This document shows positions 1 through 64,000 of a DNA stretch of 64,000 nt, one piece after another. Positions within the stretch are counted from its first letter, which is position 1. Each line of letters starts with the position of its first letter. Source of the stretch: Rubripirellula sp. (lineage in GTDB: Bacteria > Planctomycetota > Planctomycetia > Pirellulales > Pirellulaceae); the NCBI GenBank assembly GCA_965216875.1, contig OZ244207.1, positions 3,232,001 through 3,296,000 on the forward strand, in the 5' to 3' direction. The notes under the pieces are model-generated. The model was not told where the DNA came from, made no database searches, and saw nothing but the letters and a program-made list of their open reading frames with translations. The position numbers and the translations under genes were made by a program.

Positions 1-1312
1 CGCCAATCACGCGCGAACGAAGGGTGACACGCATGCCTGGAATACCAAAGTCGTTCACGACATTGGGCGCCACCGCAACAGGAGTTGGAGGCAGGATCAG
101 ATCGACACGATCATCAACGGCGGTTCCGATTCGTAAACGGAACGTTCCACCACCAAGCGGCACATTTGCCAACTCGTTGATATCGCCATCAAAGAACAGC
201 CGAGCGGTGAAGGTGCTCGGGTCGTAAATCACTTCCTTCGGTGCGTACAACTCGTCGTCGGTCGTCCGCACTGTGTCATTGGTCAACAACAACTGATAGA
301 AACGCGGATTCTCGGCCGAACGAATCGTTGGGTTGCCCTTGATCTCGGTGACCGTGCCGATGGCAGGAGCCGCGAAATCGACCGTTTCGTCGCCGGCAAC
401 CAGCTCGGCATTGATCCCGTCGAGAGCGTCGAGCACTTCGACAATGTCGCTGAATCGGTTGCCTGGTCGGTGCACGACTTCGATCGATCGATCGACTTGA
501 TCAAACGTCGCCGTCGCTGGACCCGCGTTGGTGTTGGAAACGAAATTGACGCGGACGTTATCAAACGATCCGTCCACATCACCGGTCAGCAACACTTCTT
601 CAGTGCCGTTACCAAACCGACCTTCCGCGCTGTCGTCTTCGACAAACAACGGATCTTCGTTGAAGTAAACGACGATTTCGTCACGATTCTGGACCAACGA
701 ACCGTCATCTTGTCGAACCACAGGTTGAGGAACGATCGACTCAACCAACGCCCCCAGACCCAAACGAAAATCTACAACCTCGGCACGTGCGCCTGGTTCC
801 GAGGGTTGCAGCAGTTCGCCGTTCTGGTTGCGGAGCCCGACGATATCCAATCCGTCATCGTCAAACCCAAATACCTCGACTCGGTAGTTGTCATCGGGCA
901 GACGCTCGGCAAATCGAACCACCACTTCGTTCTGATCGGGGTCACCCAGAGTCACCAATCCGGGAACGATCTGAACGTCATCAGGCGATCCGAAAACGCC
1001 GTCCTGGCCGCTCCGCGTGATTCGCACACCATCGAGCGTTGACGCATCGATCACCTGATCGGCGTCAAACCGCAGTGTCAAAACACGGGGGGCTGAATCG
1101 CGTACCGTCCCATCGACGATCAATTCACCGTCGTTGGGCTGGATACCGATCAGTTGCGGGCCAGCCAAAAGCTGTCTCGACTCGAGCGTTTCTAAAATGT
1201 GCTGACGCTTCTGTTTCACCGATGCTTTCGTCGCACGCGACGACTTCGATCGGCCAGATTTGGAAGCTTGCGAGAAGAATGTCGAGGAGTTTTTTCGCTT
1301 GCGCGAGGTCAT
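1..1312 (-). CDS. Large planctomycete surface/extracellular protein, 5' part (runs off the window start)
   Basis: Not in the ORF track because it has no stop in the window. Manual translation from ATG 1312 (GGAAGG upstream): MTSRKRKNSS...KQKRQHILETLESRQLLAGPQLIGIQPNDG..., open to base 1. LETLESRQLLA matches the planctomycete extracellular N-terminal motif. Confidence 0.85.
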   Translation of the reverse strand, partial: MTSRKRKNSSTFFSQASKSGRSKSSRATKASVKQKRQHILETLESRQLLAGPQLIGIQPNDGELIVDGTVRDSAPRVLTLRFDADQVIDASTLDGVRITRSGQDGVFGSPDDVQIVPGLVTLGDPDQNEVVVRFAERLPDDNYRVEVFGFDDDGLDIVGLRNQNGELLQPSEPGARAEVVDFRLGLGALVESIVPQPVVRQDDGSLVQNRDEIVVYFNEDPLFVEDDSAEGRFGNGTEEVLLTGDVDGSFDNVRVNFVSNTNAGPATATFDQVDRSIEVVHRPGNRFSDIVEVLDALDGINAELVAGDETVDFAAPAIGTVTEIKGNPTIRSAENPRFYQLLLTNDTVRTTDDELYAPKEVIYDPSTFTARLFFDGDINELANVPLGGGTFRLRIGTAVDDRVDLILPPTPVAVAPNVVNDFGIPGMRVTLRSRVIG

Positions 1313-1915
1313 AGACCAAACCTTCCAGGCGATGCCGCTCGTGCCGCCGAGTCCATTGGGCAGTTGCGACGATAAGGTGGTGTAGTTGGGTTTCAGCCGA
1401 ACAAAACCAATGTTTTGCCCGGTCGAATTCGGGTGACAAAGTGACGAGTTGGGCACCATCGACGCCATAAAACGGTGACGGTGGAATCACAGTCGCCGAG
1501 TATAGTTAGGGCCGAAAAACCCGCAAACAATTGCCAGAATCCTTATTCAGGCAATCCCGAGTTGCTGGCCAAACACGTCCGGTCGTAGCGGCAATAGGGG
1601 CAATTTCGCCCTTCCGGACAGGACTCGCCCCTCATCAGAGCGGTGTCCGATCGCGATAAACCCTATTTCCGCGTGGATCGTTGGACGGCAAGGGCCCCTG
1701 AAAGTTCCCCAAATCGAGTCAGGGAAAGAGTTTCCCTGCCCTTAGCAGCCTCGCTCGACAGCCGTCGAACCAGACACCACGTCCGAAAATGCTGCTATTT
1801 GATGCGATTTGCCGACTGCGGCCACCCGCAACGCATTGCCGAAGAATTTCGCTGATCGAAAGCAAAAAGCGTGCTATTTAGGGAACCAAACGTTCCGGTC
1901 ACGGGAGTGTCGTGG

Positions 1916-1972
1916 GTGTGCTTGCACGCACCAACGTCCCTAATCAGCGGTGCGTGCAAGCACACACCCTAC
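1916..1972. repeat. REP-like palindrome
   Basis: Perfect 17-bp inverted repeat GTGTGCTTGCACGCACC (1916-1932) / GGTGCGTGCAAGCACAC (1949-1965), followed by ACCCTAC (GTAG-type end on the minus strand). Confidence 0.7.
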
Positions 1973-1991
1973 AGCCAATGCGCCACCACCT

Positions 1992-2016
1992 CGTTACCAC
2001 GCTCGGCGTGGTAACG
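1992..2016 (-). terminator. Hairpin downstream of the AAA ATPase gene, possible terminator
   Basis: 11-bp perfect stem CGTTACCACGC-TCG-GCGTGGTAACG about 45 nt after the stop; no clear U-tract. Confidence 0.35.
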
Positions 2017-2060
2017 CACCTTCGGACGCTCCGGGTCCCGCGCTTTGGCGGACCTAATGG

Positions 2061-3053
2061 TCATCCTTCTTCGTCATCTTCATCCCGGTCGGGATGCAGC
2101 GGATCGTCAGGTTCAAAGAAGAGATCCGCCAATCCGAGGGGCACGGCGTCACCACCCAGCGTACGCCTGCGACGCTGAGCCAGACCTTCCAAGTCGACCG
2201 CGTCATCTCCTAGGCACTTTTCGAGCGCCTCCTGCCACGCTTCATCACGACTGACCGGATGACTCGTATCCTGAACCATCCGCTTGAGCGCGTAGCGAAG
2301 CAGGTTGATTCCGTCGCGGGGCGAAAAGTCGAGTTTAAGCTCATGGGAATGCTGCAGGAACTCGACCGTCATCGCCAGCATCTCTGGCTCGGCAAAGGGC
2401 AGGTGGTACTGAAGAATTGCCAGCTCGTCCTGTTTGCTCGGGTAGCCGACCTTGAGTGTGGGCTGCAATCGACTCAGGATGTAGTCGGGTACTTCAAAGG
2501 TCGACTCGTCCTCGTTCATCGTCACGGCCGCTCGAAACTCGGGGGCGGCATGGATGGTGATGCCCGCGACGATCGATTCGACCAACCGGCGACCGTCGAA
2601 AAGCGGCGCGAGCGAGGCCCACGACTTTTCGTTCATCCGATTGCCCTCGTCCAGCAAACAGACGCCACCATTGATCATTGCCGACACGAGTGGCGAGGCG
2701 TGATACGAGATTTCGCCCCCCTGGCTCAGCACCGGGGTGATCAAGAGGTCTTCGGGCCGAGTGTCGGCGGTGCATTGATAGATGTAGAGCGGACGTCCCT
2801 GGGCCATCGCAGCCGCGATCGCAAGCTGGGTCTTGCCCACCCCCGGTGAACCGACAAGTCGTGGGGTTAGGGGCAAATCCGCTTGATCAACCGTGATCCA
2901 GCAAGCCAACAGCTGCATCAAGATCTCTTGCTGGCCGATCCATTGCCCATCCGATTGGTAGGGCTGGGCCAACTTCAACGTGATCCCACCAATCTCGGCG
3001 TATCCAACCGGCTCGGCTTGGGTCTGCTCAGGCTGTGGCTCGATTTCGCTCAT
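2061..3053 (-). CDS. MoxR-like AAA+ ATPase
   Basis: Walker A GSPGVGKT, Walker [15 protein letters not shown] sensor-like motif; 4-nt overlap with the upstream lipase gene. Confidence 0.85.
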
Positions 3054-4054
3054 CCTTGCACACTCATCTTGTTCGTTTTGGGGCGATTCGAATTGGATGC
3101 AGCTGCCAACGAATCATTTCCATCGCCTTCGATCAAATCGTCTGCTGACACCGCCGCTTTTCCCTCTGCCAGATCGATTCGTTGCTGCCTGACCGCTGCG
3201 GCGATCGCGTCGATATACCCGTGGATCGAGTGGTCTGAAAAGTGGTCGACTTTCCAGCGACGCAAACCGCGTAGGAAGCCTCGCCAACGATCACGGCGTT
3301 TTCCAACCAAACCGATCTCTCGAAGCTGACCGACACTATCGATGTAGACCTCGTTGCCACAGTGACGGTACCCCATAAAGACGGGTGGCACACGCGTCAC
3401 GATGTCGTTGTTGTTGACGAATCGAAAGTAATCCAATTTGACGTAGTTGATGTACCGTTTGTCTCCAACGCGCGGGCTGCCATAGGTAAACAGCTGGCGC
3501 GGAACGCTGTCGATGTGGGAAAGGAAACACCGGCCTGCACAGATGGTCGCCATGGCACCGCCCAAAGAATGTCCACAAAACCAAAGCGGCTGCTGATTCT
3601 TCATCAGTGCCGTCTCGAGCATGGGCCACAAGTCATCGACTTCATTCTTGAAGCCGCGATGGACTCGGCCGGTCGTTTCGGCCAGCACGCTCGTCGCGTT
3701 GGCATCGGCCCGAATGTCATTCCATTCACTCGGCTCGGTACCTCGGCAAGCGATCACGCAATCGTGTTCGTTTCGAAACCGATAGGCCTGTGAGCCATCG
3801 CGATCGTAAAACGTCACATCCGGCAAGCCGATCACTTTCCCCGCGCGACGGGCCTCGTCCTCGTCGTTGTACGCAATCATCGCCAGCTCGGCGAACAAGA
3901 GCGCACGATCCAAGAACGTCATTTGCTCGATCGGGCCGGCCACTTCCGAGTGAATCTCGAGTGGGACTTCACCGGGATCGGCAACCACTCGCGGGGCATC
4001 CAACCGCGCATGCTTGTCTTGGGAATCGGGCAGGTTGGGCATCGGCGAATTCAC
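3050..4054 (-). CDS. Class 3 lipase family protein
   Basis: GHSLGG nucleophile elbow, [17 protein letters not shown] and DIVTRVPP motifs. Confidence 0.9.
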
Positions 4055-4221
4055 TCCATCGAAAGCAGCGTGCGAAGCGGTCGCAGGTGACGAGATGTAA
4101 CGGGTGATCTCATTGGGCGACCCCTTTGATCATTGTGTCGGGGGCACTGTGATCATTGTGTCGCGGGACCGTCTGCCCTGACAACCGGCCAAACGACGTC
4201 GGCCGAGCGCTCAATCGACAG

Positions 4222-4313
4222 AACCGTTCCACGAAAAACGCAAAAACCCACGAAAGGGGAAATCGAGAGACCACTGTCAGCTCTTTCGCACTTTCGTGAC
4301 ACTTTGTGGTTTT
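4222..4313. repeat. Imperfect intergenic palindrome with short-period CACGAAA/TTTCGTG units
   Basis: CCACGAAAAACGCAAAAACCCACGAAAG ... CTTTCGCACTTTCGTGACACTTTGTGG; resembles the TTCGTG-rich tails at 51115-51284. Confidence 0.5.
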
Positions 4314-4361
4314 CGCACAAACCACTTGGGCGCACGGTTCCGCCAATCCGAGCCGATCGAC

Positions 4362-6038
4362 TCACCCTTCCTCGAGCGAGAATGTCGCTTCGACCGGGGC
4401 GCCCGGTTCAAGCAATTCACCCTGCTGAGGATGCCCACCACCGACGTCAATTTGAATCGTCAGATGCCTCAACCATTGGGGGTCATCGGTGCGAGCAAAA
4501 TCGCTGCGGAAGTGGACACCTCGTGATTCGGTACGCGCCAGAGCGGCTTCGACGATGCACGATGCCGTCGTCAACATGTTCTGCAGCTCCCAGCCTTCGA
4601 TCGAATCAAACTGGTGCGGCATCACGTAGGCGGCAAACGACATGATCGAATCAGCTGCCTCGCGAAGTCCGTCAGCCGTCCGTTCGACTCCCGCCAACCG
4701 CCCCATCAAGCTCTTGAGCGAAACGCGCACGTCAGCGACGTCGAACGCTTCGTCCTGCGAATGCACAGGATGCTGGATCGGCAGCGCTTCCATTTTGGCC
4801 CCGTTTTCTGCAGCGGCTCGCGAAGCTGCTTCGCCAGCGTAGGCACCATAGACCAAACCTTCGAGCAAGCTATTGCTCGCCAAACGATTGGCCCCGTGCA
4901 GCCCGCTACTTGTGACTTCACCGGCAGCCCACAGTCCCGGCAAACTGGTCCGTCCCTGACGATCGACCGAAACGCCACCAATCATGTAGTGAGCGCCGGG
5001 GCGAACGGGGATTCGGTCACTGGTGATGTCCAACCCAAACTTCGCACACGCTTCGGCGATGCCAGGAAACCGCGATTTCACATGGGTCGGATTCAGATGT
5101 GACAGGTCCAAAAAGACGTTCGTGTGCTTGGTCGCCTGCATCTGACGAATGATCGATTGGCTGACCACGTCGCGCGGTGCAAGTTCGGCGCGGGAGTCGT
5201 ATTCAGGCATGAACCGATAGCCATTGGTATCGACCAAGTAGGCTCCTTCGCCACGGACCGCTTCGGTAATCAATGATCGCGACGATCCAGCGATGTACAA
5301 AACGGTCGGATGGAATTGAACGAACTCCATGTCGCGAAGCTCGACGCCGGCACGATAGGCGAGCGACGAACCATCGCCGGTCGCTACCGATGGATTGGTC
5401 GATTCACGAAACACCTGTCCAATGCCACCGGTGCAAAGAATCGTTTCCTTGGCCCAGATCATCAGCGGATGGCCGTTTGGATCGATGATGACCGCGCCCC
5501 GACAGCGACCTTCATGCGTCAACAGATCCACCGTAAAGGTGTTTTCCATAATGTCGATGTTCGGCATGCTGCGCGTTCGGCTGATCACCGCGCGCATGAT
5601 TTCGCGGCCGGTCGCATCGCCTTGGGCATGAACAATTCGCTCGCGAGAATGCCCACCTTCGCGGCCCAACGCGAGTTCGCCTTCGTTCTGGTCAAACTGA
5701 GTTCCCCAGCGAACCAGTTCTTCAATTCGCCGCGGCCCCTCGCGAATGACCATATCAACAATGGCTCGGTCACACAGGTTGCCACCAGCGGCAAGGGTGT
5801 CGGCCACATGGGAATCGAAGCAGTCGTTGGGATCCAAGACCCCGGCAATGCCACCTTGTGCGTAGTTGCTGCTCGATTCACGCAGCTGATCTTTCGTCAC
5901 CACCAGCACGGTTTGATTGGTTTCCACCGCGTTGGCTGCCCGCAAGCCCGCAAGTCCACCGCCAATCACCAAAACATCGGTGAACCGGTGCGTCGCCCTG
6001 CGGGAATCCAATGGCAACAGGTAACGCGGAGTCATCAT
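4362..6038 (-). CDS. nadB: L-aspartate oxidase
   Basis: GGGLAG FAD motif, SSNYAQGGIA, REGGHS, EFVQFHPT, LITEAVRGEG, ELAPRDVV, GLHGANRLASNSLLEG, ESRGVHFRSD. Confidence 0.95.
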   Translation of the reverse strand: MMTPRYLLPLDSRRATHRFTDVLVIGGGLAGLRAANAVETNQTVLVVTKDQLRESSSNYAQGGIAGVLDPNDCFDSHVADTLAAGGNLCDRAIVDMVIREGPRRIEELVRWGTQFDQNEGELALGREGGHSRERIVHAQGDATGREIMRAVISRTRSMPNIDIMENTFTVDLLTHEGRCRGAVIIDPNGHPLMIWAKETILCTGGIGQVFRESTNPSVATGDGSSLAYRAGVELRDMEFVQFHPTVLYIAGSSRSLITEAVRGEGAYLVDTNGYRFMPEYDSRAELAPRDVVSQSIIRQMQATKHTNVFLDLSHLNPTHVKSRFPGIAEACAKFGLDITSDRIPVRPGAHYMIGGVSVDRQGRTSLPGLWAAGEVTSSGLHGANRLASNSLLEGLVYGAYAGEAASRAAAENGAKMEALPIQHPVHSQDEAFDVADVRVSLKSLMGRLAGVERTADGLREAADSIMSFAAYVMPHQFDSIEGWELQNMLTTASCIVEAALARTESRGVHFRSDFARTDDPQWLRHLTIQIDVGGGHPQQGELLEPGAPVEATFSLEEG

Positions 6039-6432
6039 TTCGTCGTGGTGACCTTATTCTTTGCAGGAGCGTTAAAGACCAAACGTTGGCAGGCAACAGG
6101 GGGCGCCGAAGCCTGGAGCGGGATCGCAGGATATCGACAGTCATCCGTTATAGCGGATAGGCTGAAAGATGAGCGAGGACGCAAGCGGGGCTGGACCTGA
6201 CAACTCAACACCCGACGGCGTCGGGACAGAATAGGCCATTCGCCCCAAAAGCTAAATCGAAAGTCCCGCCAGGCAGCCTTTTTGTGCGGTTTTGCCGATG
6301 GCGTAAATTAAGATGACGGCCCGAATCCTGGCCCAGCACCTTCAAATTCATTCGTCGCAACCTCTGATTCCTCCAAAGGCTGGTCCGTTTGGCCCACCAC
6401 TGGTCGACCTGAATCACCCAAAAACACGTTCA

Positions 6433-7404
6433 ATGAGCGAATTGAAACGCGGACTTCACGCGGACCTAACCGATGACGTCGACGCCGAGGCCGAAGTTGA
6501 CCTCGATGTTTCGGCGGATGAGGCCGCGTCCGAGCCTCCCGAACCGACCCGGCGGGGCCCCTTTCGCCGCAAACGCTCTGGGCGAAAAAAACGACGACGA
6601 CGACGCCTCACCCTCGCTGTGTTGCCCACGCTGTTGACGCTTGGCAACGGAGTTTGTGGGCTTGCCGCGATTGCCGTGGCGACCAGCGTGAACCTTGAGT
6701 GGGACAACGAACAAAAACTGCTGGTCGCGGGAATCCTGATCTTCGCCGGCATGCTCTTTGATGCACTCGACGGATCGGCCGCCCGGATGACAGGCCAAGA
6801 GAGCCAATTCGGCGCTGAACTCGACAGCCTCTGTGACGCCATTACCTTTGGCACCGCCCCGGCCGTGATCGTTTGGCGAATGAACGATAGTGGAGCGCTG
6901 CCCCTCAAATTGACCTGGGCGATTGGAGTCCTCTTTGCCCTCTGTGTGCTCATCCGCCTTGCACGGTTCAATGTCGAAACCGACGAAGACGATACCCACG
7001 AGGGTTTTGATGGGTTGCCGAGTCCCGCGGCCGCTGGAACACTCGCCTCATTCATGATTGCGATGCCCACCCTGGCCTCCTACGCCGCTGACGAGGACTA
7101 CGGACAAGTTCAATGGCTCGCCCAGCGACTGCTCGAGGGCTGCGAGTACTTCATACCAGCACTTGCGCTATCGCTGGCCTATTTGATGGTCTCGCGATTC
7201 CAGTACCCGCATGTTTTTCAACAACTTTTGCGTGGACGTCGCGCGCCCCACCAGATCGGACAGGCTCTGTTTGTATTGATCGGGGCAGTTGTGCTTCATT
7301 GGTTGGCCTTGCCCATCGCGTTCTGTTACTACGCTTTTGCCGCACCGATCCGAACTTGGGTCGGCAAACTCCGTGGGACAACGAAAGTTGCCGAGAGTTC
7401 CTGA
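6433..7404 (+). CDS. pssA: CDP-alcohol phosphatidyltransferase, PssA-like
   Basis: DALDGSAARMTGQESQFGAELDSLCDAITFG signature, RLARFNV, GLPSPAAAG. Start 6433 chosen; ORF track begins at 6313. Confidence 0.8.
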   Translation: MSELKRGLHADLTDDVDAEAEVDLDVSADEAASEPPEPTRRGPFRRKRSGRKKRRRRRLTLAVLPTLLTLGNGVCGLAAIAVATSVNLEWDNEQKLLVAGILIFAGMLFDALDGSAARMTGQESQFGAELDSLCDAITFGTAPAVIVWRMNDSGALPLKLTWAIGVLFALCVLIRLARFNVETDEDDTHEGFDGLPSPAAAGTLASFMIAMPTLASYAADEDYGQVQWLAQRLLEGCEYFIPALALSLAYLMVSRFQYPHVFQQLLRGRRAPHQIGQALFVLIGAVVLHWLALPIAFCYYAFAAPIRTWVGKLRGTTKVAESS

Positions 7405-7837
7405 AACAGTCGCTAGCCCCCTGATGGGCGAAGAATCAAATCACATCCGTGTGAACTGTGTCACCTGTTACCGGGCCGTTGCCTGCGAAGTTGTCGCGCC
7501 GAAATGTGAGAATCCAAGGGACAGGCCGGTCGTAATGTCTCAGCGCTGTAATATATGACCTGAAATTCGACACAAACTGTGCTGATTTTTTGCCTAAGCT
7601 CTTACCAACAAACAACTTGTGTGTCGTGATTGTCAGAGGGGGTCTTGTTGACGAGTCGCTAAAAGCTGCCATCCTTTACCAGCTGAATTGGTTTGTACGG
7701 GATCCCTGCACGGGGTTCAAAAGGCAACTCGAATCACTGCCAAGCCTACCCCCAATCGTTCGAATAGCGGCAAGACGCCGTCAATCGACCGTCTCGACAG
7801 ACCAAAACAAACGAGTGCCGCCGAGGAATTGTCATCT

Positions 7838-8512
7838 ATGAGTCGTGTTGCGAACGGGAAAAAAGCGTCTCCGCAGCCCCACAGCAGTCCCTTCTACAAC
7901 AATCTCGTCCCCGCCTACCAAGCCCTTTGGCCGGCGGTGGCACGTCGCCGCATCACCGCTGCCGTCGAATCGCTCGGTATCCCCACCGACGCGAAAGTAC
8001 TTGAAGTGGGTGTCGGCACAGGGCTGTCGCTCGACAGCTACCCCACTGACTGCGCTGTCACGGGTGTGGACCTTTCTGAATCAATGCTCGCCGAAGCCGA
8101 ACAGTTGATTCAATCGCGTGGCTGGGACCACATCAATTTGATCCCGATGAACGCCGAGGAACTTGAACTCGAGGATTCCTCGTTCGACGTCGTGACGTCA
8201 TTCCACACGATCAGCGTGGTATCACATCCCGAAAAGATGATGCGTGAAATCGTTCGCGTCTGCAAACCGGGCGGCCGCATCATGATGATCAACCACTTCC
8301 GCAGCGATAACCCTCTGATTGCTCGAGTCGTCGACTCGGCTGGCAATATCACCAAGCGTTTGGGATGGCGAACTGACGTCGAACTGCAAGAACTGCTCGC
8401 CGAGTTACCAATCCGACTCGACCACTGCTACAAACAAAACCCGTTGTCGCTCTTCACAGTCATGACGGCGACCTGCCTCAAGACCGCCGAAGCCGAGCTG
8501 GCCGTCGGTTGA
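7838..8512 (+). CDS. Class I SAM methyltransferase, phospholipid N-methyltransferase (PmtA-like)
   Basis: VLEVGVGTGLSL, GVDLSESML, RVCKPGG, INHF motifs; GAGGA SD before ATG 7838; follows the pssA-like gene. Confidence 0.75.
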   Translation: MSRVANGKKASPQPHSSPFYNNLVPAYQALWPAVARRRITAAVESLGIPTDAKVLEVGVGTGLSLDSYPTDCAVTGVDLSESMLAEAEQLIQSRGWDHINLIPMNAEELELEDSSFDVVTSFHTISVVSHPEKMMREIVRVCKPGGRIMMINHFRSDNPLIARVVDSAGNITKRLGWRTDVELQELLAELPIRLDHCYKQNPLSLFTVMTATCLKTAEAELAVG

Positions 8513-8548
8513 TGTTGCCGGTCGTCACCTGGTGAACGCTGAAGCGGT

Positions 8549-9304
8549 TCACTCTTTCGTCAAGAACTTGGCATACACGCGGGCGACGTCGCCCATGTAG
8601 TTGTGGGGGGCATCTTTGGCACAGCGTTCCAAGTATTCAAGCGCCTTCTTCTTGTCACCATGCGCGTCGGCGTACAGCCCCAAATAGAAGTCGCCATAGA
8701 ACCTAGCGTAGGCGCGCTCGTCCGTTCCCTCTTTGGTCGCTTCGACTCGCTTGACCACCGCCTCGGTGTCACCACTGCTCAGCATGGCGAGTACTTCATC
8801 CATCGGCAGACGCGAGTCACCGGGCGCGGGCAGGACCAGGCGTTTGGCTTCTTCGACCGACTTTGCCTTAGCGACGCATAGGAAATGCCAGGCAGCATTT
8901 TCAACATCGTTGGGGTTTACCTTTCGATGCTTCTCGAATTGTTCGACGCCCGCTTGATAGTCGCCTGTGAAGTACAGCGAAATACCACGTTGCCAAAGAT
9001 AGGGCAACTCGGCCGGCGCCTCTTTGACGAATCGGTTGAACCATTTCGTCGACTCCGACACCTTCCCCGCTCGCAGGTACAGATCGCCAGCCGCACGCAT
9101 CACCCGCGGGTCTTTGCCAGCCGCTGCAACCATCGCATCGGCAGCCTTGATCGCCTCGTCGTTCTTTTCCTCAAGCAGTGCATTCAACCCGCGAGCGCGA
9201 AGCTGACCGATTGACAGCGATCCCTCGCCCGACTCCTGGGCGTTGGCAAAGGTCCCACCGGCCACCATCAAAACAGTGGCAATCCACTTGGACATCATCG
9301 ACAT
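8549..9304 (-). CDS. Secreted TPR-repeat protein (NlpI-like)
   Basis: Signal peptide, then helical repeats such as LWQRGISLYF..YQAGVEQF and NPNDVENAAWHFLC. Confidence 0.75.
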   Translation of the reverse strand: MSMMSKWIATVLMVAGGTFANAQESGEGSLSIGQLRARGLNALLEEKNDEAIKAADAMVAAAGKDPRVMRAAGDLYLRAGKVSESTKWFNRFVKEAPAELPYLWQRGISLYFTGDYQAGVEQFEKHRKVNPNDVENAAWHFLCVAKAKSVEEAKRLVLPAPGDSRLPMDEVLAMLSSGDTEAVVKRVEATKEGTDERAYARFYGDFYLGLYADAHGDKKKALEYLERCAKDAPHNYMGDVARVYAKFLTKE

Positions 9305-9332
9305 GGTGCGATTCCCCAAAACGACTCGCCGA

Positions 9333-9929
9333 TCAATCGGCTGCATCTTTCGATTGAGTGGGCGAGAGGATTTCAAGCAGTTTGATGGCAGGTTCGCCAT
9401 CGCAATAGATCAACGCAGTACGGCCCCAAACCGTTTCCCCGACTTGCACGCGCAACATCGCGGCGAGCGACGGACCGGCTTTGATTCGCCAAAGCCCGAC
9501 CAGTTGGACTTCGCGTAGCACGTTGTGTTCGATCAACACCCTGCCAAGCGGCACCGATTGACTCTCGATACGTCGCCAAACTTCACCATCAAGCGTGTCA
9601 ACGTTCAATCGAACGATACCGTACTGGACGATCCGTCCAGTCTCTTTCGTTACCAATGTGATTTCGCGCGAATACCAATTCTCGTGGCGATCACAGCGAT
9701 GCACATGCACGTCGACCTTTTCGTCATAGTGTGACTCGACAGTCACCGTCATGTGCTTGTGATGATCAAGCAGCGCATTGTAGGGAGGCGGGGCATTGAG
9801 AACCGGCTCAAATTCGCCAAGCTGAGCGTGGCCGGGCGGATCGCGATAGAACTGCTCAAGCAGCTCATTGATTTTGACGTCGGAATCGTTGGTTGGGGTC
9901 ACGCCAGTTGGTCCCGCCTTGTTCATCAA
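9333..9929 (-). CDS. Chorismate-lyase/UTRA-fold-like protein
   Basis: HMTVTVE, YSREITL, VPLGRVL and final IKLLEIL motifs resemble the UbiC fold; same operon as the prenyl genes. Confidence 0.5.
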   Translation of the reverse strand: MMNKAGPTGVTPTNDSDVKINELLEQFYRDPPGHAQLGEFEPVLNAPPPYNALLDHHKHMTVTVESHYDEKVDVHVHRCDRHENWYSREITLVTKETGRIVQYGIVRLNVDTLDGEVWRRIESQSVPLGRVLIEHNVLREVQLVGLWRIKAGPSLAAMLRVQVGETVWGRTALIYCDGEPAIKLLEILSPTQSKDAAD

Positions 9930-9940
9930 TTCTGTTCGGC

Positions 9941-11809
9941 TCAGCCGACTACCGGGGGTGCCATCCCCAGCGAAACAACTTTTGGACTTGGCATTTCAGG
10001 CCGCTCAAGCACCGTATCGACAAGGAAGTAGAGCAGTCTGCGCAGCGCCTCGGGTTCGACTTCGTCGGCAACTTGTTCGGCGCGAGCTTGATGCTTGTCG
10101 ACCAACTTGAATGCCGTTTCGAACACGTCCGCCTTGTCATATAAGCGGCGTACTTTCGAAAGTCGCTCGATATCGGATAGCTCACATTCGTCCGAGGCAA
10201 GGCTCAACAATTCCTGTTGGTCCCCTTCGGAAAGGGCCTGCAGGGCCAATGCCCAAAGCAACGTGGGCCTACCGCCAAAGATATCGCCACCTGCCGACAT
10301 CTTGTTGAAATCGTCGCCACACCAGTCGCCCAAGTCATTGAGAATCTGGAAGGCAACGCCCATGTTTCGGCTAAACGTGCGAATCGGTTCGCGATACTGC
10401 TCGGCATCGCCGGCCAATCGAACGCCGCTGTAAAGTGCCGCCTCGAACGCGGGCGAGGTCTTCAGTGCATAGACCTTCAATGCATCAAGCGGGGTGAGCC
10501 GGCGATCACTTGAATCACGCCACAGCAATTCCGCACCTTGTCCCTCGGCCAAGCGAGTGTGTGCCGCAGCAAGCGAATCAAGCACATCGACTCGAGCTTG
10601 TGCCGGAATGTCGTCGTTATCGTCGCTGCGGCTGAGCAATCGGTACCCAAGGCCAATCAGGTAGTCACCCACATTGATCGCTGTCGGCAATCCGAATCGG
10701 CGATGCACGGCAGGTTGCCCATAACGAAAGGCATCATCGTCCTCGATGTCATCGTGAACGAGACTCGCTTTGTGGAACGTCTCGATGCTCATCGCCGCCC
10801 GTTGAACGGCCACCGGCAACTGCTCGACCACTTCGCTCGCACCAGCTTCGGTGCAAGCGCCGCCGGTCATCGCGTCGTAGGCCGCGAGCGTGATGAAGGG
10901 GCGTGAGTGCTTTCCGCCACGCGAAAGGAAGTCATAAGCAATGTGTTCGGTCGCCGCGATCGTGTCCATCGACGCCACTTCCACAGGCGTCACGGCCTGT
11001 TCGGTCAAAGCCGCGGTGGCTCGCACACGGGGAGCCAGTTTGTCGATCGATTCGGTCTTGAAGAGGTCTCCGGCAGCTCGCATCAGATGCACGTAGGTCT
11101 TCGTTTTCTGCGCCGCTGGCTCGTAGGGCGTTCGAATCATCTGATCGACCCAAGGCTCATCAACCTTGGTGTTTCGGCAATCGCTGCTCAGCAGTGGCAC
11201 TGCCATGCAGGGAATTCCCGCCAAAAGCACTTTGTCGATCGCTTTTTCAAGCACGTTCAAACATGCCACACCGATCACCGCGTCGACGTAACCGCCGACG
11301 ATGATCTTCATCACCACGGGTGACCCTTCAGCCACCAACACGCGGTAACCCATGTCTTCGGCCAAACCGCGAAAATCGGCGATGCTGCAGGCCCCGCATT
11401 CTTTGCAGTTCATGCCAAACTGGTCATATTCCGCCGGGCAACCCTCAGCATGTTTCAAACAGTGAGGCAGCAGGAACAAGCGCCGTTCGGGCGGTACGGC
11501 CGCAAGCGAATCTCTCCAAAACTCACTGCTGATCATCACCATCATCCAGCCCAAATAGGCCTCGGGCAGATCGGCCTCTTCGAGCGTGCGGCGGGCGATC
11601 ACCTCCATCTCGTCTTTGGTCAGCGGGATGGATCGGTCAATGCGCGACGCCACTTCGGCGCATCGATCACGCAAACTCTCTCGAAGCTCAAGCGTCGGCG
11701 GAACGTCCTTCAAGTGACTTGTTTTGCGACGCGACGATCGTCCTCCCGTGCTGCTTGATGCTGCATCGGTCGGAATCGTTGACTCTGTGGGGCTAAGTCC
11801 AGTCGACAA
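9941..11809 (-). CDS. DUF116-like Cys-rich domain fused to a polyprenyl diphosphate synthase
   Basis: N-terminal LPHCLK..C..CKECGAC and GVAC; C-terminal GGKHSRP, LVHDDIEDDD (first Asp-rich motif), AEGQ, KT, FQILNDLGD. Confidence 0.85.
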   Translation of the reverse strand: MSTGLSPTESTIPTDAASSSTGGRSSRRKTSHLKDVPPTLELRESLRDRCAEVASRIDRSIPLTKDEMEVIARRTLEEADLPEAYLGWMMVMISSEFWRDSLAAVPPERRLFLLPHCLKHAEGCPAEYDQFGMNCKECGACSIADFRGLAEDMGYRVLVAEGSPVVMKIIVGGYVDAVIGVACLNVLEKAIDKVLLAGIPCMAVPLLSSDCRNTKVDEPWVDQMIRTPYEPAAQKTKTYVHLMRAAGDLFKTESIDKLAPRVRATAALTEQAVTPVEVASMDTIAATEHIAYDFLSRGGKHSRPFITLAAYDAMTGGACTEAGASEVVEQLPVAVQRAAMSIETFHKASLVHDDIEDDDAFRYGQPAVHRRFGLPTAINVGDYLIGLGYRLLSRSDDNDDIPAQARVDVLDSLAAAHTRLAEGQGAELLWRDSSDRRLTPLDALKVYALKTSPAFEAALYSGVRLAGDAEQYREPIRTFSRNMGVAFQILNDLGDWCGDDFNKMSAGGDIFGGRPTLLWALALQALSEGDQQELLSLASDECELSDIERLSKVRRLYDKADVFETAFKLVDKHQARAEQVADEVEPEALRRLLYFLVDTVLERPEMPSPKVVSLGMAPPVVG

Positions 11810-11869
11810 TCCGTGTACCTCTAAATGTCACTTCGTAGTTGCAGCTCTCGGGCGAGGCTGATCGGAAAC

Positions 11870-13831
<1,962 letters not shown>

Positions 13832-13957
13832 GGGCACATTGTATCGCGTATGCAAATGAATCCAGGACCGGGCACATCCTCCACAGTTCACGCCGCCCTG
13901 GAATGTGGTTATCGTAGGAATTCTTCCCCCTCCGTGCCCACCTGGAGAATCAACACC

Positions 13958-14866
13958 GTGCAACGCAGAACGTTCCTCAAGTTTGCTTCCATCGCGTCGG
14001 CTGTCGCCATGTCCTCTTGGGCTCGCGCCCGAGGGCCTATCCTGCGTCAGGGGGCAGCACGTTTTCACGTTGGCCTGGCTGCGTATTCGCTCCGCAATTA
14101 CTTCTCCTACATGAAGGGGAAGCTCAAGTCACCTGCCGCTGATGGCAAAGCGATCGACATGGTCGGTTTCCTTGACTACTGCGTCGCCCAAGGTTTTGAT
14201 GCCGCCGAATTGACGAGCTATTTTTTCAAGCCTGATGTAGGCGACGACTACTTTCGCCAACTCAAACATGAAGCCTACCTTCGCGGCGTGACGATTTCAG
14301 GAACTGCGATCGGCAACAACTTTACTGTCGGCGATGGCCCAAAACTTGACGCCGAAATCGAATCAGCAATCGCTTGGATTGATCGTGCAGCCGTTCTGGG
14401 CGCGCCTCACATTCGCTTCTTTGCCGGAACTGGCAAACAGCTGGCTGACAATCCTGAACGAATGGAACAAGCATGTGACGCGATCAATCATTGTGCCGAA
14501 CATGCAGCCAAGAAAGGCGTCTTCCTCGGAATCGAGAATCACGGCAACCTGACTTCCGCACAGATGCTGCAAATCATGGATCGCGTCGACAGCGACTGGG
14601 TTGGCATCAACCTGGACACTGGCAACTTCCACTCCGATGACCCTTACGCTGATCTCGAAAAGTGCGTGCCCTACGCCGTCAATGTTCAAGTAAAGGTCAG
14701 CATGAAGTCGCCCGCCGGCAAAAAGTACCCAGCGGACATCCAGCGTGTGGGCAAGATCTTGAAAGACGCCGGTTACCAAGGTTACGTCGTCCTTGAATAC
14801 GAAAACGAAGACCCGTACAAAAACATCCCTCCAACACTCGACGCACTTCGCAATGCGTTGAGCTAG
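13958..14866 (+). CDS. Sugar phosphate isomerase/epimerase family TIM-barrel protein with Tat signal
   Basis: GTG start after GGAG, QRRTFLK twin-arginine signal, GIENHG, NLDTGN, VVLEYE. Confidence 0.85.
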   Translation: MQRRTFLKFASIASAVAMSSWARARGPILRQGAARFHVGLAAYSLRNYFSYMKGKLKSPAADGKAIDMVGFLDYCVAQGFDAAELTSYFFKPDVGDDYFRQLKHEAYLRGVTISGTAIGNNFTVGDGPKLDAEIESAIAWIDRAAVLGAPHIRFFAGTGKQLADNPERMEQACDAINHCAEHAAKKGVFLGIENHGNLTSAQMLQIMDRVDSDWVGINLDTGNFHSDDPYADLEKCVPYAVNVQVKVSMKSPAGKKYPADIQRVGKILKDAGYQGYVVLEYENEDPYKNIPPTLDALRNALS

Positions 14867-14886
14867 CAGGCTCACGTGGCCGAGTC

Positions 14887-15399
14887 ATGAGAACTTTTCG
14901 CCAAGGCCCCGAAACCGATCGCATGACCCTTCGCGCGATGAGGGTGAGTGATGCTGAAGACTTCTATACGCTCAACAGCAATCCCGAAACGATGCGGTAC
15001 ACGGGCGAACCGCCCTTTGAGAGCGTCCAGCAAGCAGAAGACGCCATCACGTGCTATCGGGATTTCGACGAAATCGGATTCGGACGTTGGGCCTGCATCT
15101 TGAAGGAAACCAATCGCATGATCGGTTTCTGTGGTCTGAAGTATTTGCCCGAATTGGATGCCATCGACCTTGGCTATCGCTTCTTGCCACAGCATTGGGG
15201 CAGGGGACTCGGCACCGAAGCAGCAAAAGCCAGTGTCGACTTCGGTTTTCAAAAGATGGACCTTCAAAAGATCATCGGACTAGTCTTGGCTGACAACACT
15301 CCATCGATTCGTGTCCTCGAAAAGGTCGGAATGACCTTGGACGGACCAATCAATTACTTGGGTGATGATGCTCTTCAATACAGCATCACTTGCCATTAG
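14887..15399 (+). CDS. GNAT acetyltransferase (RimJ/RimL-like)
   Basis: ETDRMTLR, IGFCGL, HWGRGLGTEAA, NTPSIRVLEKVGM. Confidence 0.9.
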   Translation: MRTFRQGPETDRMTLRAMRVSDAEDFYTLNSNPETMRYTGEPPFESVQQAEDAITCYRDFDEIGFGRWACILKETNRMIGFCGLKYLPELDAIDLGYRFLPQHWGRGLGTEAAKASVDFGFQKMDLQKIIGLVLADNTPSIRVLEKVGMTLDGPINYLGDDALQYSITCH

Positions 15400-15466
15400 T
15401 TGAGCAAGACTTGTCAATTGCAGAGCGGTTCTTCAGTCTCGGGAAAGCGATCTGCTGTTCAATTGG

Positions 15467-16215
15467 TTTTAACGCGGAGACGCAAGGACGCAAGGACGCA
15501 AAGGGGGGGGCGTGCGACTTGAAAGTGTCCTCTTTGCGCCCTTGCGTCTCTGCGTTTTCATAAACCATTCACGACACGATGGATTCCCTCTTTGACTAAT
15601 TTTTCGCCAAAGTTAATCACCAGTCCCAGCTTGAGTGTTTTCAATCGCAGGTATGTCAGTAGCTGCGTGGCAAAGATCGAGTTGTATTGTGTGACGGCTT
15701 TGCATTCGACGATGACGACATCGTTTACGAGCAAATCGATCTTTAGGGGCGTGGCAAGCGTGACATCTTTGTATTGAATCGGCGAGGGGACTTGTCGTCG
15801 AACATTGCAACCTTGTTGAGTTAGCTCGTAGGCCAGTGCTTCCTCGTAAACGGATTCGAGCAAGCCAGGGCCGCCCAAGGTACGATGCACTTCGATTGCA
15901 GCGGAGACGATTGTCTTGCTGATCTCGTTTTCGTTCATCTATTATTGCCCCAGTATTAGATGAGAGAGTTTTTTAACGCGAAGGCGCAGAGTCGCAAAGG
16001 CGATGCGAGCGACTTGCTGACGTCTTCTTTGCGCCTCTGCGCCTTAGCGTCTCTGCGTTTTCTTTTTGCTGCCCAGCTGTCCGCCCGTGTCGCAACCAGT
16101 TATCCAGCCTCGGGAATACCACGTTCGCCGTAGTTGGTTTTAACGCAAAGGCGCAAGGACGCAAAGCCGATGCGCGCGACGCGCCTTGGCGTCTCTGCGT
16201 TCTCTTTTGCTGCCG
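15467..16215. repeat. Three related imperfect palindromes around the GxxExxY gene (~15467-15558, ~15971-16072, ~16138-16214)
   Basis: Each starts TTTTAACGC, continues with ~8-nt CGCAA/CGCAG units and closes with the complementary GCGTCTCTGCGTT. Confidence 0.8.
15558..15938 (-). CDS. GxxExxY protein (PD-(D/E)XK-like)
   Basis: GPGLLESVYEEAL, KIDLLVNDVVIVECKAV, QLLTYL, GLVINFG. Confidence 0.92.
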   Translation of the reverse strand: MNENEISKTIVSAAIEVHRTLGGPGLLESVYEEALAYELTQQGCNVRRQVPSPIQYKDVTLATPLKIDLLVNDVVIVECKAVTQYNSIFATQLLTYLRLKTLKLGLVINFGEKLVKEGIHRVVNGL

Positions 16216-16252
16216 AAGCCAGATGCTGGAAGTTGCGATGGCTTGGTAAGTG

Positions 16253-17356
16253 CTAGACGTCGATCGCGTTGTCGAGATTCACTTCGATCTCTTTAACCTT
16301 CCGATCGTCGTTACGCTTCTTGAGCGGTTCCTGTTCCGGCGGCTGAAGATTTCGTTGGCGTTGGGGGTTTTCGAAGCCGGGGCGACGCAATCGATTCTGA
16401 AAAATGTCTTGCATGCGTTGCCTGCTCTCTTCGCGCATCCGTTGCGAACGTTCCAAGTGTTCACGTCGCATCTGTTCGGCGCGTTGTCGCGCATCATCGA
16501 TCTGCCGCTGAATCTCTTTGTCAAAACCTTGGGCATTTGGAAATGGCTGCCTGAACGGATCCGCTCCGAATGGATTTCCGAACGGCCTGCCCATAGGCGG
16601 CATCGCAGGCCCACGGTTTCCGAACCCAAAGCCCTGAATGTTGATTCCGCCACCGAGCTCAGAGAACTTTTTGTGAGCGTCCGCGTCACCCTTTTTCAAA
16701 TCATCAATGTCGTCAAAGTTCTTGGTCGTCACCTTGCCGTTTTGGTCCGTTCTCTTGACCTCGATGCCTTTATCCGTCTCAACGATGTGAGTCTTTTCGC
16801 CATTCTCAGTAATCTTGACCGAGCGTTTGCCGTTGATCACAGAGATACTGACCGATCGGTTTCCTTGCGGCATGTTCCTCATCGCAGGTGGGAAGATCTG
16901 CGGTGGAACCATTGCCCCACCCGGCCGCCTTTGCGGAGTTGGGGCTGGCGGGTTCAACAAGCGATCCGCTGCCTTGGAGCGAGGATGGGTCTCATTACCT
17001 GCGATTCGCTTGAGACGTTCGCCTGCTGCCTCCCTGAGTCCTTGATCCGAGCCAAGGTAATGTTCTTCCAAAACACCAAACGCTCGATCGGCCGCATCAC
17101 TGTTTTCGCTTGCAGCAATCGCCTCGACGACATCCAACAGGTCGTGCCCGCCTCGCAACAATTCACTCGTCGCTTTGTTGCGAACTGCAAACCGTTTCGA
17201 ATTGAGCTTGTCGATCCAAACCCGAACTTGCGGGGAATCCACCGTCACCGGCGCAACCTCTTGCCCCTTTGCTTCCTGGCCCCAAGCCGTCGAACAAACG
17301 ACGCAGTGAAAGGTCGCAAACACCAACGCGATTGAGCATCGAAAGAACTTCATCAT
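16253..17356 (-). CDS. Secreted hypothetical protein with helical N-terminal domain and low-complexity tail
   Basis: Signal peptide (STAWG), HEAT-like LNSKRFAVRNKATSEL, Pro/Gly/Arg-rich C-terminus. Confidence 0.7.
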   Translation of the reverse strand: MMKFFRCSIALVFATFHCVVCSTAWGQEAKGQEVAPVTVDSPQVRVWIDKLNSKRFAVRNKATSELLRGGHDLLDVVEAIAASENSDAADRAFGVLEEHYLGSDQGLREAAGERLKRIAGNETHPRSKAADRLLNPPAPTPQRRPGGAMVPPQIFPPAMRNMPQGNRSVSISVINGKRSVKITENGEKTHIVETDKGIEVKRTDQNGKVTTKNFDDIDDLKKGDADAHKKFSELGGGINIQGFGFGNRGPAMPPMGRPFGNPFGADPFRQPFPNAQGFDKEIQRQIDDARQRAEQMRREHLERSQRMREESRQRMQDIFQNRLRRPGFENPQRQRNLQPPEQEPLKKRNDDRKVKEIEVNLDNAIDV

Positions 17357-17499
17357 TCCTCTCGCCTTTGTTCCCAAGCCGATTGTGCCCATCGGGGCAG
17401 ATCACGGGCAGGGACGTCTCTGGGTGGATCAGTCCAACTGGTGAAATCTAGGCCAGTATACCGCGCGGCGCCAAGATCGCCCCCGTATTGGCGTCAGTT

Positions 17500-17650
17500 T
17501 CGGACGCAAGTGCTGCGGATTGGAGATGTGATTCCACCACAAGACCCAAGTGCAAAAAACTGAGCCGAGACTCGCGTAAGCGGCCGGGCCTTCATCCGAG
17601 CTCCGCGGTGGCAAGGGCCCGAGGCCTCACGGCCAGCAGCTCACGGGTAG
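17500..17650 (-). repeat. Copy of a ~150-200 bp MITE-like repeat (family also at 56020-56219 and 58081-58270)
   Basis: Reverse complement contains CCCGTGAGCTGCTGGCCGTGAGGCCTCGGGCCCTTGCC...AAGGCCCGGCCGCTTACGCGA, matching the other two copies. Confidence 0.8.
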
Positions 17651-17653
17651 TGA

Positions 17654-18931
17654 CTAGAGCTTTGCCCCAATACAAAAAAGGTGAGACTTGGTTCGCACGT
17701 AGATACGGCCATCCGAAATTGCGGGAGAGGCATAACAAGATTCGCCGAGCTTGTTCTTTGAGACGATCTCGGCCGTCTCGCCCGGTTTCACGATCTTGCA
17801 AATTCCGTCGTCATCGAACAGATAGACCAAACCGCCAGCGGTCACCAGCGACGCACTATAGTGCCTCCCCATCCGCTCGCGCCAAATCCGGTCGCCAGAT
17901 CTCTTGTCGAAACAATTCACGATCCCTCGGTCGTCGGCCACCATCAGATAGCGACCAACGAGCACGGGGCTCGGGACGTAACATTTTGCGACGGTGCTGT
18001 GCCAAGCAACGTGGCTTTCAGTCACGTTGCCACGTCCTCCAGAACGAATCCCCATCACATGATGTGTCGGGAATCCGGCGGTCATATAAAACTTGTCGCC
18101 GTCATAAACCATGGACGCAACGAACTGCTCCGTCGGTCCATCAATCTTCCACCACGTGGAACCGTCTCGTGGATTCAAACTCGTGATCTGCTTGCTACCT
18201 GAAAAGACAAGATGCGGCTCGCCACCAATGTTGCGAAGCAGCGGCGTCACGTAGCTACGCGTCTTGTGCTTGCGCGGTGACTTCCATTTCGTCTCACCCG
18301 ATTCTCGGTCGAGCGCGACAACGTACGACTCACCATCGTGATCGCCGTTGACAATCACCAGATTGTTGAAGAGCACGGGACTACTGCAGTAACCGTGCAT
18401 GCTCGAAAACGAGCCGGGACGCACCTTCCAACGTTCGTTGCCTTGAAAATCGTACGCCGCGACCACCATGTTGCCTGGCGACACACGTCCCTCGGACGCT
18501 CCGGTCGGTTCCAAGAAAGTAACGTAAACCGTTTTGCCATCAGTTGCCGGCGTCCCCGAAGCAAAGCTGTTGAGTTTGTGCTTCTGCTCAAGTGGCGCGA
18601 CGACCACCGTCTGTTGCCAGAGCACGTCGCCGGTCTTGGAATCCAAACAAATCAGGTCCCGGTGATTCGATTCGAGCAAACAGGTTGTCAAAAAGAGGTG
18701 GCGACCGTGAACGATAGGCGATGAATGGCCAATCCCAGGTAGCGGTGTCTTCCAAGCAATGCCGTCGCCCGTTTCGCCGTCCCAACGTATCGGAACATTC
18801 GGCTCGATACTCGTGCCATCACCTCGAGGTCCGCGCCACTGCGGCCAATCCTCCCCGGATGCACTGCTCGCCAAGCTCAAAAAGGCGATCGCAAGACATG
18901 ACCAAGCAACACAGCTAACCAATGAACGCAT
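17654..18931 (-). CDS. PQQ-like beta-propeller repeat protein (BamB-like family)
   Basis: Signal peptide, DWPQWRGP, HSSPIV, CSSPV, YASPAISDGRIYVRT. Confidence 0.9.
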   Translation of the reverse strand: MRSLVSCVAWSCLAIAFLSLASSASGEDWPQWRGPRGDGTSIEPNVPIRWDGETGDGIAWKTPLPGIGHSSPIVHGRHLFLTTCLLESNHRDLICLDSKTGDVLWQQTVVVAPLEQKHKLNSFASGTPATDGKTVYVTFLEPTGASEGRVSPGNMVVAAYDFQGNERWKVRPGSFSSMHGYCSSPVLFNNLVIVNGDHDGESYVVALDRESGETKWKSPRKHKTRSYVTPLLRNIGGEPHLVFSGSKQITSLNPRDGSTWWKIDGPTEQFVASMVYDGDKFYMTAGFPTHHVMGIRSGGRGNVTESHVAWHSTVAKCYVPSPVLVGRYLMVADDRGIVNCFDKRSGDRIWRERMGRHYSASLVTAGGLVYLFDDDGICKIVKPGETAEIVSKNKLGESCYASPAISDGRIYVRTKSHLFCIGAKL

Positions 18932-19061
18932 CGACAATTCTTTCCGCCCTAGCAACCAATCGAAACCACCATTCTAGACGCTGACCAATTCGCAGGGGTA
19001 TCGAAGGCACGATAAGATGGTGGTCCCTCAATCCATCCCGCCTTTGAACCCACCAACCCGC

Positions 19062-20165
19062 ATGTCCCCACAACGCAATGTCTCGCGCCGCACGGTTGTC
19101 GCAGCCGCAGCAGCCAGTGCAATCACTCTGCCACAACTTGCCGTTGGACAAACACTGGTATTTGGAGAAACACCGCCGGCAAAGATTCGCATCGGCCAGA
19201 TCGGTACGAAACACCCCCACGCCGCTGGCAAATTGCAGACAATTCGAGAACTGGGTGACCTTTACGAGGTGGTTGGTGTCGTGGAGGACGACGCCAAGCA
19301 GCGCGAGCGAGTTGCGAGCCAACCGGCCTATCGCGATCTGCCGTGGATGACGACCGAACAACTCCTCAACATCCCTGGGCTCGCCGCCGTTGCCGTTGAA
19401 ACCGATGTGAAGGACCTTGCGACCACCGGCCGCACCTGCGTTCTTGCTGGAAAACACATCCACTTGGACAAGCCCGCGGGGCTGAACATGCGTGAATGCC
19501 GCGCACTGCACCAAGCGGCCGACGCCAACTCGGTCACCGTGCAAATGGGATACATGTTGCGGTACAACCCCGCGTTCGTCTTGCTGTTCGAGGCAGTGAA
19601 AGAAGGTTGGATTGGCCCCATCACCGAATTGACCGCAATGATGGGAAAGAAGGCAAGCGACGCATTGCGCCGTGACCTTGCCCGGTACCCTGGCGGAGGC
19701 ATGTTCGAACTTGCTTGCCACCTGGTCGATGCCATGGTCTATGCGCTCGGCAAGCCGCAGTCGGTGACCGCCCACAACCGAAGCACCTATCCTCAAAAAG
19801 ACTCCTTCCTCGACAACCAGCTCGCGGTGTTCGACTATCCAAACGCGATTGCAACGATCCGATGCAATCACCTCGATCCCTTTGGATTCCCACGCAGGCA
19901 TTTCCATGTCATTGGCCAAGAGGGGCACATCAAGATTGGCCCGCTTGAGCCTGCCGATGTCCAACTGGCGCTGACCCAGCCTCGCGGTCCATTCAAAAAG
20001 GGAACTCAAAAGGTAACGATGCCAAAAACGTCCGGGCGGTACGACGAAGAATTCCGCGACCTGGCGCGGGTGATTCGAGGCGAGAAAGAACTTGCCTGGA
20101 ATTCAACCCACGACCTCGCCGTTCACGAAACCGTTCTACGTGCTTGCGGCTTGCCCGTCGATTGA
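19062..20165 (+). CDS. Gfo/Idh/MocA family oxidoreductase with Tat signal
   Basis: SRRTVV twin-arginine signal, IRIGQIG, GKHIHLDKP, QMGYMLRYNP, GGGMFELACH. Confidence 0.88.
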   Translation: MSPQRNVSRRTVVAAAAASAITLPQLAVGQTLVFGETPPAKIRIGQIGTKHPHAAGKLQTIRELGDLYEVVGVVEDDAKQRERVASQPAYRDLPWMTTEQLLNIPGLAAVAVETDVKDLATTGRTCVLAGKHIHLDKPAGLNMRECRALHQAADANSVTVQMGYMLRYNPAFVLLFEAVKEGWIGPITELTAMMGKKASDALRRDLARYPGGGMFELACHLVDAMVYALGKPQSVTAHNRSTYPQKDSFLDNQLAVFDYPNAIATIRCNHLDPFGFPRRHFHVIGQEGHIKIGPLEPADVQLALTQPRGPFKKGTQKVTMPKTSGRYDEEFRDLARVIRGEKELAWNSTHDLAVHETVLRACGLPVD

Positions 20166-20347
20166 AATCGCCAACCGACTTGTGAGTGGAATGGGTGCTA
20201 GCTGCCGGCCTTTCACCCACCAGCTGTGCGACCAAAAGTACAAACCACGGATCACGCAATCACACGGAAAAGAAGACACTAAACATGAGCGGCTTTGGCG
20301 TTAGTCGCCGGCCTTGCCCCCATCGTCTCGATCCTCAGAATCAAACC

Positions 20348-20596
20348 ATGCTCACTCTCCTGCCAATCCTGCTGTTCTCAGTACTCATCGCGATCGCTTG
20401 TGTCCAGGTAGCTCGTGCGAGCCTGCCCGAACGGCTCAACCGTCCCCCTCTCAGTGACGAAGCATTCGCGGCGATGCTTCCTGAGCACGACCCTGAGATG
20501 GTGATCAAAGTCCGCCATGTGCTCTCGGAGGCTGTTGGCTGGGACGCCGATGAAATCTATCCCGACACGACACTGCTAGACCTGACCGAATACTAA
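20348..20596 (+). CDS. Small membrane-anchored hypothetical protein
   Basis: 82-aa ORF with an N-terminal hydrophobic helix, filling the gap between two genes. Confidence 0.5.
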   Translation: MLTLLPILLFSVLIAIACVQVARASLPERLNRPPLSDEAFAAMLPEHDPEMVIKVRHVLSEAVGWDADEIYPDTTLLDLTEY

Positions 20597-20610
20597 AAGC
20601 GAGCCTCTGA

Positions 20611-21828
20611 TCACGAGTCGTGATCTGCCATCACTTCCTCGGCGACCGGCAACTCTGGCAGGTCTTTCACCTTTGGCTTTCGACGACGACGTGTCTTGGG
20701 CGGAATGAGGTCGCGCATCAAATCGAGCTTGCCAAAACAGAGCAATCGATCGCCCGATTCAAGCACGCGCGCCGGCTTCGGATTCGGGATGACTTGCGTC
20801 CCCCGGTAGAGCGTCAAAGCATTCAGGTCTCGATCTCGCAAACCCGACTCTTCGATGGACTTGCCGACAAATTCTGATCCATCGGGAATGTGAATCTCAG
20901 CAACGCCATACCCGCGACTCACCGTTAGCCGCTGGCGCAGATCGATCTCTGGAAAGTCGACTTGAGCCGCAATGTAGTCGATGATCGACCCGGCAATATC
21001 AAGTTGGGTGCAACGTTCGATTCCCTCTAGCCCAGGCGACGAATTGACTTCCATGATCTGGGGGCCATCCTTGCCTTCAAGCATGTCGACTCCCGCAACT
21101 CTCAGCCCCATGATCTGGGCGGTTCGAATCGCCGTTTCGCAATAGGTCGAGTCCAACAACACCGGCTCGGTAAGTCCACCGCGATGCACGTTGCTTCGAA
21201 ACTCTTGGCCCTGCGCGACGCGTCGCATGGCGGCAACGACTTGGTCACCCACCACAAACGCGCGAATGTCGCGCCCCTTGCTTTCGGCAATGAACTTCTG
21301 AATCAAGACGTTTTGCTTTTGGCTTTGCAACATCTCCACGATCGCCTCGGCCGAACGCACGCTTTCAGCCAGCAAGACGCCAACGCCCTGAGTCCCTTCG
21401 AGCAGTTTGATGATGACCGGTGCGCCCCCAACCCGCTGAATCGCTGGCAGGACGTCCTTCTTGTCGGTCACAAATGTCGTTCGCGGGATCCCGATGTGAT
21501 GGCGGCTAAGGATTTGCAAACTACGGAGCTTGTCGCGAGAATTCGAAATACCCGAAGAAGAATTCGCACAGAAGACATCCATCTGCTCGAACTGCCGCAC
21601 CAGCGCGGTCCCGTAATTCGTGACCGATGCACCGATCCGCGGCAGGACCGCGTCATAGTCCGTGAGCTGCTTGCGACGAAAATAGAGGTCGGGTTCGCCC
21701 TGTTGCAAATCGATGGCAAACTTCAAGGTGTCGAGCACCTTTGCACGGTGCCCACGCTGTTGCGCCGCCTCTTTCAAACGGCGGGTGCTATAGCAACGAT
21801 GGTTGCGACTAAGAATTGCGAGCTTCAT
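20611..21828 (-). CDS. rimK: RimK family alpha-L-glutamate ligase with C-terminal TrkA-C (RCK_C) domain
   Basis: AVLPRIGAS, RDKLRSLQIL, KLLEGTQGVGV, EFRSNVHRGG, MEVNSSPGLEGIE; tail GSEFVGKSI...LESGDRLLCFG. Confidence 0.92.
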   Translation of the reverse strand: MKLAILSRNHRCYSTRRLKEAAQQRGHRAKVLDTLKFAIDLQQGEPDLYFRRKQLTDYDAVLPRIGASVTNYGTALVRQFEQMDVFCANSSSGISNSRDKLRSLQILSRHHIGIPRTTFVTDKKDVLPAIQRVGGAPVIIKLLEGTQGVGVLLAESVRSAEAIVEMLQSQKQNVLIQKFIAESKGRDIRAFVVGDQVVAAMRRVAQGQEFRSNVHRGGLTEPVLLDSTYCETAIRTAQIMGLRVAGVDMLEGKDGPQIMEVNSSPGLEGIERCTQLDIAGSIIDYIAAQVDFPEIDLRQRLTVSRGYGVAEIHIPDGSEFVGKSIEESGLRDRDLNALTLYRGTQVIPNPKPARVLESGDRLLCFGKLDLMRDLIPPKTRRRRKPKVKDLPELPVAEEVMADHDS

Positions 21829-21864
21829 TCGATTCGGTCACTTCAAGACGGAACGTCAAACAGA

Positions 21865-22323
21865 TCATTTCTTCTTCTTTTTGGGTCGTCCGCCATAATA
21901 CGACCGGCCTGTATCCACTAAGAATCGCCCGCGAAACGCCTGACGACCAAGCAACATCCGAAAACCCATTTTGCCGCGGTCGGACAGGGTCAATTCAATT
22001 GGCCACGTCAAACCAAGTAACGTCACATTGGTCTCGATCACCGGACGCACTTCGGCCTGACCGCTCGAACTGCGGACCGACCGAGTTTCAAGAACGGGAG
22101 CCTCAAGACGCAAAAGAGTTTTCTCACGCCGTTGCACTGGATGAACTGCAAATCGCACCCATTCAACACTCTCCTTTTCGAAGAACTCAACATCAAATGC
22201 ATGAAGCGAAGAAGACCGAGCGCCGGTGTCGACCTTCGCCTTGATCCGTCGTATCGGCAGATCGGGAAGGCTGACCCATTCACGCCAACCAATCACCGGC
22301 AAAACCGCGGGCTGTTGTTCCAT
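21865..22323 (-). CDS. RimK-associated retropepsin-like protease (RimB-like / 'ATP-dependent zinc protease' family)
   Basis: IGWREWV, KAKVDTGARSSSLHA, VRSSSG, FRMLLGR. Confidence 0.88.
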   Translation of the reverse strand: MEQQPAVLPVIGWREWVSLPDLPIRRIKAKVDTGARSSSLHAFDVEFFEKESVEWVRFAVHPVQRREKTLLRLEAPVLETRSVRSSSGQAEVRPVIETNVTLLGLTWPIELTLSDRGKMGFRMLLGRQAFRGRFLVDTGRSYYGGRPKKKKK

Positions 22324-22434
22324 AAAACGAACGTCTCCGAGAATTCAGGAGAAGCAAGATTACGTTTTTTTGATGCCCGGGAAAAGGAGTATTCTTTGCG
22401 AAATCCTTGTCCCTTTTTCGGCCAGAAAACGCCG

Positions 22435-23511
22435 TCAATCTGGCGTCTGTTCTTCAGGATCGACCACCTGCACACTGGTTGATAAATGCTCTTGGGCCGT
22501 CCGATGGACATCATCGGCAAGTGCCCTTCGTTCGACACGTTGGACCGACCGCGGGCTCGAGAGTTGGCCCAAGTGAATCACCGGTTCCCCTGGCTGAACC
22601 GCCGGCAACGTTGTCATCCCAATCACGATCCCATCGAACGGAGCGATCAGGCGGTTCTGGTCTTCGTGAAGAAGATTGCTATTGCTTGCCAGCGGCTGGC
22701 CAGCCACCACGGTGCTGCCAGGCGCGACGTGCATGTCAAGGAATCCGCCCCGTTCAGCGCGAACCCACTTGGTGTGTTTGATACGCGCCGGCTTGGTTGG
22801 CACATCAGGTTCACCGTCCATCATTTCAAGCTCTTTGAGGACGTTCTGAACCCCGCGCGTCATGCATTCAACGACTGACGGTTCGACCTTCCAAACCTCG
22901 CCTCCTTCGACAACGATCGTCGGGCATCCGGAAAAGGTTGCCTCGCGTCGAAACGAACCGCGTGGCCCACGTCCATCCAGAATCACACTCGCTCCGAACG
23001 CTTCCGCCATCCGCATGCACTTGGCGTTGGAATAGTCCGTGCGAACATTGGGGTAATTTGTCCTGCGCACCGCCGCGGTGTGTAAGTCGATCCCAAAGTC
23101 GCAGCGTTTCACGAGCGCATGGAAGATGACATGCGCCATACGCGATGCCATGCTACCTTCGGGATTGCCGGGAAAACAACGGTTCAAATCACGGCGATCG
23201 GGCAGGTAGCGCGAATGCCGCTCAAACCCGAGCACATTCAAAACGGGTATCATCACCAACGTGCCGCGACGCAAATTCCAGCTGGTATCGGCAATCAGCG
23301 AACGAATCGCCCCGGTTCCATTCAACTCATCACCATGCAATGCCCCCGTGACAAACCCGGTCGGCCCAGGTTCCGCGCCACGAATCACGCGCGCGGCAAT
23401 CGAAATGGTACGACTGGAATAGCTTTCCGTGATCTGAAAGTCGGTGTTCGCCGCCGTACCCGGTTCGACATCACAGCCAAACCAATGGTGTTGATCGATT
23501 CGAGCATTCAT
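22435..23511 (-). CDS. Succinylglutamate desuccinylase/aspartoacylase family (M14-like) protein
   Basis: HGDELNG, RDLNRCFPG, GIDLHT, C-terminal biotinyl-like domain. Confidence 0.88.
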   Translation of the reverse strand: MNARIDQHHWFGCDVEPGTAANTDFQITESYSSRTISIAARVIRGAEPGPTGFVTGALHGDELNGTGAIRSLIADTSWNLRRGTLVMIPVLNVLGFERHSRYLPDRRDLNRCFPGNPEGSMASRMAHVIFHALVKRCDFGIDLHTAAVRRTNYPNVRTDYSNAKCMRMAEAFGASVILDGRGPRGSFRREATFSGCPTIVVEGGEVWKVEPSVVECMTRGVQNVLKELEMMDGEPDVPTKPARIKHTKWVRAERGGFLDMHVAPGSTVVAGQPLASNSNLLHEDQNRLIAPFDGIVIGMTTLPAVQPGEPVIHLGQLSSPRSVQRVERRALADDVHRTAQEHLSTSVQVVDPEEQTPD

Positions 23512-23710
23512 GGGCGAACTGCATCCCTCGGGACGCAACCTGAAAGAACAGAGAGCATTGCACGCCGATCGCGCGACAATTTCGGAAGTTTATCCCTTGG
23601 GCTGCCGGTTGCCCATCACCAGTCGCACTTTGCAGTGAATGCACCGACGAGGGCATCCTTCACGCACAACGCTCGGAGGCCTCATTCACTTGCGTGGGAG
23701 TTGAGTGAGT

Positions 23711-24334
23711 CTAGCCCGGCAGCTGTCTTGGAATTGAGGCATCCTCATCCACATGTGCAAACAGTCGCAGTGAGATATGGATGACCCAGCAAAAAACGAG
23801 AAGAAGCAGGAATCGCTGCGCAACCGGCTCGCTCGAAACCCCGCCGCCGACGCAAAGAATCGGGACGATTGCCAGAGCCGTCACGAGCCCCGCGCCCAGT
23901 TTCAGATCGGTGTCTCTCTGTTCAAGCTGGCTGAGGCGTGCAAGTGCGATGCACCAACCGCCCAGCCCCAAACAGACTGCAGCGAAGTGAAGACGCGACG
24001 CGACAGCTTCGGCCTGAGACAGGTCGGTCGGAATCGCGGCCAGCGCAAAAGCAACCCCTGTGCTGGCCAAACATGTGCCCAGCACACGATCGCCAACCGT
24101 AACCCCCAGGGAATACCCAAACATTGCAAAGGTCATTCCCACCATCGCAAAACCAATCACGTTAAACACAACTGCGTACGGTTGCTGCGACGCCCCTAAC
24201 TTACTGATGTAATCACACAGCAAGTGAAAATCGGGGTTCAGAAACGAACAAAGCAAAAACGCGAAGAGAAACAGGCCAACCGAAGCAAGGCCAAGACCAG
24301 CCGTGATCTGTTTCGCAGCTGTGATTTGTGTCAT
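23711..24334 (-). CDS. DUF998-like membrane protein
   Basis: Several TM helices, YISKLGA, LH and AQR motifs. Confidence 0.7.
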   Translation of the reverse strand: MTQITAAKQITAGLGLASVGLFLFAFLLCSFLNPDFHLLCDYISKLGASQQPYAVVFNVIGFAMVGMTFAMFGYSLGVTVGDRVLGTCLASTGVAFALAAIPTDLSQAEAVASRLHFAAVCLGLGGWCIALARLSQLEQRDTDLKLGAGLVTALAIVPILCVGGGVSSEPVAQRFLLLLVFCWVIHISLRLFAHVDEDASIPRQLPG

Positions 24335-24384
24335 GCCCGGTTGAACGTGAAAGGTGCGCGGTCAGAGTGTCGCACACCGTTGTA

Positions 24385-27300
24385 TCATGACGGCGGCTTG
24401 ACATCACGAATTGGAATCTCAATCGCAGGAACTTTTCCGTCGGCCGGCACAACAAACGCTTTGGTGCCCTTCCAACGCGGCACCGGCACGCCGGTGGTAA
24501 ACAATTGGTCGTTGGTGAGATCTTCATACCCCGAAAAAACGGCAACGTACTCACCGGGGCCGAGTGGCGGCGTTTCAAACCGCCCGTCCCCACCGCAATT
24601 GACGGCTTCAAAAAGAGTCGCACCAAGATTTTCTTCCGGTGAATCGGACGTCCCCTTGGCAGCGATCATCACCACGCCTCGTTCCAGCTTGGTCTTGTCA
24701 AAATCGACGACACTGCCAGCGACGACTTTTGATCTTTGCCGAACGAAACGAACCGACTTTGCCTGGCCGGCGAGCAGATCGAACCGATTGCGATCAAGAA
24801 ACAGTCCTTGTGAGACGCGACCTAGTCCCGCCTTGGCCAAATCGACGTTACACATCCGCGCGACTTGATAGTCTCCTGGCTGCAAGTCCTTCAGTGTGAC
24901 TGACTTTCCATTTTCGACGGGGCTCCACTTCGATTGATCTTCATCGACCGTGCCGATCTCGCCCACTCCATTGATGTGCTGGACAAAAATCCGTGCTTCG
25001 TCTGCACCACCAGGATGGTGATAGTGAATGGTGATTCGCGAGCCCTTGCCTGGAATGGTCACGCCAGAATCATCAAAATCAACCGTCACTCCGACCGATT
25101 CACCGATGAGTTTGTAGACTTCGCGCAGCTCCGCGTTGTGCGTTTTGATCGTTGTCTTTTGGTGAAGCGTCACGCCTAACTTTTTCAGTTTGCCAAGATC
25201 GATTGTCACCGGCACGTGATAAGTCTCTTCGAGGTGTGAGATCAGCCCGACCAATGGTTTCTCCATTTGTTTGATCGACACTTGCTGATCTAACACACTT
25301 TGATAGTCGATATCGACGGGCACAAGTCGAACAACACTCAACCGATCTCTCGCCTTGGACGCCTTGTCGACGATCTCTTTCAGCGGCACCGTGCCTGAAG
25401 CTGGTTTGTAATTGGGATGTCCAATGCCCCAATGCACAACGAGCTGCTCTCTCAGCGGATGATCCACGATATTGTCGGGAATCACAAACTTAAAATCGGA
25501 CTTACTGCGTGGCCAAATCAGATTGCCAACCGGTTTTCCCTGAGTCGGATCTTCATGCGGCTCACGAAACCGAAGTGAGATCGTCGTTTCATCGCCCGCG
25601 ATCGGCTCACCCGAAACGGCATCGATGATCGTGCAATCGAATGGCTCGAACTTCTCCAATGAGATCGTCGGTGCCGGGACTTGGTTTTGCGACGCTTGCT
25701 GGTTTTGTCGCCCCTCCTTTTCGGCCTTCCACTTCTCGTTCCAGGTCGTTGCGTCGTCACCCGACTCGCTTGTCAGCACCAACCCGATGTAGGGCTTGTC
25801 GAGCTGAAACTCGATCACTCGGTCACTGCCCTTAGGATCCCGACGCGAATAGGAATGCGACACCGAATGTGGGCGTTTCGCGAAGCTGGCGACGATTCGA
25901 AAACGACCGGGGCGCAGTCCCTCAAGATGGAAAGTCAGCTTGTCACCTTCTCGCTTCGTTTTCAATCGCTTCGATTGCGCGTACATCCAGGTTGCTTGTG
26001 GATTGTCTCGAACCAGGACCTCAGGCTGATCCCACTCTGCCGAGAACCGGTCCAATTCCTCTTTGGTGCCGTGCACTTCTCCACGCACTTCAAGCCATGA
26101 CCCGAGCTTGATTTCCCCTAGATCTTTTCCTGCTTTGATCGGGCCAACGAAACGTGGCGCCAAATGGGCGTCTGCTGGTTCGACGTAGAAATGGTAGATC
26201 GCGTCACCCAGCTTTTCGTAGACTGGATTGATCCGTTGCAGAGAATCCAGAACGACTCTTCCGTCCTCATCGGAATACGTCCAAATCTCTCCGCCCGTTC
26301 CCTTGGTCGGATAGGGCCCCGATGAGGCTTTTGCAGACGTTTTGACAAAGTGTCGGATTTTGGCTTTGGCCACGGGCTTGCCGTCGACGGCCGACACCAA
26401 CCGAAAGGTTGTTTTGGCTGCGGGTTTTAGCGTCAACGTTTTTGACTTTCCCGCCTTCAACTTGACTTGGTGAAACGACGCCTCTTCGAATCCGGGTGCC
26501 CGGACAAAGATTCGCGACACCTTTTCCGTTGCTTCGGCGATCTTTGTTCCGCCTTTTTGAACCGGCAGGTCGGTGTGGTCCTTCCGACGAATCTGGCCCG
26601 AGAAGGTGAACTTGCCCGACTCAATTTCATTGCCGTCTGGGTCGGCAAAAACGACGCGTCCGTCAAACGAAGGCGGCTTCGCGCGCTCGTCATCCGCTGG
26701 CGTTCGCTTTCGGAAAAACAGCAGCGTCTCACCCGTCGTCAAATCCGATTTGTAATCTTCGGCTTTCGGAAAGATGACGTTCCCTTTGTCGTCTTTCATT
26801 TGGCGACTATTGAAACGCAGCGTGTAGCGCACCGAGTACATGCCCGGTTCTTTGATTCCCGTCACCCCAGGGGTCAGGATGAACAACCGAGCGGAATCAC
26901 CGGGTTGAAGTACCCACCGCACATCGATCGGCCATCCCGAAAACCAAGCGCTAGCAACATCGACCTTCTTTCCCGTCGAATCAACGACTTCGATCGTATC
27001 ACCTTGGCGGCTCGTTTCACTCGCGAAGGTGATCGCTTTATCACTTACATTTCGAACATGGCAATAGACCCCGACCGCACTCTTGAGCGGGATTCCTGGC
27101 GCGTCATGCGGCGTTTCTTGAATGTACTTGGGCACCTCGAATTCAATCGCAGCCTGCAGCCCATCGACGGTCGGGCCGAAATTCAGTTCAGGCTTCGCTC
27201 GACCAACTGGTTCATCGATTGCAAACTCGACGCTGTTCGATTCGACCACACCTTGCCACGCGTCACCTTGCTTTGACTTGGGCCAATGTTTCTTGATCTT

Positions 27301-27909
27301 TTCAACAACATCATCGCCGGGACCGGTGTAACGTACCGTTGCCCGATAGTGCCCTGGGTCAAGTCGATACTCCATGGGAGAAACGAATTGGCCAGGCCGG
27401 ACGATCATCGAAAGGGATTCACCCGGCTGAAGGTCATGAGTCGACGCGCCGTTAAGAACCAACGTCTGGCTTGCATAGGCGCGTTCGGCCCGAGCAACGG
27501 GATGCCCTTGAGAATCAAAAAACTCGAACTTAAACAGGTGCGGGCCATAAAACGATGTGTTCAGCCGCCCCTTTGCTGTCGGGTAGCTATCACCATATCG
27601 AACGCCGAGTAAGGTGACCGGAGCCGGGCTGACGTTCTTGAGTTCGACCAGGAACGTCATCTCACGCCCCGTGGGGAACATCCCAGCCACTTTCGCCTCA
27701 TCAGGACGTTCGTCGTTACTTGTGTGCGATACCGCAACCAGTCGACACTCAAGCTTGTCGCTCGACGCAACGGCAACATCGTCGGCTATAGTCTGTGGGA
27801 GAGGCAAAAGCAACGCCCCGACCGTCAACATCACAGCCGTGATTGAGCGAACCGATGGGAGACGTTGTTGTCTCAAGCACCAAGAGGTCAACGCGTGAAC
27901 ACCGAACAT
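24385..27909 (-). CDS. Large secreted multidomain hypothetical protein
   Basis: 1174-aa ORF with a signal-like N-terminus and repeated beta-rich, carboxypeptidase-regulatory-like segments (DAVSGEPIAG, SAVDGKPVAKA). Confidence 0.75.
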   Translation of the reverse strand: MFGVHALTSWCLRQQRLPSVRSITAVMLTVGALLLPLPQTIADDVAVASSDKLECRLVAVSHTSNDERPDEAKVAGMFPTGREMTFLVELKNVSPAPVTLLGVRYGDSYPTAKGRLNTSFYGPHLFKFEFFDSQGHPVARAERAYASQTLVLNGASTHDLQPGESLSMIVRPGQFVSPMEYRLDPGHYRATVRYTGPGDDVVEKIKKHWPKSKQGDAWQGVVESNSVEFAIDEPVGRAKPELNFGPTVDGLQAAIEFEVPKYIQETPHDAPGIPLKSAVGVYCHVRNVSDKAITFASETSRQGDTIEVVDSTGKKVDVASAWFSGWPIDVRWVLQPGDSARLFILTPGVTGIKEPGMYSVRYTLRFNSRQMKDDKGNVIFPKAEDYKSDLTTGETLLFFRKRTPADDERAKPPSFDGRVVFADPDGNEIESGKFTFSGQIRRKDHTDLPVQKGGTKIAEATEKVSRIFVRAPGFEEASFHQVKLKAGKSKTLTLKPAAKTTFRLVSAVDGKPVAKAKIRHFVKTSAKASSGPYPTKGTGGEIWTYSDEDGRVVLDSLQRINPVYEKLGDAIYHFYVEPADAHLAPRFVGPIKAGKDLGEIKLGSWLEVRGEVHGTKEELDRFSAEWDQPEVLVRDNPQATWMYAQSKRLKTKREGDKLTFHLEGLRPGRFRIVASFAKRPHSVSHSYSRRDPKGSDRVIEFQLDKPYIGLVLTSESGDDATTWNEKWKAEKEGRQNQQASQNQVPAPTISLEKFEPFDCTIIDAVSGEPIAGDETTISLRFREPHEDPTQGKPVGNLIWPRSKSDFKFVIPDNIVDHPLREQLVVHWGIGHPNYKPASGTVPLKEIVDKASKARDRLSVVRLVPVDIDYQSVLDQQVSIKQMEKPLVGLISHLEETYHVPVTIDLGKLKKLGVTLHQKTTIKTHNAELREVYKLIGESVGVTVDFDDSGVTIPGKGSRITIHYHHPGGADEARIFVQHINGVGEIGTVDEDQSKWSPVENGKSVTLKDLQPGDYQVARMCNVDLAKAGLGRVSQGLFLDRNRFDLLAGQAKSVRFVRQRSKVVAGSVVDFDKTKLERGVVMIAAKGTSDSPEENLGATLFEAVNCGGDGRFETPPLGPGEYVAVFSGYEDLTNDQLFTTGVPVPRWKGTKAFVVPADGKVPAIEIPIRDVKPPS

Positions 27910-28045
27910 GACTTCGCCACCGACTCTTGTGAAAGGTAGACACGACCGAATTCCAGCATTCGTGTCATGTGTGGGATTCGTGGATTCTGTATCGCTTGAT
28001 CACGCGCCCCTCTCGTTCGCAACCCGTTACGCCGTGATTCTTAAT

Positions 28046-28108
28046 TGTCGCCTTTCGCTCCGCGAAAGAAGCGTCCAAAACGCAACTTTTGCGGAGCAAA
28101 AGGCGACA
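28046..28108. repeat. REP-like 63-bp palindrome, family A copy 1
   Basis: TGTCGCCTTTCGCTCCGCGAAAG...CTTTTGCGGAGCAAAAGGCGACA; close copies at 29014-29076 and 38820-38882. Confidence 0.85.
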
Positions 28109-28232
28109 TTCAAACAGTTCACAGCCTTTCCGCGAAAGAAGCATCGAAGACGGGGCATCGCGACGCAGTTGAAACGAATTCGAACGCGTCTTGTTAGGCA
28201 AAAAATGTCCACTTTCGCGACCTTTGTTTGCC

Positions 28233-28943
28233 TCAGCACTTGATCGTCTTGCGTTTCTTGCCAACCCGCCCCATCGACTCGACTTTCGCGATGTATTCGG
28301 TAGCAAGCGGAACCTTGCAAGAGGTGTCGCCCATATCGACCTCGACCTTACCAATCTTCTTCGCTGTCGATTTTGCTTGGCGAAGCAGGGGTTTGACATA
28401 CGTGCCAACGGCAATGACAAAGCCATTCATGACATAACGCACCCCGTTTGGGGCGTCGTCAATCGTATCGACGATCTGGTTGAGCAGTGATTTGATTTCG
28501 TCGAGGTCAAGTTCATCGTCAGCCCGCGTCGCAATCAGGCCGACGTAGGTGTTCCAGCCCGCACATGCAATCGGCTCCTTGCGCGACTTCATCCACTTCA
28601 GCGCCAAGGAATGAGTGTGCTTGCTTTCGGTGGCAACACCGGGAACGGTGTAATCACAATGCCAGCTATTTTTGCTCGCCTTCGCCCAAGACTCCAATTG
28701 CTGTTTGGTCATCTTGGAACCATCCGCAACGATGCCGGCCAGGTACATCGCGTCATGGTTGCCAGTATCGTACAGCTCGCAAGCAAGCTCTTGGTTGCCT
28801 TTGATCTTTTTGGCAACCTTCTTTAGATCGCCAACTTTGACACCGTAGACGTCACCATCGATTCCGTGACGCGCGTAGATTTTTCTTGTCTGTTCACTGC
28901 CGAGCTTTTCCAGTTCGGCGAGGACTTGTTTGACGGTGTTCAT
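28233..28943 (-). CDS. DNA alkylation repair family (AlkD-like HEAT-repeat) protein
   Basis: YGVKVGDLKK, LYDTGNHDAMYLAG, RYVMNGFVIAVG, VDMGDTSCKVP. Confidence 0.8.
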   Translation of the reverse strand: MNTVKQVLAELEKLGSEQTRKIYARHGIDGDVYGVKVGDLKKVAKKIKGNQELACELYDTGNHDAMYLAGIVADGSKMTKQQLESWAKASKNSWHCDYTVPGVATESKHTHSLALKWMKSRKEPIACAGWNTYVGLIATRADDELDLDEIKSLLNQIVDTIDDAPNGVRYVMNGFVIAVGTYVKPLLRQAKSTAKKIGKVEVDMGDTSCKVPLATEYIAKVESMGRVGKKRKTIKC

Positions 28944-29013
28944 GGGCGATGGCTGGGCACGGGGACGTGATTGCAGCCATCTAATTTAACGAGCTTTGCG
29001 CGGCGATGCGGAA

Positions 29014-29076
29014 TGTCACCTTACGCTCCGCGAAAGCAGCGTCCAAAAACGCAACTTTTGCGGAGCAAAAGGCGAC
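29014..29076. repeat. REP-like palindrome, family A copy 2
   Basis: Same orientation as 28046-28108 with few mismatches. Confidence 0.85.
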
Positions 29077-29100
29077 GAAATGGGTGCTACAAACGGCGTT

Positions 29101-31065
29101 TTACGCGGCCGCTTCCTCGCCGTTGGACTTCGATCCACGATTGAAATTCATATGGAGCGAATCCCAGTCGATGACCAATTTCCCGCCGGTCCCTTCATGC
29201 TGCTTGGCCCAGTTGGTCAGCAGGTCCAAGCAGGCATGATCGATGTAGTTGAGGTGTTCGAATTCGACGTGCAATTCACAGTCGTTCGGAACACGCTCAA
29301 GCTCCGATGCGAGGACTGGCAACCGAATGAACGTCGCCGCTCCCTCGAGACTCAGGTTCGCTGTTCGCTTTTCTTCGTCAACATCGAGGTGCACATCGAG
29401 CCGACTAAAGGTGTGCAGCAGACGGAGCGCCGAAAGTCCGATCCCGGCAAGCACGCCTGTCAGCAGGTCGGTGGCGACAATCGTCCCCAGCGTCACGCAA
29501 TAGATCGCGACTTCGCCCCAACCGTAGCTGTACAGCTTTGCGATCGCTTTCAAATTCAACAGCTTGTAGCCGGTGTAGACCAACATCGCAGCCAACGCGG
29601 CCGTTGGAATCATTCGCAGTACGAATGCGAGAGCGGCAACAAAGACCAACAACCATAGACCGTGCAGGATGGTGGAGAGTCGAGTTTTCGCACCCGAATC
29701 GACGTTGGCCGAACTACGCACGATCACTCCCGTCATCGGCAACGCACCAAGGAATCCGCACACGATGTTTCCAATCCCCTGGGCGGCTAGCTCGCGGTCA
29801 TATTGGGTTCGCGGACCACTGTGCATCTGGTCGACCGCAGTCGCACAAAGCAGCGTTTCAGCACTCGCGACGGCCGCAAGGACAATCCCCGCTTGGATGA
29901 CGGCACCGGCTGGCACCGATTTCAAAACGGTCAACGACGGATAGTGGATCTCACTGAACAAGTTGTCCGGTAGTTCGACATAGAAGACTGGCAGCTGCAG
30001 AAACGCTGTCACGACGGTCGCGACCACAACCGCGACCAAAGGTGCTGGAACCATGCGAAGCTTTTTCGGACTCAACGTGCTCCACAGAATCAACACGATG
30101 ATGGTCAACAGACCAATTTTCGCGGCCCAGTCGTGGTTCTTGAGTTCCGCCAAAACGGCTTCGATCGAAACTTGCATGTCAGCCTGCGACGCTCGCACGT
30201 GCCGCACGTTTCCACCTTCGAGGTCCGCGATCGCAACTTCCATATTGCTCAGCGCGGTTTCTGTGGCCGCTCGAAGAGCTTCGGCGTCAGGCACGGAGTT
30301 CTCGACGATCGGTTCGGCAAGTTGCTTCGAAAGCTCGGCCAAGCGATCGGACAAACCTTTTTGATCAACCAAAATGGCACTGAAATCTGGCGGGTCGATT
30401 TCCCATGCTTCTTCTCGGGCATTGGGGTCCTGAACGGGAATCAACTCGGCAGCACGCTCGCGCAATTGAACCTGTTGCTCGTGAATCGCACCAATTTGAT
30501 GAAGCAGGTCGGTGCGCATCTTCCGCTCTTCAACCGTGCCAAGCGGCGACATCTCCATTCCCTTTTCAATCGCTTCGGGAATCGAGACAAGGTTTTTAAG
30601 ACCGCTACCTCTTGGTGCATCGTCGACCATCACATGGAATTGGCTCGATGCAATCAGCACACCAATCCCCGCCAACATGCCGTAAATCACCGCTGGCGAC
30701 ACGGCACGAAACCAGCGCCCATACCGCAGCAGCCCGGCAAGCAGTTGCAGGATACCGCCGATCAACACGGCGATCCCGAGCACTTCGATGCCATAACGCT
30801 GCACAAGGTCAAAGACGATCACCGTCAATCCCGCAGCAGGACCGCTGACCTGAAGCGGTGATCCCGCAAACCAACCCACGATGAGACCGCCGACAATCCC
30901 GGTGATCAAACCGGCGGCGACAGGAACACCGGAAGCGATTGCGATCCCCATACAAAGAGGCAGCGCGACGAGAAAGACAACAATTGACGACAGAAGGTCC
31001 TGACGCGGATGCGAGAAGGTTCCGTAGTCAGTGGAATCCGATCCGTTGTTTTGAGCGTTAGACAT
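29101..31065 (-). CDS. SulP family inorganic anion (bicarbonate/sulfate) transporter
   Basis: VFLVALPLCMGIAIASG, QVSGPAAG, SAETLL, ELAAQGIGN, PMTGVIVRSSAN, STAS-like C-terminus. Confidence 0.92.
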   Translation of the reverse strand: MSNAQNNGSDSTDYGTFSHPRQDLLSSIVVFLVALPLCMGIAIASGVPVAAGLITGIVGGLIVGWFAGSPLQVSGPAAGLTVIVFDLVQRYGIEVLGIAVLIGGILQLLAGLLRYGRWFRAVSPAVIYGMLAGIGVLIASSQFHVMVDDAPRGSGLKNLVSIPEAIEKGMEMSPLGTVEERKMRTDLLHQIGAIHEQQVQLRERAAELIPVQDPNAREEAWEIDPPDFSAILVDQKGLSDRLAELSKQLAEPIVENSVPDAEALRAATETALSNMEVAIADLEGGNVRHVRASQADMQVSIEAVLAELKNHDWAAKIGLLTIIVLILWSTLSPKKLRMVPAPLVAVVVATVVTAFLQLPVFYVELPDNLFSEIHYPSLTVLKSVPAGAVIQAGIVLAAVASAETLLCATAVDQMHSGPRTQYDRELAAQGIGNIVCGFLGALPMTGVIVRSSANVDSGAKTRLSTILHGLWLLVFVAALAFVLRMIPTAALAAMLVYTGYKLLNLKAIAKLYSYGWGEVAIYCVTLGTIVATDLLTGVLAGIGLSALRLLHTFSRLDVHLDVDEEKRTANLSLEGAATFIRLPVLASELERVPNDCELHVEFEHLNYIDHACLDLLTNWAKQHEGTGGKLVIDWDSLHMNFNRGSKSNGEEAAA

Positions 31066-31179
31066 AGATGTAATTAGCAAACGATGCGAGTCTGGCGAAC
31101 TCTTCAATCGCGCGCACCAGCGCACTGAGAGCCCAAGAAATAAGGTAGACGTAGCGGCATTGCCGCAACCATCAACTCG

Positions 31180-31527
31180 CTAGAGCACGAGTGGAGCGCA
31201 AAGATCGGCACTCAAACGGTGCCCAACAATCGCTTGCGTTGGAGGTGGATGGTGCGCTCGCCCAGCAGGCGCCATCCGATGAAACTCAATAGGAACACGC
31301 CCATCGAGGACTCGGGGTTCAGCTTCACGTCGGCGATCCGACGAACAGACCACGCGTTCTTCTTCGCCCGACTTTTCCTCTTCCTGACAGGGAAAACTCG
31401 ATTCCGAAAACTGCTGAACCAACATCCCAGGCTGCGGCACAACCACCGAACCAAACATGCAAAGAATGAGCGCCACGGGCAATACCCGCGCGACGGCAAT
31501 CGGCTTTGTCGAAAACAAAACGCTCAT
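31180..31527 (-). CDS. Small single-TM hypothetical protein upstream of SulP
   Basis: Hydrophobic helix, acidic EEEKSGEEE stretch, C-terminus HHPPPTQAIVGHRLSADLCAPLVL. Confidence 0.5.
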   Translation of the reverse strand: MSVLFSTKPIAVARVLPVALILCMFGSVVVPQPGMLVQQFSESSFPCQEEEKSGEEERVVCSSDRRREAEPRVLDGRVPIEFHRMAPAGRAHHPPPTQAIVGHRLSADLCAPLVL

Positions 31528-32019
31528 GCTTTTCGTTTGACGACTCGAAACCTGGAAATGATTTACTCGCGAACAATGCGAGCAAACGTCTCTCGACAAA
31601 ACTGTAGGCGGCACCTTCAGGTTATGCCAGAGTGCCTAGGTTGGTTCATCGGCACAATGTCAAAATCGTCCAATTGTGATGAAAAAATCGACTGGATTTA
31701 TATCAGGTTTTGCGAAAACTTCGCCGCCAGGTGGCCTGTTTCACGATCCGGCTGCGGCTCAGCGCGGGTACCCCCAGCCGCTGAAAGGAGCCCCGGCGTA
31801 TTGGAAGTGCTCGAGGACGTGAGGACTCACGGGCACTGCCTGAGTTTCGCGAGAAGTTGCTCGGCCGAAACCGTGTTGCGTGTTTGTGGCACTGGCGCCA
31901 AAGCCGGGTCTGCCGCACTCACTCTAAGCGTGACGCGTCCGAAGATTCCCCAAAAGCTCGGGCCGCTGACGCGCAGCGACGCACACGGGCAGGGCTACAG
32001 ACGAACGACGAGCAGGCAT

Positions 32020-34038
32020 TTAGATGGCCTGCAATAATCGCACCCACCGCAGCAGTGCCTTTTGATCGACATCGCCACCACGCACGACGGGATAACCGCC
32101 CTGGATCAACCCGGCACTAAAGGTTGGCAACTCATCCCCTTCTTTGATCGGCAAAAGCACCTGCAGAGAGGCCGTTGGCTCATTCTCGCGAATGCGGACT
32201 GCCGGCGGCCTTGCCTGGGGTGAGACCGCCGAACCAAAGAAGATCTTGCTCTGTGAAACAGCCACCGCCAGTGCCATCGAATCGGCGGCTTCCGCTTTGA
32301 CGCCTCCAATCGCACCGGGTGCCGCAACCGCAACGGCCGCTTCATCAATCGCCGCTTTCTTGAGCACCGCGGTCGCAAATCGCCCGATCACTTCCAATTC
32401 CTTCGGCTGCCATTTGCTGTTGTCTTCCGGTGCCACCGCGCAAATAACCACTCCCTGTTGTTTCGCGGAATCCGCCCAGCTCTCGAGCAGTTTGACCGGC
32501 TCGCCTTGGCCGGGATTCATTAACAACACCATCAAACCAAGGCGACTATCCGTGTCAGCGTTTTCTGGCATCAACGTCGCGGCCTTGTTGGTGATGTCTG
32601 GTAGCTTGAGCTCTTTGATGGACCAATTCGATTCCGATTCCTCCCACACCGCCGGGTAGCCAACATTCAACTTGCCAGCGATCCGACGCGGCGTGATCTT
32701 TTCCGTCGTCTCGGCTCCGCCGCGAGTAAAGGTGATCGTTTGCTCGGCATCGGGCTTTGACGAAATCATCAAACGTCTCAACGATTGAACATCCACGATC
32801 TTGGTCTCGCCAATGCGCCGAATCACATCGCCAGGCTTCAGCACTTCGAATGCAGCCGATTGAGGCACGACCCCTTCGATAGCCACACCGCGATCTTCTT
32901 CATTCTCGCCACCCAACTCGGAAGCGATCACACCGATTTGTTGTGGCTCGAGTGGTGGAATCGATTCAGCAAGTTCCAGTTCGACCTCAAGATCCTTTTG
33001 CCCACGTTTCAGTTTCAAACGAAGGGTATCCCCTGCATCGAAGCGGCCCATCACCTGCCGAATCTCTTGATGGCGTCGCACGGGCGAGCCATCGACCTCA
33101 ATCACTCGATCGCCAGCTTTGATGCCCGCAGCCTCGGCGGGCGACCGAGCGCGAACCGCCGCGATCTCGGTCTCTTCAGCCATCGGATCTTTCGATTTTG
33201 AAACGATGCCAATGATGCCTTTCTTAATGTCTTCACCGGCACGCATCCGATCAATCTTGGTCGCAAGCACTTCCGATGGAATTGCAAAGGCAATGCCAGA
33301 GTCGTACCAACTGGTTGCATCGGGCGCGCCCCCTTCGGCCACAGCCGGAATGAACACGCCGAGAAAGTTCCCACGCAAATCGATCATCGGTCCGCCGTAG
33401 AACGATGGAGACACGCGGGCATCGGTTTGCAGCGCAATTCCATCAAGTCGTTCGCGAGCACTTAACACGCCACTTGAAACAAGCGGCGTTGCTTCTGAGC
33501 CATAACGCCCGACCGCGATTGCCGTCTGGCCAATTTGAGTCGTCGTTGGGGATGGAATCGTGATCGGTTGGAGCTTGGGATTTGCGGCGATCTTGAGCAG
33601 GACAAGATCACGGTGATGATCTCGAGCAATCACTTTGGCCGCCTGACGGGTTCCATCGGGCAAAACAACCAAAATACTGACCGACGGACGACGAACAACG
33701 ATACTCGACGCGACAATATGGCCCTGGTTATCGAGGATGACGCCCGAAGTCGGCGCGTCGCGTTCTACCTCGCTTGCCCCCGCGGCCTCGTCCAGCGTCC
33801 CGACGATTTCAACCGAAACGACCGACGGCAAAACTCGATTGGCCGCAGCACGAATCGCGGCCGCCATTTTCGTCCGAAACGTCACATCGTCTGCTTCCAC
33901 CTGCACAACGGCAAGCAGCGCGAACGAAAGTGTCAAAGCAAAAAGGAATCGTGGTTTCATCGGAGCGTTTAAGTAATCGAATGAACGCTGGTAACAAACG
34001 GCGAGCGGCGACTCCCGTTGAAGACGTGCGCCAATCAT
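32020..34038 (-). CDS. HtrA-like protein with two PDZ domains, degenerate catalytic site and C-terminal hydrolase-like domain
   Basis: PSVVSV, TSGVI, LQTDARVSPSFYGGP, two PDZ-like segments; alternative start at 33960. Confidence 0.8.
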   Translation of the reverse strand: MIGARLQRESPLAVCYQRSFDYLNAPMKPRFLFALTLSFALLAVVQVEADDVTFRTKMAAAIRAAANRVLPSVVSVEIVGTLDEAAGASEVERDAPTSGVILDNQGHIVASSIVVRRPSVSILVVLPDGTRQAAKVIARDHHRDLVLLKIAANPKLQPITIPSPTTTQIGQTAIAVGRYGSEATPLVSSGVLSARERLDGIALQTDARVSPSFYGGPMIDLRGNFLGVFIPAVAEGGAPDATSWYDSGIAFAIPSEVLATKIDRMRAGEDIKKGIIGIVSKSKDPMAEETEIAAVRARSPAEAAGIKAGDRVIEVDGSPVRRHQEIRQVMGRFDAGDTLRLKLKRGQKDLEVELELAESIPPLEPQQIGVIASELGGENEEDRGVAIEGVVPQSAAFEVLKPGDVIRRIGETKIVDVQSLRRLMISSKPDAEQTITFTRGGAETTEKITPRRIAGKLNVGYPAVWEESESNWSIKELKLPDITNKAATLMPENADTDSRLGLMVLLMNPGQGEPVKLLESWADSAKQQGVVICAVAPEDNSKWQPKELEVIGRFATAVLKKAAIDEAAVAVAAPGAIGGVKAEAADSMALAVAVSQSKIFFGSAVSPQARPPAVRIRENEPTASLQVLLPIKEGDELPTFSAGLIQGGYPVVRGGDVDQKALLRWVRLLQAI

Positions 34039-35048
34039 GGCCGCAAAACGAGAGGCACGATTTCGTTATCTCGCTGAATCGTTAATTCCACTTGGTCACG
34101 ACGATCCACGCGGCGCAACAAATCGCGAAGCCGTCTCTGACTCTCGACCCGCTTGCCGTCGACCAACAGCACCAAATCGTCGGGCCGTAACATCGCCATC
34201 GCTGCTGGACTCTCGGGAACGACGCTGTCGACATACGCCGGGGTCGATTCCAGTACATCAGGAATCATCACCAGGCCAAGACTGCGTGGGTTGTGCGACT
34301 TTTCACGTGGCAACAACATCGTTTCTGCCGAGGCGACCGTGGTCTTGCGTCCCGCAATGATGTCGCCAATCGCCGTTCGAAACTCGGTCGAAGGGATCGC
34401 GTAATTCAACCAAACTCCGGTCGATGCGTCGCGCAACTCTTTGCCTAGCAATCCGACTAAGTCGCCCTCGACGTTGACCAATGCGCCGCCAGCCGCCCCC
34501 GGGTTGTTCGCGATCAAATCCAGAATCAGCACTTTGCCCTGATAAGGCGTTTTGAAACGACCGCGTCGGGCATCCAAACTCGAGACCGCCGCAACACTTC
34601 CCTGCATGACGCTCGCAGGTTCGTTGCCAGCTGCAATCCCGAACAGGTTACTGACCGCGAGCACCGGGTCGCCCCATGTCAACGACAGCTCTTTGTCGAT
34701 CGCAAAGTATGGCAATTGGGACGCATCTTCGAGCTTCAGCACAGCAAGTTCGAGTGCGGGTTCAAATCCGACGATCGTCGACTCGAAGCGGCGCCCATCA
34801 TCAAGCACAACAATCGGCTCGACGTCAAGAACGTAGCTCCAGGCAGTCGCAACATGACCTTCGGGCGAAACCAAGACTCCGCTTTGGTAGGCCTCCAAGC
34901 CACGTTGCCCACCGGCACCATATACCTTGACGACGCGTTTCTGAGCATGCCGCGAAGCACTTTCAAGACTCGGCTGCGCAAGAGCATCGCCTGCGTGGAC
35001 GAATGACAAGCTGAAGGCAACACCCAACAGCAGCACCAATCGGCTCAT
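34035..35048 (-). CDS. HtrA-like protein with PDZ domain and degenerate catalytic site
   Basis: QSGVLVSPEG, NNPGAAGGALV, C-terminal PDZ; 4-nt overlaps with both neighbours. Confidence 0.82.
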   Translation of the reverse strand: MSRLVLLLGVAFSLSFVHAGDALAQPSLESASRHAQKRVVKVYGAGGQRGLEAYQSGVLVSPEGHVATAWSYVLDVEPIVVLDDGRRFESTIVGFEPALELAVLKLEDASQLPYFAIDKELSLTWGDPVLAVSNLFGIAAGNEPASVMQGSVAAVSSLDARRGRFKTPYQGKVLILDLIANNPGAAGGALVNVEGDLVGLLGKELRDASTGVWLNYAIPSTEFRTAIGDIIAGRKTTVASAETMLLPREKSHNPRSLGLVMIPDVLESTPAYVDSVVPESPAAMAMLRPDDLVLLVDGKRVESQRRLRDLLRRVDRRDQVELTIQRDNEIVPLVLRP

Positions 35049-36865
35049 TGCGTCACCTCCTCGGCTTGCGCCTTTGGATCGTCAGCAACGGTCCACGATT
35101 TTATTTTCACGCGTGCGACCGATTCGATGCCATACCGCAAATCAAGATAGGTCGGCGGGTCTGTTTTGGAGTCCCCTTCGGCGACCACCCAAAGTTCCGC
35201 AGGATCTTCATCGCGGTCAGCAAACACTTCGATCGCCTCGACGCTTCGTGTGGCAGGATGGCTTAGCCAACGGACTTCCATCTCGCCGTCGATTCCGACC
35301 ATGCAATCGCGAAGCGGTCGCTGGCCGCCCAGTGGCATCGATCCGAGATAGAAACTCTCACCAAATTTCTTGGGGCCACTTGAGATCATTCGGCGCCACG
35401 CATCGAGTGCCGGTAACATGCCAGCGACCGAGCGGGTCAAAACCAAGTCATACATCTCCGACTTGTCATTGGCTTCAAACACCGTGTCTCCAAAGGCAAT
35501 CGACCGCACATTTGGGCCAACGCGTATCGAAACATCAATCGGGTTATCGCCTTCGGTGGCTCCTTCGATCACCCATGTCTTTTTGTCGCTTTCCTGGCCG
35601 CCGGGGAATTGCTCACGAAGTGAATCGATAAACGACGCTTGCTGCTCGAGATTGAAGTGGTAGTTGGCGTACCCTTTGCGCTGCTCCAACAGGTCGGACA
35701 CGGCCTTCGGAATCTTGGGCTCAGGCTTGGCAAGATTCAGTGGCAACTTCGGATGTCCTTCGTGGTCACCTTCATCATCCTTTTCGCCCTTCTCTTTGGG
35801 CGGGGCGCTCTTTCGTCTTGGAGGAGGCGGAGGCAATGCACCCGCCATTTTCTCGAGCAGTTCGTCGGGGCCGTGGACACTCATAAGCCGCACGAGCGTG
35901 TCGATGGTTTCGCCATCATGTCGAAACGACATTTTGACTCGCCAACCGCTCGGCAACGTTGCCAACACGTTTTGCAGGTCGTTGGCGGTCTGGATCACGC
36001 GACCATCGACTTCAAGAATCTCGTCCGAATAACGCAAACCTCGACGAAACGCGTCACTCGATTCCAGAATATTGGTAACGCGAGCACCGCCGTCGGGATC
36101 GGTCGCTACGGTTGCTCCCAACGTGGCGTGGTCGACAATACGACCACTCTTCAAATAGCCCAAAAAGTTATTCGCCTGGTTGATCGAGATGGCATAGCCA
36201 ACCCCGACGTTGATCCGGCCACGTTTTTCGAAGGACGCACGTCCAACGATTCCTAGCAATCGGCCTTCGGCATCGTAGATTGGGCCACCCGAGTTTCCCG
36301 GATTGATCGACGCTTGCGTCTGCAAACAATCGGCGTACTCAAGCAATGTCCCCGACGGGTATTGGTATCGTCCAACGCCACTCAAGATGCCCCAAGTCAC
36401 GGTGGGCTGAAGATTCGACGCCAACAGGAACGGATTGCCGATCACCATCGACCAATCGCCAACACGAGCTTTACGGCTGTCCGCCAACTCGGCAACGGGA
36501 AAGTCATCGCGTCCGAGCAGTCGGATCATCGCGAGGTCACCAACAGGATCGATTCCCACGATCACCGCGTCATAGATTTTCCCGTCACTGAGCCCACAAC
36601 GCATGTAGGAGCCAGCGGGACTGGTGACGTGAAAATTGGTCAGAGCGTACCCGTCAGGCGAAATCAAAACGCCACTCCCCCCGCCGGCACCTCCGGGGAC
36701 GAACACGCATACCGTTGATGGCATCGCGCGAGCAACCGCGTCGATTCGGTCCTGCTCGGCCTGCATGATCAACGGGTCGATCTCGATCGGCTCGTCGGCA
36801 GCAACCAACGAAGGAGCTGCAGTGACCAACAGCAACGCGACCAAACAGATGGCTCGATTGTTCAT
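35045..36865 (-). CDS. HtrA/DegP-like serine protease with PDZ domain
   Basis: GSGVLI, TNFHV (His), GDLAM (Asp), INPGNSGGP (Ser). Confidence 0.9.
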   Translation of the reverse strand: MNNRAICLVALLLVTAAPSLVAADEPIEIDPLIMQAEQDRIDAVARAMPSTVCVFVPGGAGGGSGVLISPDGYALTNFHVTSPAGSYMRCGLSDGKIYDAVIVGIDPVGDLAMIRLLGRDDFPVAELADSRKARVGDWSMVIGNPFLLASNLQPTVTWGILSGVGRYQYPSGTLLEYADCLQTQASINPGNSGGPIYDAEGRLLGIVGRASFEKRGRINVGVGYAISINQANNFLGYLKSGRIVDHATLGATVATDPDGGARVTNILESSDAFRRGLRYSDEILEVDGRVIQTANDLQNVLATLPSGWRVKMSFRHDGETIDTLVRLMSVHGPDELLEKMAGALPPPPPRRKSAPPKEKGEKDDEGDHEGHPKLPLNLAKPEPKIPKAVSDLLEQRKGYANYHFNLEQQASFIDSLREQFPGGQESDKKTWVIEGATEGDNPIDVSIRVGPNVRSIAFGDTVFEANDKSEMYDLVLTRSVAGMLPALDAWRRMISSGPKKFGESFYLGSMPLGGQRPLRDCMVGIDGEMEVRWLSHPATRSVEAIEVFADRDEDPAELWVVAEGDSKTDPPTYLDLRYGIESVARVKIKSWTVADDPKAQAEEVTQ

Positions 36866-38037
36866 TTTACAAACCGCGCTCGCGTGATTCGAATGGTATC
36901 ACCAAGGTCCCCGTCGGGCCCGCTATCGACTTCGATGCGAACGCGACGCGCCTCGGTGACCTGTAGCTGAAAACCGAGTGGCTCTGCTCGGCCAACCTCC
37001 TGCTCCCACTCTACATTGCCGTCGATGCTGATTCGAACCTTCGCATTTCCAGCATCCTTCACCTGCGAACCACGTGTGACGCTTCCAACCAAAGAATTGA
37101 AGCCCTTCTCGACTCGGTACTCAACGAACGAGTCACCTTGCAAAACGAGATCGGATTCACCCTCCGCGGCCGGTCCAAACCACTGCGAGACAAGTTTGGG
37201 ATCGACCTTCGTTTTGAAAAAGGTCTCGTGCGAAGCTTCTGCCGGCTCGATTGCAGCAAGCGACTGAATACCGCTGGACCATTGAATACTGAGCACGTGC
37301 GAGACCGGCAGCTCATGCACCGTTGGCCCACTCAGCTGGATCCGCAGCGGATCAACATCGTCCCCCGGCAAAACCTTCGACACAAGCCAAGTCGAGCCGT
37401 AGATGTCTTTGATCTTTAGCAATGGCTCCGATGCACTCGTGGATCCCGAAGCGAAGACGATACCTTCGAGACGGTCCATCGGAGCGTCAATGATGTCGCT
37501 GTCGAGATTGAATTTGACCACTCCGTCGGCAATCCCCTCAACAATACCGCGGTACGGATCAATCTTCGCGCCCGTGTTGCGAATCGCCAGCACGTCGCCG
37601 CGTCCTTCTTGCTCCAACAGCCCGAACCACTTCGCGTCTGTTTCAGGCGATGACGGCCGGAAACGAATCGACTTGACCTGCTTGACGTTGACACGGATTT
37701 CACGCTGTCGCCGCGGTTCGACGACAAGCGTTTCGCCATCGAGTGAAAGATCCTGGGCAGTGATCGTCGTACCACCATGAAGCGTCACCAACGAGGTGGG
37801 CGGTGTCTTTTCGGGCGCGTCAATGTGCTCAAGAGAAATTGCATCATCAAAATGCAACTCAGTCCGTCCCTCGGACGGTCGCGACAAGAGAACGGTCGAA
37901 TTGGTTAGCCCACGCAACTCGGCCGTGTAAGCTTCGCCTGAGCTTGTCGTCACACGTACCGGAATCGTCGCCAGCACCAAAGTGACGGCCAACTTGGAAA
38001 TAAGGGAAAAGCCCAACACCATTGAGCAAGCCGTCAT
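36862..38037 (-). CDS. Secreted protein with C-terminal NPCBM-like domain
   Basis: C-terminal GNAKVRISIDG...ARRVRIEVDSGPDGDLGD pattern; start uncertain. Confidence 0.7.
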   Translation of the reverse strand: MTACSMVLGFSLISKLAVTLVLATIPVRVTTSSGEAYTAELRGLTNSTVLLSRPSEGRTELHFDDAISLEHIDAPEKTPPTSLVTLHGGTTITAQDLSLDGETLVVEPRRQREIRVNVKQVKSIRFRPSSPETDAKWFGLLEQEGRGDVLAIRNTGAKIDPYRGIVEGIADGVVKFNLDSDIIDAPMDRLEGIVFASGSTSASEPLLKIKDIYGSTWLVSKVLPGDDVDPLRIQLSGPTVHELPVSHVLSIQWSSGIQSLAAIEPAEASHETFFKTKVDPKLVSQWFGPAAEGESDLVLQGDSFVEYRVEKGFNSLVGSVTRGSQVKDAGNAKVRISIDGNVEWEQEVGRAEPLGFQLQVTEARRVRIEVDSGPDGDLGDTIRITRARFVK

Positions 38038-38304
38038 AGCAACCTTGCGTGTACCGAAATAAATGGGGAGCAGTCGCAAATCCTCTTGGCGACCTCGTTT
38101 CCTCGGTGAGGAATTCTCCTTCACAGTTTAGCGCAAATTGCCCCAAAAGTCTGCCAGCAACCGCCACTTTCCGAGGCCTGGCGTGCCTCGCTTTTGGTAA
38201 ATCTGGCCGCAGCCGGTCTAAGAAGGTGGACCGCCGTACGTTATTCGTATGAAATCTGAACACCTCAAAACGCACATCCCCCCTGAAATACGGAAGCCTA
38301 GCTC

Positions 38305-38796
38305 ATGCGATTTCAAGTCATGCTGGTCGCCCTCTGCCTGTTGTTCGCCTTCCCCAGCAGCCTGACCGCAGAATCAAAAACACTGCTCACGCGAATCGGA
38401 GAATACCAATACCCCAAAGCGAAATTGAGCGGAGGCGCGACGATGGCGGATGGCGCGACGATCAATTCGCAAGGTGATCGAACCGTTCCCTCACTCTATT
38501 GCTCGACCGTCATGACCACCCCCGATGACGTTGAACAAGTGCTGGCGTTCTACAAATCACTGCTGCAGCCAGAGCCAAAGGAAAAGAAAAAGGCAAGCGA
38601 CTCGGATGAAAGAGACGATGCCGCCGGTCGCTCAGTCATGTTCCACGAAAACTCCAAAGATCGTCCCGTCACGCTACACGTGATCAACGTCAACGAAGAA
38701 AACGTCTCGACCACGATCATTATCAGCCGCGTGACCGGCGAAAAGCTAACACAGATCGCCTGGTCGCAGTACGAGCGGATGCCCATCAACCGTTAG
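38305..38796 (+). CDS. Secreted hypothetical protein
   Basis: Signal peptide; TTPDDVEQVLAFYK motif. Confidence 0.7.
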   Translation: MRFQVMLVALCLLFAFPSSLTAESKTLLTRIGEYQYPKAKLSGGATMADGATINSQGDRTVPSLYCSTVMTTPDDVEQVLAFYKSLLQPEPKEKKKASDSDERDDAAGRSVMFHENSKDRPVTLHVINVNEENVSTTIIISRVTGEKLTQIAWSQYERMPINR

Positions 38797-38819
38797 GATG
38801 AATCGGTCGCTGGCCGATA

Positions 38820-38882
38820 GTCGCCATTTGCTCCGCAAAAGTTGCGTTTGCGAACGCTACTTTCGCGGAGCGAAAGGCGACA
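38820..38882. repeat. REP-like palindrome, family A copy 3 (opposite orientation)
   Basis: GTCGCCATTTGCTCCGCAAAAGTTGCG...CTTTCGCGGAGCGAAAGGCGACA between convergent genes. Confidence 0.85.
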
Positions 38883-38930
38883 TTCAAAATACCGGCGGCC
38901 AGCGGCTCACGGACACTCGCGTCTCGCCGC

Positions 38931-39611
38931 TCACATTTCCTTCGCCCTTACATCGGCATACACAAAACCATTCCGCTCGACGACCTCGCCGACGTCCACA
39001 CTCAGAGGCGAAGCCATGTGAGGGCCTTCATAACAGAACGTGTGGAACTCGCCGTTCTCGGCGCAGCGGTCGACTGAAGGTGGCAAATCGTCAATCAAGT
39101 CTTGATCAAAGGTCCGCCCAAGGAACGATCTAGGAATCTGCTTGGGGTCGACACAGGTGACGACAGCTCGAACGCCTGCGTCGACCATCTCCTGTGCCAG
39201 CGCGCTGGTCCGATGCCTACCACACCAAATCGGAAACATAGGCTCAATCCCCGTCCCCTCGAGCTGGCGAATCCGATAGTCGCGAATGTCCTCCAGATAC
39301 AAATCACCAAAGGCCATCTGCACAACGCCGATCGACTTGGCGGTATCGATAAAGGCGCGCATGCGTGACTCGTACTCTTCGTTGCTGCATGGCCACGGCA
39401 GTAGGATTGGAAAGAGTGGCAGCCCAATCGCTTTGGCCTGCGCCTCGACCAGCTCACGGCGCACGGCGTGCATCGCCACACGATCAGCCTGCTCATTGAA
39501 CGATGTGACCAGGCCGACAATCTCGACTTCATCATCGCTCTGCAATTGGTGAAGCATCCAAGAACTGTCTTTCCCGCTGCTCCAAGAAATCAGCGTCCGC
39601 TTACGAGCCAT
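38931..39611 (-). CDS. Adenine nucleotide alpha-hydrolase (PP-loop, Dph6-like) protein
   Basis: SWSSGKDS PP-loop, FGDLYLEDIRDYR, CAENGEFHTF. Confidence 0.88.
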   Translation of the reverse strand: MARKRTLISWSSGKDSSWMLHQLQSDDEVEIVGLVTSFNEQADRVAMHAVRRELVEAQAKAIGLPLFPILLPWPCSNEEYESRMRAFIDTAKSIGVVQMAFGDLYLEDIRDYRIRQLEGTGIEPMFPIWCGRHRTSALAQEMVDAGVRAVVTCVDPKQIPRSFLGRTFDQDLIDDLPPSVDRCAENGEFHTFCYEGPHMASPLSVDVGEVVERNGFVYADVRAKEM

Positions 39612-39628
39612 GTCATTGCACCGCCAAA

Positions 39629-40156
39629 TCAGACATTCGCCGAGAGCGTCTGGTCACGCATCGCGGGGAAACGCCACTGTGCCAATGCGAAAGCGCCAAA
39701 GAAAACACCACAGTAAATCAGATCACTTGCGACGGTGTTGCGAAAGAACGGAATCGCCAACTGGTAACAGCGAACGAAATCAGGCAGCGTCGGCGAATAA
39801 AACACAAGCCAACACGCAAAGTTAGTGACCACGAAAAAGCAAAGGCTGCCCAGCAACGACGTCGAAACGATTCGCATTGCCGATGCATCGGAACCAACGA
39901 AGCGATGTCCTAGATAGACGCTGATGACGAAACAGAGATAGGTCGCTGGCATCAGCATGTGAAATCCGAGCAAACAATCGCTCAAGAACATAATGACCAG
40001 CGGTACGCCAAACGCGAGGCGTTTGGAGGGGAACATCGCTCCTGCAAAGATCGCGATCGCGCCGACGGGGGTGAAATTCATCGGGTGCGGGATCAACCTC
40101 AAAAGCACCGCGCCGACAACCATCGCAATCAGCAACAACATTCGGCTCTTATTCAT
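39629..40156 (-). CDS. DUF6580-like putative transporter membrane protein
   Basis: RLIPHPMNFTPVGAIAIF, FFVVTNFACW, CYQLAIPFFRNT; downstream of a cobalamin riboswitch. Confidence 0.8.
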   Translation of the reverse strand: MNKSRMLLLIAMVVGAVLLRLIPHPMNFTPVGAIAIFAGAMFPSKRLAFGVPLVIMFLSDCLLGFHMLMPATYLCFVISVYLGHRFVGSDASAMRIVSTSLLGSLCFFVVTNFACWLVFYSPTLPDFVRCYQLAIPFFRNTVASDLIYCGVFFGAFALAQWRFPAMRDQTLSANV

Positions 40157-40407
40157 TCGTTTCTCTCTGAATCGTCAGGCGTTTGCATGCTCGATTTACG
40201 TCGCCCTTCAAGCTGGTGATTGACGTTGATGCGATCAGCGTCGCTGTAGGTCGACCAAGCGGCGATCTCCCCAACCGTTCTCAAACACCCCACGCAGACG
40301 CCATCGACTGCACGACAAACACCCGTACATGGCGATTGAGCGTTCGCCTGGGGCGAAACGGCCGAGCGTTGCGTTGTGCAATTCGTGGAGGGGTCGCTCA
40401 TCGACAT
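40153..40407 (-). CDS. DUF1289-like small Cys-rich protein
   Basis: SPCTGVC...CVGCLRTVGEIAAW; start 40407 or 40401. Confidence 0.8.
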   Translation of the reverse strand: MSMSDPSTNCTTQRSAVSPQANAQSPCTGVCRAVDGVCVGCLRTVGEIAAWSTYSDADRINVNHQLEGRRKSSMQTPDDSERNE

Positions 40408-40535
40408 TCGTTGGGTAGTCGCGCCAAAACAACAGCTTGGCTTGGGTGGGTCAAAACCATGGATAACAAAGAAGCATCGTTTTCCCGTCCGTTCTCGGCA
40501 GACAGTCCGCAATCACGCGGACCATGGAAAAAGAG

Positions 40536-40718
40536 CATTGGTAGGTCTTCTGACTCCTGCGTTTCGAGCCCGCCTTCTCATTCGCTTCGGTCGAAGCGAA
40601 CAATGGCAAATAGATGGACTCGAAAGGTTGCGCAGTTACAGCGGCCGGACCGTCCCGGAATTTCACCGGATTCCCTGTTCGCCCACCCGATCGAATTCGG
40701 GAGGGCCACCAACGCTTG
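40536..40718 (-). promoter_or_regulatory. Cobalamin riboswitch
   Basis: Minus strand AACAGGGAATCCGGTGAAATTCCGGGACGGTCCGGCCGCTGTAA...GCCATTG...GAGAAGGC...GAGTCAGAAGACCTACC (B12 box). Confidence 0.92.
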
Positions 40719-40810
40719 CTCGCGAGAAAGGCTAACAGGAATCCGCCGAGGTGGCTACTACCAATTTGCCGCCAACGGTTCGACGGCACACCTAACCGGG
40801 AAAATCGAGA

Positions 40811-41629
40811 TCACTGCGAATCAGACGTCGATTGAGGAGCACCGGCAAGCTCTTCAGGCAACTCGCTGTCCAGCCGCTCCATGTAGGGATCGGTCGGACG
40901 CTGCGGGTTCTGCCAATAGTTTTTGACATCCCAAACGGGTTGGTTGTCGAGCTTTGCCGACAACACCTGCGATGACATTCGCGCGAGTGTGAATCTCCAT
41001 TCGGACGACTCGTCTTTGGTTTCCACCGCCTCAAGTAGCAACATCACTTCCGGGTCATTGGCGGTCACGAACGTAAACATTGCCCCATCAATCACTCCTC
41101 GCTCTGGCGAACGATACCGCATCAATGGAGTTGGCAACAAACGCTTCGAAGTCACGTCAAAGCGTTCGGCCATCCGCTTCATTTGAACAAGCCGCAACCG
41201 CGGATTGGGCGAGGGCATGGGAGCACCACTGAGCGTTTGCCTTGGAAAGTGATTGTCTTTCGGCATCCAAAATGGATTCCCCTCCATCCGGCAAGACATT
41301 TGCGTCTCGGCCAACGAGACGAACTCCCGAAACACTTCCTTTTCGCGGCGGATCGAATACGAAGCCAGCGCGACCGGAATCTCATCGTGTGTCCAAACCA
41401 CCAACGCCCCTTTGGAATGAGCCTCGTAGTTGGGATTGCTATATCGAAGTAGCGGCGATTCGCGCAGCTCGACTTTGGTTTCGTCCCCAACCACTTCGAA
41501 CTCAAGTGCTCGCGCCCGGTCAAGCAAAAATGCCAACCGCTTGTCCTTCATCTCAGATTCGTCGCCACGCGCGATCCCTATCGACGCCAATGAACAAACA
41601 AGCACACAAGCAGCTACACGAAACATCAC
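40811..41629 (-). CDS. Secreted hypothetical protein
   Basis: 272-aa ORF with signal peptide and an internal repeat-like PLLRY/PLMRY motif. Confidence 0.75.
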   Translation of the reverse strand: MMFRVAACVLVCSLASIGIARGDESEMKDKRLAFLLDRARALEFEVVGDETKVELRESPLLRYSNPNYEAHSKGALVVWTHDEIPVALASYSIRREKEVFREFVSLAETQMSCRMEGNPFWMPKDNHFPRQTLSGAPMPSPNPRLRLVQMKRMAERFDVTSKRLLPTPLMRYRSPERGVIDGAMFTFVTANDPEVMLLLEAVETKDESSEWRFTLARMSSQVLSAKLDNQPVWDVKNYWQNPQRPTDPYMERLDSELPEELAGAPQSTSDSQ

Positions 41630-41747
41630 TCAAGCCCTTCCTTCTCGCGAACCAAGCCGATCAGCCTAGCCCCGATTCTAAGACGCTACGTCTAAATGTC
41701 AACAAAGCGTTCAAATGCCGGTAAGGAACAGGCTGGCGGCGTTGGCA

Positions 41748-43892
41748 CTAACGAGCGATCGTGACGTACACAGGAAACTCGCCGAGATCCAATGATTGAG
41801 TCGTAGTATCGATCGGATGTCCGAACGCATCCACGATTTTGCTCGGGCGACCCCCAAGTTGATTGACTTCGATCGCAACGGGATCTCCAATCGCCCAAGC
41901 TGCGATCACGATCCGGTCGGCGCGTTCCCAACGCAGCAGCCACACGTCTTTGTCGGCGTGCTTGAGCCGACGAGCTTTTCCTTCAAAGCCAGCGAGTTGC
42001 CGAATCAGCGTTGCTGTCGTGAACCACGACGGACGTAACGTGCCATCGTCGCGAATCAGTCCTGCGCCAGCATGCATCGATTCCTGTGAACCGCTTTCGC
42101 GATAAAGAAAAACTTTGTCGATCCCGCGTGCCAACGTGATCATGGTCACGCGCGGAATCTTTGCCGCTTGCTTTCGTTCCGAGAGGCCAATGGGTCCCCC
42201 CACGTCGTAGCCCGTTTCGGTCATCCAGATCTCGGCGTCAGACTTGTTTGCGTCTCGCCATCGAATCAGCTCGTCCAGCTGGTCGAGATACAATTGCGGC
42301 GATTTGTCTGTCCGCTTGTCGCGAATGTTCGGATCTTCGAGCGCGATTTCGGGCTCTTGCACGCCTGAGTAAAAATGGACATTGATCACATCGACCAAAT
42401 CGAGTGGACGAGTTCCGTCGGCGTAGCGATGCGATGTCATCTTTTGCAATGTTGCCGGCTCGATGCCCGCCCAACCGCATGAAGTGACGATCAAGTTCGG
42501 GTCAGCGCGCCGTGCCGCGAGCACGCCTTCTCGCATCACGTCAAAGTACTGTTCGATCGACCCGACAAATGGCGCCCAACTTGGCCCCACCAAATTTGGC
42601 TCGTTCCACATTTCGATCGCGTCGATCCGATCCAGACCACTCGTCTTGTCGTCGGTCTTGAGTTGTTCGCCACGATGTGTTTGCGTGCCAAACCGAGCCA
42701 CAAACTGAAAAATCGCCTCGCCATAGTCCGCCGCATTGCGCGGTGGATAACCTTTGCGGTTCGTTTTGATCTCCGCCCCAGCCGACGTGGCCCATTCAGG
42801 CGTCTGAAAAACGTAGGGCAAGATCTTGAAACCATGCTTTTGGTAGGTCTCGTAGATCTTGTCCTGGTTGACGTGCCACGGCGCGACACCACCGCGAAAG
42901 TCGTAGTGATCGCGGGCGTCGGAGGACATGATCCACTTTCCATTTTCGAATCGCACCCAGCCAAAACCACACTCGGCCATCGCGTCAGCCAGCTTGATGT
43001 TTGAGGCGTTGATGCCAAACCGACGTGCTTGCTCCTTGGCTGGCGGCTCGCCCGGTTTGACGAAAAAAGGCTCCCACCCGGGCTGCGTCTCAGACGACGA
43101 CCAAGTCAATAAATAGCTGCCCGGCGGAAGCGGCGATTCAAGGTCGACGGGGACGGACGCTTCCGATCCTGCGGCGATCCGAGTCTCAACCTGCCCGCGA
43201 TGATGTACCGGTCCCACGCTCGGCTTTTCAAACGGGTCATTACTCGCCCCATCAAAGACCTCGATCATTCGCGGCAAACGCACGACGTTCATCGGCCCGT
43301 CGTCACGATAGAACCGAAACTTCAAGTACTTTGCCTTGACGCTATCGCCAAATGGAAAACGGTTTTGCCCCCACTTCTTGTGCATTGAGAACTTCTGCAA
43401 CGAGGGCACCGGCACGAAATCAACGCCATCGCGGCTGGTGGAGACGTCGACCAACCAAATCCAATTCGCATCAGCCCCAGTCCAACCCATCGCCTGAACG
43501 TCGCGCACTTGGCCGAGGTCGATGCCGACCACGGCCTCGCCGTATCCCTTTCCCCACGGTGACTCGAAGGACCGAAAGCGGTTGCCGTCGGTCAACTTTG
43601 CATCGCCAAAATCCTTTCCGTCGATCGTGACCGTGCTGACGCATCCGCGTGCGTGATCAAAGCCGAGCGCAGCGTCCGGTTTGATTGGAATGTCATATTG
43701 AGAATTCAACTGCACCGAGTATTCGATCGTGGTCACGACTTCTTTGTCGGATCGATTGCGCAGCTTCAATGCAGCCACCTCGGTTGCTTTCGAGTCGACC
43801 ACTCGACTCGACTCCATCGCGACCTCTAACGAAGGTGATGCAGCGGTGACGACCCCGGCAAGCATCAAAAGTGCAATCTCAACAGACATCAA
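41748..43892 (-). CDS. Secreted clan GH-A-like glycoside hydrolase with discoidin-like domain
   Basis: EMWNEPN (acid/base), INVHFY, IWMTETGY (nucleophile); N-terminal IDLGQ...DVSTSRDG...AKYLKF. Confidence 0.75.
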   Translation of the reverse strand: MMSVEIALLMLAGVVTAASPSLEVAMESSRVVDSKATEVAALKLRNRSDKEVVTTIEYSVQLNSQYDIPIKPDAALGFDHARGCVSTVTIDGKDFGDAKLTDGNRFRSFESPWGKGYGEAVVGIDLGQVRDVQAMGWTGADANWIWLVDVSTSRDGVDFVPVPSLQKFSMHKKWGQNRFPFGDSVKAKYLKFRFYRDDGPMNVVRLPRMIEVFDGASNDPFEKPSVGPVHHRGQVETRIAAGSEASVPVDLESPLPPGSYLLTWSSSETQPGWEPFFVKPGEPPAKEQARRFGINASNIKLADAMAECGFGWVRFENGKWIMSSDARDHYDFRGGVAPWHVNQDKIYETYQKHGFKILPYVFQTPEWATSAGAEIKTNRKGYPPRNAADYGEAIFQFVARFGTQTHRGEQLKTDDKTSGLDRIDAIEMWNEPNLVGPSWAPFVGSIEQYFDVMREGVLAARRADPNLIVTSCGWAGIEPATLQKMTSHRYADGTRPLDLVDVINVHFYSGVQEPEIALEDPNIRDKRTDKSPQLYLDQLDELIRWRDANKSDAEIWMTETGYDVGGPIGLSERKQAAKIPRVTMITLARGIDKVFLYRESGSQESMHAGAGLIRDDGTLRPSWFTTATLIRQLAGFEGKARRLKHADKDVWLLRWERADRIVIAAWAIGDPVAIEVNQLGGRPSKIVDAFGHPIDTTTQSLDLGEFPVYVTIAR

Positions 43893-44126
43893 ACCCTCTT
43901 CCGAAAACCATCACGCATCTCAAGTGCACAGAGACAAACAACGATGGTTGTCGTCTCGTGGGCAAGCATCATAACTACGAAGCGTCCACCGTTGCTCAAT
44001 CGCATCTCTCGTTAGGTAGAATATCGATTGGTTAGGAAATGCCATATCGAGTGGGAACGAACACCCGAAAAACAAACTTGTTTAGAATGCGGCCCCGACT
44101 CTTCTTCTAACGCTGCGAGCACCCTC

Positions 44127-45647
44127 ATGAGACTCATCCTGTTTGTCGCCATCTTGTCATCCGTGGCGTTCTTTTCGATCGAAGACGCGAGTGCCGTTGA
44201 AAAGCAACGTTTGATCATCCTTGCCGACATGGGCAACGAACCTGATGAGATGCAGCAGATGATCCACATGATCACCAATAGCAACGAGTTCGATATCGAA
44301 GGCCTGGTCGCAGTCACCGGAAAATACCTGCGTCCTGAATCACACGTTCCCTATCGGCAAACACTTCACCCAGAACTGTTTCACCAAATCATCGATGCCT
44401 ACGAAAAGGATCTGCCCAACCTCAAGAAGCACACTGACGGTTGGCCCGATCCCGAAGACTTGCGCAAGAAGGTCGCCGAAGGCCAGAAAGGTTACGGAAT
44501 CGATGATGTCGGCAAAGGGAAATCGAGCCCAGGATCAAAGCTCCTCCTCGCTGCCGCCTCAAACGGTGACCCGCGTCCTCTTTGGGTGGTCGTCAACGCG
44601 GGCTCAAACACACTCGCACAGGCGATCACTGACTACCAACGCACACACACTGAAAAAGAGCTGCAACTCTTTTTGTCAAAGCTTCGGGTCTTCGAAAATG
44701 GTGCCCAGGACAACGCGGGCGCATGGATCTGCAACCGTTTCCCAAGCATTCACTGGGTGCGCAGTAACTACCAAACCTATTGTTACGGCGGGCCTGGTGG
44801 AAAAGATGGCAACACGGCCGTCAACCTCGGACCGAATTACTGGGGCGACTATCCCTATAGCGTTCAAGGTCAACTGGATTGGCAAAAGGAACACATCATG
44901 AAAGGGCACGGCGCTCTTGGTGACCTCTATCCCGAACGGCGTTTTCGAGGTGGCAATCTTGGCTTTATCGAAGGCGGCGGAACAATTCCATGGATCGGTT
45001 TGGTGAACAAAGGACTCTTCGACATCAACCAACCATCGTGGGGCGGCTGGGGCGGGCGTTTCAGTAAAAAGAAGGTCGCCGACTTCTGGTCGCGTCATCT
45101 CGACATCCAAGTGGATGAAGCGGAAAACGCTCCCTTCTACACCTACCGAGAAGTCAGCGATCACTGGACCGACCCGCAAGATGGCCGCGTTTACTCAGGC
45201 AACTATTCGCCGGTCTGGCGATGGCGCCAAGCGATGTACAACAACCAAACCTGCCGTATGGATTGGTGCGTCAAAGAATTTGACCAAGCGAATCATCAAC
45301 CGATCGCGGCCGTCGATGGCGATGCCAGCGACACGATCCTGCGCGTCGCTGCCAGCGCCGGCAACATTTTGACTTTCGACGCGACGACTTCGAGCGACCC
45401 CGACAACGACGCACTGAAGTACCGATGGTGGATCTACAAAGAAGCAGGCACCTATGCAGGCGATATCGAGATCGAGGATTCCGACCAAGCCAAGGCATCA
45501 ATCGAAATCCCAACCGGCGCCTCCGAGACTCAAATCCACTTGATTTTGGAAGTCCAAGACGACACCGACACGCCCCTGTTCGACTACCGTCGAATCGTGA
45601 TCGATGTCGACCATCGGATCCTCGGTCACAAGCCGATGCAAAAGTAG
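44127..45647 (+). CDS. DUF1593-like (nucleoside-hydrolase-like) secreted protein with C-terminal Ig-like domain
   Basis: RLIILADMGNEPDEMQ, NEFDIEGLVA, DPRPLWV, WGGWGGRF, RMDWC, SSDPDND. Confidence 0.8.
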   Translation: MRLILFVAILSSVAFFSIEDASAVEKQRLIILADMGNEPDEMQQMIHMITNSNEFDIEGLVAVTGKYLRPESHVPYRQTLHPELFHQIIDAYEKDLPNLKKHTDGWPDPEDLRKKVAEGQKGYGIDDVGKGKSSPGSKLLLAAASNGDPRPLWVVVNAGSNTLAQAITDYQRTHTEKELQLFLSKLRVFENGAQDNAGAWICNRFPSIHWVRSNYQTYCYGGPGGKDGNTAVNLGPNYWGDYPYSVQGQLDWQKEHIMKGHGALGDLYPERRFRGGNLGFIEGGGTIPWIGLVNKGLFDINQPSWGGWGGRFSKKKVADFWSRHLDIQVDEAENAPFYTYREVSDHWTDPQDGRVYSGNYSPVWRWRQAMYNNQTCRMDWCVKEFDQANHQPIAAVDGDASDTILRVAASAGNILTFDATTSSDPDNDALKYRWWIYKEAGTYAGDIEIEDSDQAKASIEIPTGASETQIHLILEVQDDTDTPLFDYRRIVIDVDHRILGHKPMQK

Positions 45648-45893
45648 CCCGCGCTTGTCGTACCGCGTTCAGGCGGAATCTTCAGGCTCTTCGACCTGAT
45701 GGCGGTACGACGAACTTTCACCGCTCGCTCGCGCCCGCTCTGTCCGCGCAATCGGAACAACCCAACCTCCAGGAACTTCGCGAGCGATCGCGGGCCTTCA
45801 ATTGGCGGCCCAAACGCAAAAGTCAAATAGACTGGGGACCTCATTTCCTGTCTTCTTTGCATCGACTGCGTCTGCCCCGTTTTCGCGTTTCCG

Positions 45894-46460
45894 ATGGAAT
45901 CGACTTCCGCCAGTTTGCTTCAACGCCTTCAATCGCCGGATGCCGCGATTGCTTGGGGACGGTTCGTCGATCTCTACGCGCCGCTGATCTATCACTGGGG
46001 GCGAGGCCATGGGCTCAGCGCGACCGACTCGGCCGACTTGGTGCAAGAAGTGATGGCGATCCTGGTCGTCAAACTCCCCGAGTTCCAATACGATCCGTCA
46101 CGTCGTTTTCGCGGCTGGCTGCGGACTGTGGCGATCAACAAAGCTAACGACTTTCATCGAGTCGCCCGCAATCGCCCGGCCGCCGATGCCCCGATGGTCC
46201 AGGAAACTGCCGCGGTCGCCAGCGACGTCGACCTGCTTGCCGAAGAGGAGTACCACAAATTCCTCATCAACCGGTCGCTCCAAGTCATGCAGTCCGAGTT
46301 TCGCGAATCCGATTGGATGGCGGTCAAACGGCACCTGATCGATGGTGAAAAGGCGTCTGAAGTGGCAAAGAGCTTGGGAATTTCTACAAACCGCGTCTAT
46401 CTCGCTAAGTCCCGAATTCTCAAACGGTTACGAGATGAACTTGCGGGACTGATGGACTGA
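45894..46460 (+). CDS. ECF sigma-70 factor
   Basis: TSASLLQRL, AWGRFVDLY, DLVQEV, FRGWLRTV, region 4 VAKSLGISTNRVYLAKSR. Confidence 0.92.
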   Translation: MESTSASLLQRLQSPDAAIAWGRFVDLYAPLIYHWGRGHGLSATDSADLVQEVMAILVVKLPEFQYDPSRRFRGWLRTVAINKANDFHRVARNRPAADAPMVQETAAVASDVDLLAEEEYHKFLINRSLQVMQSEFRESDWMAVKRHLIDGEKASEVAKSLGISTNRVYLAKSRILKRLRDELAGLMD

Positions 46461-46564
46461 CCAAGCCGAGATTCTGTCGATTTCCTGACAGACTTTCGCT
46501 GGCCACCCGTAGGACGAAATAGAACACCATCCGCACCCGCACTTTTCCAAGCGAAAACGCCAAC

Positions 46565-49351
46565 GTGAATCGACAAGCCTGCCCCGACCGCGACACGCTC
46601 GAGCAACTCCTTCTCGGCAGAATTGCCGTCGATGCGGTCGATCAATGGGAAGCCCATCTGTTGCAATGCGACTCCTGCGTCGAAGCCGCCGAAACGATCC
46701 GAACGGAAGACGACGTGACACAGGCGCTGCGCAGTTTCGATGCGTTGCCGATCATCGACGACGAACTCCAACGAGCGATCCAATCGGCAAAACAGTTTGG
46801 CGAAGCAACACTGCGAATCGACGAAACCATTGCCGAACCGAGCGTCGCGTTGGATGAAACGATTGTGCCCGACGCAGGTCAACCGCATGAGTACGCCAAA
46901 GAGGTCGCTTCAGCTGTTTCGAAGCGACGCCAAGAACCGAATATCGATTTCCTCGATCCACCCCGGCAATCCGATGAACTGGGACGACTCGGTGGTTACC
47001 GCGTCCTCGAAGTGCTTGGCGCCGGTGGCATGGGGATCGTCTTTCGCGCCGAGGACACGCAACTCAATCGAGCGGTTGCACTGAAGGTGATCAAACCTGA
47101 GATTGCAGCAAGCGCCGAGGCAAAAGAACGCTTTTTGCGTGAAGCGCAAGCCGCAGCAGCGATCGAACATGATCACATCGTGACGATCTACCAAGTGGGC
47201 CAACAGCGCGGTGTCCCCTTCATCGCGATGCAATATCTCAAAGGGCAATCACTCCAACAGAAGCTTGCCGAACAAAACAAGCTTGATGATCTCGAAGCGA
47301 CCGTCATTGCTCGTCAAGTCGCCCAGGGGCTCGCCGCTGCTCACAAAACCGGCCTGATCCATCGCGACATCAAACCCGACAACATCTGGATGGACACGGC
47401 GACGTCGCGAGCCAAGATCCTTGACTTTGGACTGGCACGATCGCGAGATGCGGAAGTCGATTTAACGCAATCGGGGATGTTGCTCGGCACGCCAAACTAC
47501 ATGTCGCCCGAACAGGCGGCGGGTGAAACGGTGGACCATCGCTGCGACCTCTTTTCACTCGGCAGCGTTCTTTACCATCTGGTCAGCGGCCAGCCGCCAT
47601 TCAAGAGCGACAGCCTTCCCGCGACACTTCTGCGCGTCACTCAATCCAACTACACGCCTCTCGCCGAAGCGTGTCCCGAGCTGAACCCGCAACTTGCAAA
47701 GTTCATCACGCGGATGCTCGCCAAAGAGATCGAATCACGACCTCAATCGGCCTCAGAAGTGGTGCGTGAACTGGAACGCATTGAACATTCGATCCACAAG
47801 CTTGACGACCAAGTCGACCAAACGCCCACCATCAACGTCATCAAACCATCTCCCAACAACCGCCGCGGTCGTCCCCAAAACGTGTCGAGTGTTTGGCTGT
47901 TTGGCGGTGGCGCAGTCGCTGCCATCGCGCTCGCCCTGTTTGCAATGCTTGCTTCGGGTGTCTTTGTACGCGTCGAAACCGAGCAGGGCACCCTTGTCGT
48001 CAAGGTTTCGAGCGACGACTTTGAAACCAGTGTAAAAGGCAAATCGATCACCGTTCGCAACACCAAAACCAAGGTGACGTACAAAATCGACTTGGACGAA
48101 CCGACTTCGTCCGAACCGCTCCAACCGGGCGACTACGAGTTCGTTGTCACCAACGACGCTGGCTTTCGAACCAAGACAAAGCGATTCGAAATCCAAGCGG
48201 GTGAAGAGCAAGCCGTTGAGGTTTGGTGGGAACGCGCGGTGTCTACCCAAAAGGGCAAACCAGCGAGCAACGCAACGGCCGACTTGGACACAGCCGATCA
48301 GCGAGTTGCCCACCAAGTGATCGCAGCCGGAGGAAAAGTTAATGTTCGCGATCAACATGGCGTCTCTTACCACGATATCGATCAAATCGCCAAACTCCCC
48401 GATCCCCCCTTCCAGGTCACGAAAATCTACATCGCAACAACCGAGGTGACCGACGACGTGCTGTCGGAATCTCACAAGCTTTCACAACTGCGTGGATTGG
48501 CAGCCTGGGACAGCGGAATCACCGACGAAGCGCTTGCCCACTTAACCGACTCTGGCGCTCGACCACCGATACAACTCCGGAGTCTCATGGTTGATCGCAC
48601 AGCGGTAACCGACAAAGGCCTCGCCTACATGGTCGGCGCGAAGATCGACGAGCACTTCAACATCACCAACACAGAGGTCAGCGACCCTGAGCTCGTCGCC
48701 AAGTTTTCGAACGCGAAAATCCTCTCCATTGCCGGTAGCAAACTCCCGCTTGGTGAACTTCAGTTTCTTGAGAGCTTCAATAAGCTTCAAGTCTTGCTGG
48801 CTGATGCCAAACAATTCAATGCACTCGCCAAAAGCGACATCAAGATCCCCGCAACTCTGGAACAACTCACTGTCCATCTGGAAACGGACACGTTCAACCC
48901 TCTTGTTTTGCAGAAGACACCGGGGCTTTCACGCTTGAACCTTGTCCAGAATCTTGGGTATTCGCGCGCGGAAAATGCCCAGAAAAACTACGCGCCCGAG
49001 TTCTGGAGTGCACTTTCCGACCTTCCGAATCTCACGATCCTTACCATCGACGACGAGCTCTTGACGGACGAGCTCCTTGGGAACGTGCGACCGCTTTCCA
49101 AATTGAACAAACTTGTGCTCGACAGCGTCCAAGCCAGTGGCAGCGCTATCGAGAAGGTGGTCGCCGCATGCCCCAACCTCCGCGCACTTCATCTAACCCA
49201 CGCCAAACTCAACGACACACACGTCGAATCGCTTAGCCGACTCAATCAACTCGACGAACTCAACATCAAAACCAATCAAATCTCGGCCGCTGGTATTAGC
49301 CGACTTCGCGCTGCCCTTCCCGATTGCCGCATCGAAGCCGACCACCCGTAG
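46565..49351 (+). CDS. Membrane Ser/Thr protein kinase with N-terminal HxxxCxxC motif and C-terminal LRR-like repeats
   Basis: HLLQCDSC, LGAGGMG, VALK, HRDIKPDN, DFGLA, GTPNYMSPEQ, one TM helix, leucine-rich repeats. Confidence 0.93.
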   Translation: MNRQACPDRDTLEQLLLGRIAVDAVDQWEAHLLQCDSCVEAAETIRTEDDVTQALRSFDALPIIDDELQRAIQSAKQFGEATLRIDETIAEPSVALDETIVPDAGQPHEYAKEVASAVSKRRQEPNIDFLDPPRQSDELGRLGGYRVLEVLGAGGMGIVFRAEDTQLNRAVALKVIKPEIAASAEAKERFLREAQAAAAIEHDHIVTIYQVGQQRGVPFIAMQYLKGQSLQQKLAEQNKLDDLEATVIARQVAQGLAAAHKTGLIHRDIKPDNIWMDTATSRAKILDFGLARSRDAEVDLTQSGMLLGTPNYMSPEQAAGETVDHRCDLFSLGSVLYHLVSGQPPFKSDSLPATLLRVTQSNYTPLAEACPELNPQLAKFITRMLAKEIESRPQSASEVVRELERIEHSIHKLDDQVDQTPTINVIKPSPNNRRGRPQNVSSVWLFGGGAVAAIALALFAMLASGVFVRVETEQGTLVVKVSSDDFETSVKGKSITVRNTKTKVTYKIDLDEPTSSEPLQPGDYEFVVTNDAGFRTKTKRFEIQAGEEQAVEVWWERAVSTQKGKPASNATADLDTADQRVAHQVIAAGGKVNVRDQHGVSYHDIDQIAKLPDPPFQVTKIYIATTEVTDDVLSESHKLSQLRGLAAWDSGITDEALAHLTDSGARPPIQLRSLMVDRTAVTDKGLAYMVGAKIDEHFNITNTEVSDPELVAKFSNAKILSIAGSKLPLGELQFLESFNKLQVLLADAKQFNALAKSDIKIPATLEQLTVHLETDTFNPLVLQKTPGLSRLNLVQNLGYSRAENAQKNYAPEFWSALSDLPNLTILTIDDELLTDELLGNVRPLSKLNKLVLDSVQASGSAIEKVVAACPNLRALHLTHAKLNDTHVESLSRLNQLDELNIKTNQISAAGISRLRAALPDCRIEADHP

Positions 49352-49474
49352 CTGGCGGCCGGCAGGTGTGCGTTTTTGATTCGAGATTCATTTCCGAACT
49401 CTCGCGTACGCCGCGATGGACTGCATATCCATTATTGTGAAAGGGTACGATCGCTTCGCTGAAAAGGGCCGTCG

Positions 49475-49972
49475 GTGACTGAAGCAGAACTGACAGAATT
49501 ACCGAGATGGGCAAAGGTAGCATTGGCCGCACGATGCGCGCGGCGATCCCTGCCCATCTTTCGAAGATGGCAATGCACGCTTGAGCAAGCGGACACCCTT
49601 GACCAAGCGATCCGTGCCGCCGAGTGTGCTGCGGCGGTCGCCACAGCAGATCGTCGCGCAATCTCCGCCAAACGGGACGCCGCGAGGGAAGTCCTCAACG
49701 AGGTCACCTACGCAGCCAACGACCTCACCCAGTCATCACTCCATGCGCTCGCCGCCTCGATGGCAGCCGCTCGTGCGGCAGAAACGGCAATCGCCGCAAA
49801 CTACAACAACGCACACTCACTTTGCGTTTTGACCCAAGCCGCCGTCAATGCGGCAGCGAACGCCGGCGTATCGGTCCGTGGCGATCTCGAGAAACTCACT
49901 GCCATGGCATCGTTGAACCACTGGAATGATGCAACCGCCGTCCCTGCTGAGGTTTTCGAATCGGACGATTGA
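49475..49972 (+). CDS. Ala-rich helical hypothetical protein
   Basis: 165-aa ORF, LPRWAKVALAARCARR N-terminus. Confidence 0.6.
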   Translation: MTEAELTELPRWAKVALAARCARRSLPIFRRWQCTLEQADTLDQAIRAAECAAAVATADRRAISAKRDAAREVLNEVTYAANDLTQSSLHALAASMAAARAAETAIAANYNNAHSLCVLTQAAVNAAANAGVSVRGDLEKLTAMASLNHWNDATAVPAEVFESDD

Positions 49973-49998
49973 GCCAGAAATCAGATTGCTAAACGGCT

Positions 49999-50027
49999 GG
50001 GAGGGCGACGCTCCTGCGGAGCTTCCT
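49999..50027 (+). repeat. Left 29-bp inverted repeat of the suppressor-tRNA cassette (REP-like)
   Basis: GGGAGGGCGACGCTCCTGCGGAGCTTCCT; its reverse complement matches 51084-51112 and 51219-51247 at 28/29 nt. Confidence 0.85.
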
Positions 50028-50034
50028 CGCTTAG

Positions 50035-50109
50035 TACGTGCGGCGGGGTTCGAACCCGCAACTCACAGGCATTTAGAGTGCCCGGCTCTACCAATTGAGC
50101 TACGCACGT
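50035..50109 (-). tRNA. tRNA with anticodon CUA (amber suppressor type; amino acid identity unknown)
   Basis: ACGTGCG TA GCTC AATTGGTA GAGC C GGGCA CT-CTA-AA TGCCT GTGAGTT GCGGG TTCGAAC CCCGC CGCACGT A: 7-bp acceptor, 4-bp D, 5-bp anticodon (one G-U) and 5-bp T stems; CCA not encoded. Confidence 0.9.
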
Positions 50110-50115
50110 GAGTAA

Positions 50116-50142
50116 GCCGTCGCCGTAGGAGACGGCGACGGC
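50116..50142 (-). other. Strong hairpin just upstream of the tRNA
   Basis: GCCGTCGCCGT-CTCCT-ACGGCGACGGC, 11-bp perfect stem, 6 nt before the tRNA 5' end. Confidence 0.7.
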
Positions 50143-50155
50143 AGTTTAACTTAGC

Positions 50156-50563
50156 TTAGCTTTGAAAATACTCCGACACTTTTTCGTGCAACGCTTCGAT
50201 GCTCGCACCACACTCTTGGTCAAACGGCAAGACCGGTTCACCATTTGGAGTTCGTGCACGCAGAAAGAGTTCCACAATCTCGTGATCGATCACTCGTTTT
50301 GGATAAACGCGGTAGTGCGTGACATCGCCCCGCTGAAGTGGCCGATACCAAACGGTGTCGATGACAAAATGAGGGCAGAACTTCGGTTCAGGGCCGTTGC
50401 GGTTCTGCTCTTCCTTTCGCCACCATCGGTGCCACGCGTGAAAGTCGTACATGGTTTGCCAATACCATCGATGAAGCTCCTTTAGTTTGCAGTAAAGTGC
50501 ATAGTTGCATGGGTGATAGCCCCAACGGCTTTGAAACGATTCGGAGTGCTGTTGAGTTTGCAT
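50156..50563 (-). CDS. Hypothetical Trp/Arg/His-rich protein of the suppressor cassette
   Basis: SRWGYHPCNY..YCKLKELH...WHRWWRK..NR; ATG 50563, or TTG 50635 overlapping the upstream TGA; ends TAA. Confidence 0.75.
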   Translation of the reverse strand: MQTQQHSESFQSRWGYHPCNYALYCKLKELHRWYWQTMYDFHAWHRWWRKEEQNRNGPEPKFCPHFVIDTVWYRPLQRGDVTHYRVYPKRVIDHEIVELFLRARTPNGEPVLPFDQECGASIEALHEKVSEYFQS

Positions 50564-50631
50564 TGATTGTCTCTTGCTTTTGAATGAGTTGAGTTTGGTT
50601 TCGATGTCGCCCCATGGGCGCAGCGGGATCG

Positions 50632-50985
50632 TCAATGATCGGGCTGGGGCAACAGGCGGTAGCGCCTGAAGAGTCGTCGAATCGCACCGCGAACCGGTTC
50701 GGTCGCGATTGCGGTTAGCGGAACGTCGAGATCGGCGTCGAAGAAGGGCACGCAGCCAACGTCATGGAGCTGCAAATAGCGCAGCACGCAGCGAAGTTCG
50801 GTTGCATCATCAACACCCAATAAGACGAGCCGCGGATGCTCCGACGGAGGCGGCAAAGAAGTGCGTGCCATTTCAATGCACGCATGACAGGCCTGAACAG
50901 CCTGTTGGGGCGCGGAGAGATCGCGCCGGACAAAAGCATAGACATAGGTCGGTTGTGAGGGCGGTACCTAGGTGAATCCAGTCAT
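50632..50985 (-). CDS. PTH2-like peptidyl-tRNA hydrolase family protein with in-frame UAG at codon 6 (117 aa on read-through)
   Basis: GGAG-6nt-ATG ACT GGA TTC ACC TAG GTA CCG... gives MTGFT*VPPSQPTYVYAFVRRDLSAPQQAVQACHACIEMARTSL...HPRLVLLGV...FFDADLDVPLTAIATEP...RRYRLL. The ORF track shows only the last 79 aa. Confidence 0.78.
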
Positions 50986-51029
50986 CAAATGCTCCATATA
51001 GGGGATTGGAAACGTTCGCATCAATCGAG

Positions 51030-51038
51030 AGTATATCA
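51030..51038 (-). promoter_or_regulatory. Candidate extended -10 promoter for the cassette
   Basis: TGATATACT (TGn-TATACT) about 45 nt upstream of ATG 50985. Confidence 0.5.
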
Positions 51039-51078
51039 CACGAAAGGCGGTTCGTCCCAAGATCAGATGAATGAATTC

Positions 51079-51284
51079 CTCCAAGGAAGCTCCGCGGGAG
51101 CGTCGCCCTCCCTGCGGTTCATTCGTCCAATTCGTTTGATTCGTGGTTCACTCGAAATCAATCACACGTCCTTCCTATCTTTCGTGACTTCTCGTGCTTT
51201 TTGTGGCAAGTCTCTCCAAGGAAGCTCCGCGGGAGCGTCGCCCTCCCCGCGGTTCATTCGTGCAATTCGTTTGATTCGTGGTTC
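51079..51284 (+). repeat. Two 71-bp direct repeats (51079-51149, 51214-51284)
   Basis: CTCCAAGGAAGCTCCGCGGGAGCGTCGCCCTCCC(T/C)GCGGTTCATTCGT(C/G)CAATTCGTTTGATTCGTGGTTC, two mismatches, 135-bp period. Confidence 0.9.
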
Positions 51285-52319
51285 TCAATCCCAACTGAGA
51301 CTGCCAGCCGCCTGATACTCCGTCACGCGAGTCTCAAAGAAGTTCTTCTCTTTGGCGAGGTCCATCGTTTCACTCATCCATGGGAACGGGTTGGTCGAAC
51401 CGTATTGCATCGGCAAACCGATCCGTTCCAAGCGGCGATCGGCAATGTGTTGGACGTAGTCACGAAACAACTCCTTGTTCAGTCCCATGATTCCATCCGG
51501 CAAACAATCGGCCGCGTAGTCGAGCTCCAGTTCAACTGCCTGCTTCACTCGATCGATCATCGACTGCTGGAATGCCTCGGTCCATAAGTGCGGGTTCTCA
51601 GCCTTGATCCCGTTGATCAGATCGATACCAAAGTTCAAGTGGATCGTTTCATCGCGGAGGATGTACTGGAACTGCTCGCCAATGCCTGTCATCAGATTTC
51701 GGCGGTGAAAGGAGAGCATCATCACAAAGCCGGTGTAGAAGAAGACACCTTCCATGATCAAGTAGTAACCAATCAGGTTCTTCAAGAACGCTTGTGCGCC
51801 CTCATCGGTCGCCGTCGAGAAATCATGAGACATCACTTCGGCGGTCAGTTCCGTTTCGAACGCGTCTTTGCGCGCGATCGAGGGAACTTCGTGATACATG
51901 TTGAAAACTTCGCCTTCATCGAGCCCCAAACTATCGACCACGTAAAGGAACGTGTGAGAGTGGACCGCTTCCTCGAAAGCTTGCCGCAGCAAGTATTGCC
52001 GACATTCGGCGTTGGTCACGTGCCGAAAAATGGCCAAGACAAGGTTGTTGCCCACCAAACTCTCGGCAGTCGAAAAGAACCCAAGGTTCCTCATGATCAC
52101 GCGACGCTCGGCATCGGTCAGGCGGTCGCTCCGCCAGATCTCGATGTCTTTGGTCATCGGCACTTCGGTTGGCATCCAGTGGTTGGCGCACCCATTCTGG
52201 TAATGCTCCCACGCCCAGTGGTATTTCAAGGGCATCAGCTGGTTGACATCGACTTGGTTGCAATTGATTAAGCGTTTGTCAGAAGCGTCGAATCGTTTTG
52301 GGACAACGGTGGTCGTCAT
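51285..52319 (-). CDS. nrdB: Ribonucleotide reductase beta subunit with class Ic (Mn/Fe)-type residues
   Basis: [57 protein letters not shown]. Confidence 0.93.
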
Positions 52320-52321
52320 GG

Positions 52322-52603
52322 TTACATCCTTGGGTCAGTGGGTATGGCAATGGTGCTGCGATCACGCAGCCAATGGGCCAGCGCGAGTCGCGAATGGATT
52401 TCAACGGGTCCTTCCAAAACCTGGTCGTCGCAATCAAGCAAACAGATCTGAAAGGGACCATCACGTGAGGGCAGGTCGTATCCGCCCGGTTCAGTCAAAA
52501 CCAACTGGCGTCCATCGGGTTCGGTTCGCACCCATGCACGTGAGATTCCCGGCGAGTGCTCTAGACGGAAACCTCGTTCAATCCAGTTGGCATAGAACCT
52601 CAT
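52322..52603 (-). CDS. Hypothetical 93-aa protein between nrdA and nrdB
   Basis: ORF fills the gap exactly: 3 nt after the nrdA stop and 2 nt before the nrdB start. Confidence 0.65.
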
Positions 52604-52606
52604 CGA

Positions 52607-55435
52607 TCACTGGCAAGCTTCACAATCGGGATCATCAACGCTGCAAGCCTGCGCGACACGATCAACTCGGATCTCGCTCGACTGGCTTTGCGACTTCATC
52701 CACCGCGGCTGGATGCCGTGTCGATTCACATCAACCGTTGACTTTTCCACCTGAGTCGCGGCCAACGAACGCATGTAGTACGTGGTTTTCAAACCGCACT
52801 TCCACGCGTGTTGGTACATCGCGTCGATCGTCTTTCCACTTGGCTGGGCAATGTAAAGGTTGAGCGATTGCCCCTGATCGATCCACTTCTGGCGTTTCGC
52901 AGCCGCCGAAATCAGCCATTTGGCATCGATCTCGAATGCGGTCGCGAAAAGCTCTTTCACATGACGTGGAAGCCGATCAATCTCGCCCAACGTTCCGTCG
53001 TAGTACTTCAACGCATCGATCATCTCTTCATCCCACAACCCGTGGGATTTCAATGAATCGACAAGCCGGTGATTCGTCTGCGTGAACTCACCGGAAAGGT
53101 TGCTCTTTGAATAGAGCTGTTTGTAGGTTGGCTCGATCGATTGCGAACAGCCAACGATGGTCGAAATCGTGGCCGTAGGAGCAATGGCTAAACAGTTGCT
53201 GTTTCGCATGCCTGAATCAGCAATCGCATCACGAACGACTTGCCAATCCATCGACGCGTTGCGATCGATATCGACAGACTGGCCGCGAGACGCTTCCAGC
53301 AAGTCAAGCGTGTCGAGGGGAAGCAGGCCACGCTCCCATTTGGAGCCAGCGTAGGTTTCGTACTTGCCCCGTTCAGCGGCCAGTTCAGTCGATGCGAGGA
53401 TCGCGTAGTAGCTGATTGCTTCCATGCTGCGATCAGCAAACTCAACCGCCGCGTCGCTGGCAAACGGCATCGCAAGCTCATGCAACGCATCTTGGAACCC
53501 CATCATGCCCAACCCAACCGGGCGGTGCCTCGCATTGGCGTTCTCGGCCTCTTGAGTCGGATAGAAGTTGATATCGATCACGTTGTCCAACATCCGCATC
53601 GCTGTCGAAACGGTCTCTCGCAACTTCCGGTGGTCAAGTTCCCCGTCAACGAGATGCTCGGCAAGATTGACGCTTCCCAGGTTGCACACAGCCGTCTCGT
53701 CTTCACTCGTGTTGAGCAAGATTTCAGTGCAAAGGTTGCTGCTATGGACAACTCCCACGTGGTCTTGGGGCGAACGGAGATTGGAGGGGTCCTTGAACGT
53801 CACCCAAGGATGCCCCGTCTCGAACAAACGCGTCAGCAGCTTTCTCCAGAGTTCGACGGCCGGCATCGTGCGATGCTGCTTGATGTTCCCGTTGGCGGCT
53901 TCCGATTCATAGCGCTCATAACGAGCGACGAATTCGGCACCAAACGAATCATGTAGATCAGACACTTCATCGGGGCTAAAGAGCGTCCAATCTTCGCCAC
54001 GTTGCACTCGCTGCATGAACAGGTCCGGAATCCAAGCGGCGGTATGCATGTCGTGGGTTCGCCGCCGGTCGTCACCGGTGTTCTTGCGCAAGTCGATGAA
54101 CTCCACAAAGTCCAGATGCCAAGGTTCCATGTAAGCACAGACTGCTCCCTTTCGCTTGCCTCCTTGGTTCACGGCGACGGCCGCGTCGTTGACAATTTTC
54201 AGAAAAGGAATCACACCTTGGCTTTCCCCGTTCGTGCCGCGAATGTGAGCTCCGGTGGCGCGGACGTTGGTCCAGTCATTGCCAAGACCGCCTGCCCACT
54301 TCGAAAGCATCGCGTTGTCTCCGATGCTCTTAAAAATGTGCTGCAAGTCGTCTTGGATCGTCGTCAGGTAGCAGCTACTCAATTGCGGGTGTGGCGTTCC
54401 TGAGTTGAACAATGTTGGTGTTGCGCTGGTGAACCGTAGCGATGAAAGCAGCTCATAGAACTCGATCGCTCGCTCGGTGCGGTTTTCCTTTTCGGCGGTC
54501 GCCAACCCCATCGCGACGCGCATCCAAAAGTACTGTGGCGTCTCAATCCTGCGGCCGTCGATATGCAACAAATAGCGATCATAGATCGTTTGTACCCCGA
54601 GGTATCGAAACGACTCGTCAAGCTGCGGCTTGAGTGCTTCGGAGAGTTTCGTGAGGTCGAACGCACGCAGCTCTTCTGACAAACGCTCGTGCCGGATCCC
54701 TTCGATCACGTAGTGCTCGAACTGGTCGCGGTAGGTGCCGATAAACCGATCATCAAACTGAGTCTTCCCGAGTGATTGACGATAGATGATCGACCGCTGA
54801 AGTTGCGCTGCAAGTTGGTCATAGGCTGGATCGCGTTCGATCCGACTGCGAGCGGACAAGACAAGCGCGCGTGTCACCTCTTCGGGCGTCATCCCATCAA
54901 ATGCCCCGCGAACAACCTCTTGCACAATCGCGTCGCAATCGACTTCCGGCAAATCAGCGGCGGGGCATTTTGCGAGGAATCGACTCAAGCGTCGCGCGTC
55001 GAATGGGACTCGAACTCCAGGTTCGAGCTCGACGTGGATGGAATGTGCCGATGACGAATCGTCGAGTGAATCGAGCCCCGATTCAGTGGCCCGAATCGTG
55101 CGAATCCGGGCGTGTTCGGTGCGGTAAAGAATGTAGCGACGAGCAACATGAAAGTGCTCGAGTTTCATCAGTCCGATTTCAACGACATCCTGAATTTGCT
55201 CGACCGACAACGCATCGTTCAACCCTGGTTGTGTTGCAATCCGTCGAACCTGACCCGCGATCTGTTCAACGTCTTTTTGAATGTCGGCGGCAAGCGGTTG
55301 CCCGTCAGCCAAGTTCAATTCAGCACGAAACGCCTTGGCAATCGCCTGCTCAACCCGCGCACCGTCAAATTCCACTTCACGTCCATCCCGCTTGCGAACC
55401 ACCGGCGCGCAGGAAGCATCCATTGACCGTTCCAT
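52607..55435 (-). CDS. nrdA: Class I ribonucleotide reductase alpha subunit with ATP-cone region
   Basis: VRKRDG ATP cone, [53 protein letters not shown]-terminal [16 protein letters not shown] before ATG 55435. Confidence 0.96.
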
Positions 55436-55647
55436 CGAGAAACTCCGTTCATTTGCCGACGCGTGTTCGCGCCAGTGCCATTCCAAGTGCAAGTGCCGAT
55501 CACGGTCGAGCTCACGCATCCCATCGCTGGCGAATGGGTTTTGATGTTGCGAACACGCACGCGAAAAACAGGAAAGACGACATCAACATCAAGTCAAACG
55601 TCATCGCAACGATTGCCCCAATCCAAGAGGGCGCCAAAATCGTCTAT

Positions 55648-55848
55648 TTCGCGGTAGGTCTTCTGACTCACTGCCGGACAACGTTCACTGCCTTCTCATT
55701 CATGCGAGATGAACAATGGCACTTCAAAAGAAGAAACGTTGATTTGCAACCGAAGTTGCAGCAGTTCACAGCGGCTGGACCGTCCCGGATTCACACCGGA
55801 GTTCCCTGTTCATGGGTCATGCAGAAGCATGCCCATCACCACGAACGG
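55648..55848 (-). promoter_or_regulatory. Cobalamin riboswitch upstream of nrdA
   Basis: Minus strand AACAGGGAACTCCGGTGTGAATCCGGGACGGTCCAGCCGCTGTG...GCCATTG...GAGAAGGC...GAGTCAGAAGACCTACC. Confidence 0.92.
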
Positions 55849-55852
55849 TAGC

Positions 55853-55880
55853 AATCTACCAATCTCAACACCGCTGTCAA
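55853..55880 (-). promoter_or_regulatory. Candidate sigma-70 promoter for the riboswitch-nrd transcript
   Basis: TTGACA-16nt-TAGATT immediately upstream of the riboswitch. Confidence 0.55.
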
Positions 55881-55903
55881 TCAGATTGCGTGACAAAGCA
55901 TTC

Positions 55904-56010
55904 ACCCTCCCGCTTACGGGAGGGGCGGACGCAAAGTCCGGGGAGGGAATGACGTCCAAAAACACAAACCCTCTCCGGGCCTGAGTGCCCGACTCTCCCA
56001 AGGGAGAGTG
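55904..56010. repeat. Structured ~100-bp repeat, family B copy 1
   Basis: ACCCTCCC..GGGAGGG ... CCGGGCCTGAG.GCCCGACTCTCCCAAGGGAGAGTG; second copy at 58401-58500. Confidence 0.85.
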
Positions 56011-56019
56011 TTTTTGAAC

Positions 56020-56219
56020 GCAACTTCTTGCGCTGTTTACGCGGTGCCCGTGAGCCGCTGGCCGTCAGGCCTCGGGCCCTTGCCGACGCGCAGCTGGTGT
56101 GAAGGCGAGTAAGGCCCGGCCGCTTACGCGATCGCGGCTCCGTTGTGTGAACTTGGGCAAGGATTTCTGCTGAAGGAAGCGCAATTGCAATCCGTAACGC
56201 TAGCGCGTGCGGCTCACGA
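56020..56219 (+). repeat. MITE-like repeat copy
   Basis: GCAACTTCTTGCGC...CCCGTGAGCCGCTGGCCGTCAGGCCTCGGGCCCTTGCC...AACTTGGGCAAGGAT...GGCTCACGA; colinear with 58081-58270. Confidence 0.85.
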
Positions 56220-56224
56220 GTCGA

Positions 56225-56455
56225 TTACCGGGCTCGGGAAACTTCTCCGGCCGCTTGGCGATACCACGAGACCGTCCTCTGCAGATGGTCGGCCCCGTAC
56301 ATCTTCTTGAACTCCTTCGTCCTGGGATTCGTTGCGTCCTGCAACTCCTTCAAGCGAGCTTCGACAAAGGTGGGCGTCAGCTGAATCCTGCATCGCACTT
56401 CGATGCAATGGCGCCACTGCTCGTATGACTCCGGTATGACACTCTCGCCACTCAT
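56225..56455 (-). CDS. Small hypothetical protein (76 aa)
   Basis: GGGGAG SD; IPESYEQWRHCIEVRCRIQLT...MYGADHL...W; candidate operator sites upstream. Confidence 0.75.
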   Translation of the reverse strand: MSGESVIPESYEQWRHCIEVRCRIQLTPTFVEARLKELQDATNPRTKEFKKMYGADHLQRTVSWYRQAAGEVSRAR

Positions 56456-56543
56456 CTTTATCGCTCCCCAACAATTCCACGGGTCGAACTGACATCGACT
56501 CATCGCGTTTGGGCAAAGAGCCGGAATACAAGCAAACCCACTC

Positions 56544-56611
56544 TTGCAATCATTGTGCAAATAGACCAATCGCGATCTCGCCCGTCAACCGCAGTTGCAA
56601 ACGCTTTGCAA
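56544..56611. promoter_or_regulatory. Two TTGCA-N7-TGCAA palindromes (56544-56560, 56595-56611), candidate Fur/Zur-family operators
   Basis: TTGCAATCATTGTGCAA and TTGCAAACGCTTTGCAA; same motif at 61264-61280. Confidence 0.6.
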
Positions 56612-56768
56612 GAGCTCCTCAGGCGTCATGTCGCGTGGATCACACCCAACAACCATTTGAGCTGGCTGCGCTTTGGTATTGTCCGTCGCAACCAGCCCCG
56701 GGTAACTTGCCGATGGACGAGCGCTGCAGCCTTCGCAGCCCAAAACTCTGGCGATTATCCCCGCAGGC

Positions 56769-58028
56769 TTGGTCGTGCATCGAGACAATCCCCGTCATTT
56801 GCGTTCCGCGCATTTCAAACGCACTGCATTGCTGATTCTGACCGCCTTGGTGCTCGGCTCCATCATCGGCTCGGCCGCTGTGACTCAGGCGTGCCCGTTT
56901 TGCACCTCCCTGCCACGCACTTTGAGCGACGATCTCGAGGAATCAACCGCAGCCGTGATTGCGCGGTGCGAATCGATCGCCGCGGATCCAGACGGTTTTC
57001 ATGTTTGCAAGATGCGCATCCTCGAAGTGATGAAGGGTTCGCCAAAGCTGAAGGAATCGGTCGTCGAAGTCATCACGCTCGACCCACTCTCGAAAGAGAC
57101 AACCTTCTGGATGGCGGGCTATGGCGAGACCTCGACGCAGTGGGCGACACCACAAGCGATCACAAACGAGGGTATCACCTACCTTCGCAGTTTGGGTGAC
57201 CTTCCCGGCGAAGGCCCGCAACGACTCGAACACTTCCTCCGATTCCTTCAGCATCCAGACAAACTGGTCGCCGATGACGCGTACAACGAGTTTGCCGAAG
57301 CAACGCTCGAAGACATTGCAGGCTTGCAAGACAATCTCGATCGGCGATGGGTCATCGCTCAACTCCAAGACACATCGCTGCCGCGACATCGCAGGCGGCT
57401 GTGCTGGACCTTTTTAAGTCAATGCGGATTACCGACCGATGCGGGCCTGTTCGATGACTCGCTCAAAAAACGCCAGGCTGACCCGCTATTTGATCCGGGC
57501 ATGGACGCTGCGATCGCATGCTACATCACACTTGGTGGCGAAGCGTTATTGCTTCGTATTGAACGAGACTACTTGTCCAACCGCGAGGCGAGTTACGTCG
57601 ATGCGTTTGCGGCGGTCAGCGCTATCCGGGTCCATGGCACCGAATTAGATGTCTTTTCCCGCGAGCGATTATCAAAGTCGTTGCGGCAACTCTTGCAGCG
57701 TCCTGAACTTGCCGACCTGGTCATTCCTGATCTCGCGCGTTGGGGCGATTGGTCGGCGATCGACCGCATGGAAGAACTGTTCAAGTTCCCAACAGAAAAG
57801 AACGCGATGCTACGCCCAGCGACGGTTCTCTACCTGAAGAACTGCCCACTGCCATCTGCCGCCGAAACGCTCGATCGATTGCGGGCGATCGACGCCAAGA
57901 CAGTGCGTATGGCTGAGTCGTCGATGCTGATGCACTCCGGCGTCGCCTCGATCCCAGTCCCGCCACCCGACATCGAAGCTCAAGAGCCAACCGAGTCTGC
58001 GGTGCCACGAGTTGCCGAGAAGCAATAG
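56769..58028 (+). CDS. Secreted hypothetical protein with CPFC motif after the signal peptide
   Basis: Hydrophobic signal ending TQA-CPFC, helical C-terminal part; start uncertain. Confidence 0.75.
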   Translation: MVVHRDNPRHLRSAHFKRTALLILTALVLGSIIGSAAVTQACPFCTSLPRTLSDDLEESTAAVIARCESIAADPDGFHVCKMRILEVMKGSPKLKESVVEVITLDPLSKETTFWMAGYGETSTQWATPQAITNEGITYLRSLGDLPGEGPQRLEHFLRFLQHPDKLVADDAYNEFAEATLEDIAGLQDNLDRRWVIAQLQDTSLPRHRRRLCWTFLSQCGLPTDAGLFDDSLKKRQADPLFDPGMDAAIACYITLGGEALLLRIERDYLSNREASYVDAFAAVSAIRVHGTELDVFSRERLSKSLRQLLQRPELADLVIPDLARWGDWSAIDRMEELFKFPTEKNAMLRPATVLYLKNCPLPSAAETLDRLRAIDAKTVRMAESSMLMHSGVASIPVPPPDIEAQEPTESAVPRVAEKQ

Positions 58029-58029
58029 A

Positions 58030-58270
58030 TCGTGAGCCCAGCGCGCTAGTACTGCGGATTGCAATCTCGGTGCCACAAGAGCAACTTCTTGCGCAGGTTG
58101 GGCAGTGCCCGTGAGCCGCTGGCCGTGAGGCCTCGGGCCCTTGCCAACGCGCAGTCAGTGTAAGGCGATTAAGGCCCGGCCGCTTACGCGATCGCGGCTC
58201 AGTCTCGGGAACTTGGGCAAGGATCTCTGCTGGTGGAAGCGCAACTACAATCTGTAGCACTAGCTTCGCG
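58030..58270. repeat. MITE-like repeat copy (58081-58270) preceded by an inverted end fragment (58030-58065)
   Basis: 58030-58065 resembles the reverse complement of 56184-56219; 58081-58270 aligns with 56020 onward. Confidence 0.8.
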
Positions 58271-58400
58271 CCTTTGCCCGTATCAGCCGCAACGCGATAG
58301 CGTGCGGTTCTTGCTGCCTGTCCCACATTCAAAAACCGCGAGCTATCGCTCTGCGGCTGATGTTCAAGCGCGTGGTATCATCCACAGTTCGACAGGAACT

Positions 58401-58500
58401 ACCCTCCCACTTGTGGGAGGGTCGGGCGCTAAAGCCCGGGGAGGGCCGTTCGAGGTGCCCCTCACCGGGCCTGAGAGCCCGACTCTCCCAAGGGAGAGTG
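58401..58500. repeat. Structured repeat, family B copy 2
   Basis: Shares both ends with 55904-56010, including identical GCCCGACTCTCCCAAGGGAGAGTG. Confidence 0.85.
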
Positions 58501-58518
58501 CCAGCGGGATGCATGACT

Positions 58519-58746
58519 TCAATCGTCGCTGACTGCCAACAGCGCGGCGATGTTGGCCAGGAGCCATGCTGAGGCCGCAGCCAGCTGCAACCAATCTCCG
58601 GTCGAGCTGATCCCGTACGTAAAAACGCTTGCGATCCAACAAACGCTCGCAACGGTCTGCCCCAGCCATTCAATGCTGAGCGCTCGTTCGATCCGGGCTT
58701 GCCGTGAGCCGGGTGCGATCACAACGTCTGCTTCATCGCTCAACAT
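58519..58746 (-). CDS. Small two-TM membrane protein
   Basis: EWLGQTVASVCWIASVF...GDWLQLAAASAWLLANIA; start overlaps the upstream stop. Confidence 0.65.
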   Translation of the reverse strand: MLSDEADVVIAPGSRQARIERALSIEWLGQTVASVCWIASVFTYGISSTGDWLQLAAASAWLLANIAALLAVSDD

Positions 58747-59870
58747 GACGCACACTCCTCACCACAGCAGGACAAATCATCAAGGTACATTCCCCATTTG
58801 CGATAGGTCTCCAGCTCTTCGGCTGGCAGCCCAAGCGAAGTCGCGATCGCCTTGGCAACGACTGCGAATCGCTGTCGATATTTGAAGATAAAGCAGAAGA
58901 CATGATTGTCGTGACGCACCGCCGGGCCGCACAGAAACAGTCCCGGCACGACCGTGGACTCATCTTTTTCACTTAGCAGCGGAAAGCCGTCCTCGCGTGC
59001 CTCGAATAGGTCTGCGACCAAACGGTGACTCCCCTCAAATCCGCCAGCTAATAGCGGCTGCGTCGGCGTGTGAAACCATCGCCCATCGAGTGCCTTGACT
59101 TCGTAGACATCATCAAACTTCTTTACCGAAGCAATCGGCGTGTGCGGGAACAGCTCAACGTGCTGTTCAAACCATTCCTCTCGCATCCGCTCAAGCGAGT
59201 AGGTCGACAACGAAATACTCGGATCAGAGCTTTCACCTTTCCACGCACAACCTTTGTCGAACAATCTCACGCGCCGATCGTGATAGGAAAGGTGGTAGGC
59301 CGCGTCGACACCACTCTCGTAGCCTCCGATAATGAGGAACTCATCCCCTTCCAGATCTCCGTAACTCGCGATGGTCGCGGTGTGCCGGCAGAGCTCACTT
59401 CCGGTGAAACCATTGCGTCGCGGGTACTGAAACTCGCCCGCCGCCCAAATCACGTGCTTCGCACGAAGCGTTTCCTGAGCCGTATCGACACGAAAGTCGT
59501 CGCCCACCTTGCTGACTCGCCGCACATCGGTTTGCTCGCGAACGGGAAGCTTGAAGAACTCGGCAACACCGCGCAAATGCGAAGCGTATTCTTCGCCTGT
59601 CGGATGTTCGACCTCGAGGCTGAATGCGGGTGAAACGCCGACGGCGATGGAATTCAAATCCAACATCCCAATCGAATTCGATGGAAACGACGGCGTGATG
59701 AACCGCGTCTCGGCCGGCCAAGCGGCAAACGAAGCGCCGACCGTATCCCGTTCCAGCACGACGAAGTCTTCGATCCCAGCGTGCCGCAGCGCCACCGAGA
59801 CGCCAACGCCAGCCGCGCCGCCGCCGATGACCACCACGTCATGGGAATTCTGTTTGGCAGCGCCACTCAT
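58740..59870 (-). CDS. NAD(P)/FAD-dependent oxidoreductase with Cys-rich tail
   Basis: VVIGGGAAG, IIGGYESGVD, FCFIFKYRQRF, tail DDLSCCGEECASC; 4-nt overlap with the COG0523 gene. Confidence 0.88.
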   Translation of the reverse strand: MSGAAKQNSHDVVVIGGGAAGVGVSVALRHAGIEDFVVLERDTVGASFAAWPAETRFITPSFPSNSIGMLDLNSIAVGVSPAFSLEVEHPTGEEYASHLRGVAEFFKLPVREQTDVRRVSKVGDDFRVDTAQETLRAKHVIWAAGEFQYPRRNGFTGSELCRHTATIASYGDLEGDEFLIIGGYESGVDAAYHLSYHDRRVRLFDKGCAWKGESSDPSISLSTYSLERMREEWFEQHVELFPHTPIASVKKFDDVYEVKALDGRWFHTPTQPLLAGGFEGSHRLVADLFEAREDGFPLLSEKDESTVVPGLFLCGPAVRHDNHVFCFIFKYRQRFAVVAKAIATSLGLPAEELETYRKWGMYLDDLSCCGEECASC

Positions 59871-61132
59871 CGCAAAGCCTCAGCCATGTCATCATCCGTT
59901 TCCAATTCGATCGGCGGCAGCGGATCTTCGAACTGCGCCCAAGCATCCGGCCCTTGCGCGAACTCGGCGTCGGTCAACAGGCATTCGTCCAAAATGTTCT
60001 CAATCCTTAGCTGCTCCATCCCTTGGCCGATAAACACCACTTGCTGATGTCGGTCGCCATGTTCGCCAGCAAAACTGGAGCGAATTTCCTGCCGCGCCTC
60101 CTCATCCTCTGGCCATTCTTCGTCGGGCGCGGCGGCCCACCAGAAGCCTGCAGGATGCATGCGAATCGAACACCCAGCCTGCGACCAGTCGTAGGCCCAC
60201 GCGTTTCGCGAGGCGAACCACATCAGACCTTTGCTTCTAAGCACGCCTGCGAGCAGTCCCTCGGTCATGTCGCCTTCGAGCGCCTCGGTCAATCGCTTTG
60301 GATGGAAGGGGCGATCACGTCGGTAGACGAAGTTTGAGATCCCATACTCTTCGGTCTCGGTCTCCTCCTCACCACGCGGCACCGCCAACCACTGCGGCAT
60401 CGCCTCTGCTTCAGCAAGCTTGAACCGGCCTGTCCCAAGCACGTTTGACAGCGGGACGCGACTCTCCGTCGAGTGCAGAATCTCCGCGGCGGGGTTCAAT
60501 CGCCGAATGATTTGATCGAGTTGCTCTAGCTCGTAGGGCGAGACCAAATCGGTTTTGTTGATGATCACCACATTGGCAAACTCGACTTGATCGACCAACA
60601 AGTCAACGATGTTGCGGTCGTCTTCTTCGCTGAGCCCCATTCGCCGGTCGGTGAGATCATCCCATGACCCAAAGTCCTTCATGAAATTGCCCGCGTCGAC
60701 AACCGTCACCATCGTGTCGAGGTCGGCGAGATTCGAAAGACTGCTTCCTTCCTCATCCTCAAACGTAAAGGTCTCGGCAACCGGTAGCGGTTCGCTGATT
60801 CCGGTCGACTCGATCAACAGGTAATCAAACTTGCCAGCACGAGCCAAGCGAGCGACTTCGATCAGCAGGTCTTCTCGCAGAGTACAACAGATACAACCGT
60901 TGGACATCTCGACCAACTGCTCTTCGGTCCGTGATAGGTCCGCTCCACCGTCACGCACCAGAGCGGCGTCGATATTGACTTCGCTCATGTCGTTGACGAT
61001 GACCGCAACGCGCATTCCCTCACGATTGGCGAGGATGTGATTGAGCAGGGTTGTCTTCCCGGCGCCCAAGAAACCGCTCAACACGGTCACCGGCAGCAGA
61101 TTCGGAACGTCGGGCGAAAACGGCTGATTCAT
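59867..61132 (-). CDS. COG0523 (CobW/ZigA-like) metallochaperone GTPase
   Basis: VTVLSGFLGAGKTT, VIVND, NGCICCTLREDL, IESTG, NKTD, CobW_C-like RSKG; GGAG before ATG 61132. Confidence 0.93.
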   Translation of the reverse strand: MNQPFSPDVPNLLPVTVLSGFLGAGKTTLLNHILANREGMRVAVIVNDMSEVNIDAALVRDGGADLSRTEEQLVEMSNGCICCTLREDLLIEVARLARAGKFDYLLIESTGISEPLPVAETFTFEDEEGSSLSNLADLDTMVTVVDAGNFMKDFGSWDDLTDRRMGLSEEDDRNIVDLLVDQVEFANVVIINKTDLVSPYELEQLDQIIRRLNPAAEILHSTESRVPLSNVLGTGRFKLAEAEAMPQWLAVPRGEEETETEEYGISNFVYRRDRPFHPKRLTEALEGDMTEGLLAGVLRSKGLMWFASRNAWAYDWSQAGCSIRMHPAGFWWAAAPDEEWPEDEEARQEIRSSFAGEHGDRHQQVVFIGQGMEQLRIENILDECLLTDAEFAQGPDAWAQFEDPLPPIELETDDDMAEALR

Positions 61133-61263
61133 TTTGATCTCCAACAACAGGCGACGAGCAACACGATCGCCTGAGTAGATGCATAGAAAAAACGACTCTT
61201 CGAGCCGTCTCAGGGAGCAACCAGTGGAGCCTCCCCACCGGCAAGATCGCAATTTAACTACAT

Positions 61264-61280
61264 TTGCAACCCATATGCAA
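61264..61280. promoter_or_regulatory. TTGCA-N7-TGCAA palindrome upstream of the COG0523 operon
   Basis: TTGCAACCCATATGCAA, overlapping a possible minus-strand promoter TTGCAT-18nt-TAAATT. Confidence 0.6.
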
Positions 61281-61469
61281 GTGCACAGACCGTGCACCCG
61301 CAGACAGCCGTAGCGTGTGTGCCTGCACGCACAATTCCGAGATTCCGATTGCCATGACTCTCCCTGTGCGCGGACGAACTTCGATCCACACGGAACCATC
61401 GAGTGTGATCGCCCACACCTTGCGGCGGATCGACTTGGAAGAATGCTGAAGTCTGGGCGTTTTCGCCGT

Positions 61470-64000
61470 TCACCGACTCGTCGCCATGACGGCGGGCTGC
61501 ACTCGGACCTTGCCGATGCTCCGCTGGGGCTCATGAACCAGCCACTCAGGCTCGGCTGATTGAGCCGTCTTGCAGCTGCGGCACATGGCCAAGATGTATG
61601 CCGATGGCGCGAAGAACAGTGCCAGAATCGTTGCACCGCCGACACCGCCAGCGATCGAGACCGCAAGTGGCGGCCAAAAACCACCGCCGCCGACCAGTAA
61701 GGGAACGAAGCCGGCAATCGTCGTCAGCGAGGTCGCCACCACGTGACGTGTCGAGCGAACAACAACCTCGGCGACGGCGACTGGCGATCCTTGCCGCGCC
61801 TGCTCGTCATCTCGTATCGCAGCCAGCACAACGATCGTGTCGTTGATGGCCACTCCGACGAGTCCCATCGTGCCCACAATCGCCATGAAACCAAAGGGAT
61901 ACCCGAACACCCACAGCGCCCCCACACCGAGCCCGGCAGAAAGGAAGGCGACAACGCCAATGATGCCAGCCATTCGAAACGAGCTGAAGGAAAGAACGAG
62001 CGTGGCAACCATCAGCACCATCAAGATGCCAACATTCACCATCAAGTTGCCAACCGCATCGTCGCGTTTGGCTGCTTCGCCGCCGAGCTGCATGGTGTAA
62101 CCGGGAGGCAGCTCGAACGACGATTGCTCCAAACGTTCTTGAACCTCCGCCAGCACAGTATCGGGGAGCACACCGGCGGTGATGTAGGCCTGGACCTCGT
62201 TCATCCGTCGCTGATTGAACCGCGGGATACTCGCTGACTGCGGTTCAAGTGAGATCGATGCCAATGCCGACAGAGGGACACCATTGTGCGAGGTGTCCGA
62301 CATCGTTGGCCCGAGTAACTCCAACGATGCGATCGATCGTACTTCGCCACGCTGTTGGTTGGACACGCGGACGCGCACGGGCAATTCTTCGGTTTGCTCA
62401 AGGATCGATCCACCGACAGCGCCTTCGAGTGTGCTGCTGAGTTGGTTTGCAATCCCGCTGTGATCGAGGCCTGCTAAACGAGCCTCGTCTTCATGCACCG
62501 AAAGGGAAAGCTTCGGAACGGTCTCGCCAAGGTCAGCGCGCGTGTGGACAACGTTGGCCGAGTCCGACATTGCCTTGCGCACTTGGTCACCAAGGCTGCG
62601 CAGCACTTGCAGGTCAGGGCCAAACAACCGGACCTCAATGGGTGCATCAAACGGTGGGCCCTGTTCCAGTTGCCGCACAAGCACGCGGCTCTCCGGAAAC
62701 GCCTGATCCAGTTCACCTTGCAGCTGACGAATCACCGACATTGGCTCCTTGCCTGTGGTGAGTTGCACCATCGCTTGTGCGTAGCTGGACGTATCCCGTC
62801 GGCGTGGAATCACGTTGTAGTAGAACGACGGCGCGCTTTCGCCAAGAAACCAAGATACCTCCTGAACGTCCTCGTGTCGCAACAACTGGTTGCGCATCCG
62901 ATTTGCCGTTTCGAGCGTTTCACTGACGGACGTTGTGGAAGGCAGCTCAAGCTCAATTTGAAACTGATCGCGATCGGCCGGCGGAAAGAACTGCTCCGGG
63001 AGCTTTGAAAACTGAAGAAAACCAATCAGGGGCAGTGCAACACCAGCGGCAATTCCGATTGCCGGTCGTGAAAACATCGCACGCAAGCCACGGCGATATC
63101 CGGCTAGCAACCGAGGCAGGTGCAAGCCCTCTTTCCACCATGTGGGACGAATCTTCAGACGATCGCCGCGCGGATGATTGTCTGAGGCACCGTCCGGGCC
63201 GAGCCGGGCGGTCAACGCGGTGATGGCAGGCACCACCGTCAACGCCAAGAACAGCGAACTAACAATCGCCATGATGACACTGACTGCGATCGAACCGACG
63301 AATTCGCCTGCCGGTCCCGGCATCAGTGCAATGGGCGCGAAAGCGAGCGCCGTGGTGACCGTCGATCCCAACAGAGGAAGCGCCAGATGACCGACGCTGC
63401 TCGAAACCGCTCGTGCCGGCGAGTCGGTGTGTCGCAGTCTTTCATTGACCTCGTCAACGATCACGATCGCATTATCAATCAAGAGCCCGAGCGCGATGAT
63501 CAGCCCCGTGACTGACATTTGGTGAATTGGGATCTCGAGCATTCGCATGCCGGTCAACACCATCAGCGCCGACAATGGAAGTGCGGTACCAACGATGATC
63601 GCGCTCCGCCAACCCATCATCACCAAGATCACTGAGATGACCGCGATACCGCCCAGGACGAGGTTACCCAGAAGGCCTGCTAAACGAGTCTCGACGTAGT
63701 CGTTCTGCTGAAAGATTGTGTGCAGCTCAATCCCGCGCGGCAGTGCATCGCGAAACTCACTTAAGGTATTGTCGACTTCCGCGGACCAATGATCGATGCG
63801 AACACTTGGACGCACCAATGCTCCAAGCGCGATCGCCGGCTTGCCGTGAACCAGTGCCAGACTTGAAGGCGGCTCCATCACGCCTTTGCGGATCGTTGCC
63901 ACGTCCAACAAACGCACGAACCGCCCCTCAGTGCCATTGGAATCGGTGCCATAGGAGATTGGAACGCGGCCAATTCGCTCGAGAGATTCAAACTCGCCCG
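61470..64000 (-). CDS. RND efflux transporter permease (AcrB family), 3' part
   Basis: ALGLLIDNAIVIVD, FFPPADR, GPPFDAPI, GVAIND, TSLTTIAGFVPL; frame stays open to the window end. Confidence 0.93.
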   Translation of the reverse strand, partial: GEFESLERIGRVPISYGTDSNGTEGRFVRLLDVATIRKGVMEPPSSLALVHGKPAIALGALVRPSVRIDHWSAEVDNTLSEFRDALPRGIELHTIFQQNDYVETRLAGLLGNLVLGGIAVISVILVMMGWRSAIIVGTALPLSALMVLTGMRMLEIPIHQMSVTGLIIALGLLIDNAIVIVDEVNERLRHTDSPARAVSSSVGHLALPLLGSTVTTALAFAPIALMPGPAGEFVGSIAVSVIMAIVSSLFLALTVVPAITALTARLGPDGASDNHPRGDRLKIRPTWWKEGLHLPRLLAGYRRGLRAMFSRPAIGIAAGVALPLIGFLQFSKLPEQFFPPADRDQFQIELELPSTTSVSETLETANRMRNQLLRHEDVQEVSWFLGESAPSFYYNVIPRRRDTSSYAQAMVQLTTGKEPMSVIRQLQGELDQAFPESRVLVRQLEQGPPFDAPIEVRLFGPDLQVLRSLGDQVRKAMSDSANVVHTRADLGETVPKLSLSVHEDEARLAGLDHSGIANQLSSTLEGAVGGSILEQTEELPVRVRVSNQQRGEVRSIASLELLGPTMSDTSHNGVPLSALASISLEPQSASIPRFNQRRMNEVQAYITAGVLPDTVLAEVQERLEQSSFELPPGYTMQLGGEAAKRDDAVGNLMVNVGILMVLMVATLVLSFSSFRMAGIIGVVAFLSAGLGVGALWVFGYPFGFMAIVGTMGLVGVAINDTIVVLAAIRDDEQARQGSPVAVAEVVVRSTRHVVATSLTTIAGFVPLLVGGGGFWPPLAVSIAGGVGGATILALFFAPSAYILAMCRSCKTAQSAEPEWLVHEPQRSIGKVRVQPAVMATSR

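What the first reader, a model, noticed from the sequence alone, without database searches (positions are those of the whole stretch)
49999..51112. Self-contained amber read-through module: UAG-interrupted PTH2-like gene, unknown gene and tRNA(CUA)
Seen on the minus strand, in order: candidate promoter, SD and ATG 50985, in-frame TAG at codon 6 (50968-50970), a PTH2-like domain, a ~135-aa unknown gene, a hairpin, then an intact tRNA with anticodon CUA. No ATG/GTG/TTG lies in frame between the TAG and the conserved VRRDL...QACHA motif, so the full domain needs UAG decoding, and the matching tRNA is in the same unit. Both genes end in TGA or TAA, while at least six other genes in the window end in TAG. 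Inference: competition between RF1 and the suppressor gates synthesis of a peptidyl-tRNA hydrolase-like protein, which could sense translation stress, RF1 limitation or phage attack. I do not know this as a described system.
Basis: partly seen in the sequence, partly recalled or inferred. Interest (0 to 1): 0.95.

Follow-up and report, generated by a model that had tools for sequence, protein, structure and literature searches.

The report
Stop-gated tRNA hydrolase with matching suppressor tRNA
A small gene cassette carries a tRNA that reads the stop codon UAG, next to a tRNA-hydrolase-like gene that can be made only if that stop is read through; the same pairing recurs in giant phages and other bacteria and may give phage suppressor tRNAs a natural target.

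Summary
Window 50035-50109(-) is a canonical tRNA with anticodon CUA. Upstream lie a PTH2-fold gene whose sixth codon is TAG and a 135-aa partner gene.

The stop is not damage. Of 83 related loci, 64 of 82 classifiable genes carry an in-frame stop. It sits either after a 2-7 codon leader behind a Shine-Dalgarno site, or in one fixed loop. 55 loci carry a suppressor tRNA.

Where gene stop and tRNA lie on one stretch, the stop always matches the anticodon: 44 of 44 (39 TAG-CUA, 4 TAA-UUA, 1 TGA-UCA). Five cultured jumbo phages repeat this. One was predicted beforehand: Agrobacterium phage Atu_ph07, TGA with UCA.

The host uses the standard code. TAG is its commonest stop and it has two release-factor genes.

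The partner gene has no known fold but is fused to the hydrolase in 8 metagenomic proteins.

Best reading: hydrolase synthesis depends on suppressor activity, forming a feedback loop. I favour a governor that limits the suppressor (about 0.4). Rivals are general clean-up after read-through and recycling of the suppressor.

Eight literature searches found no description. Earlier notes of this scan report the design in phages. Expression, charging and enzyme activity are untested.

The parts
49992..50027 (.). Left arm of a 36-nt inverted repeat (REP-like element) that brackets the cassette
   Evidence: 92% complementary to 51084-51119 and to 51219-51254. About 33 copies at up to 4 mismatches occur in the 8.26-Mb genome, so three within 1.3 kb is a cluster. 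Mobility is not shown.
50035..50109 (-). Suppressor tRNA, anticodon CUA (reads UAG)
   Evidence: ARAGORN. Rfam tRNA 60 bits. Canonical cloverleaf with loop CUCUAAA. At most 72% identical to any other tRNA of the genome. No CCA encoded.
50116..50142 (.). Perfect 11-bp hairpin between the partner gene and the tRNA
   Evidence: On the minus strand it is followed by only two T, so it is not a typical intrinsic terminator. A role in processing or mRNA 3' end protection is inference.
50156..50563 (-). Partner gene ('gene B'), 135 aa, unknown family, ends in TAA
   Evidence: Conserved directly after the hydrolase gene in 20 related loci. Alignment A3. AlphaFold2 pLDDT 93.8. Found fused C-terminally to the PTH2-like domain in 8 representative proteins. 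No Pfam, NCBIfam, PADLOC, Atlas or fold match.
50632..50967 (-). PTH2-fold hydrolase-like domain (111 codons after the gate), ends in TGA
   Evidence: AlphaFold2 pLDDT 92.9. The top 10 PDB matches are all Pth2. The family profile hits PDB Pth2 sequences at E 2.9e-8. 2510 cluster representatives match at E<=1e-10.
50968..50970 (-). Gate: in-frame TAG, codon 6, followed by G
   Evidence: Conserved in relatives and matched to the tRNA anticodon. Kept in a diverged strain.
50971..50985 (-). Five-codon leader ATG ACT GGA TTC ACC (M-T-G-F-T)
   Evidence: Leaders of 2-7 codons (one of 12) occur in the other class N loci, many ending G-F-x.
50992..50995 (-). Shine-Dalgarno GGAG, 7-10 nt before the leader ATG
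   Evidence: Read. Most related leaders have an AGGAG-like motif at the same distance.
51084..51119 (.). Right arm of the inverted repeat (a second copy lies at 51219-51254, inside a 71-nt direct repeat)

Best explanation
SHOWN. This is a compact cassette: Shine-Dalgarno site, five-codon leader, UAG, PTH2-fold hydrolase domain, partner gene, hairpin, tRNA(CUA). The same design, with all three stop codons, is kept in many phage and bacterial loci. There the stop type in the hydrolase gene always matches the anticodon of the linked suppressor tRNA.

INFERRED, about 0.85. The cassette's own tRNA reads the gate, so the amount of full-length hydrolase follows suppressor activity in competition with release factor. 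Termination at the gate yields only a tiny peptide.

INFERRED, my favoured mechanism, about 0.4. The hydrolase, guided by its partner domain, cleaves the ester bond of the acylated suppressor tRNA. The partner is gene B here and an HD-like domain in proteobacterial jumbo phages. More suppression then makes more hydrolase, which lowers suppression. This negative-feedback governor, analogous in logic to prfB, would keep read-through tolerable in a host where TAG ends about 40% of long ORFs. It would also let a stable, potentially toxic tRNA travel safely with its own neutraliser, in the antitoxin-first order of toxin-antitoxin operons.
For: Gating. 64 of 82 classifiable related genes carry an in-frame stop at one of two fixed places. 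Class N leaders have an AGGAG-like site before the ATG. In this locus and most others there is no ATG, GTG or TTG between the stop and the domain. Stop and anticodon match in 44 of 44 loci, or 37 of 37 distinct genes. They also match in 5 of 5 stop-gated genes of cultured phages: BF, RsoM2USA, ME3 and Arash (TAG with CUA) and Atu_ph07 (TGA with UCA). I predicted the Atu_ph07 case from the paper's tRNA statement before looking. The base after the gate is a purine in 32 of 32 distinct class N contexts (read off). The abstract of PMC5289835 (search listing) says +4U reduces read-through. The gates lie before the fold or in a loop, where any inserted residue would be tolerated.

Specific link between enzyme and tRNA. 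55 of 83 loci carry a suppressor tRNA, but only 8 carry any other tRNA. 9 of 15 distinct ungated genes also sit beside a tRNA(CUA).

Need for control. TAG is the commonest stop in this genome (1484 of 3545), and two PCRF-domain release factors are present.

Specialised substrate. The conserved partner is adjacent in 20 loci and fused in 8 representatives. HD-like fusions occur in phages. The canonical GK lysine is replaced by Gln, and Cys-His is invariant. Phages keep the gated copy alongside other PTH2 paralogues: 3 matches each in BF and Atu_ph07.
Against: There is no evidence that the tRNA is expressed, charged or used, and the amino acid it carries is unknown.

No enzyme activity is shown. 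PTH2 enzymes hydrolyse peptidyl-tRNA, not aminoacyl-tRNA (recalled), so by default the enzyme would recycle a suppressor rather than antagonise it.

18 of 82 genes are ungated, and an ungated antagonist beside its tRNA makes little sense.

15 distinct stop-gated genes have no suppressor tRNA on the fetched stretch. Four of these have 4-6 kb flanks: L007, L021, L024 and L029.

Klebsiella phage FBKp24, reported to carry a UUA suppressor, has no PTH2-like gene.

Unchecked earlier notes of this scan report the same leader-stop gate on unrelated phage genes. Gating may therefore be a general expression device and say nothing about the hydrolase's substrate.

The TGA and TAA matches rest on few lineages: two TGA and one TAA.

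No homologue was found in the 40 relatives searched, so the cassette is accessory here.
Confidence: 0.4

Rival explanations
1. Dose-matched clean-up (feed-forward). The gate works as above, but the hydrolase is a general peptidyl-tRNA hydrolase. It removes peptidyl-tRNAs released from ribosomes that read through stops and stall, or from damaged tRNAs. Gating only makes its level follow the amount of read-through.
For: The fold and profile are PTH2, and relatives pass Pfam's PTH2 cut-off. The Atu_ph07 gated copy keeps the canonical GK. Ungated copies beside suppressor tRNAs fit a helper role. A tmRNA lies in L071, and an RF-1-domain gene and an aaRS lie in L060. The jumbo-phage review PMC7824862 (passages) proposes PTH2 for ribosome rescue.
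Against: Canonical PTH2 works without a partner (recalled), yet this branch keeps a conserved or fused partner domain. The catalytic lysine is replaced. Read-through mostly ends at the next stop, and tmRNA rescue needs no Pth (established knowledge, recalled). Bacteria already have Pth1. The tight adjacency is to the suppressor tRNA specifically, not to tRNA arrays.
Confidence: 0.27
2. Recycling switch (positive feedback). The short leader makes peptidyl-tRNA(sup) fall off ribosomes, which sequesters the suppressor. The hydrolase frees it. Suppression then reinforces itself and flips from off to on, for example at a set time in infection.
For: The gate sits 2-7 codons from the start. This is the range where short peptidyl-tRNAs are known to drop off (minigene and lambda bar literature, recalled). 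PTH2's default substrate is peptidyl-tRNA. Recoding machinery that needs its own recoding event has a precedent in Sec-containing SelD (recalled). Ungated copies fit a helper role.
Against: Class I gates lie about 35-40 codons in, where drop-off should be low. A self-reinforcing suppressor would be hazardous in a host with TAG as its commonest stop. There is no direct evidence.
Confidence: 0.13
3. First reader's reading. Competition between RF1 and the suppressor makes the cassette a sensor of RF1 limitation, translation stress or phage attack, with the hydrolase as the response.
For: Competition with a release factor at the gate is inherent to the design. Two release-factor genes are present. 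The cassette is accessory and bracketed by repeats, like many defence islands.
Against: No match to PADLOC defence models. The module is common in phages themselves. No neighbouring defence genes. Nothing ties it to stress.
Confidence: 0.08
4. In this genome the cassette is a decaying remnant of phage origin. The TAG is simply a fossil and the tRNA is idle.
For: No homologue in the 40 relatives searched. No expression data. The promoter scan is empty.
Against: Both ORFs are otherwise intact, and the tRNA is canonical. A diverged strain keeps the TAG and the tRNA, which are unchanged among 11 differences. The closest loci are planctomycete MAG chromosomes with the same three-part order.
Confidence: 0.04
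5. The leader is an ordinary upstream mini-ORF. The domain is translated by re-initiation at a non-canonical codon after the stop, and the tRNA is unrelated.
For: Short uORFs with coupled re-initiation are common. GTG, ATT or ATC follow the stop in a few loci.
Against: This would not make the stop type follow the anticodon (44 of 44). In most loci the codons after the stop are GTA, GTT, GTC, GGC, AAC, AAA or GCG. It cannot explain the class I internal stops.
Confidence: 0.03

Closest known systems
Phage-encoded suppressor tRNAs and stop-codon recoding (crAss-like, Lak and other recoded phages; preprint 10.1101/2021.08.26.457843, seen only as search listing and start of abstract)
   Same: A mobile genome carries a tRNA that reads a stop codon, and genes with in-frame stops depend on it. 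That work proposes timing control of gene expression.
   Different: Here the genome keeps the standard code: TAG is its commonest stop and two release factors are present. One gene family is gated at a fixed position. The gene is physically linked to the tRNA. The design also sits in bacterial chromosomes and uses all three stops.
Orphan suppressor tRNAs of standard-code jumbo phages (XacN1 PMC5852040, RsoM2USA PMC8504454, Atu_ph07 PMC6102473, FBKp24 PMC8386662; passages read)
   Same: Same kind of tRNA, and for RsoM2USA and Atu_ph07 the same tRNAs.
   Different: Those papers name no target. [quoted passage not shown] The stop-gated PTH2-type gene is a conserved target in RsoM2USA and Atu_ph07. 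Their supplementary tRNA tables were not read.
PTH2 peptidyl-tRNA hydrolases of archaea, eukaryotes and jumbo phages (PF01981; jumbo-phage review PMC7824862, passages)
   Same: Same fold (TM 0.66-0.77 to ten Pth2 chains), the shared R-x-D-L ... Q-x-x-H-A helix start, and an acidic loop plus T-A strand.
   Different: The window protein is below Pfam's cut-off. The GK lysine aligns with Gln, and Cys-His is invariant. It has a dedicated partner domain. It carries a stop-codon gate and is linked to a suppressor tRNA. The review does not mention 'suppressor' or 'stop codon' (0 occurrences each).
prfB (RF2) autoregulatory recoding site (recalled, not from a call)
   Same: An early in-frame stop sits in the gene of a translation factor. 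Its bypass depends on the very activity that the product changes, so the loop is self-limiting.
   Different: prfB uses a +1 frameshift and no dedicated tRNA. Here a co-encoded suppressor tRNA reads the stop, and the sign of the feedback is not established.
Pyrrolysine cassette pylTSBCD (PMC3941956, search listing only)
   Same: A transferable cassette built around a tRNA(CUA) that reads UAG in particular genes.
   Different: No PylS in this genome: best hit 22 bits against a cut-off of 178. The tRNA has ordinary D and T loops rather than the tRNAPyl build (features recalled). No synthetase or biosynthesis genes are present. The gated gene is a tRNA hydrolase.
Toxin-antitoxin operons and lambda bar minigenes with Pth (recalled)
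   Same: A potentially harmful stable molecule is co-encoded with its neutraliser, with the neutraliser gene first. Very short ORFs and peptidyl-tRNA hydrolase are functionally linked in the minigene literature.
   Different: No known toxin-antitoxin type has a suppressor tRNA as the harmful partner. Nothing here shows toxicity or addiction.

Membership tests
PTH2 peptidyl-tRNA hydrolase (PF01981) | Pfam model score above the gathering cut-off (23 bits) | tested here: not met
   The window protein scores 13.9 bits, E 0.063. Relatives do pass: P0042 38.2, P0080 31.5, XacN1 ORF364 25.3, Atu_ph07 gated copy 73.7 bits.
PTH2 peptidyl-tRNA hydrolase (PF01981) | PTH2 alpha/beta fold | tested here: met
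   AlphaFold2 model pLDDT 92.9. Foldseek ranks 1-10 are all Pth2 chains (2zv3, 3erj, 1q7s, 1rlk, 1wn2, 1xty), TMq 0.66-0.77, probability 1.00. Profile A2 against PDB sequences gives E 2.9e-8 and 2.4e-7.
PTH2 peptidyl-tRNA hydrolase (PF01981) | Catalytic lysine of the G-K motif before helix 1 (its importance is recalled from the S. solfataricus Pth2 work, not from a call) | tested here: not met
   In the profile alignments the K of 'GK' in 24bt, 2zv3 and 1rzw aligns with the nearly invariant Gln of this family. I therefore file it as a divergent PTH2-fold branch, not as a proven Pth2 enzyme.
PTH2 peptidyl-tRNA hydrolase (PF01981) | Hydrolysis of peptidyl-tRNA | not testable with these tools
   Needs an enzyme assay.
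Nonsense suppressor tRNA | Canonical tRNA cloverleaf scoring as tRNA | tested here: met
   Rfam RF00005 60 bits and ARAGORN. For relatives, 19 of 20 loci tested have the suppressor tRNA above Rfam's gathering score; L035 does not.
Nonsense suppressor tRNA | Anticodon complementary to a stop codon in a 7-nt loop with U33 and a purine at position 37 | tested here: met
   CUCUAAA here, and in 33 of 46 distinct related tRNAs.
Nonsense suppressor tRNA | A natural in-frame stop that it decodes | tested here: met
   By comparison only: stop type matches anticodon in 44 of 44 loci and in 5 cultured phages. Decoding itself is not shown.
Nonsense suppressor tRNA | Aminoacylation and read-through in vivo | not testable with these tools
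   The identity of the charged amino acid is unknown. No co-resident tRNA is more than 72% identical.
Genome-wide stop-codon reassignment (TAG as sense, 'code 15') | TAG rarely ends genes; the release factor for it is lost or bypassed | tested here: not met
   TAG ends 1484 of 3545 long ATG-ORFs and 3 of 11 Pfam-supported genes near the locus. Two PCRF-domain release-factor genes are present.
Pyrrolysine system | PylS synthetase in the genome | tested here: not met
   TIGR02367 best hit is 22 bits against a cut-off of 178. ARAGORN's label 'tRNA-Pyl' only reflects the anticodon.
Known anti-phage defence systems (PADLOC-DB) | Match to a PADLOC protein model | tested here: not met
   0 families for the hydrolase, gene B and two relatives.
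Toxin-antitoxin module | Toxicity of one partner, neutralised by the other | not testable with these tools
   Only the gene order (protein gene first, stable RNA last) resembles such operons.

The most novel reading that the evidence does not exclude
A widespread, undescribed class of mobile 'genetic-code governor'. A nonsense-suppressor tRNA travels with a dedicated PTH2-fold tRNA hydrolase, plus a specificity partner, whose own synthesis is gated by the stop codon that the tRNA reads. The cassette measures and sets its own read-through level. It exists for UAG, UAA and UGA, in giant phages and in bacterial chromosomes. It may behave like a toxin-antitoxin pair whose harmful partner is a tRNA.
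Probability: 0.35. Interest if true: 0.95.

Novelty: categorically new. Interest (0 to 1): 0.88.

Why it matters
Papers on jumbo phages have listed suppressor tRNAs in standard-code phages without finding what they read (PMC5852040, PMC8504454, PMC6102473, PMC8386662; passages). A conserved gene whose stop codon follows the tRNA's anticodon gives that question a concrete answer that can be tested.

It also shows that a bacterium whose commonest stop is TAG can keep an amber suppressor tRNA, apparently because the tRNA comes with its own control circuit.

If the hydrolase acts on the suppressor, this is a natural, self-tuning read-through device. It would be a new regulatory principle beside prfB, selenocysteine and pyrrolysine. 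It could also be a useful part for genetic-code engineering, where leaky or toxic suppression is a practical problem.

Annotation is affected too. The gene is missing or truncated in several GenBank phage records. Gene callers also cut it in this genome's protein set, which holds only the 79-aa form.

Tried and rejected
- Relatives. No homologue of the hydrolase in 40 relatives. The DNA of congeners is too diverged to define the insertion site. The 81% match in G015 is an ordinary tRNA-Asp.
- Origin of the tRNA. No co-resident tRNA is more than 72% identical, in the host or in phages BF, RsoM2USA and Arash. The isotype is not assigned.
- Gene B. No Pfam, NCBIfam, PADLOC or Atlas hit. No Foldseek match at E<=1e-3 in PDB or BFVD. 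The best VIA-align score is Z 5.3, to a designed helical bundle, which is within background.
- Phage downstream genes (ME3 gp267 and others) are not gene B.
- Promoter scan: 0 sigma-70-like sites.
Nothing was folded.
- Expression: no RNA holder listed for the stretch.
- Klebsiella phage FBKp24 has no PTH2 or family match. I did not verify its tRNA myself.
- Earlier-findings look-ups by place and by sequence gave nothing.
- Classification caveats. L060 is counted as TAG-gated, although the rest of its gene looks broken. L026 is counted as ungated, although a TAG and then a TAA precede the domain. L017 is ambiguous because an ATG follows the gate. L040 is a fragment.
- The counters crashed, so the +4 counts were read off the printed rows.
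- Terminal stops of TAG-gated genes, read off: TAG in 4 of 22 class N rows and 0 of 17 class I rows. This is only a weak hint of TAG avoidance. TGA-gated genes do end in TGA.
Full report
**What is in the window.** On the minus strand ARAGORN finds a single tRNA, 50034-50109, anticodon CTA. Rfam's tRNA model gives 60.0 bits against a gathering score of 29. It is a normal cloverleaf with loop CUCUAAA. It is the only stop-reading tRNA among the 99 tRNA genes ARAGORN finds in the 8.26-Mb single-contig genome. No other tRNA of the genome is more than 72% identical to it.

Upstream on the same strand, the elements run in this order:

| Element | Position |
|---|---|
| GGAG (Shine-Dalgarno) | 50995-50992 |
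| ATG | 50985 |
| four sense codons | 50982-50971 |
| TAG | 50970-50968 |
| 111 open codons ending in TGA | 50967-50632 (TGA 50634-50632) |
| 135-codon gene ending in TAA | 50563-50156 |
| perfect 11-bp hairpin | 50142-50116 |
| tRNA | 50109-50035 |

The first canonical start after the TAG is ATG 50871. That start would delete the first strand and most of the first helix of the fold. Its promoter was not confirmed: the scan found 0 sites.

The TAG is not an assembly error. Contigs of three studies cover it unchanged. One is a strain with 11 listed differences over 1.1 kb; it keeps both the TAG and the tRNA.

**The protein.** Pfam alone is weak: PTH2, 13.9 bits against a cut-off of 23. Twelve homologues from the large protein collection and translated loci gave a 42-row alignment. 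With it AlphaFold2 gives pLDDT 92.9. The ten best PDB matches are all archaeal or human Pth2, with TMq 0.66-0.77 and probability 1.00. The family profile finds Pth2 sequences in the PDB at E 2.9e-8 and 2.4e-7.

In those alignments the lysine of the canonical G-K motif aligns with a nearly invariant glutamine, while V-Q-A-C-H is invariant. I therefore call it a divergent PTH2-fold branch, not a proven Pth2.

The branch is large. 2510 cluster representatives match at E<=1e-10 and 4975 at E<=1e-3.

**The decisive comparison.** No homologue exists in the 40 relatives searched. Pattern scans of genome and metagenome contigs returned 83 related loci.

- ARAGORN finds a tRNA with a stop-reading anticodon in 55 of the 83. 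Only 8 hold any other tRNA. Rfam confirms the suppressor tRNA in 19 of 20 loci tested.
- I read each gene in frame through stops. 64 of the 82 classifiable genes have an in-frame stop, at one of two places.
- Class N: 33 TAG (one of them ambiguous) and 4 TGA. The stop follows a leader of 2-7 codons (one of 12). An AGGAG-like site usually lies before the leader's ATG.
- Class I: 23 TAG and 4 TAA. The stop lies at a fixed loop position 11-18 codons after V-Q-A-C-H-A.
- The remaining 18 genes have no stop.

Wherever gene stop and tRNA lie on the same stretch, they match: 39 TAG-CUA, 4 TAA-UUA and 1 TGA-UCA, that is 44 of 44. Counting distinct gene sequences it is 37 of 37. The TAA cases are one lineage.

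The base after a class N gate is G (24) or A (8) in all 32 distinct contexts, read off. Against universality, 15 distinct stop-gated genes show no suppressor tRNA on the fetched stretch. Four of them have 4-6 kb on both sides: L007, L021, L024 and L029.

**Cultured phages repeat the pattern.** tblastn against GenBank phages found the family in 28 records, mostly jumbo phages.

- Serratia phage BF: leader M-T-H-TAG, tRNA(CUA) 3.3 kb away.
- Ralstonia phage RsoM2USA: leader M-L-TAG, tRNA(CUA) 13 kb away.
- Acinetobacter phage ME3: leader M-T-TAG, tRNA annotated 'OTHER, anticodon CTA' 450 nt upstream.
- Salmonella phage Arash: leader M-L-TAG, tRNA(CUA) 1 kb downstream, annotated tRNA-Phe.

All four pair a TAG gate with a tRNA(CUA) in the same genome. 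In these four records the gene is unannotated (BF, RsoM2USA), split (Arash), or annotated only from after the gate (ME3).

XacN1 and Xoo-sp13 have an ungated fused form. RaK2 has an ungated copy inside a tRNA cluster.

As a forward test I took the Atu_ph07 paper's statement that this phage has an opal suppressor (UCA) and PTH genes (PMC6102473, passages). I predicted a TGA gate. One of its three PTH2 matches (73.7 bits) has AAAGG, then ATG ATT GGC GAA CAC TTT TGA. No start codon follows before the annotated ATG, which itself cuts off the first strand. The tRNA(UCA) is in the genome.

A negative case: Klebsiella phage FBKp24, reported to carry tRNA-Sup-TTA (PMC8386662, passages), has no match to PF01981 or to the family profile.

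**Context.** The closest loci (L002, L003, L006, L007) lie among typical planctomycete chromosomal genes: DUF1501, sulfatase, ECF sigma factor, Ser/Thr kinase. Two come from MAGs titled Planctomycetaceae and Planctomycetales. Others are phage-like, with terminase, lysozyme, dUTPase, DNA ligase, RNA ligase, and an RF-1-domain gene plus an aaRS on a 436-kb contig.

In the window the cassette sits between a Ser/Thr kinase and the ribonucleotide reductase genes. It is bracketed by 36-nt inverted REP-like repeats, which have about 33 copies genome-wide.

The host uses the standard code:

- two PCRF-domain release-factor genes;
- no PylS;
- TAG ends 1484 of 3545 long ATG-ORFs, against TGA 1311 and TAA 750;
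- TAG ends 3 of 11 Pfam-supported neighbouring genes.

An unchecked amber suppressor would therefore touch a large part of the proteome.

**The second gene.** It follows the hydrolase gene in 20 related loci and has no in-frame stops. Its invariant residues are G15, H17, W47, K50, N54, R104 and P106. Its AlphaFold2 model is confident (pLDDT 93.8). It has no family or fold match.

Eight of the 150 listed family representatives are single proteins with the PTH2-like domain followed by this domain, at E 1.6e-32 to 9.8e-7. The two therefore work together.

In proteobacterial jumbo phages the neighbour or fusion partner is instead an HD-like protein. P0066 reaches 26.9 bits against a cut-off of 22; the others are weak.

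**How it most likely works.**

- Shown: the anatomy, its conservation, and the match between stop and anticodon.
- Inferred with high confidence (about 0.85): the linked tRNA reads the gate, so hydrolase output follows suppressor activity in competition with release factor. The gates lie where any inserted residue would be tolerated.
- Not decided by sequence: what the hydrolase then does.

I favour a self-limiting governor (0.4), in which the enzyme with its partner removes the acyl group from the suppressor tRNA. The reasons:

- the link is to suppressor tRNAs specifically;
- a partner domain is conserved or fused;
- the catalytic lysine is replaced;
- phages keep the gated copy beside other PTH2 paralogues;
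- the host has much to lose from free suppression.

Against this reading:

- PTH2 enzymes normally act on peptidyl-tRNA, not aminoacyl-tRNA (recalled);
- 18 genes are ungated, and 9 of the 15 distinct ungated genes still sit beside a tRNA(CUA), which suits a helper better;
- earlier unchecked notes of this scan report the same gate on other phage genes.

**Is it known?** Eight full-text searches found no paper that links a PTH2-type gene, an in-frame stop and a suppressor tRNA. 'PTH2' with 'suppressor tRNA' gave 0 papers. 'Peptidyl-tRNA hydrolase', 'in-frame amber' and 'phage' together gave 0. The seven papers holding 'suppressor tRNA', 'peptidyl-tRNA hydrolase' and 'phage' do not describe it by title or abstract, or by the passages I read in two of them.

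The library lacks most subscription journals, and I read no supplementary tables. The phage papers state that the targets of these tRNAs are unknown. The jumbo-phage review lists PTH2 but never mentions suppressors or stop codons.

Earlier AI notes of this scan describe the pairing in phages (e1-3412305, e1-5680253). They are leads, not support.

- the bacterial-chromosome form with its partner gene;
- the fusions;
- the three-stop match, with counts;
- the Atu_ph07 prediction;
- the fold evidence.

**Verdict.** This is a real, conserved and apparently undescribed module. The gating is well supported by comparison. The biochemical role is inferred.

Noticed in passing
G000:C1:591000-632638 (outside the window): About 50 tRNA genes are packed into two arrays within 42 kb of the host chromosome. 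This looks like a tRNA-array island.
   Followed up: no
G000:C1:3442059-3442132 (outside the window): ARAGORN calls a tRNA-like gene with a four-base anticodon (tttc). L037 also has one (gaaa), beside two tandem tRNA(CUA) genes.
   Followed up: no
window 49992-50027, 51079-51149, 51214-51284: REP-like elements bracket the cassette: 36-nt inverted arms, and a 71-nt unit repeated directly 135 nt apart. Other copies in the genome lie near tRNA genes, for example at 493 kb and 1193.5 kb.
   Followed up: partly
L089:2815-3381 (Serratia phage BF): The HD-like gene right after the TAG-gated hydrolase gene is itself interrupted by one in-frame TAG and is annotated as two fragments. ME3 and Arash have Val at that position. 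BF therefore has at least two amber-interrupted genes side by side.
   Followed up: partly
L034:6301-6629: Three tRNA(CUA)-like genes lie in a row after the hydrolase gene in a terminase-bearing contig. One has a long variable arm and one an odd D arm.
   Followed up: partly
L071:3342-3732; L060:7779-12089: A phage-borne tmRNA lies 2.3 kb upstream of the module in L071. An RF-1-domain protein and a class I aminoacyl-tRNA synthetase lie beside it on a 436-kb contig in L060.
   Followed up: no
L123:4301-4375 (Salmonella phage Arash): The record annotates the tRNA at this place as tRNA-Phe, while ARAGORN reads anticodon CTA.
   Followed up: no
whole genome G000: TAG is the commonest stop of long ORFs (1484 of 3545), ahead of TGA and TAA. 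From recall, this is unusual for bacteria.
   Followed up: partly
class N loci, e.g. window 50971-50985, L002, L020, L023, L024: The leader often ends x-G-F-(T/L/V/A) just before the stop, with TAG as well as with TGA gates. The reason is unknown.
   Followed up: no

Follow-up and report, generated by a model that had tools for sequence, protein, structure and literature searches.

A tRNA gene with an amber anticodon

What could a tRNA that reads UAG be for in a planctomycete whose commonest stop codon is UAG? The window, i.e. the whole 64,000-nucleotide stretch of Rubripirellula DNA that was analysed, raises this question by carrying a tRNA gene with the anticodon CUA. The gene lies at positions 50035–50109 on the minus strand (75 nt, no encoded CCA). 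ARAGORN returned it as the one tRNA call in the whole window (50034–50109, minus strand, anticodon CTA), and Rfam RF00005 matched positions 50035–50109 of the minus strand with 60 bits against a gathering score of 29 (E 1.7e-10, full model 1–71). The label 'tRNA-Pyl' in the ARAGORN output was given only for the anticodon. The host genome is a single 8.26-Mb contig of 56% G+C with 99 tRNA genes and one tmRNA, and the window copy is the only one of these 99 that has the anticodon CUA.

The cloverleaf reads ACGUGCG-UA-GCUC-AAUUGGUA-GAGC-C-GGGCA-CUCUAAA-UGCCU-GUGAGUU-GCGGG-UUCGAAC-CCCGC-CGCACGU-A. Its acceptor stem (ACGUGCG/CGCACGU) gives an A1-U72 pair followed by the discriminator A73; the D arm joins the stem GCUC/GAGC to a loop that contains G18G19, with U8 and A14 also present; the anticodon loop CU-CUA-AA supplies U33 and A37; the variable region GUGAGUU comprises 7 unpaired nucleotides, and the T arm is GCGGG-UUCGAAC-CCCGC. 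Apart from one G-U pair in the anticodon stem (GGGCA/UGCCU), all stems are fully paired. The first-pass annotation of this DNA had described an amber-anticodon tRNA with the landmarks U8, A14, GG, U33, A37 and UUCGA, with A1-U72, A73 and a 7-nt variable region, and with paired stems that argued against decay. Every one of these details can be read off the sequence, on the minus strand, and the tRNA is structurally intact.

Two known classes had been set aside in the same annotation, and our results agree with it on both. Genuine tRNA-Pyl has a short D loop without G18G19, a 3-nt variable loop and a 6-bp anticodon stem. The window tRNA has canonical D and T loops, with GG in the former and UUCGAAC as the latter, and a variable region of 7 nt; PylRS is absent from the host, where the best match to TIGR02367 (PylS) reached 22 bits against a cut-off of 178. 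A long-arm tRNA for Tyr, Ser or Leu that had turned into a suppressor was rejected as well, the 7 unpaired nucleotides of the variable region comparing with the stem-forming 10 nt or more of such tRNAs. The third candidate was a recent anticodon mutant of a host tRNA. The best of the other 98 host tRNAs were 75% identical (Asp, Met), and BLAST aligned the host tRNA-Thr(CGU) at 79% over positions 5–70. Since the closest paralogues (Asp, Met, Thr-CGU and Trp) share only 72–75% of their positions with it, we conclude that tRNA-CUA is not a recent anticodon mutant. A single-base derivative of a host tRNA without CUA homologues, the outcome that had been named as fatal to the first reading, is thus not what we found: the best host identities are 75–79%, and conserved CUA homologues exist.

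These homologues are rare. BLAST with tRNA-CUA against 60 related genomes gave nothing above 81% identity and found the tRNA in 0 of the 60; the 19 best loci, when examined, were tRNA-Thr(CGU) in 16 cases and tRNA-Asp in 3. Both genomes of the same genus also lacked it in the BLAST search. We then scanned one genome for each of 185,579 species for CUA tRNAs with the D arm of the window copy. Fifteen CUA loci were obtained, two of which were clear homologues, one in a Pirellulaceae MAG (L073) and one in a Planctomycetaceae MAG (L082). Metagenome loci provided 11 further distinct homologues, and the resulting family alignment has 14 members. All members share the anticodon CUA and most tertiary positions, 99.3% of the stem cells are paired, and 13 of the 21 stem pairs show compensatory, two-sided changes. 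None of 500 shuffled controls reached any of the five measures used, and controls slid along the sequence dropped to 35–52% pairing. A related strain, represented by a metagenome run that covers the whole module at 95–99% identity, has no difference within the 75-nt tRNA and six in the 20 nt just past its 3' end. We conclude that positions 50035–50109 of the window encode a genuine, canonical tRNA-CUA under selection.

One point of the first-pass annotation is not borne out in the form given there, namely the unusual identity set. The set is not a family trait, because A1-U72 is confined to the window copy (G1-C72 in 13 of the 14 aligned members) and the variable region ranges from 4 to 7 nt, with 7 nt in the window copy and 5 of the 13 others and 4–6 nt in the remainder. 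Only A73 is widespread, being found in 13 of 14. Classical work in E. coli has shown LysRS or GlnRS to be the charging enzyme of many tRNAs with this anticodon, and A73 of the window copy presumably fits Lys better. A search of viral sequences for this D arm in CUA tRNAs gave 48 loci, none above 79% identity to the window tRNA and none with its acceptor stem, and BLAST against phages gave a mycobacteriophage tRNA-Trp at 80% only.

The PTH2-like gene and its early in-frame UAG

The tRNA is the last element of a compact module, present as a single copy in the host genome, whose parts follow each other on the minus strand in the order PTH2-like gene, Trp-rich gene, GC-rich hairpin and tRNA-CUA. 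The Planctomycetaceae MAG L082 has homologues of both open reading frames in the same order. In the window, the module is bordered by a Ser/Thr kinase gene and nrdAB and not by prophage genes.

Including its leader, the PTH2-like gene spans positions 50632–50985 (minus strand), from an ATG at 50985–50983 to a TGA at 50634–50632, and encodes a PTH2-fold domain of 111 amino acids. Its sixth codon (50968–50970) is an in-frame UAG followed by G; we refer to this codon as the gate. The leader reads GGAG-cauuug-ATG ACT GGA TTC ACC TAG GTA CCG..., with the Shine-Dalgarno-like GGAG at 50992–50995, 6 nt before the ATG at 50985; a second in-frame ATG is located at 50997–50995. Downstream of the gate, the first ATG, GTG or TTG is codon +33, within the PTH2 domain. 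The frame thus has no usable start after the gate, and the gene therefore begins upstream of the in-frame amber codon. The leader in L082 is built alike (aaGGAGcaacg-ATG CAC AGA ACC GGT TTC ACC TAG GTT...). In the related strain, the gate TAG was unchanged, and five differences lay in or just upstream of the PTH2-like gene.

The relationship of the encoded protein to peptidyl-tRNA hydrolase 2 became apparent at the level of the family. Of 25 members, 19 matched PF01981 at E 0.01 or better (best 1.7e-5); the L082 homologue scored 23.5 bits at a cut-off of 23, and the window's own protein had no match at E 0.01 or better. The family profile found the peptidyl-tRNA hydrolases 24bt_A (E 1.4e-4) and 2zv3_A (E 5.6e-4) in PDB. 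The AF2 model (pLDDT 89) superimposed on Pth2 structures with TM 0.67–0.75 and a probability of 1.00, and all 13 PDB structure matches at E 0.001 or better belonged to the Pth2 fold group. These comparisons confirm, for the predicted structure, that the protein has the PTH2 fold. It shares this fold with the archaeal and eukaryotic Pth2 enzymes (PF01981; 2zv3, 3erj, 1q7s, 1xty), with which it has motifs in common: R-x-D-L, Q..HA, T-A-x-A and the conserved Asp and Thr are kept. Unlike canonical Pth2, the family has an invariant Glu after the HA motif, and in the profile alignment the canonical 'GK' segment is replaced by 'PQQ'; the window protein, moreover, falls below the Pfam threshold. As the 'GK' segment is the one that we take to hold the catalytic lysine, hydrolase activity of the PTH2-like protein is not assured. 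The host also encodes an ordinary bacterial Pth.

The second gene of the module (50156–50563, minus strand) starts with MQTQQ..., at a site where homologous starts are seen, ends with TAA and encodes a Trp-rich protein of about 133–135 amino acids that shares 50% identity with L082:977-1444. With 12 clusters among 5.8 billion, its family is a rare one, and none of 400 other Planctomycetota genomes yielded the protein. It has no Pfam, NCBIfam or PADLOC family match. Although its AF2 model is of high quality (pLDDT 94.2), the fold had no convincing counterpart: Foldseek against PDB gave E 0.79 at best, the ESM Atlas no usable match, and a wide VIA-align search a best Z of 5.1, to a designed helical bundle. 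Comparison by hhalign with the genes downstream of phage PTH2-like genes was negative. As the protein is absent from cultured phages, we regard it as an accessory of one branch. Complex prediction for the two proteins of the module scored 0.01, which is evidence neither way.

Between the Trp-rich gene and the tRNA lies a GC-rich stem-loop of 11 bp (50116–50142, minus strand; terminator scan, + strand), which is not followed by a U-tract on the minus strand. A strong GC-rich hairpin that ends 2–7 nt before tRNA position 1 is predicted in 11 of the 12 loci with this gene order. The stem sequences differ among the loci, z is −3 or lower in 8 of 12, and the hairpin of L101 is weak. Probably, this hairpin would form a protected mRNA 3' end after RNase P has freed the tRNA. 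No sigma-70-like promoter was detected in 49400–51000, where the consensus is uninformative for a planctomycete. The flanking repeat GGAGGGCGACGCTCC... was considered as a border of the module and rejected, being a genome-wide REP-like element with about 30 copies. The DNA of the two same-genus genomes was too divergent for synteny analysis, and insertion borders could not be mapped with them.

Linkage of tRNA-CUA and the gated gene

To see how general the gate is, we used 38 metagenome loci recruited by alignment of the Trp-rich protein. Local tblastn with the window protein, carrying X at the TAG position, placed a PTH2-like gene just upstream in 34 of them. A first tally, which left out four loci cut at the 5' end, covered the window, L082, 31 metagenome loci and the phages BF and RsoM2USA (about 26 distinct sequences) and found the gate in 35 of 35. 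With 8 phage genomes in place of two, the number rose to 41: every one of the 41 PTH2-like loci that are complete at the 5' end and lack a start of their own has an in-frame TAG 2–8 codons after the start codon. The stop is always TAG and never TAA or TGA, and a Shine-Dalgarno-like motif precedes the leader ATG in most of the other loci. The base after the gate is a purine in 41 of 41 (G 27 and A 8 in the tally of 35), compared with 46% purines after ordinary host TAG stops. The codon after the gate is mostly a non-start codon (GTA/GTC/GTT, GGC, GCG, GAC, ATT, AAC, ACC).

The genes of the module themselves hardly ever terminate at TAG (1 of 54): the PTH2-like gene ends with TGA in 25, TAA in 2 and TAG in 1 of 28 cases, and the Trp-rich gene with TAA in 25, TGA in 1 and TAG in none of 26. 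Across 14 loci, TAG ended 21 of 129 open reading frames (a sum of per-locus counts that includes the module genes), compared with 42% of the long open reading frames of the host. Some database proteins have glutamine at the gate position, which might be taken as a hint at the inserted amino acid. At least four of them are the same TAG-containing loci, evidently called under code 15, and for this reason they are not evidence for glutamine.

The tRNA accompanies the gated gene in several arrangements. It stands about 45 nt behind the Trp-rich gene in 10 metagenome loci as well as in L082 and the window. A second group (L109, L110, L114, L115 and L118) has it immediately before the gated gene, and in L121 its distance upstream is about 3 kb. 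Seven distinct metagenome loci combine the gated with the Trp-rich gene and lack a tRNA over a distance of about 4 kb. Conversely, the close tRNA-CUA homologue of the Pirellulaceae MAG (L073/G459) adjoins a GNAT gene, and no PTH2-like gene was found in that assembly. Because of the seven tRNA-less loci and L073/G459, the linkage is not strictly one-to-one.

The distant metagenome loci are phage-like: their contigs of 59–424 kb encode HNH endonucleases, Mom, RNA ligase, FkbM methyltransferases and many ORFans. Other open reading frames at these loci still stop at TAG, showing that they are not recoded overall. Transposase or IS605-type genes stand beside the module in L082 and L113. When the PTH2-like protein was searched by tblastn against 50,697 phage records, 28 matched, and nearly all of these were larger than 200 kb, that is, cultured jumbo phages. 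The leader is ATG ACG CAC TAG AAT in Serratia phage BF and ATG TTG TAG ATT in Ralstonia phage RsoM2USA, both lying in unannotated gaps of the GenBank records. Acinetobacter phage ME3 has ATG ACT TAG ATT, with an annotated 'anticodon CTA' tRNA 450 nt upstream; for the gene of Salmonella phage Arash (ATG CTG TAG AAC), only the last 51 residues are annotated in GenBank, and the uncultured 595-kb phage LR756511 (ATG ACT CAC TAG GTT) has a record without annotation. XacN1, Xoo-sp13 and RAS14 share the pattern SD-ATG-AAG(-AAG)-TAG-A, with the domain behind some 170 extra residues and the leader upstream of the annotated start; in XacN1 ORF364, for example, the leader is ATG-AAG-TAG and the annotated start is a later ATG. 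In several phage records of GenBank, the gene is thus absent, cut short or given a start that is too far downstream.

All 8 gated phage genomes contain a CUA tRNA or a match to a CUA-tRNA-like pattern. ARAGORN called a CUA tRNA in six of them (BF, ME3, RsoM2USA, Arash, LR756511 and Xoo-sp13), XacN1 has four CUA-tRNA pattern matches, and RAS14 has a pattern match only. Klebsiella phage RaK2 has a PTH2-like gene with its own ATG, the in-frame TAG four codons upstream ending a 36-codon open reading frame, and no CUA tRNA was found in it with the pattern used. To summarize, tRNA-CUA and the gated PTH2-like gene are linked both physically and phyletically. As jumbo phages often have the module and bacteria seldom do, the window copy is most likely derived from a phage, and the best reading of the locus is a dedicated pair of suppressor and gated gene of phage ancestry.

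Predicted function and alternative readings

From these sequence comparisons, we consider it likely that tRNA-CUA is a working amber suppressor and that its conserved job is to decode the sixth-codon UAG of the PTH2-like gene in its own operon. The tRNA would be cut from the operon transcript by RNase P, the conserved hairpin capping the remaining mRNA, and would then decode the gate UAG in competition with RF1. Since no start lies downstream of the UAG, the PTH2-like enzyme would be made only when charged tRNA-CUA beats RF1, and its output would track suppressor activity, acting as a built-in sensor. The amino acid inserted may not matter, because the gate sits in a short leader. Most likely, the enzyme would hydrolyse peptidyl- or aminoacyl-tRNA that arises through suppression, and would thereby either limit the suppressor by negative feedback or clean up after read-through. 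This putative role is weakened by the loss of the 'GK' of canonical Pth2 ('PQQ'). Furthermore, a hydrolase that only controls the tRNA would make the logic circular.

The codon usage of the host sets a frame for any such function. Among 4,158 non-overlapping host open reading frames of at least 250 codons, 1,734 (42%) end with TAG, 1,545 with TGA and 879 with TAA, and the host encodes RF1 (prfA, 457.6 bits, above the cut-off). A genome-wide reassignment of UAG, e.g. as in code 15, was therefore rejected. A back-up stop within five codons follows TAG in 14.8%, TGA in 19.7% and TAA in 15.2% of cases. With RF1 present, 42% TAG stops and no extra back-up stops, an active suppressor should be costly. 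As UAG is the commonest stop of the host, the suppressor must be weak, rarely expressed or self-limited.

Self-limitation could be provided by the module itself. It is possible, though we hold this only tentatively, that tRNA-CUA and the gated PTH2-like enzyme form a self-contained read-through homeostat, in which the enzyme would hydrolyse the charged or peptidyl suppressor tRNA specifically. If so, UAG suppression could be switched on and yet be kept at a set level, by a circuit common to many jumbo phages and passed to some planctomycetes. Such a tunable genetic-code switch would be the long-sought reason for amber suppressor tRNAs in phages with the standard code.

The same parts might instead make up a selfish or defence module, which we regard as unlikely: the stable tRNA-CUA would be harmful via read-through of the many UAG stops, and the UAG-gated enzyme would be the antidote that inactivates charged or peptidyl-tRNA-CUA, so that loss of the module or phage shut-off of host expression would unleash read-through and lead to addiction or abortive infection. 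The patchy and rare occurrence (0 of 400 Planctomycetota genomes for the Trp-rich protein, 0 of 60 relatives for the tRNA), the compact, self-referential layout, the association with phages and, in L082 and L113, with adjoining transposase or IS605-type genes, and the potential toxicity of a tRNA that reads the commonest host stop would all suit such a module. However, no PADLOC-DB 2.0 family was matched at E 1 or better by either protein, in the window or the L089 copies, the toxicity of the tRNA and the action of the enzyme on it remain putative, and many phage copies have ordinary phage genes and tRNA clusters around them and are not part of defence islands.

Slightly less probable still is a relic: brought in by a phage or mobile element, the module would have no expression or no use here, without having decayed yet. 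Its single copy in the host, its absence from both same-genus genomes (tRNA BLAST) and its position next to a Ser/Thr kinase and nrdAB, with no prophage genes around it, would be in line with this. So would the outcome for the sequencing runs listed, among which none recorded as RNA contained the locus. Against it, the gate, both open reading frames, the hairpin and the tRNA are all intact, and the tRNA stayed unchanged in the diverged strain while the flanking DNA changed. Moreover, a chromosomal-type module is found in the planctomycete-like loci L082, L088/L089 and L107, with protein identities of 50–60% and compensatory changes in the tRNA.

We consider it improbable that tRNA-CUA suppresses amber codons at large and so lengthens many host proteins, or that it marks the way to reassignment of UAG, with its neighbour genes being incidental. 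A canonical elongator-type tRNA-CUA could indeed read any UAG. But RF1 is present, TAG ends 1,734 of the 4,158 long open reading frames, back-up stops are not commoner after TAG than after TGA or TAA, and the gated gene accompanies it too regularly for a chance neighbour. Least probable of all is a separate ATG...TAG mini-ORF, with the PTH2-like domain made by re-initiation or the leader serving as a drop-off 'minigene', independently of a tRNA whose role would lie elsewhere: the leaders are very short (2–8 codons) and resemble minigenes, which cause peptidyl-tRNA drop-off dependent on Pth, but they are in frame in 41 of 41 loci where chance would give one in three, their stop is always TAG, the codon after it is usually a non-start, and they co-occur with CUA tRNAs.

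The preferred reading, a dedicated suppressor with its gated gene, can be compared with known systems. The gene for RF2, prfB, is autoregulated via an early in-frame UGA that is rescued by a +1 frameshift, and thus senses its own product. The gated gene resembles it in having an early in-frame stop in a translation-factor gene, the output being set by how well the stop is read; it differs in that the stop would be read in frame by a dedicated tRNA of the same operon. In Streptomyces, the bldA tRNA-Leu(UAA) gates genes that contain TTA. Here, too, one tRNA would gate specific genes via an otherwise unreadable or rare codon; unlike the sense codon of bldA, the codon is the most used stop of the host, and tRNA and target are physically linked. 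Phages that recode UAG (code 15) use suppressor tRNAs, and gating of particular genes by such tRNAs has been proposed as a regulatory switch in the available parts of the respective reports (Borges et al., 10.1101/2021.08.26.457843; Peters et al., PMC9523058). As in the code-15 phages described there, a tRNA-CUA on a mobile element would make an in-frame UAG readable although UAG is a stop codon of the host. In contrast to them, one conserved UAG 2–8 codons after the start of a single gene family is concerned here, the neighbouring open reading frames keep their TAG stops, and the module also occurs in a bacterial chromosome. We conclude that the module is a member of neither code-15 recoding nor the prfB-type sensors nor the bldA-type regulons, while in its predicted working it is like all of them.

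Natural amber suppressor tRNAs occur in many phages whose code is standard in other respects. For the jumbo phages, the available excerpts of the papers on XacN1 (PMC5852040) and RsoM2USA (PMC8504454) report CUA tRNAs for which no specific target gene could be named, and that of the Eneladusvirus paper lists a 'tRNA-Pyl'. XacN1 and RsoM2USA are among the phages with the gate, so that the same job is predicted for their CUA tRNAs, with the gated PTH2-like ORF as candidate target. Neither a UAG-gated PTH2-like gene nor a planctomycete amber suppressor appeared in the full-text literature searched, which lies outside the subscription journals.

For jumbo phages with the standard code, our analysis therefore puts forward a target of their amber suppressors that can be tested, namely one UAG at the start of a tRNA-hydrolase-like gene, and it reveals a systematic annotation gap for this gene in phage records. 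The gate is conserved from jumbo phages of proteobacteria to planctomycete chromosomes. If the sensor or homeostat proves true, the pair would represent a new natural design for the control of stop-codon suppression and a compact part for synthetic biology. For the planctomycete itself, the module shows in what way a tRNA that suppresses UAG can be accommodated where this codon is the most frequent stop.

Repeats and riboswitches around the module

The module, comprising the PTH2-like gene with an in-frame TAG soon after its ATG, the Trp-rich gene, a hairpin and the amber-anticodon tRNA gene (tRNA-CUA, window 50035-50109, minus strand), is flanked on both sides by a short palindromic repeat, GGAGGGCGACGCTCC...GGAGCTTCC, found at 50003-50031 on the plus strand and at ~51084-51119 and ~51219-51254 on the minus strand. 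This repeat was considered as a border of the module and rejected: since it occurs in about 30 copies across the genome, we conclude that it is a REP-like element. The class I ribonucleotide reductase operon is also located in the window (nrdA, 52607-55519; nrdB, 51285-52319; both on the minus strand), with a cobalamin riboswitch upstream of it (55636-55858, minus strand, 75.1 bits). A second cobalamin riboswitch lies at 40523-40728 (minus strand, 85.9 bits).

Relatives of the module and of its tRNA

Failure to recognise the ATG-x-TAG leader has left the PTH2-like gene of six GenBank phage records without annotation, truncated or with too late a start: KY630187.1 (~286080-286417), MG752970.1 (~68848-69291), OQ632216.1 (gp84c), AP018399.1 (ORF364), MN047793.1 (Xoosp13_327) and OP752703.1.

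In three phage-like loci that carry relatives of the module, the next gene after the Trp-rich ORF encodes a tRNA-Gly whose anticodon, ACC (A34), is unusual (L110, 2117-2191; L112, 405-476; L114, 4405-4479). A 424-kb contig and a relative carry, downstream of the module, clusters of odd tRNA-like genes (L119, 3190-3335; L121, 4586-4810), which include Val(GAC/AAC)-like genes as well as genes with a shortened anticodon arm or a non-standard loop. A close homologue of tRNA-CUA is encoded in a Pirellulaceae MAG (contig JASMLW010000579.1, 1493-1568), where it adjoins a GNAT acetyltransferase gene; neither the PTH2-like nor the Trp-rich gene was found near it or elsewhere in that MAG assembly.

tRNA genes and stop codons of the host genome

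Outside the window, about 50 of the 99 tRNA genes of the genome are concentrated in two dense arrays (contig positions 591000-608012 and 628016-632638). They contain 73-77-nt 'tRNA-Leu' genes without the long variable arm, one tRNA-Ile(UAU) and duplicated sets, and look mobile or phage-derived. ARAGORN additionally reported a tRNA of undetermined type with the four-base anticodon 'tttc' (contig positions 3442059-3442132, likewise outside the window).

Across the whole genome, TAG is the commonest stop codon and terminates 42% of long non-overlapping ORFs, which is unusual for a bacterium with 56% G+C and striking beside an amber suppressor.
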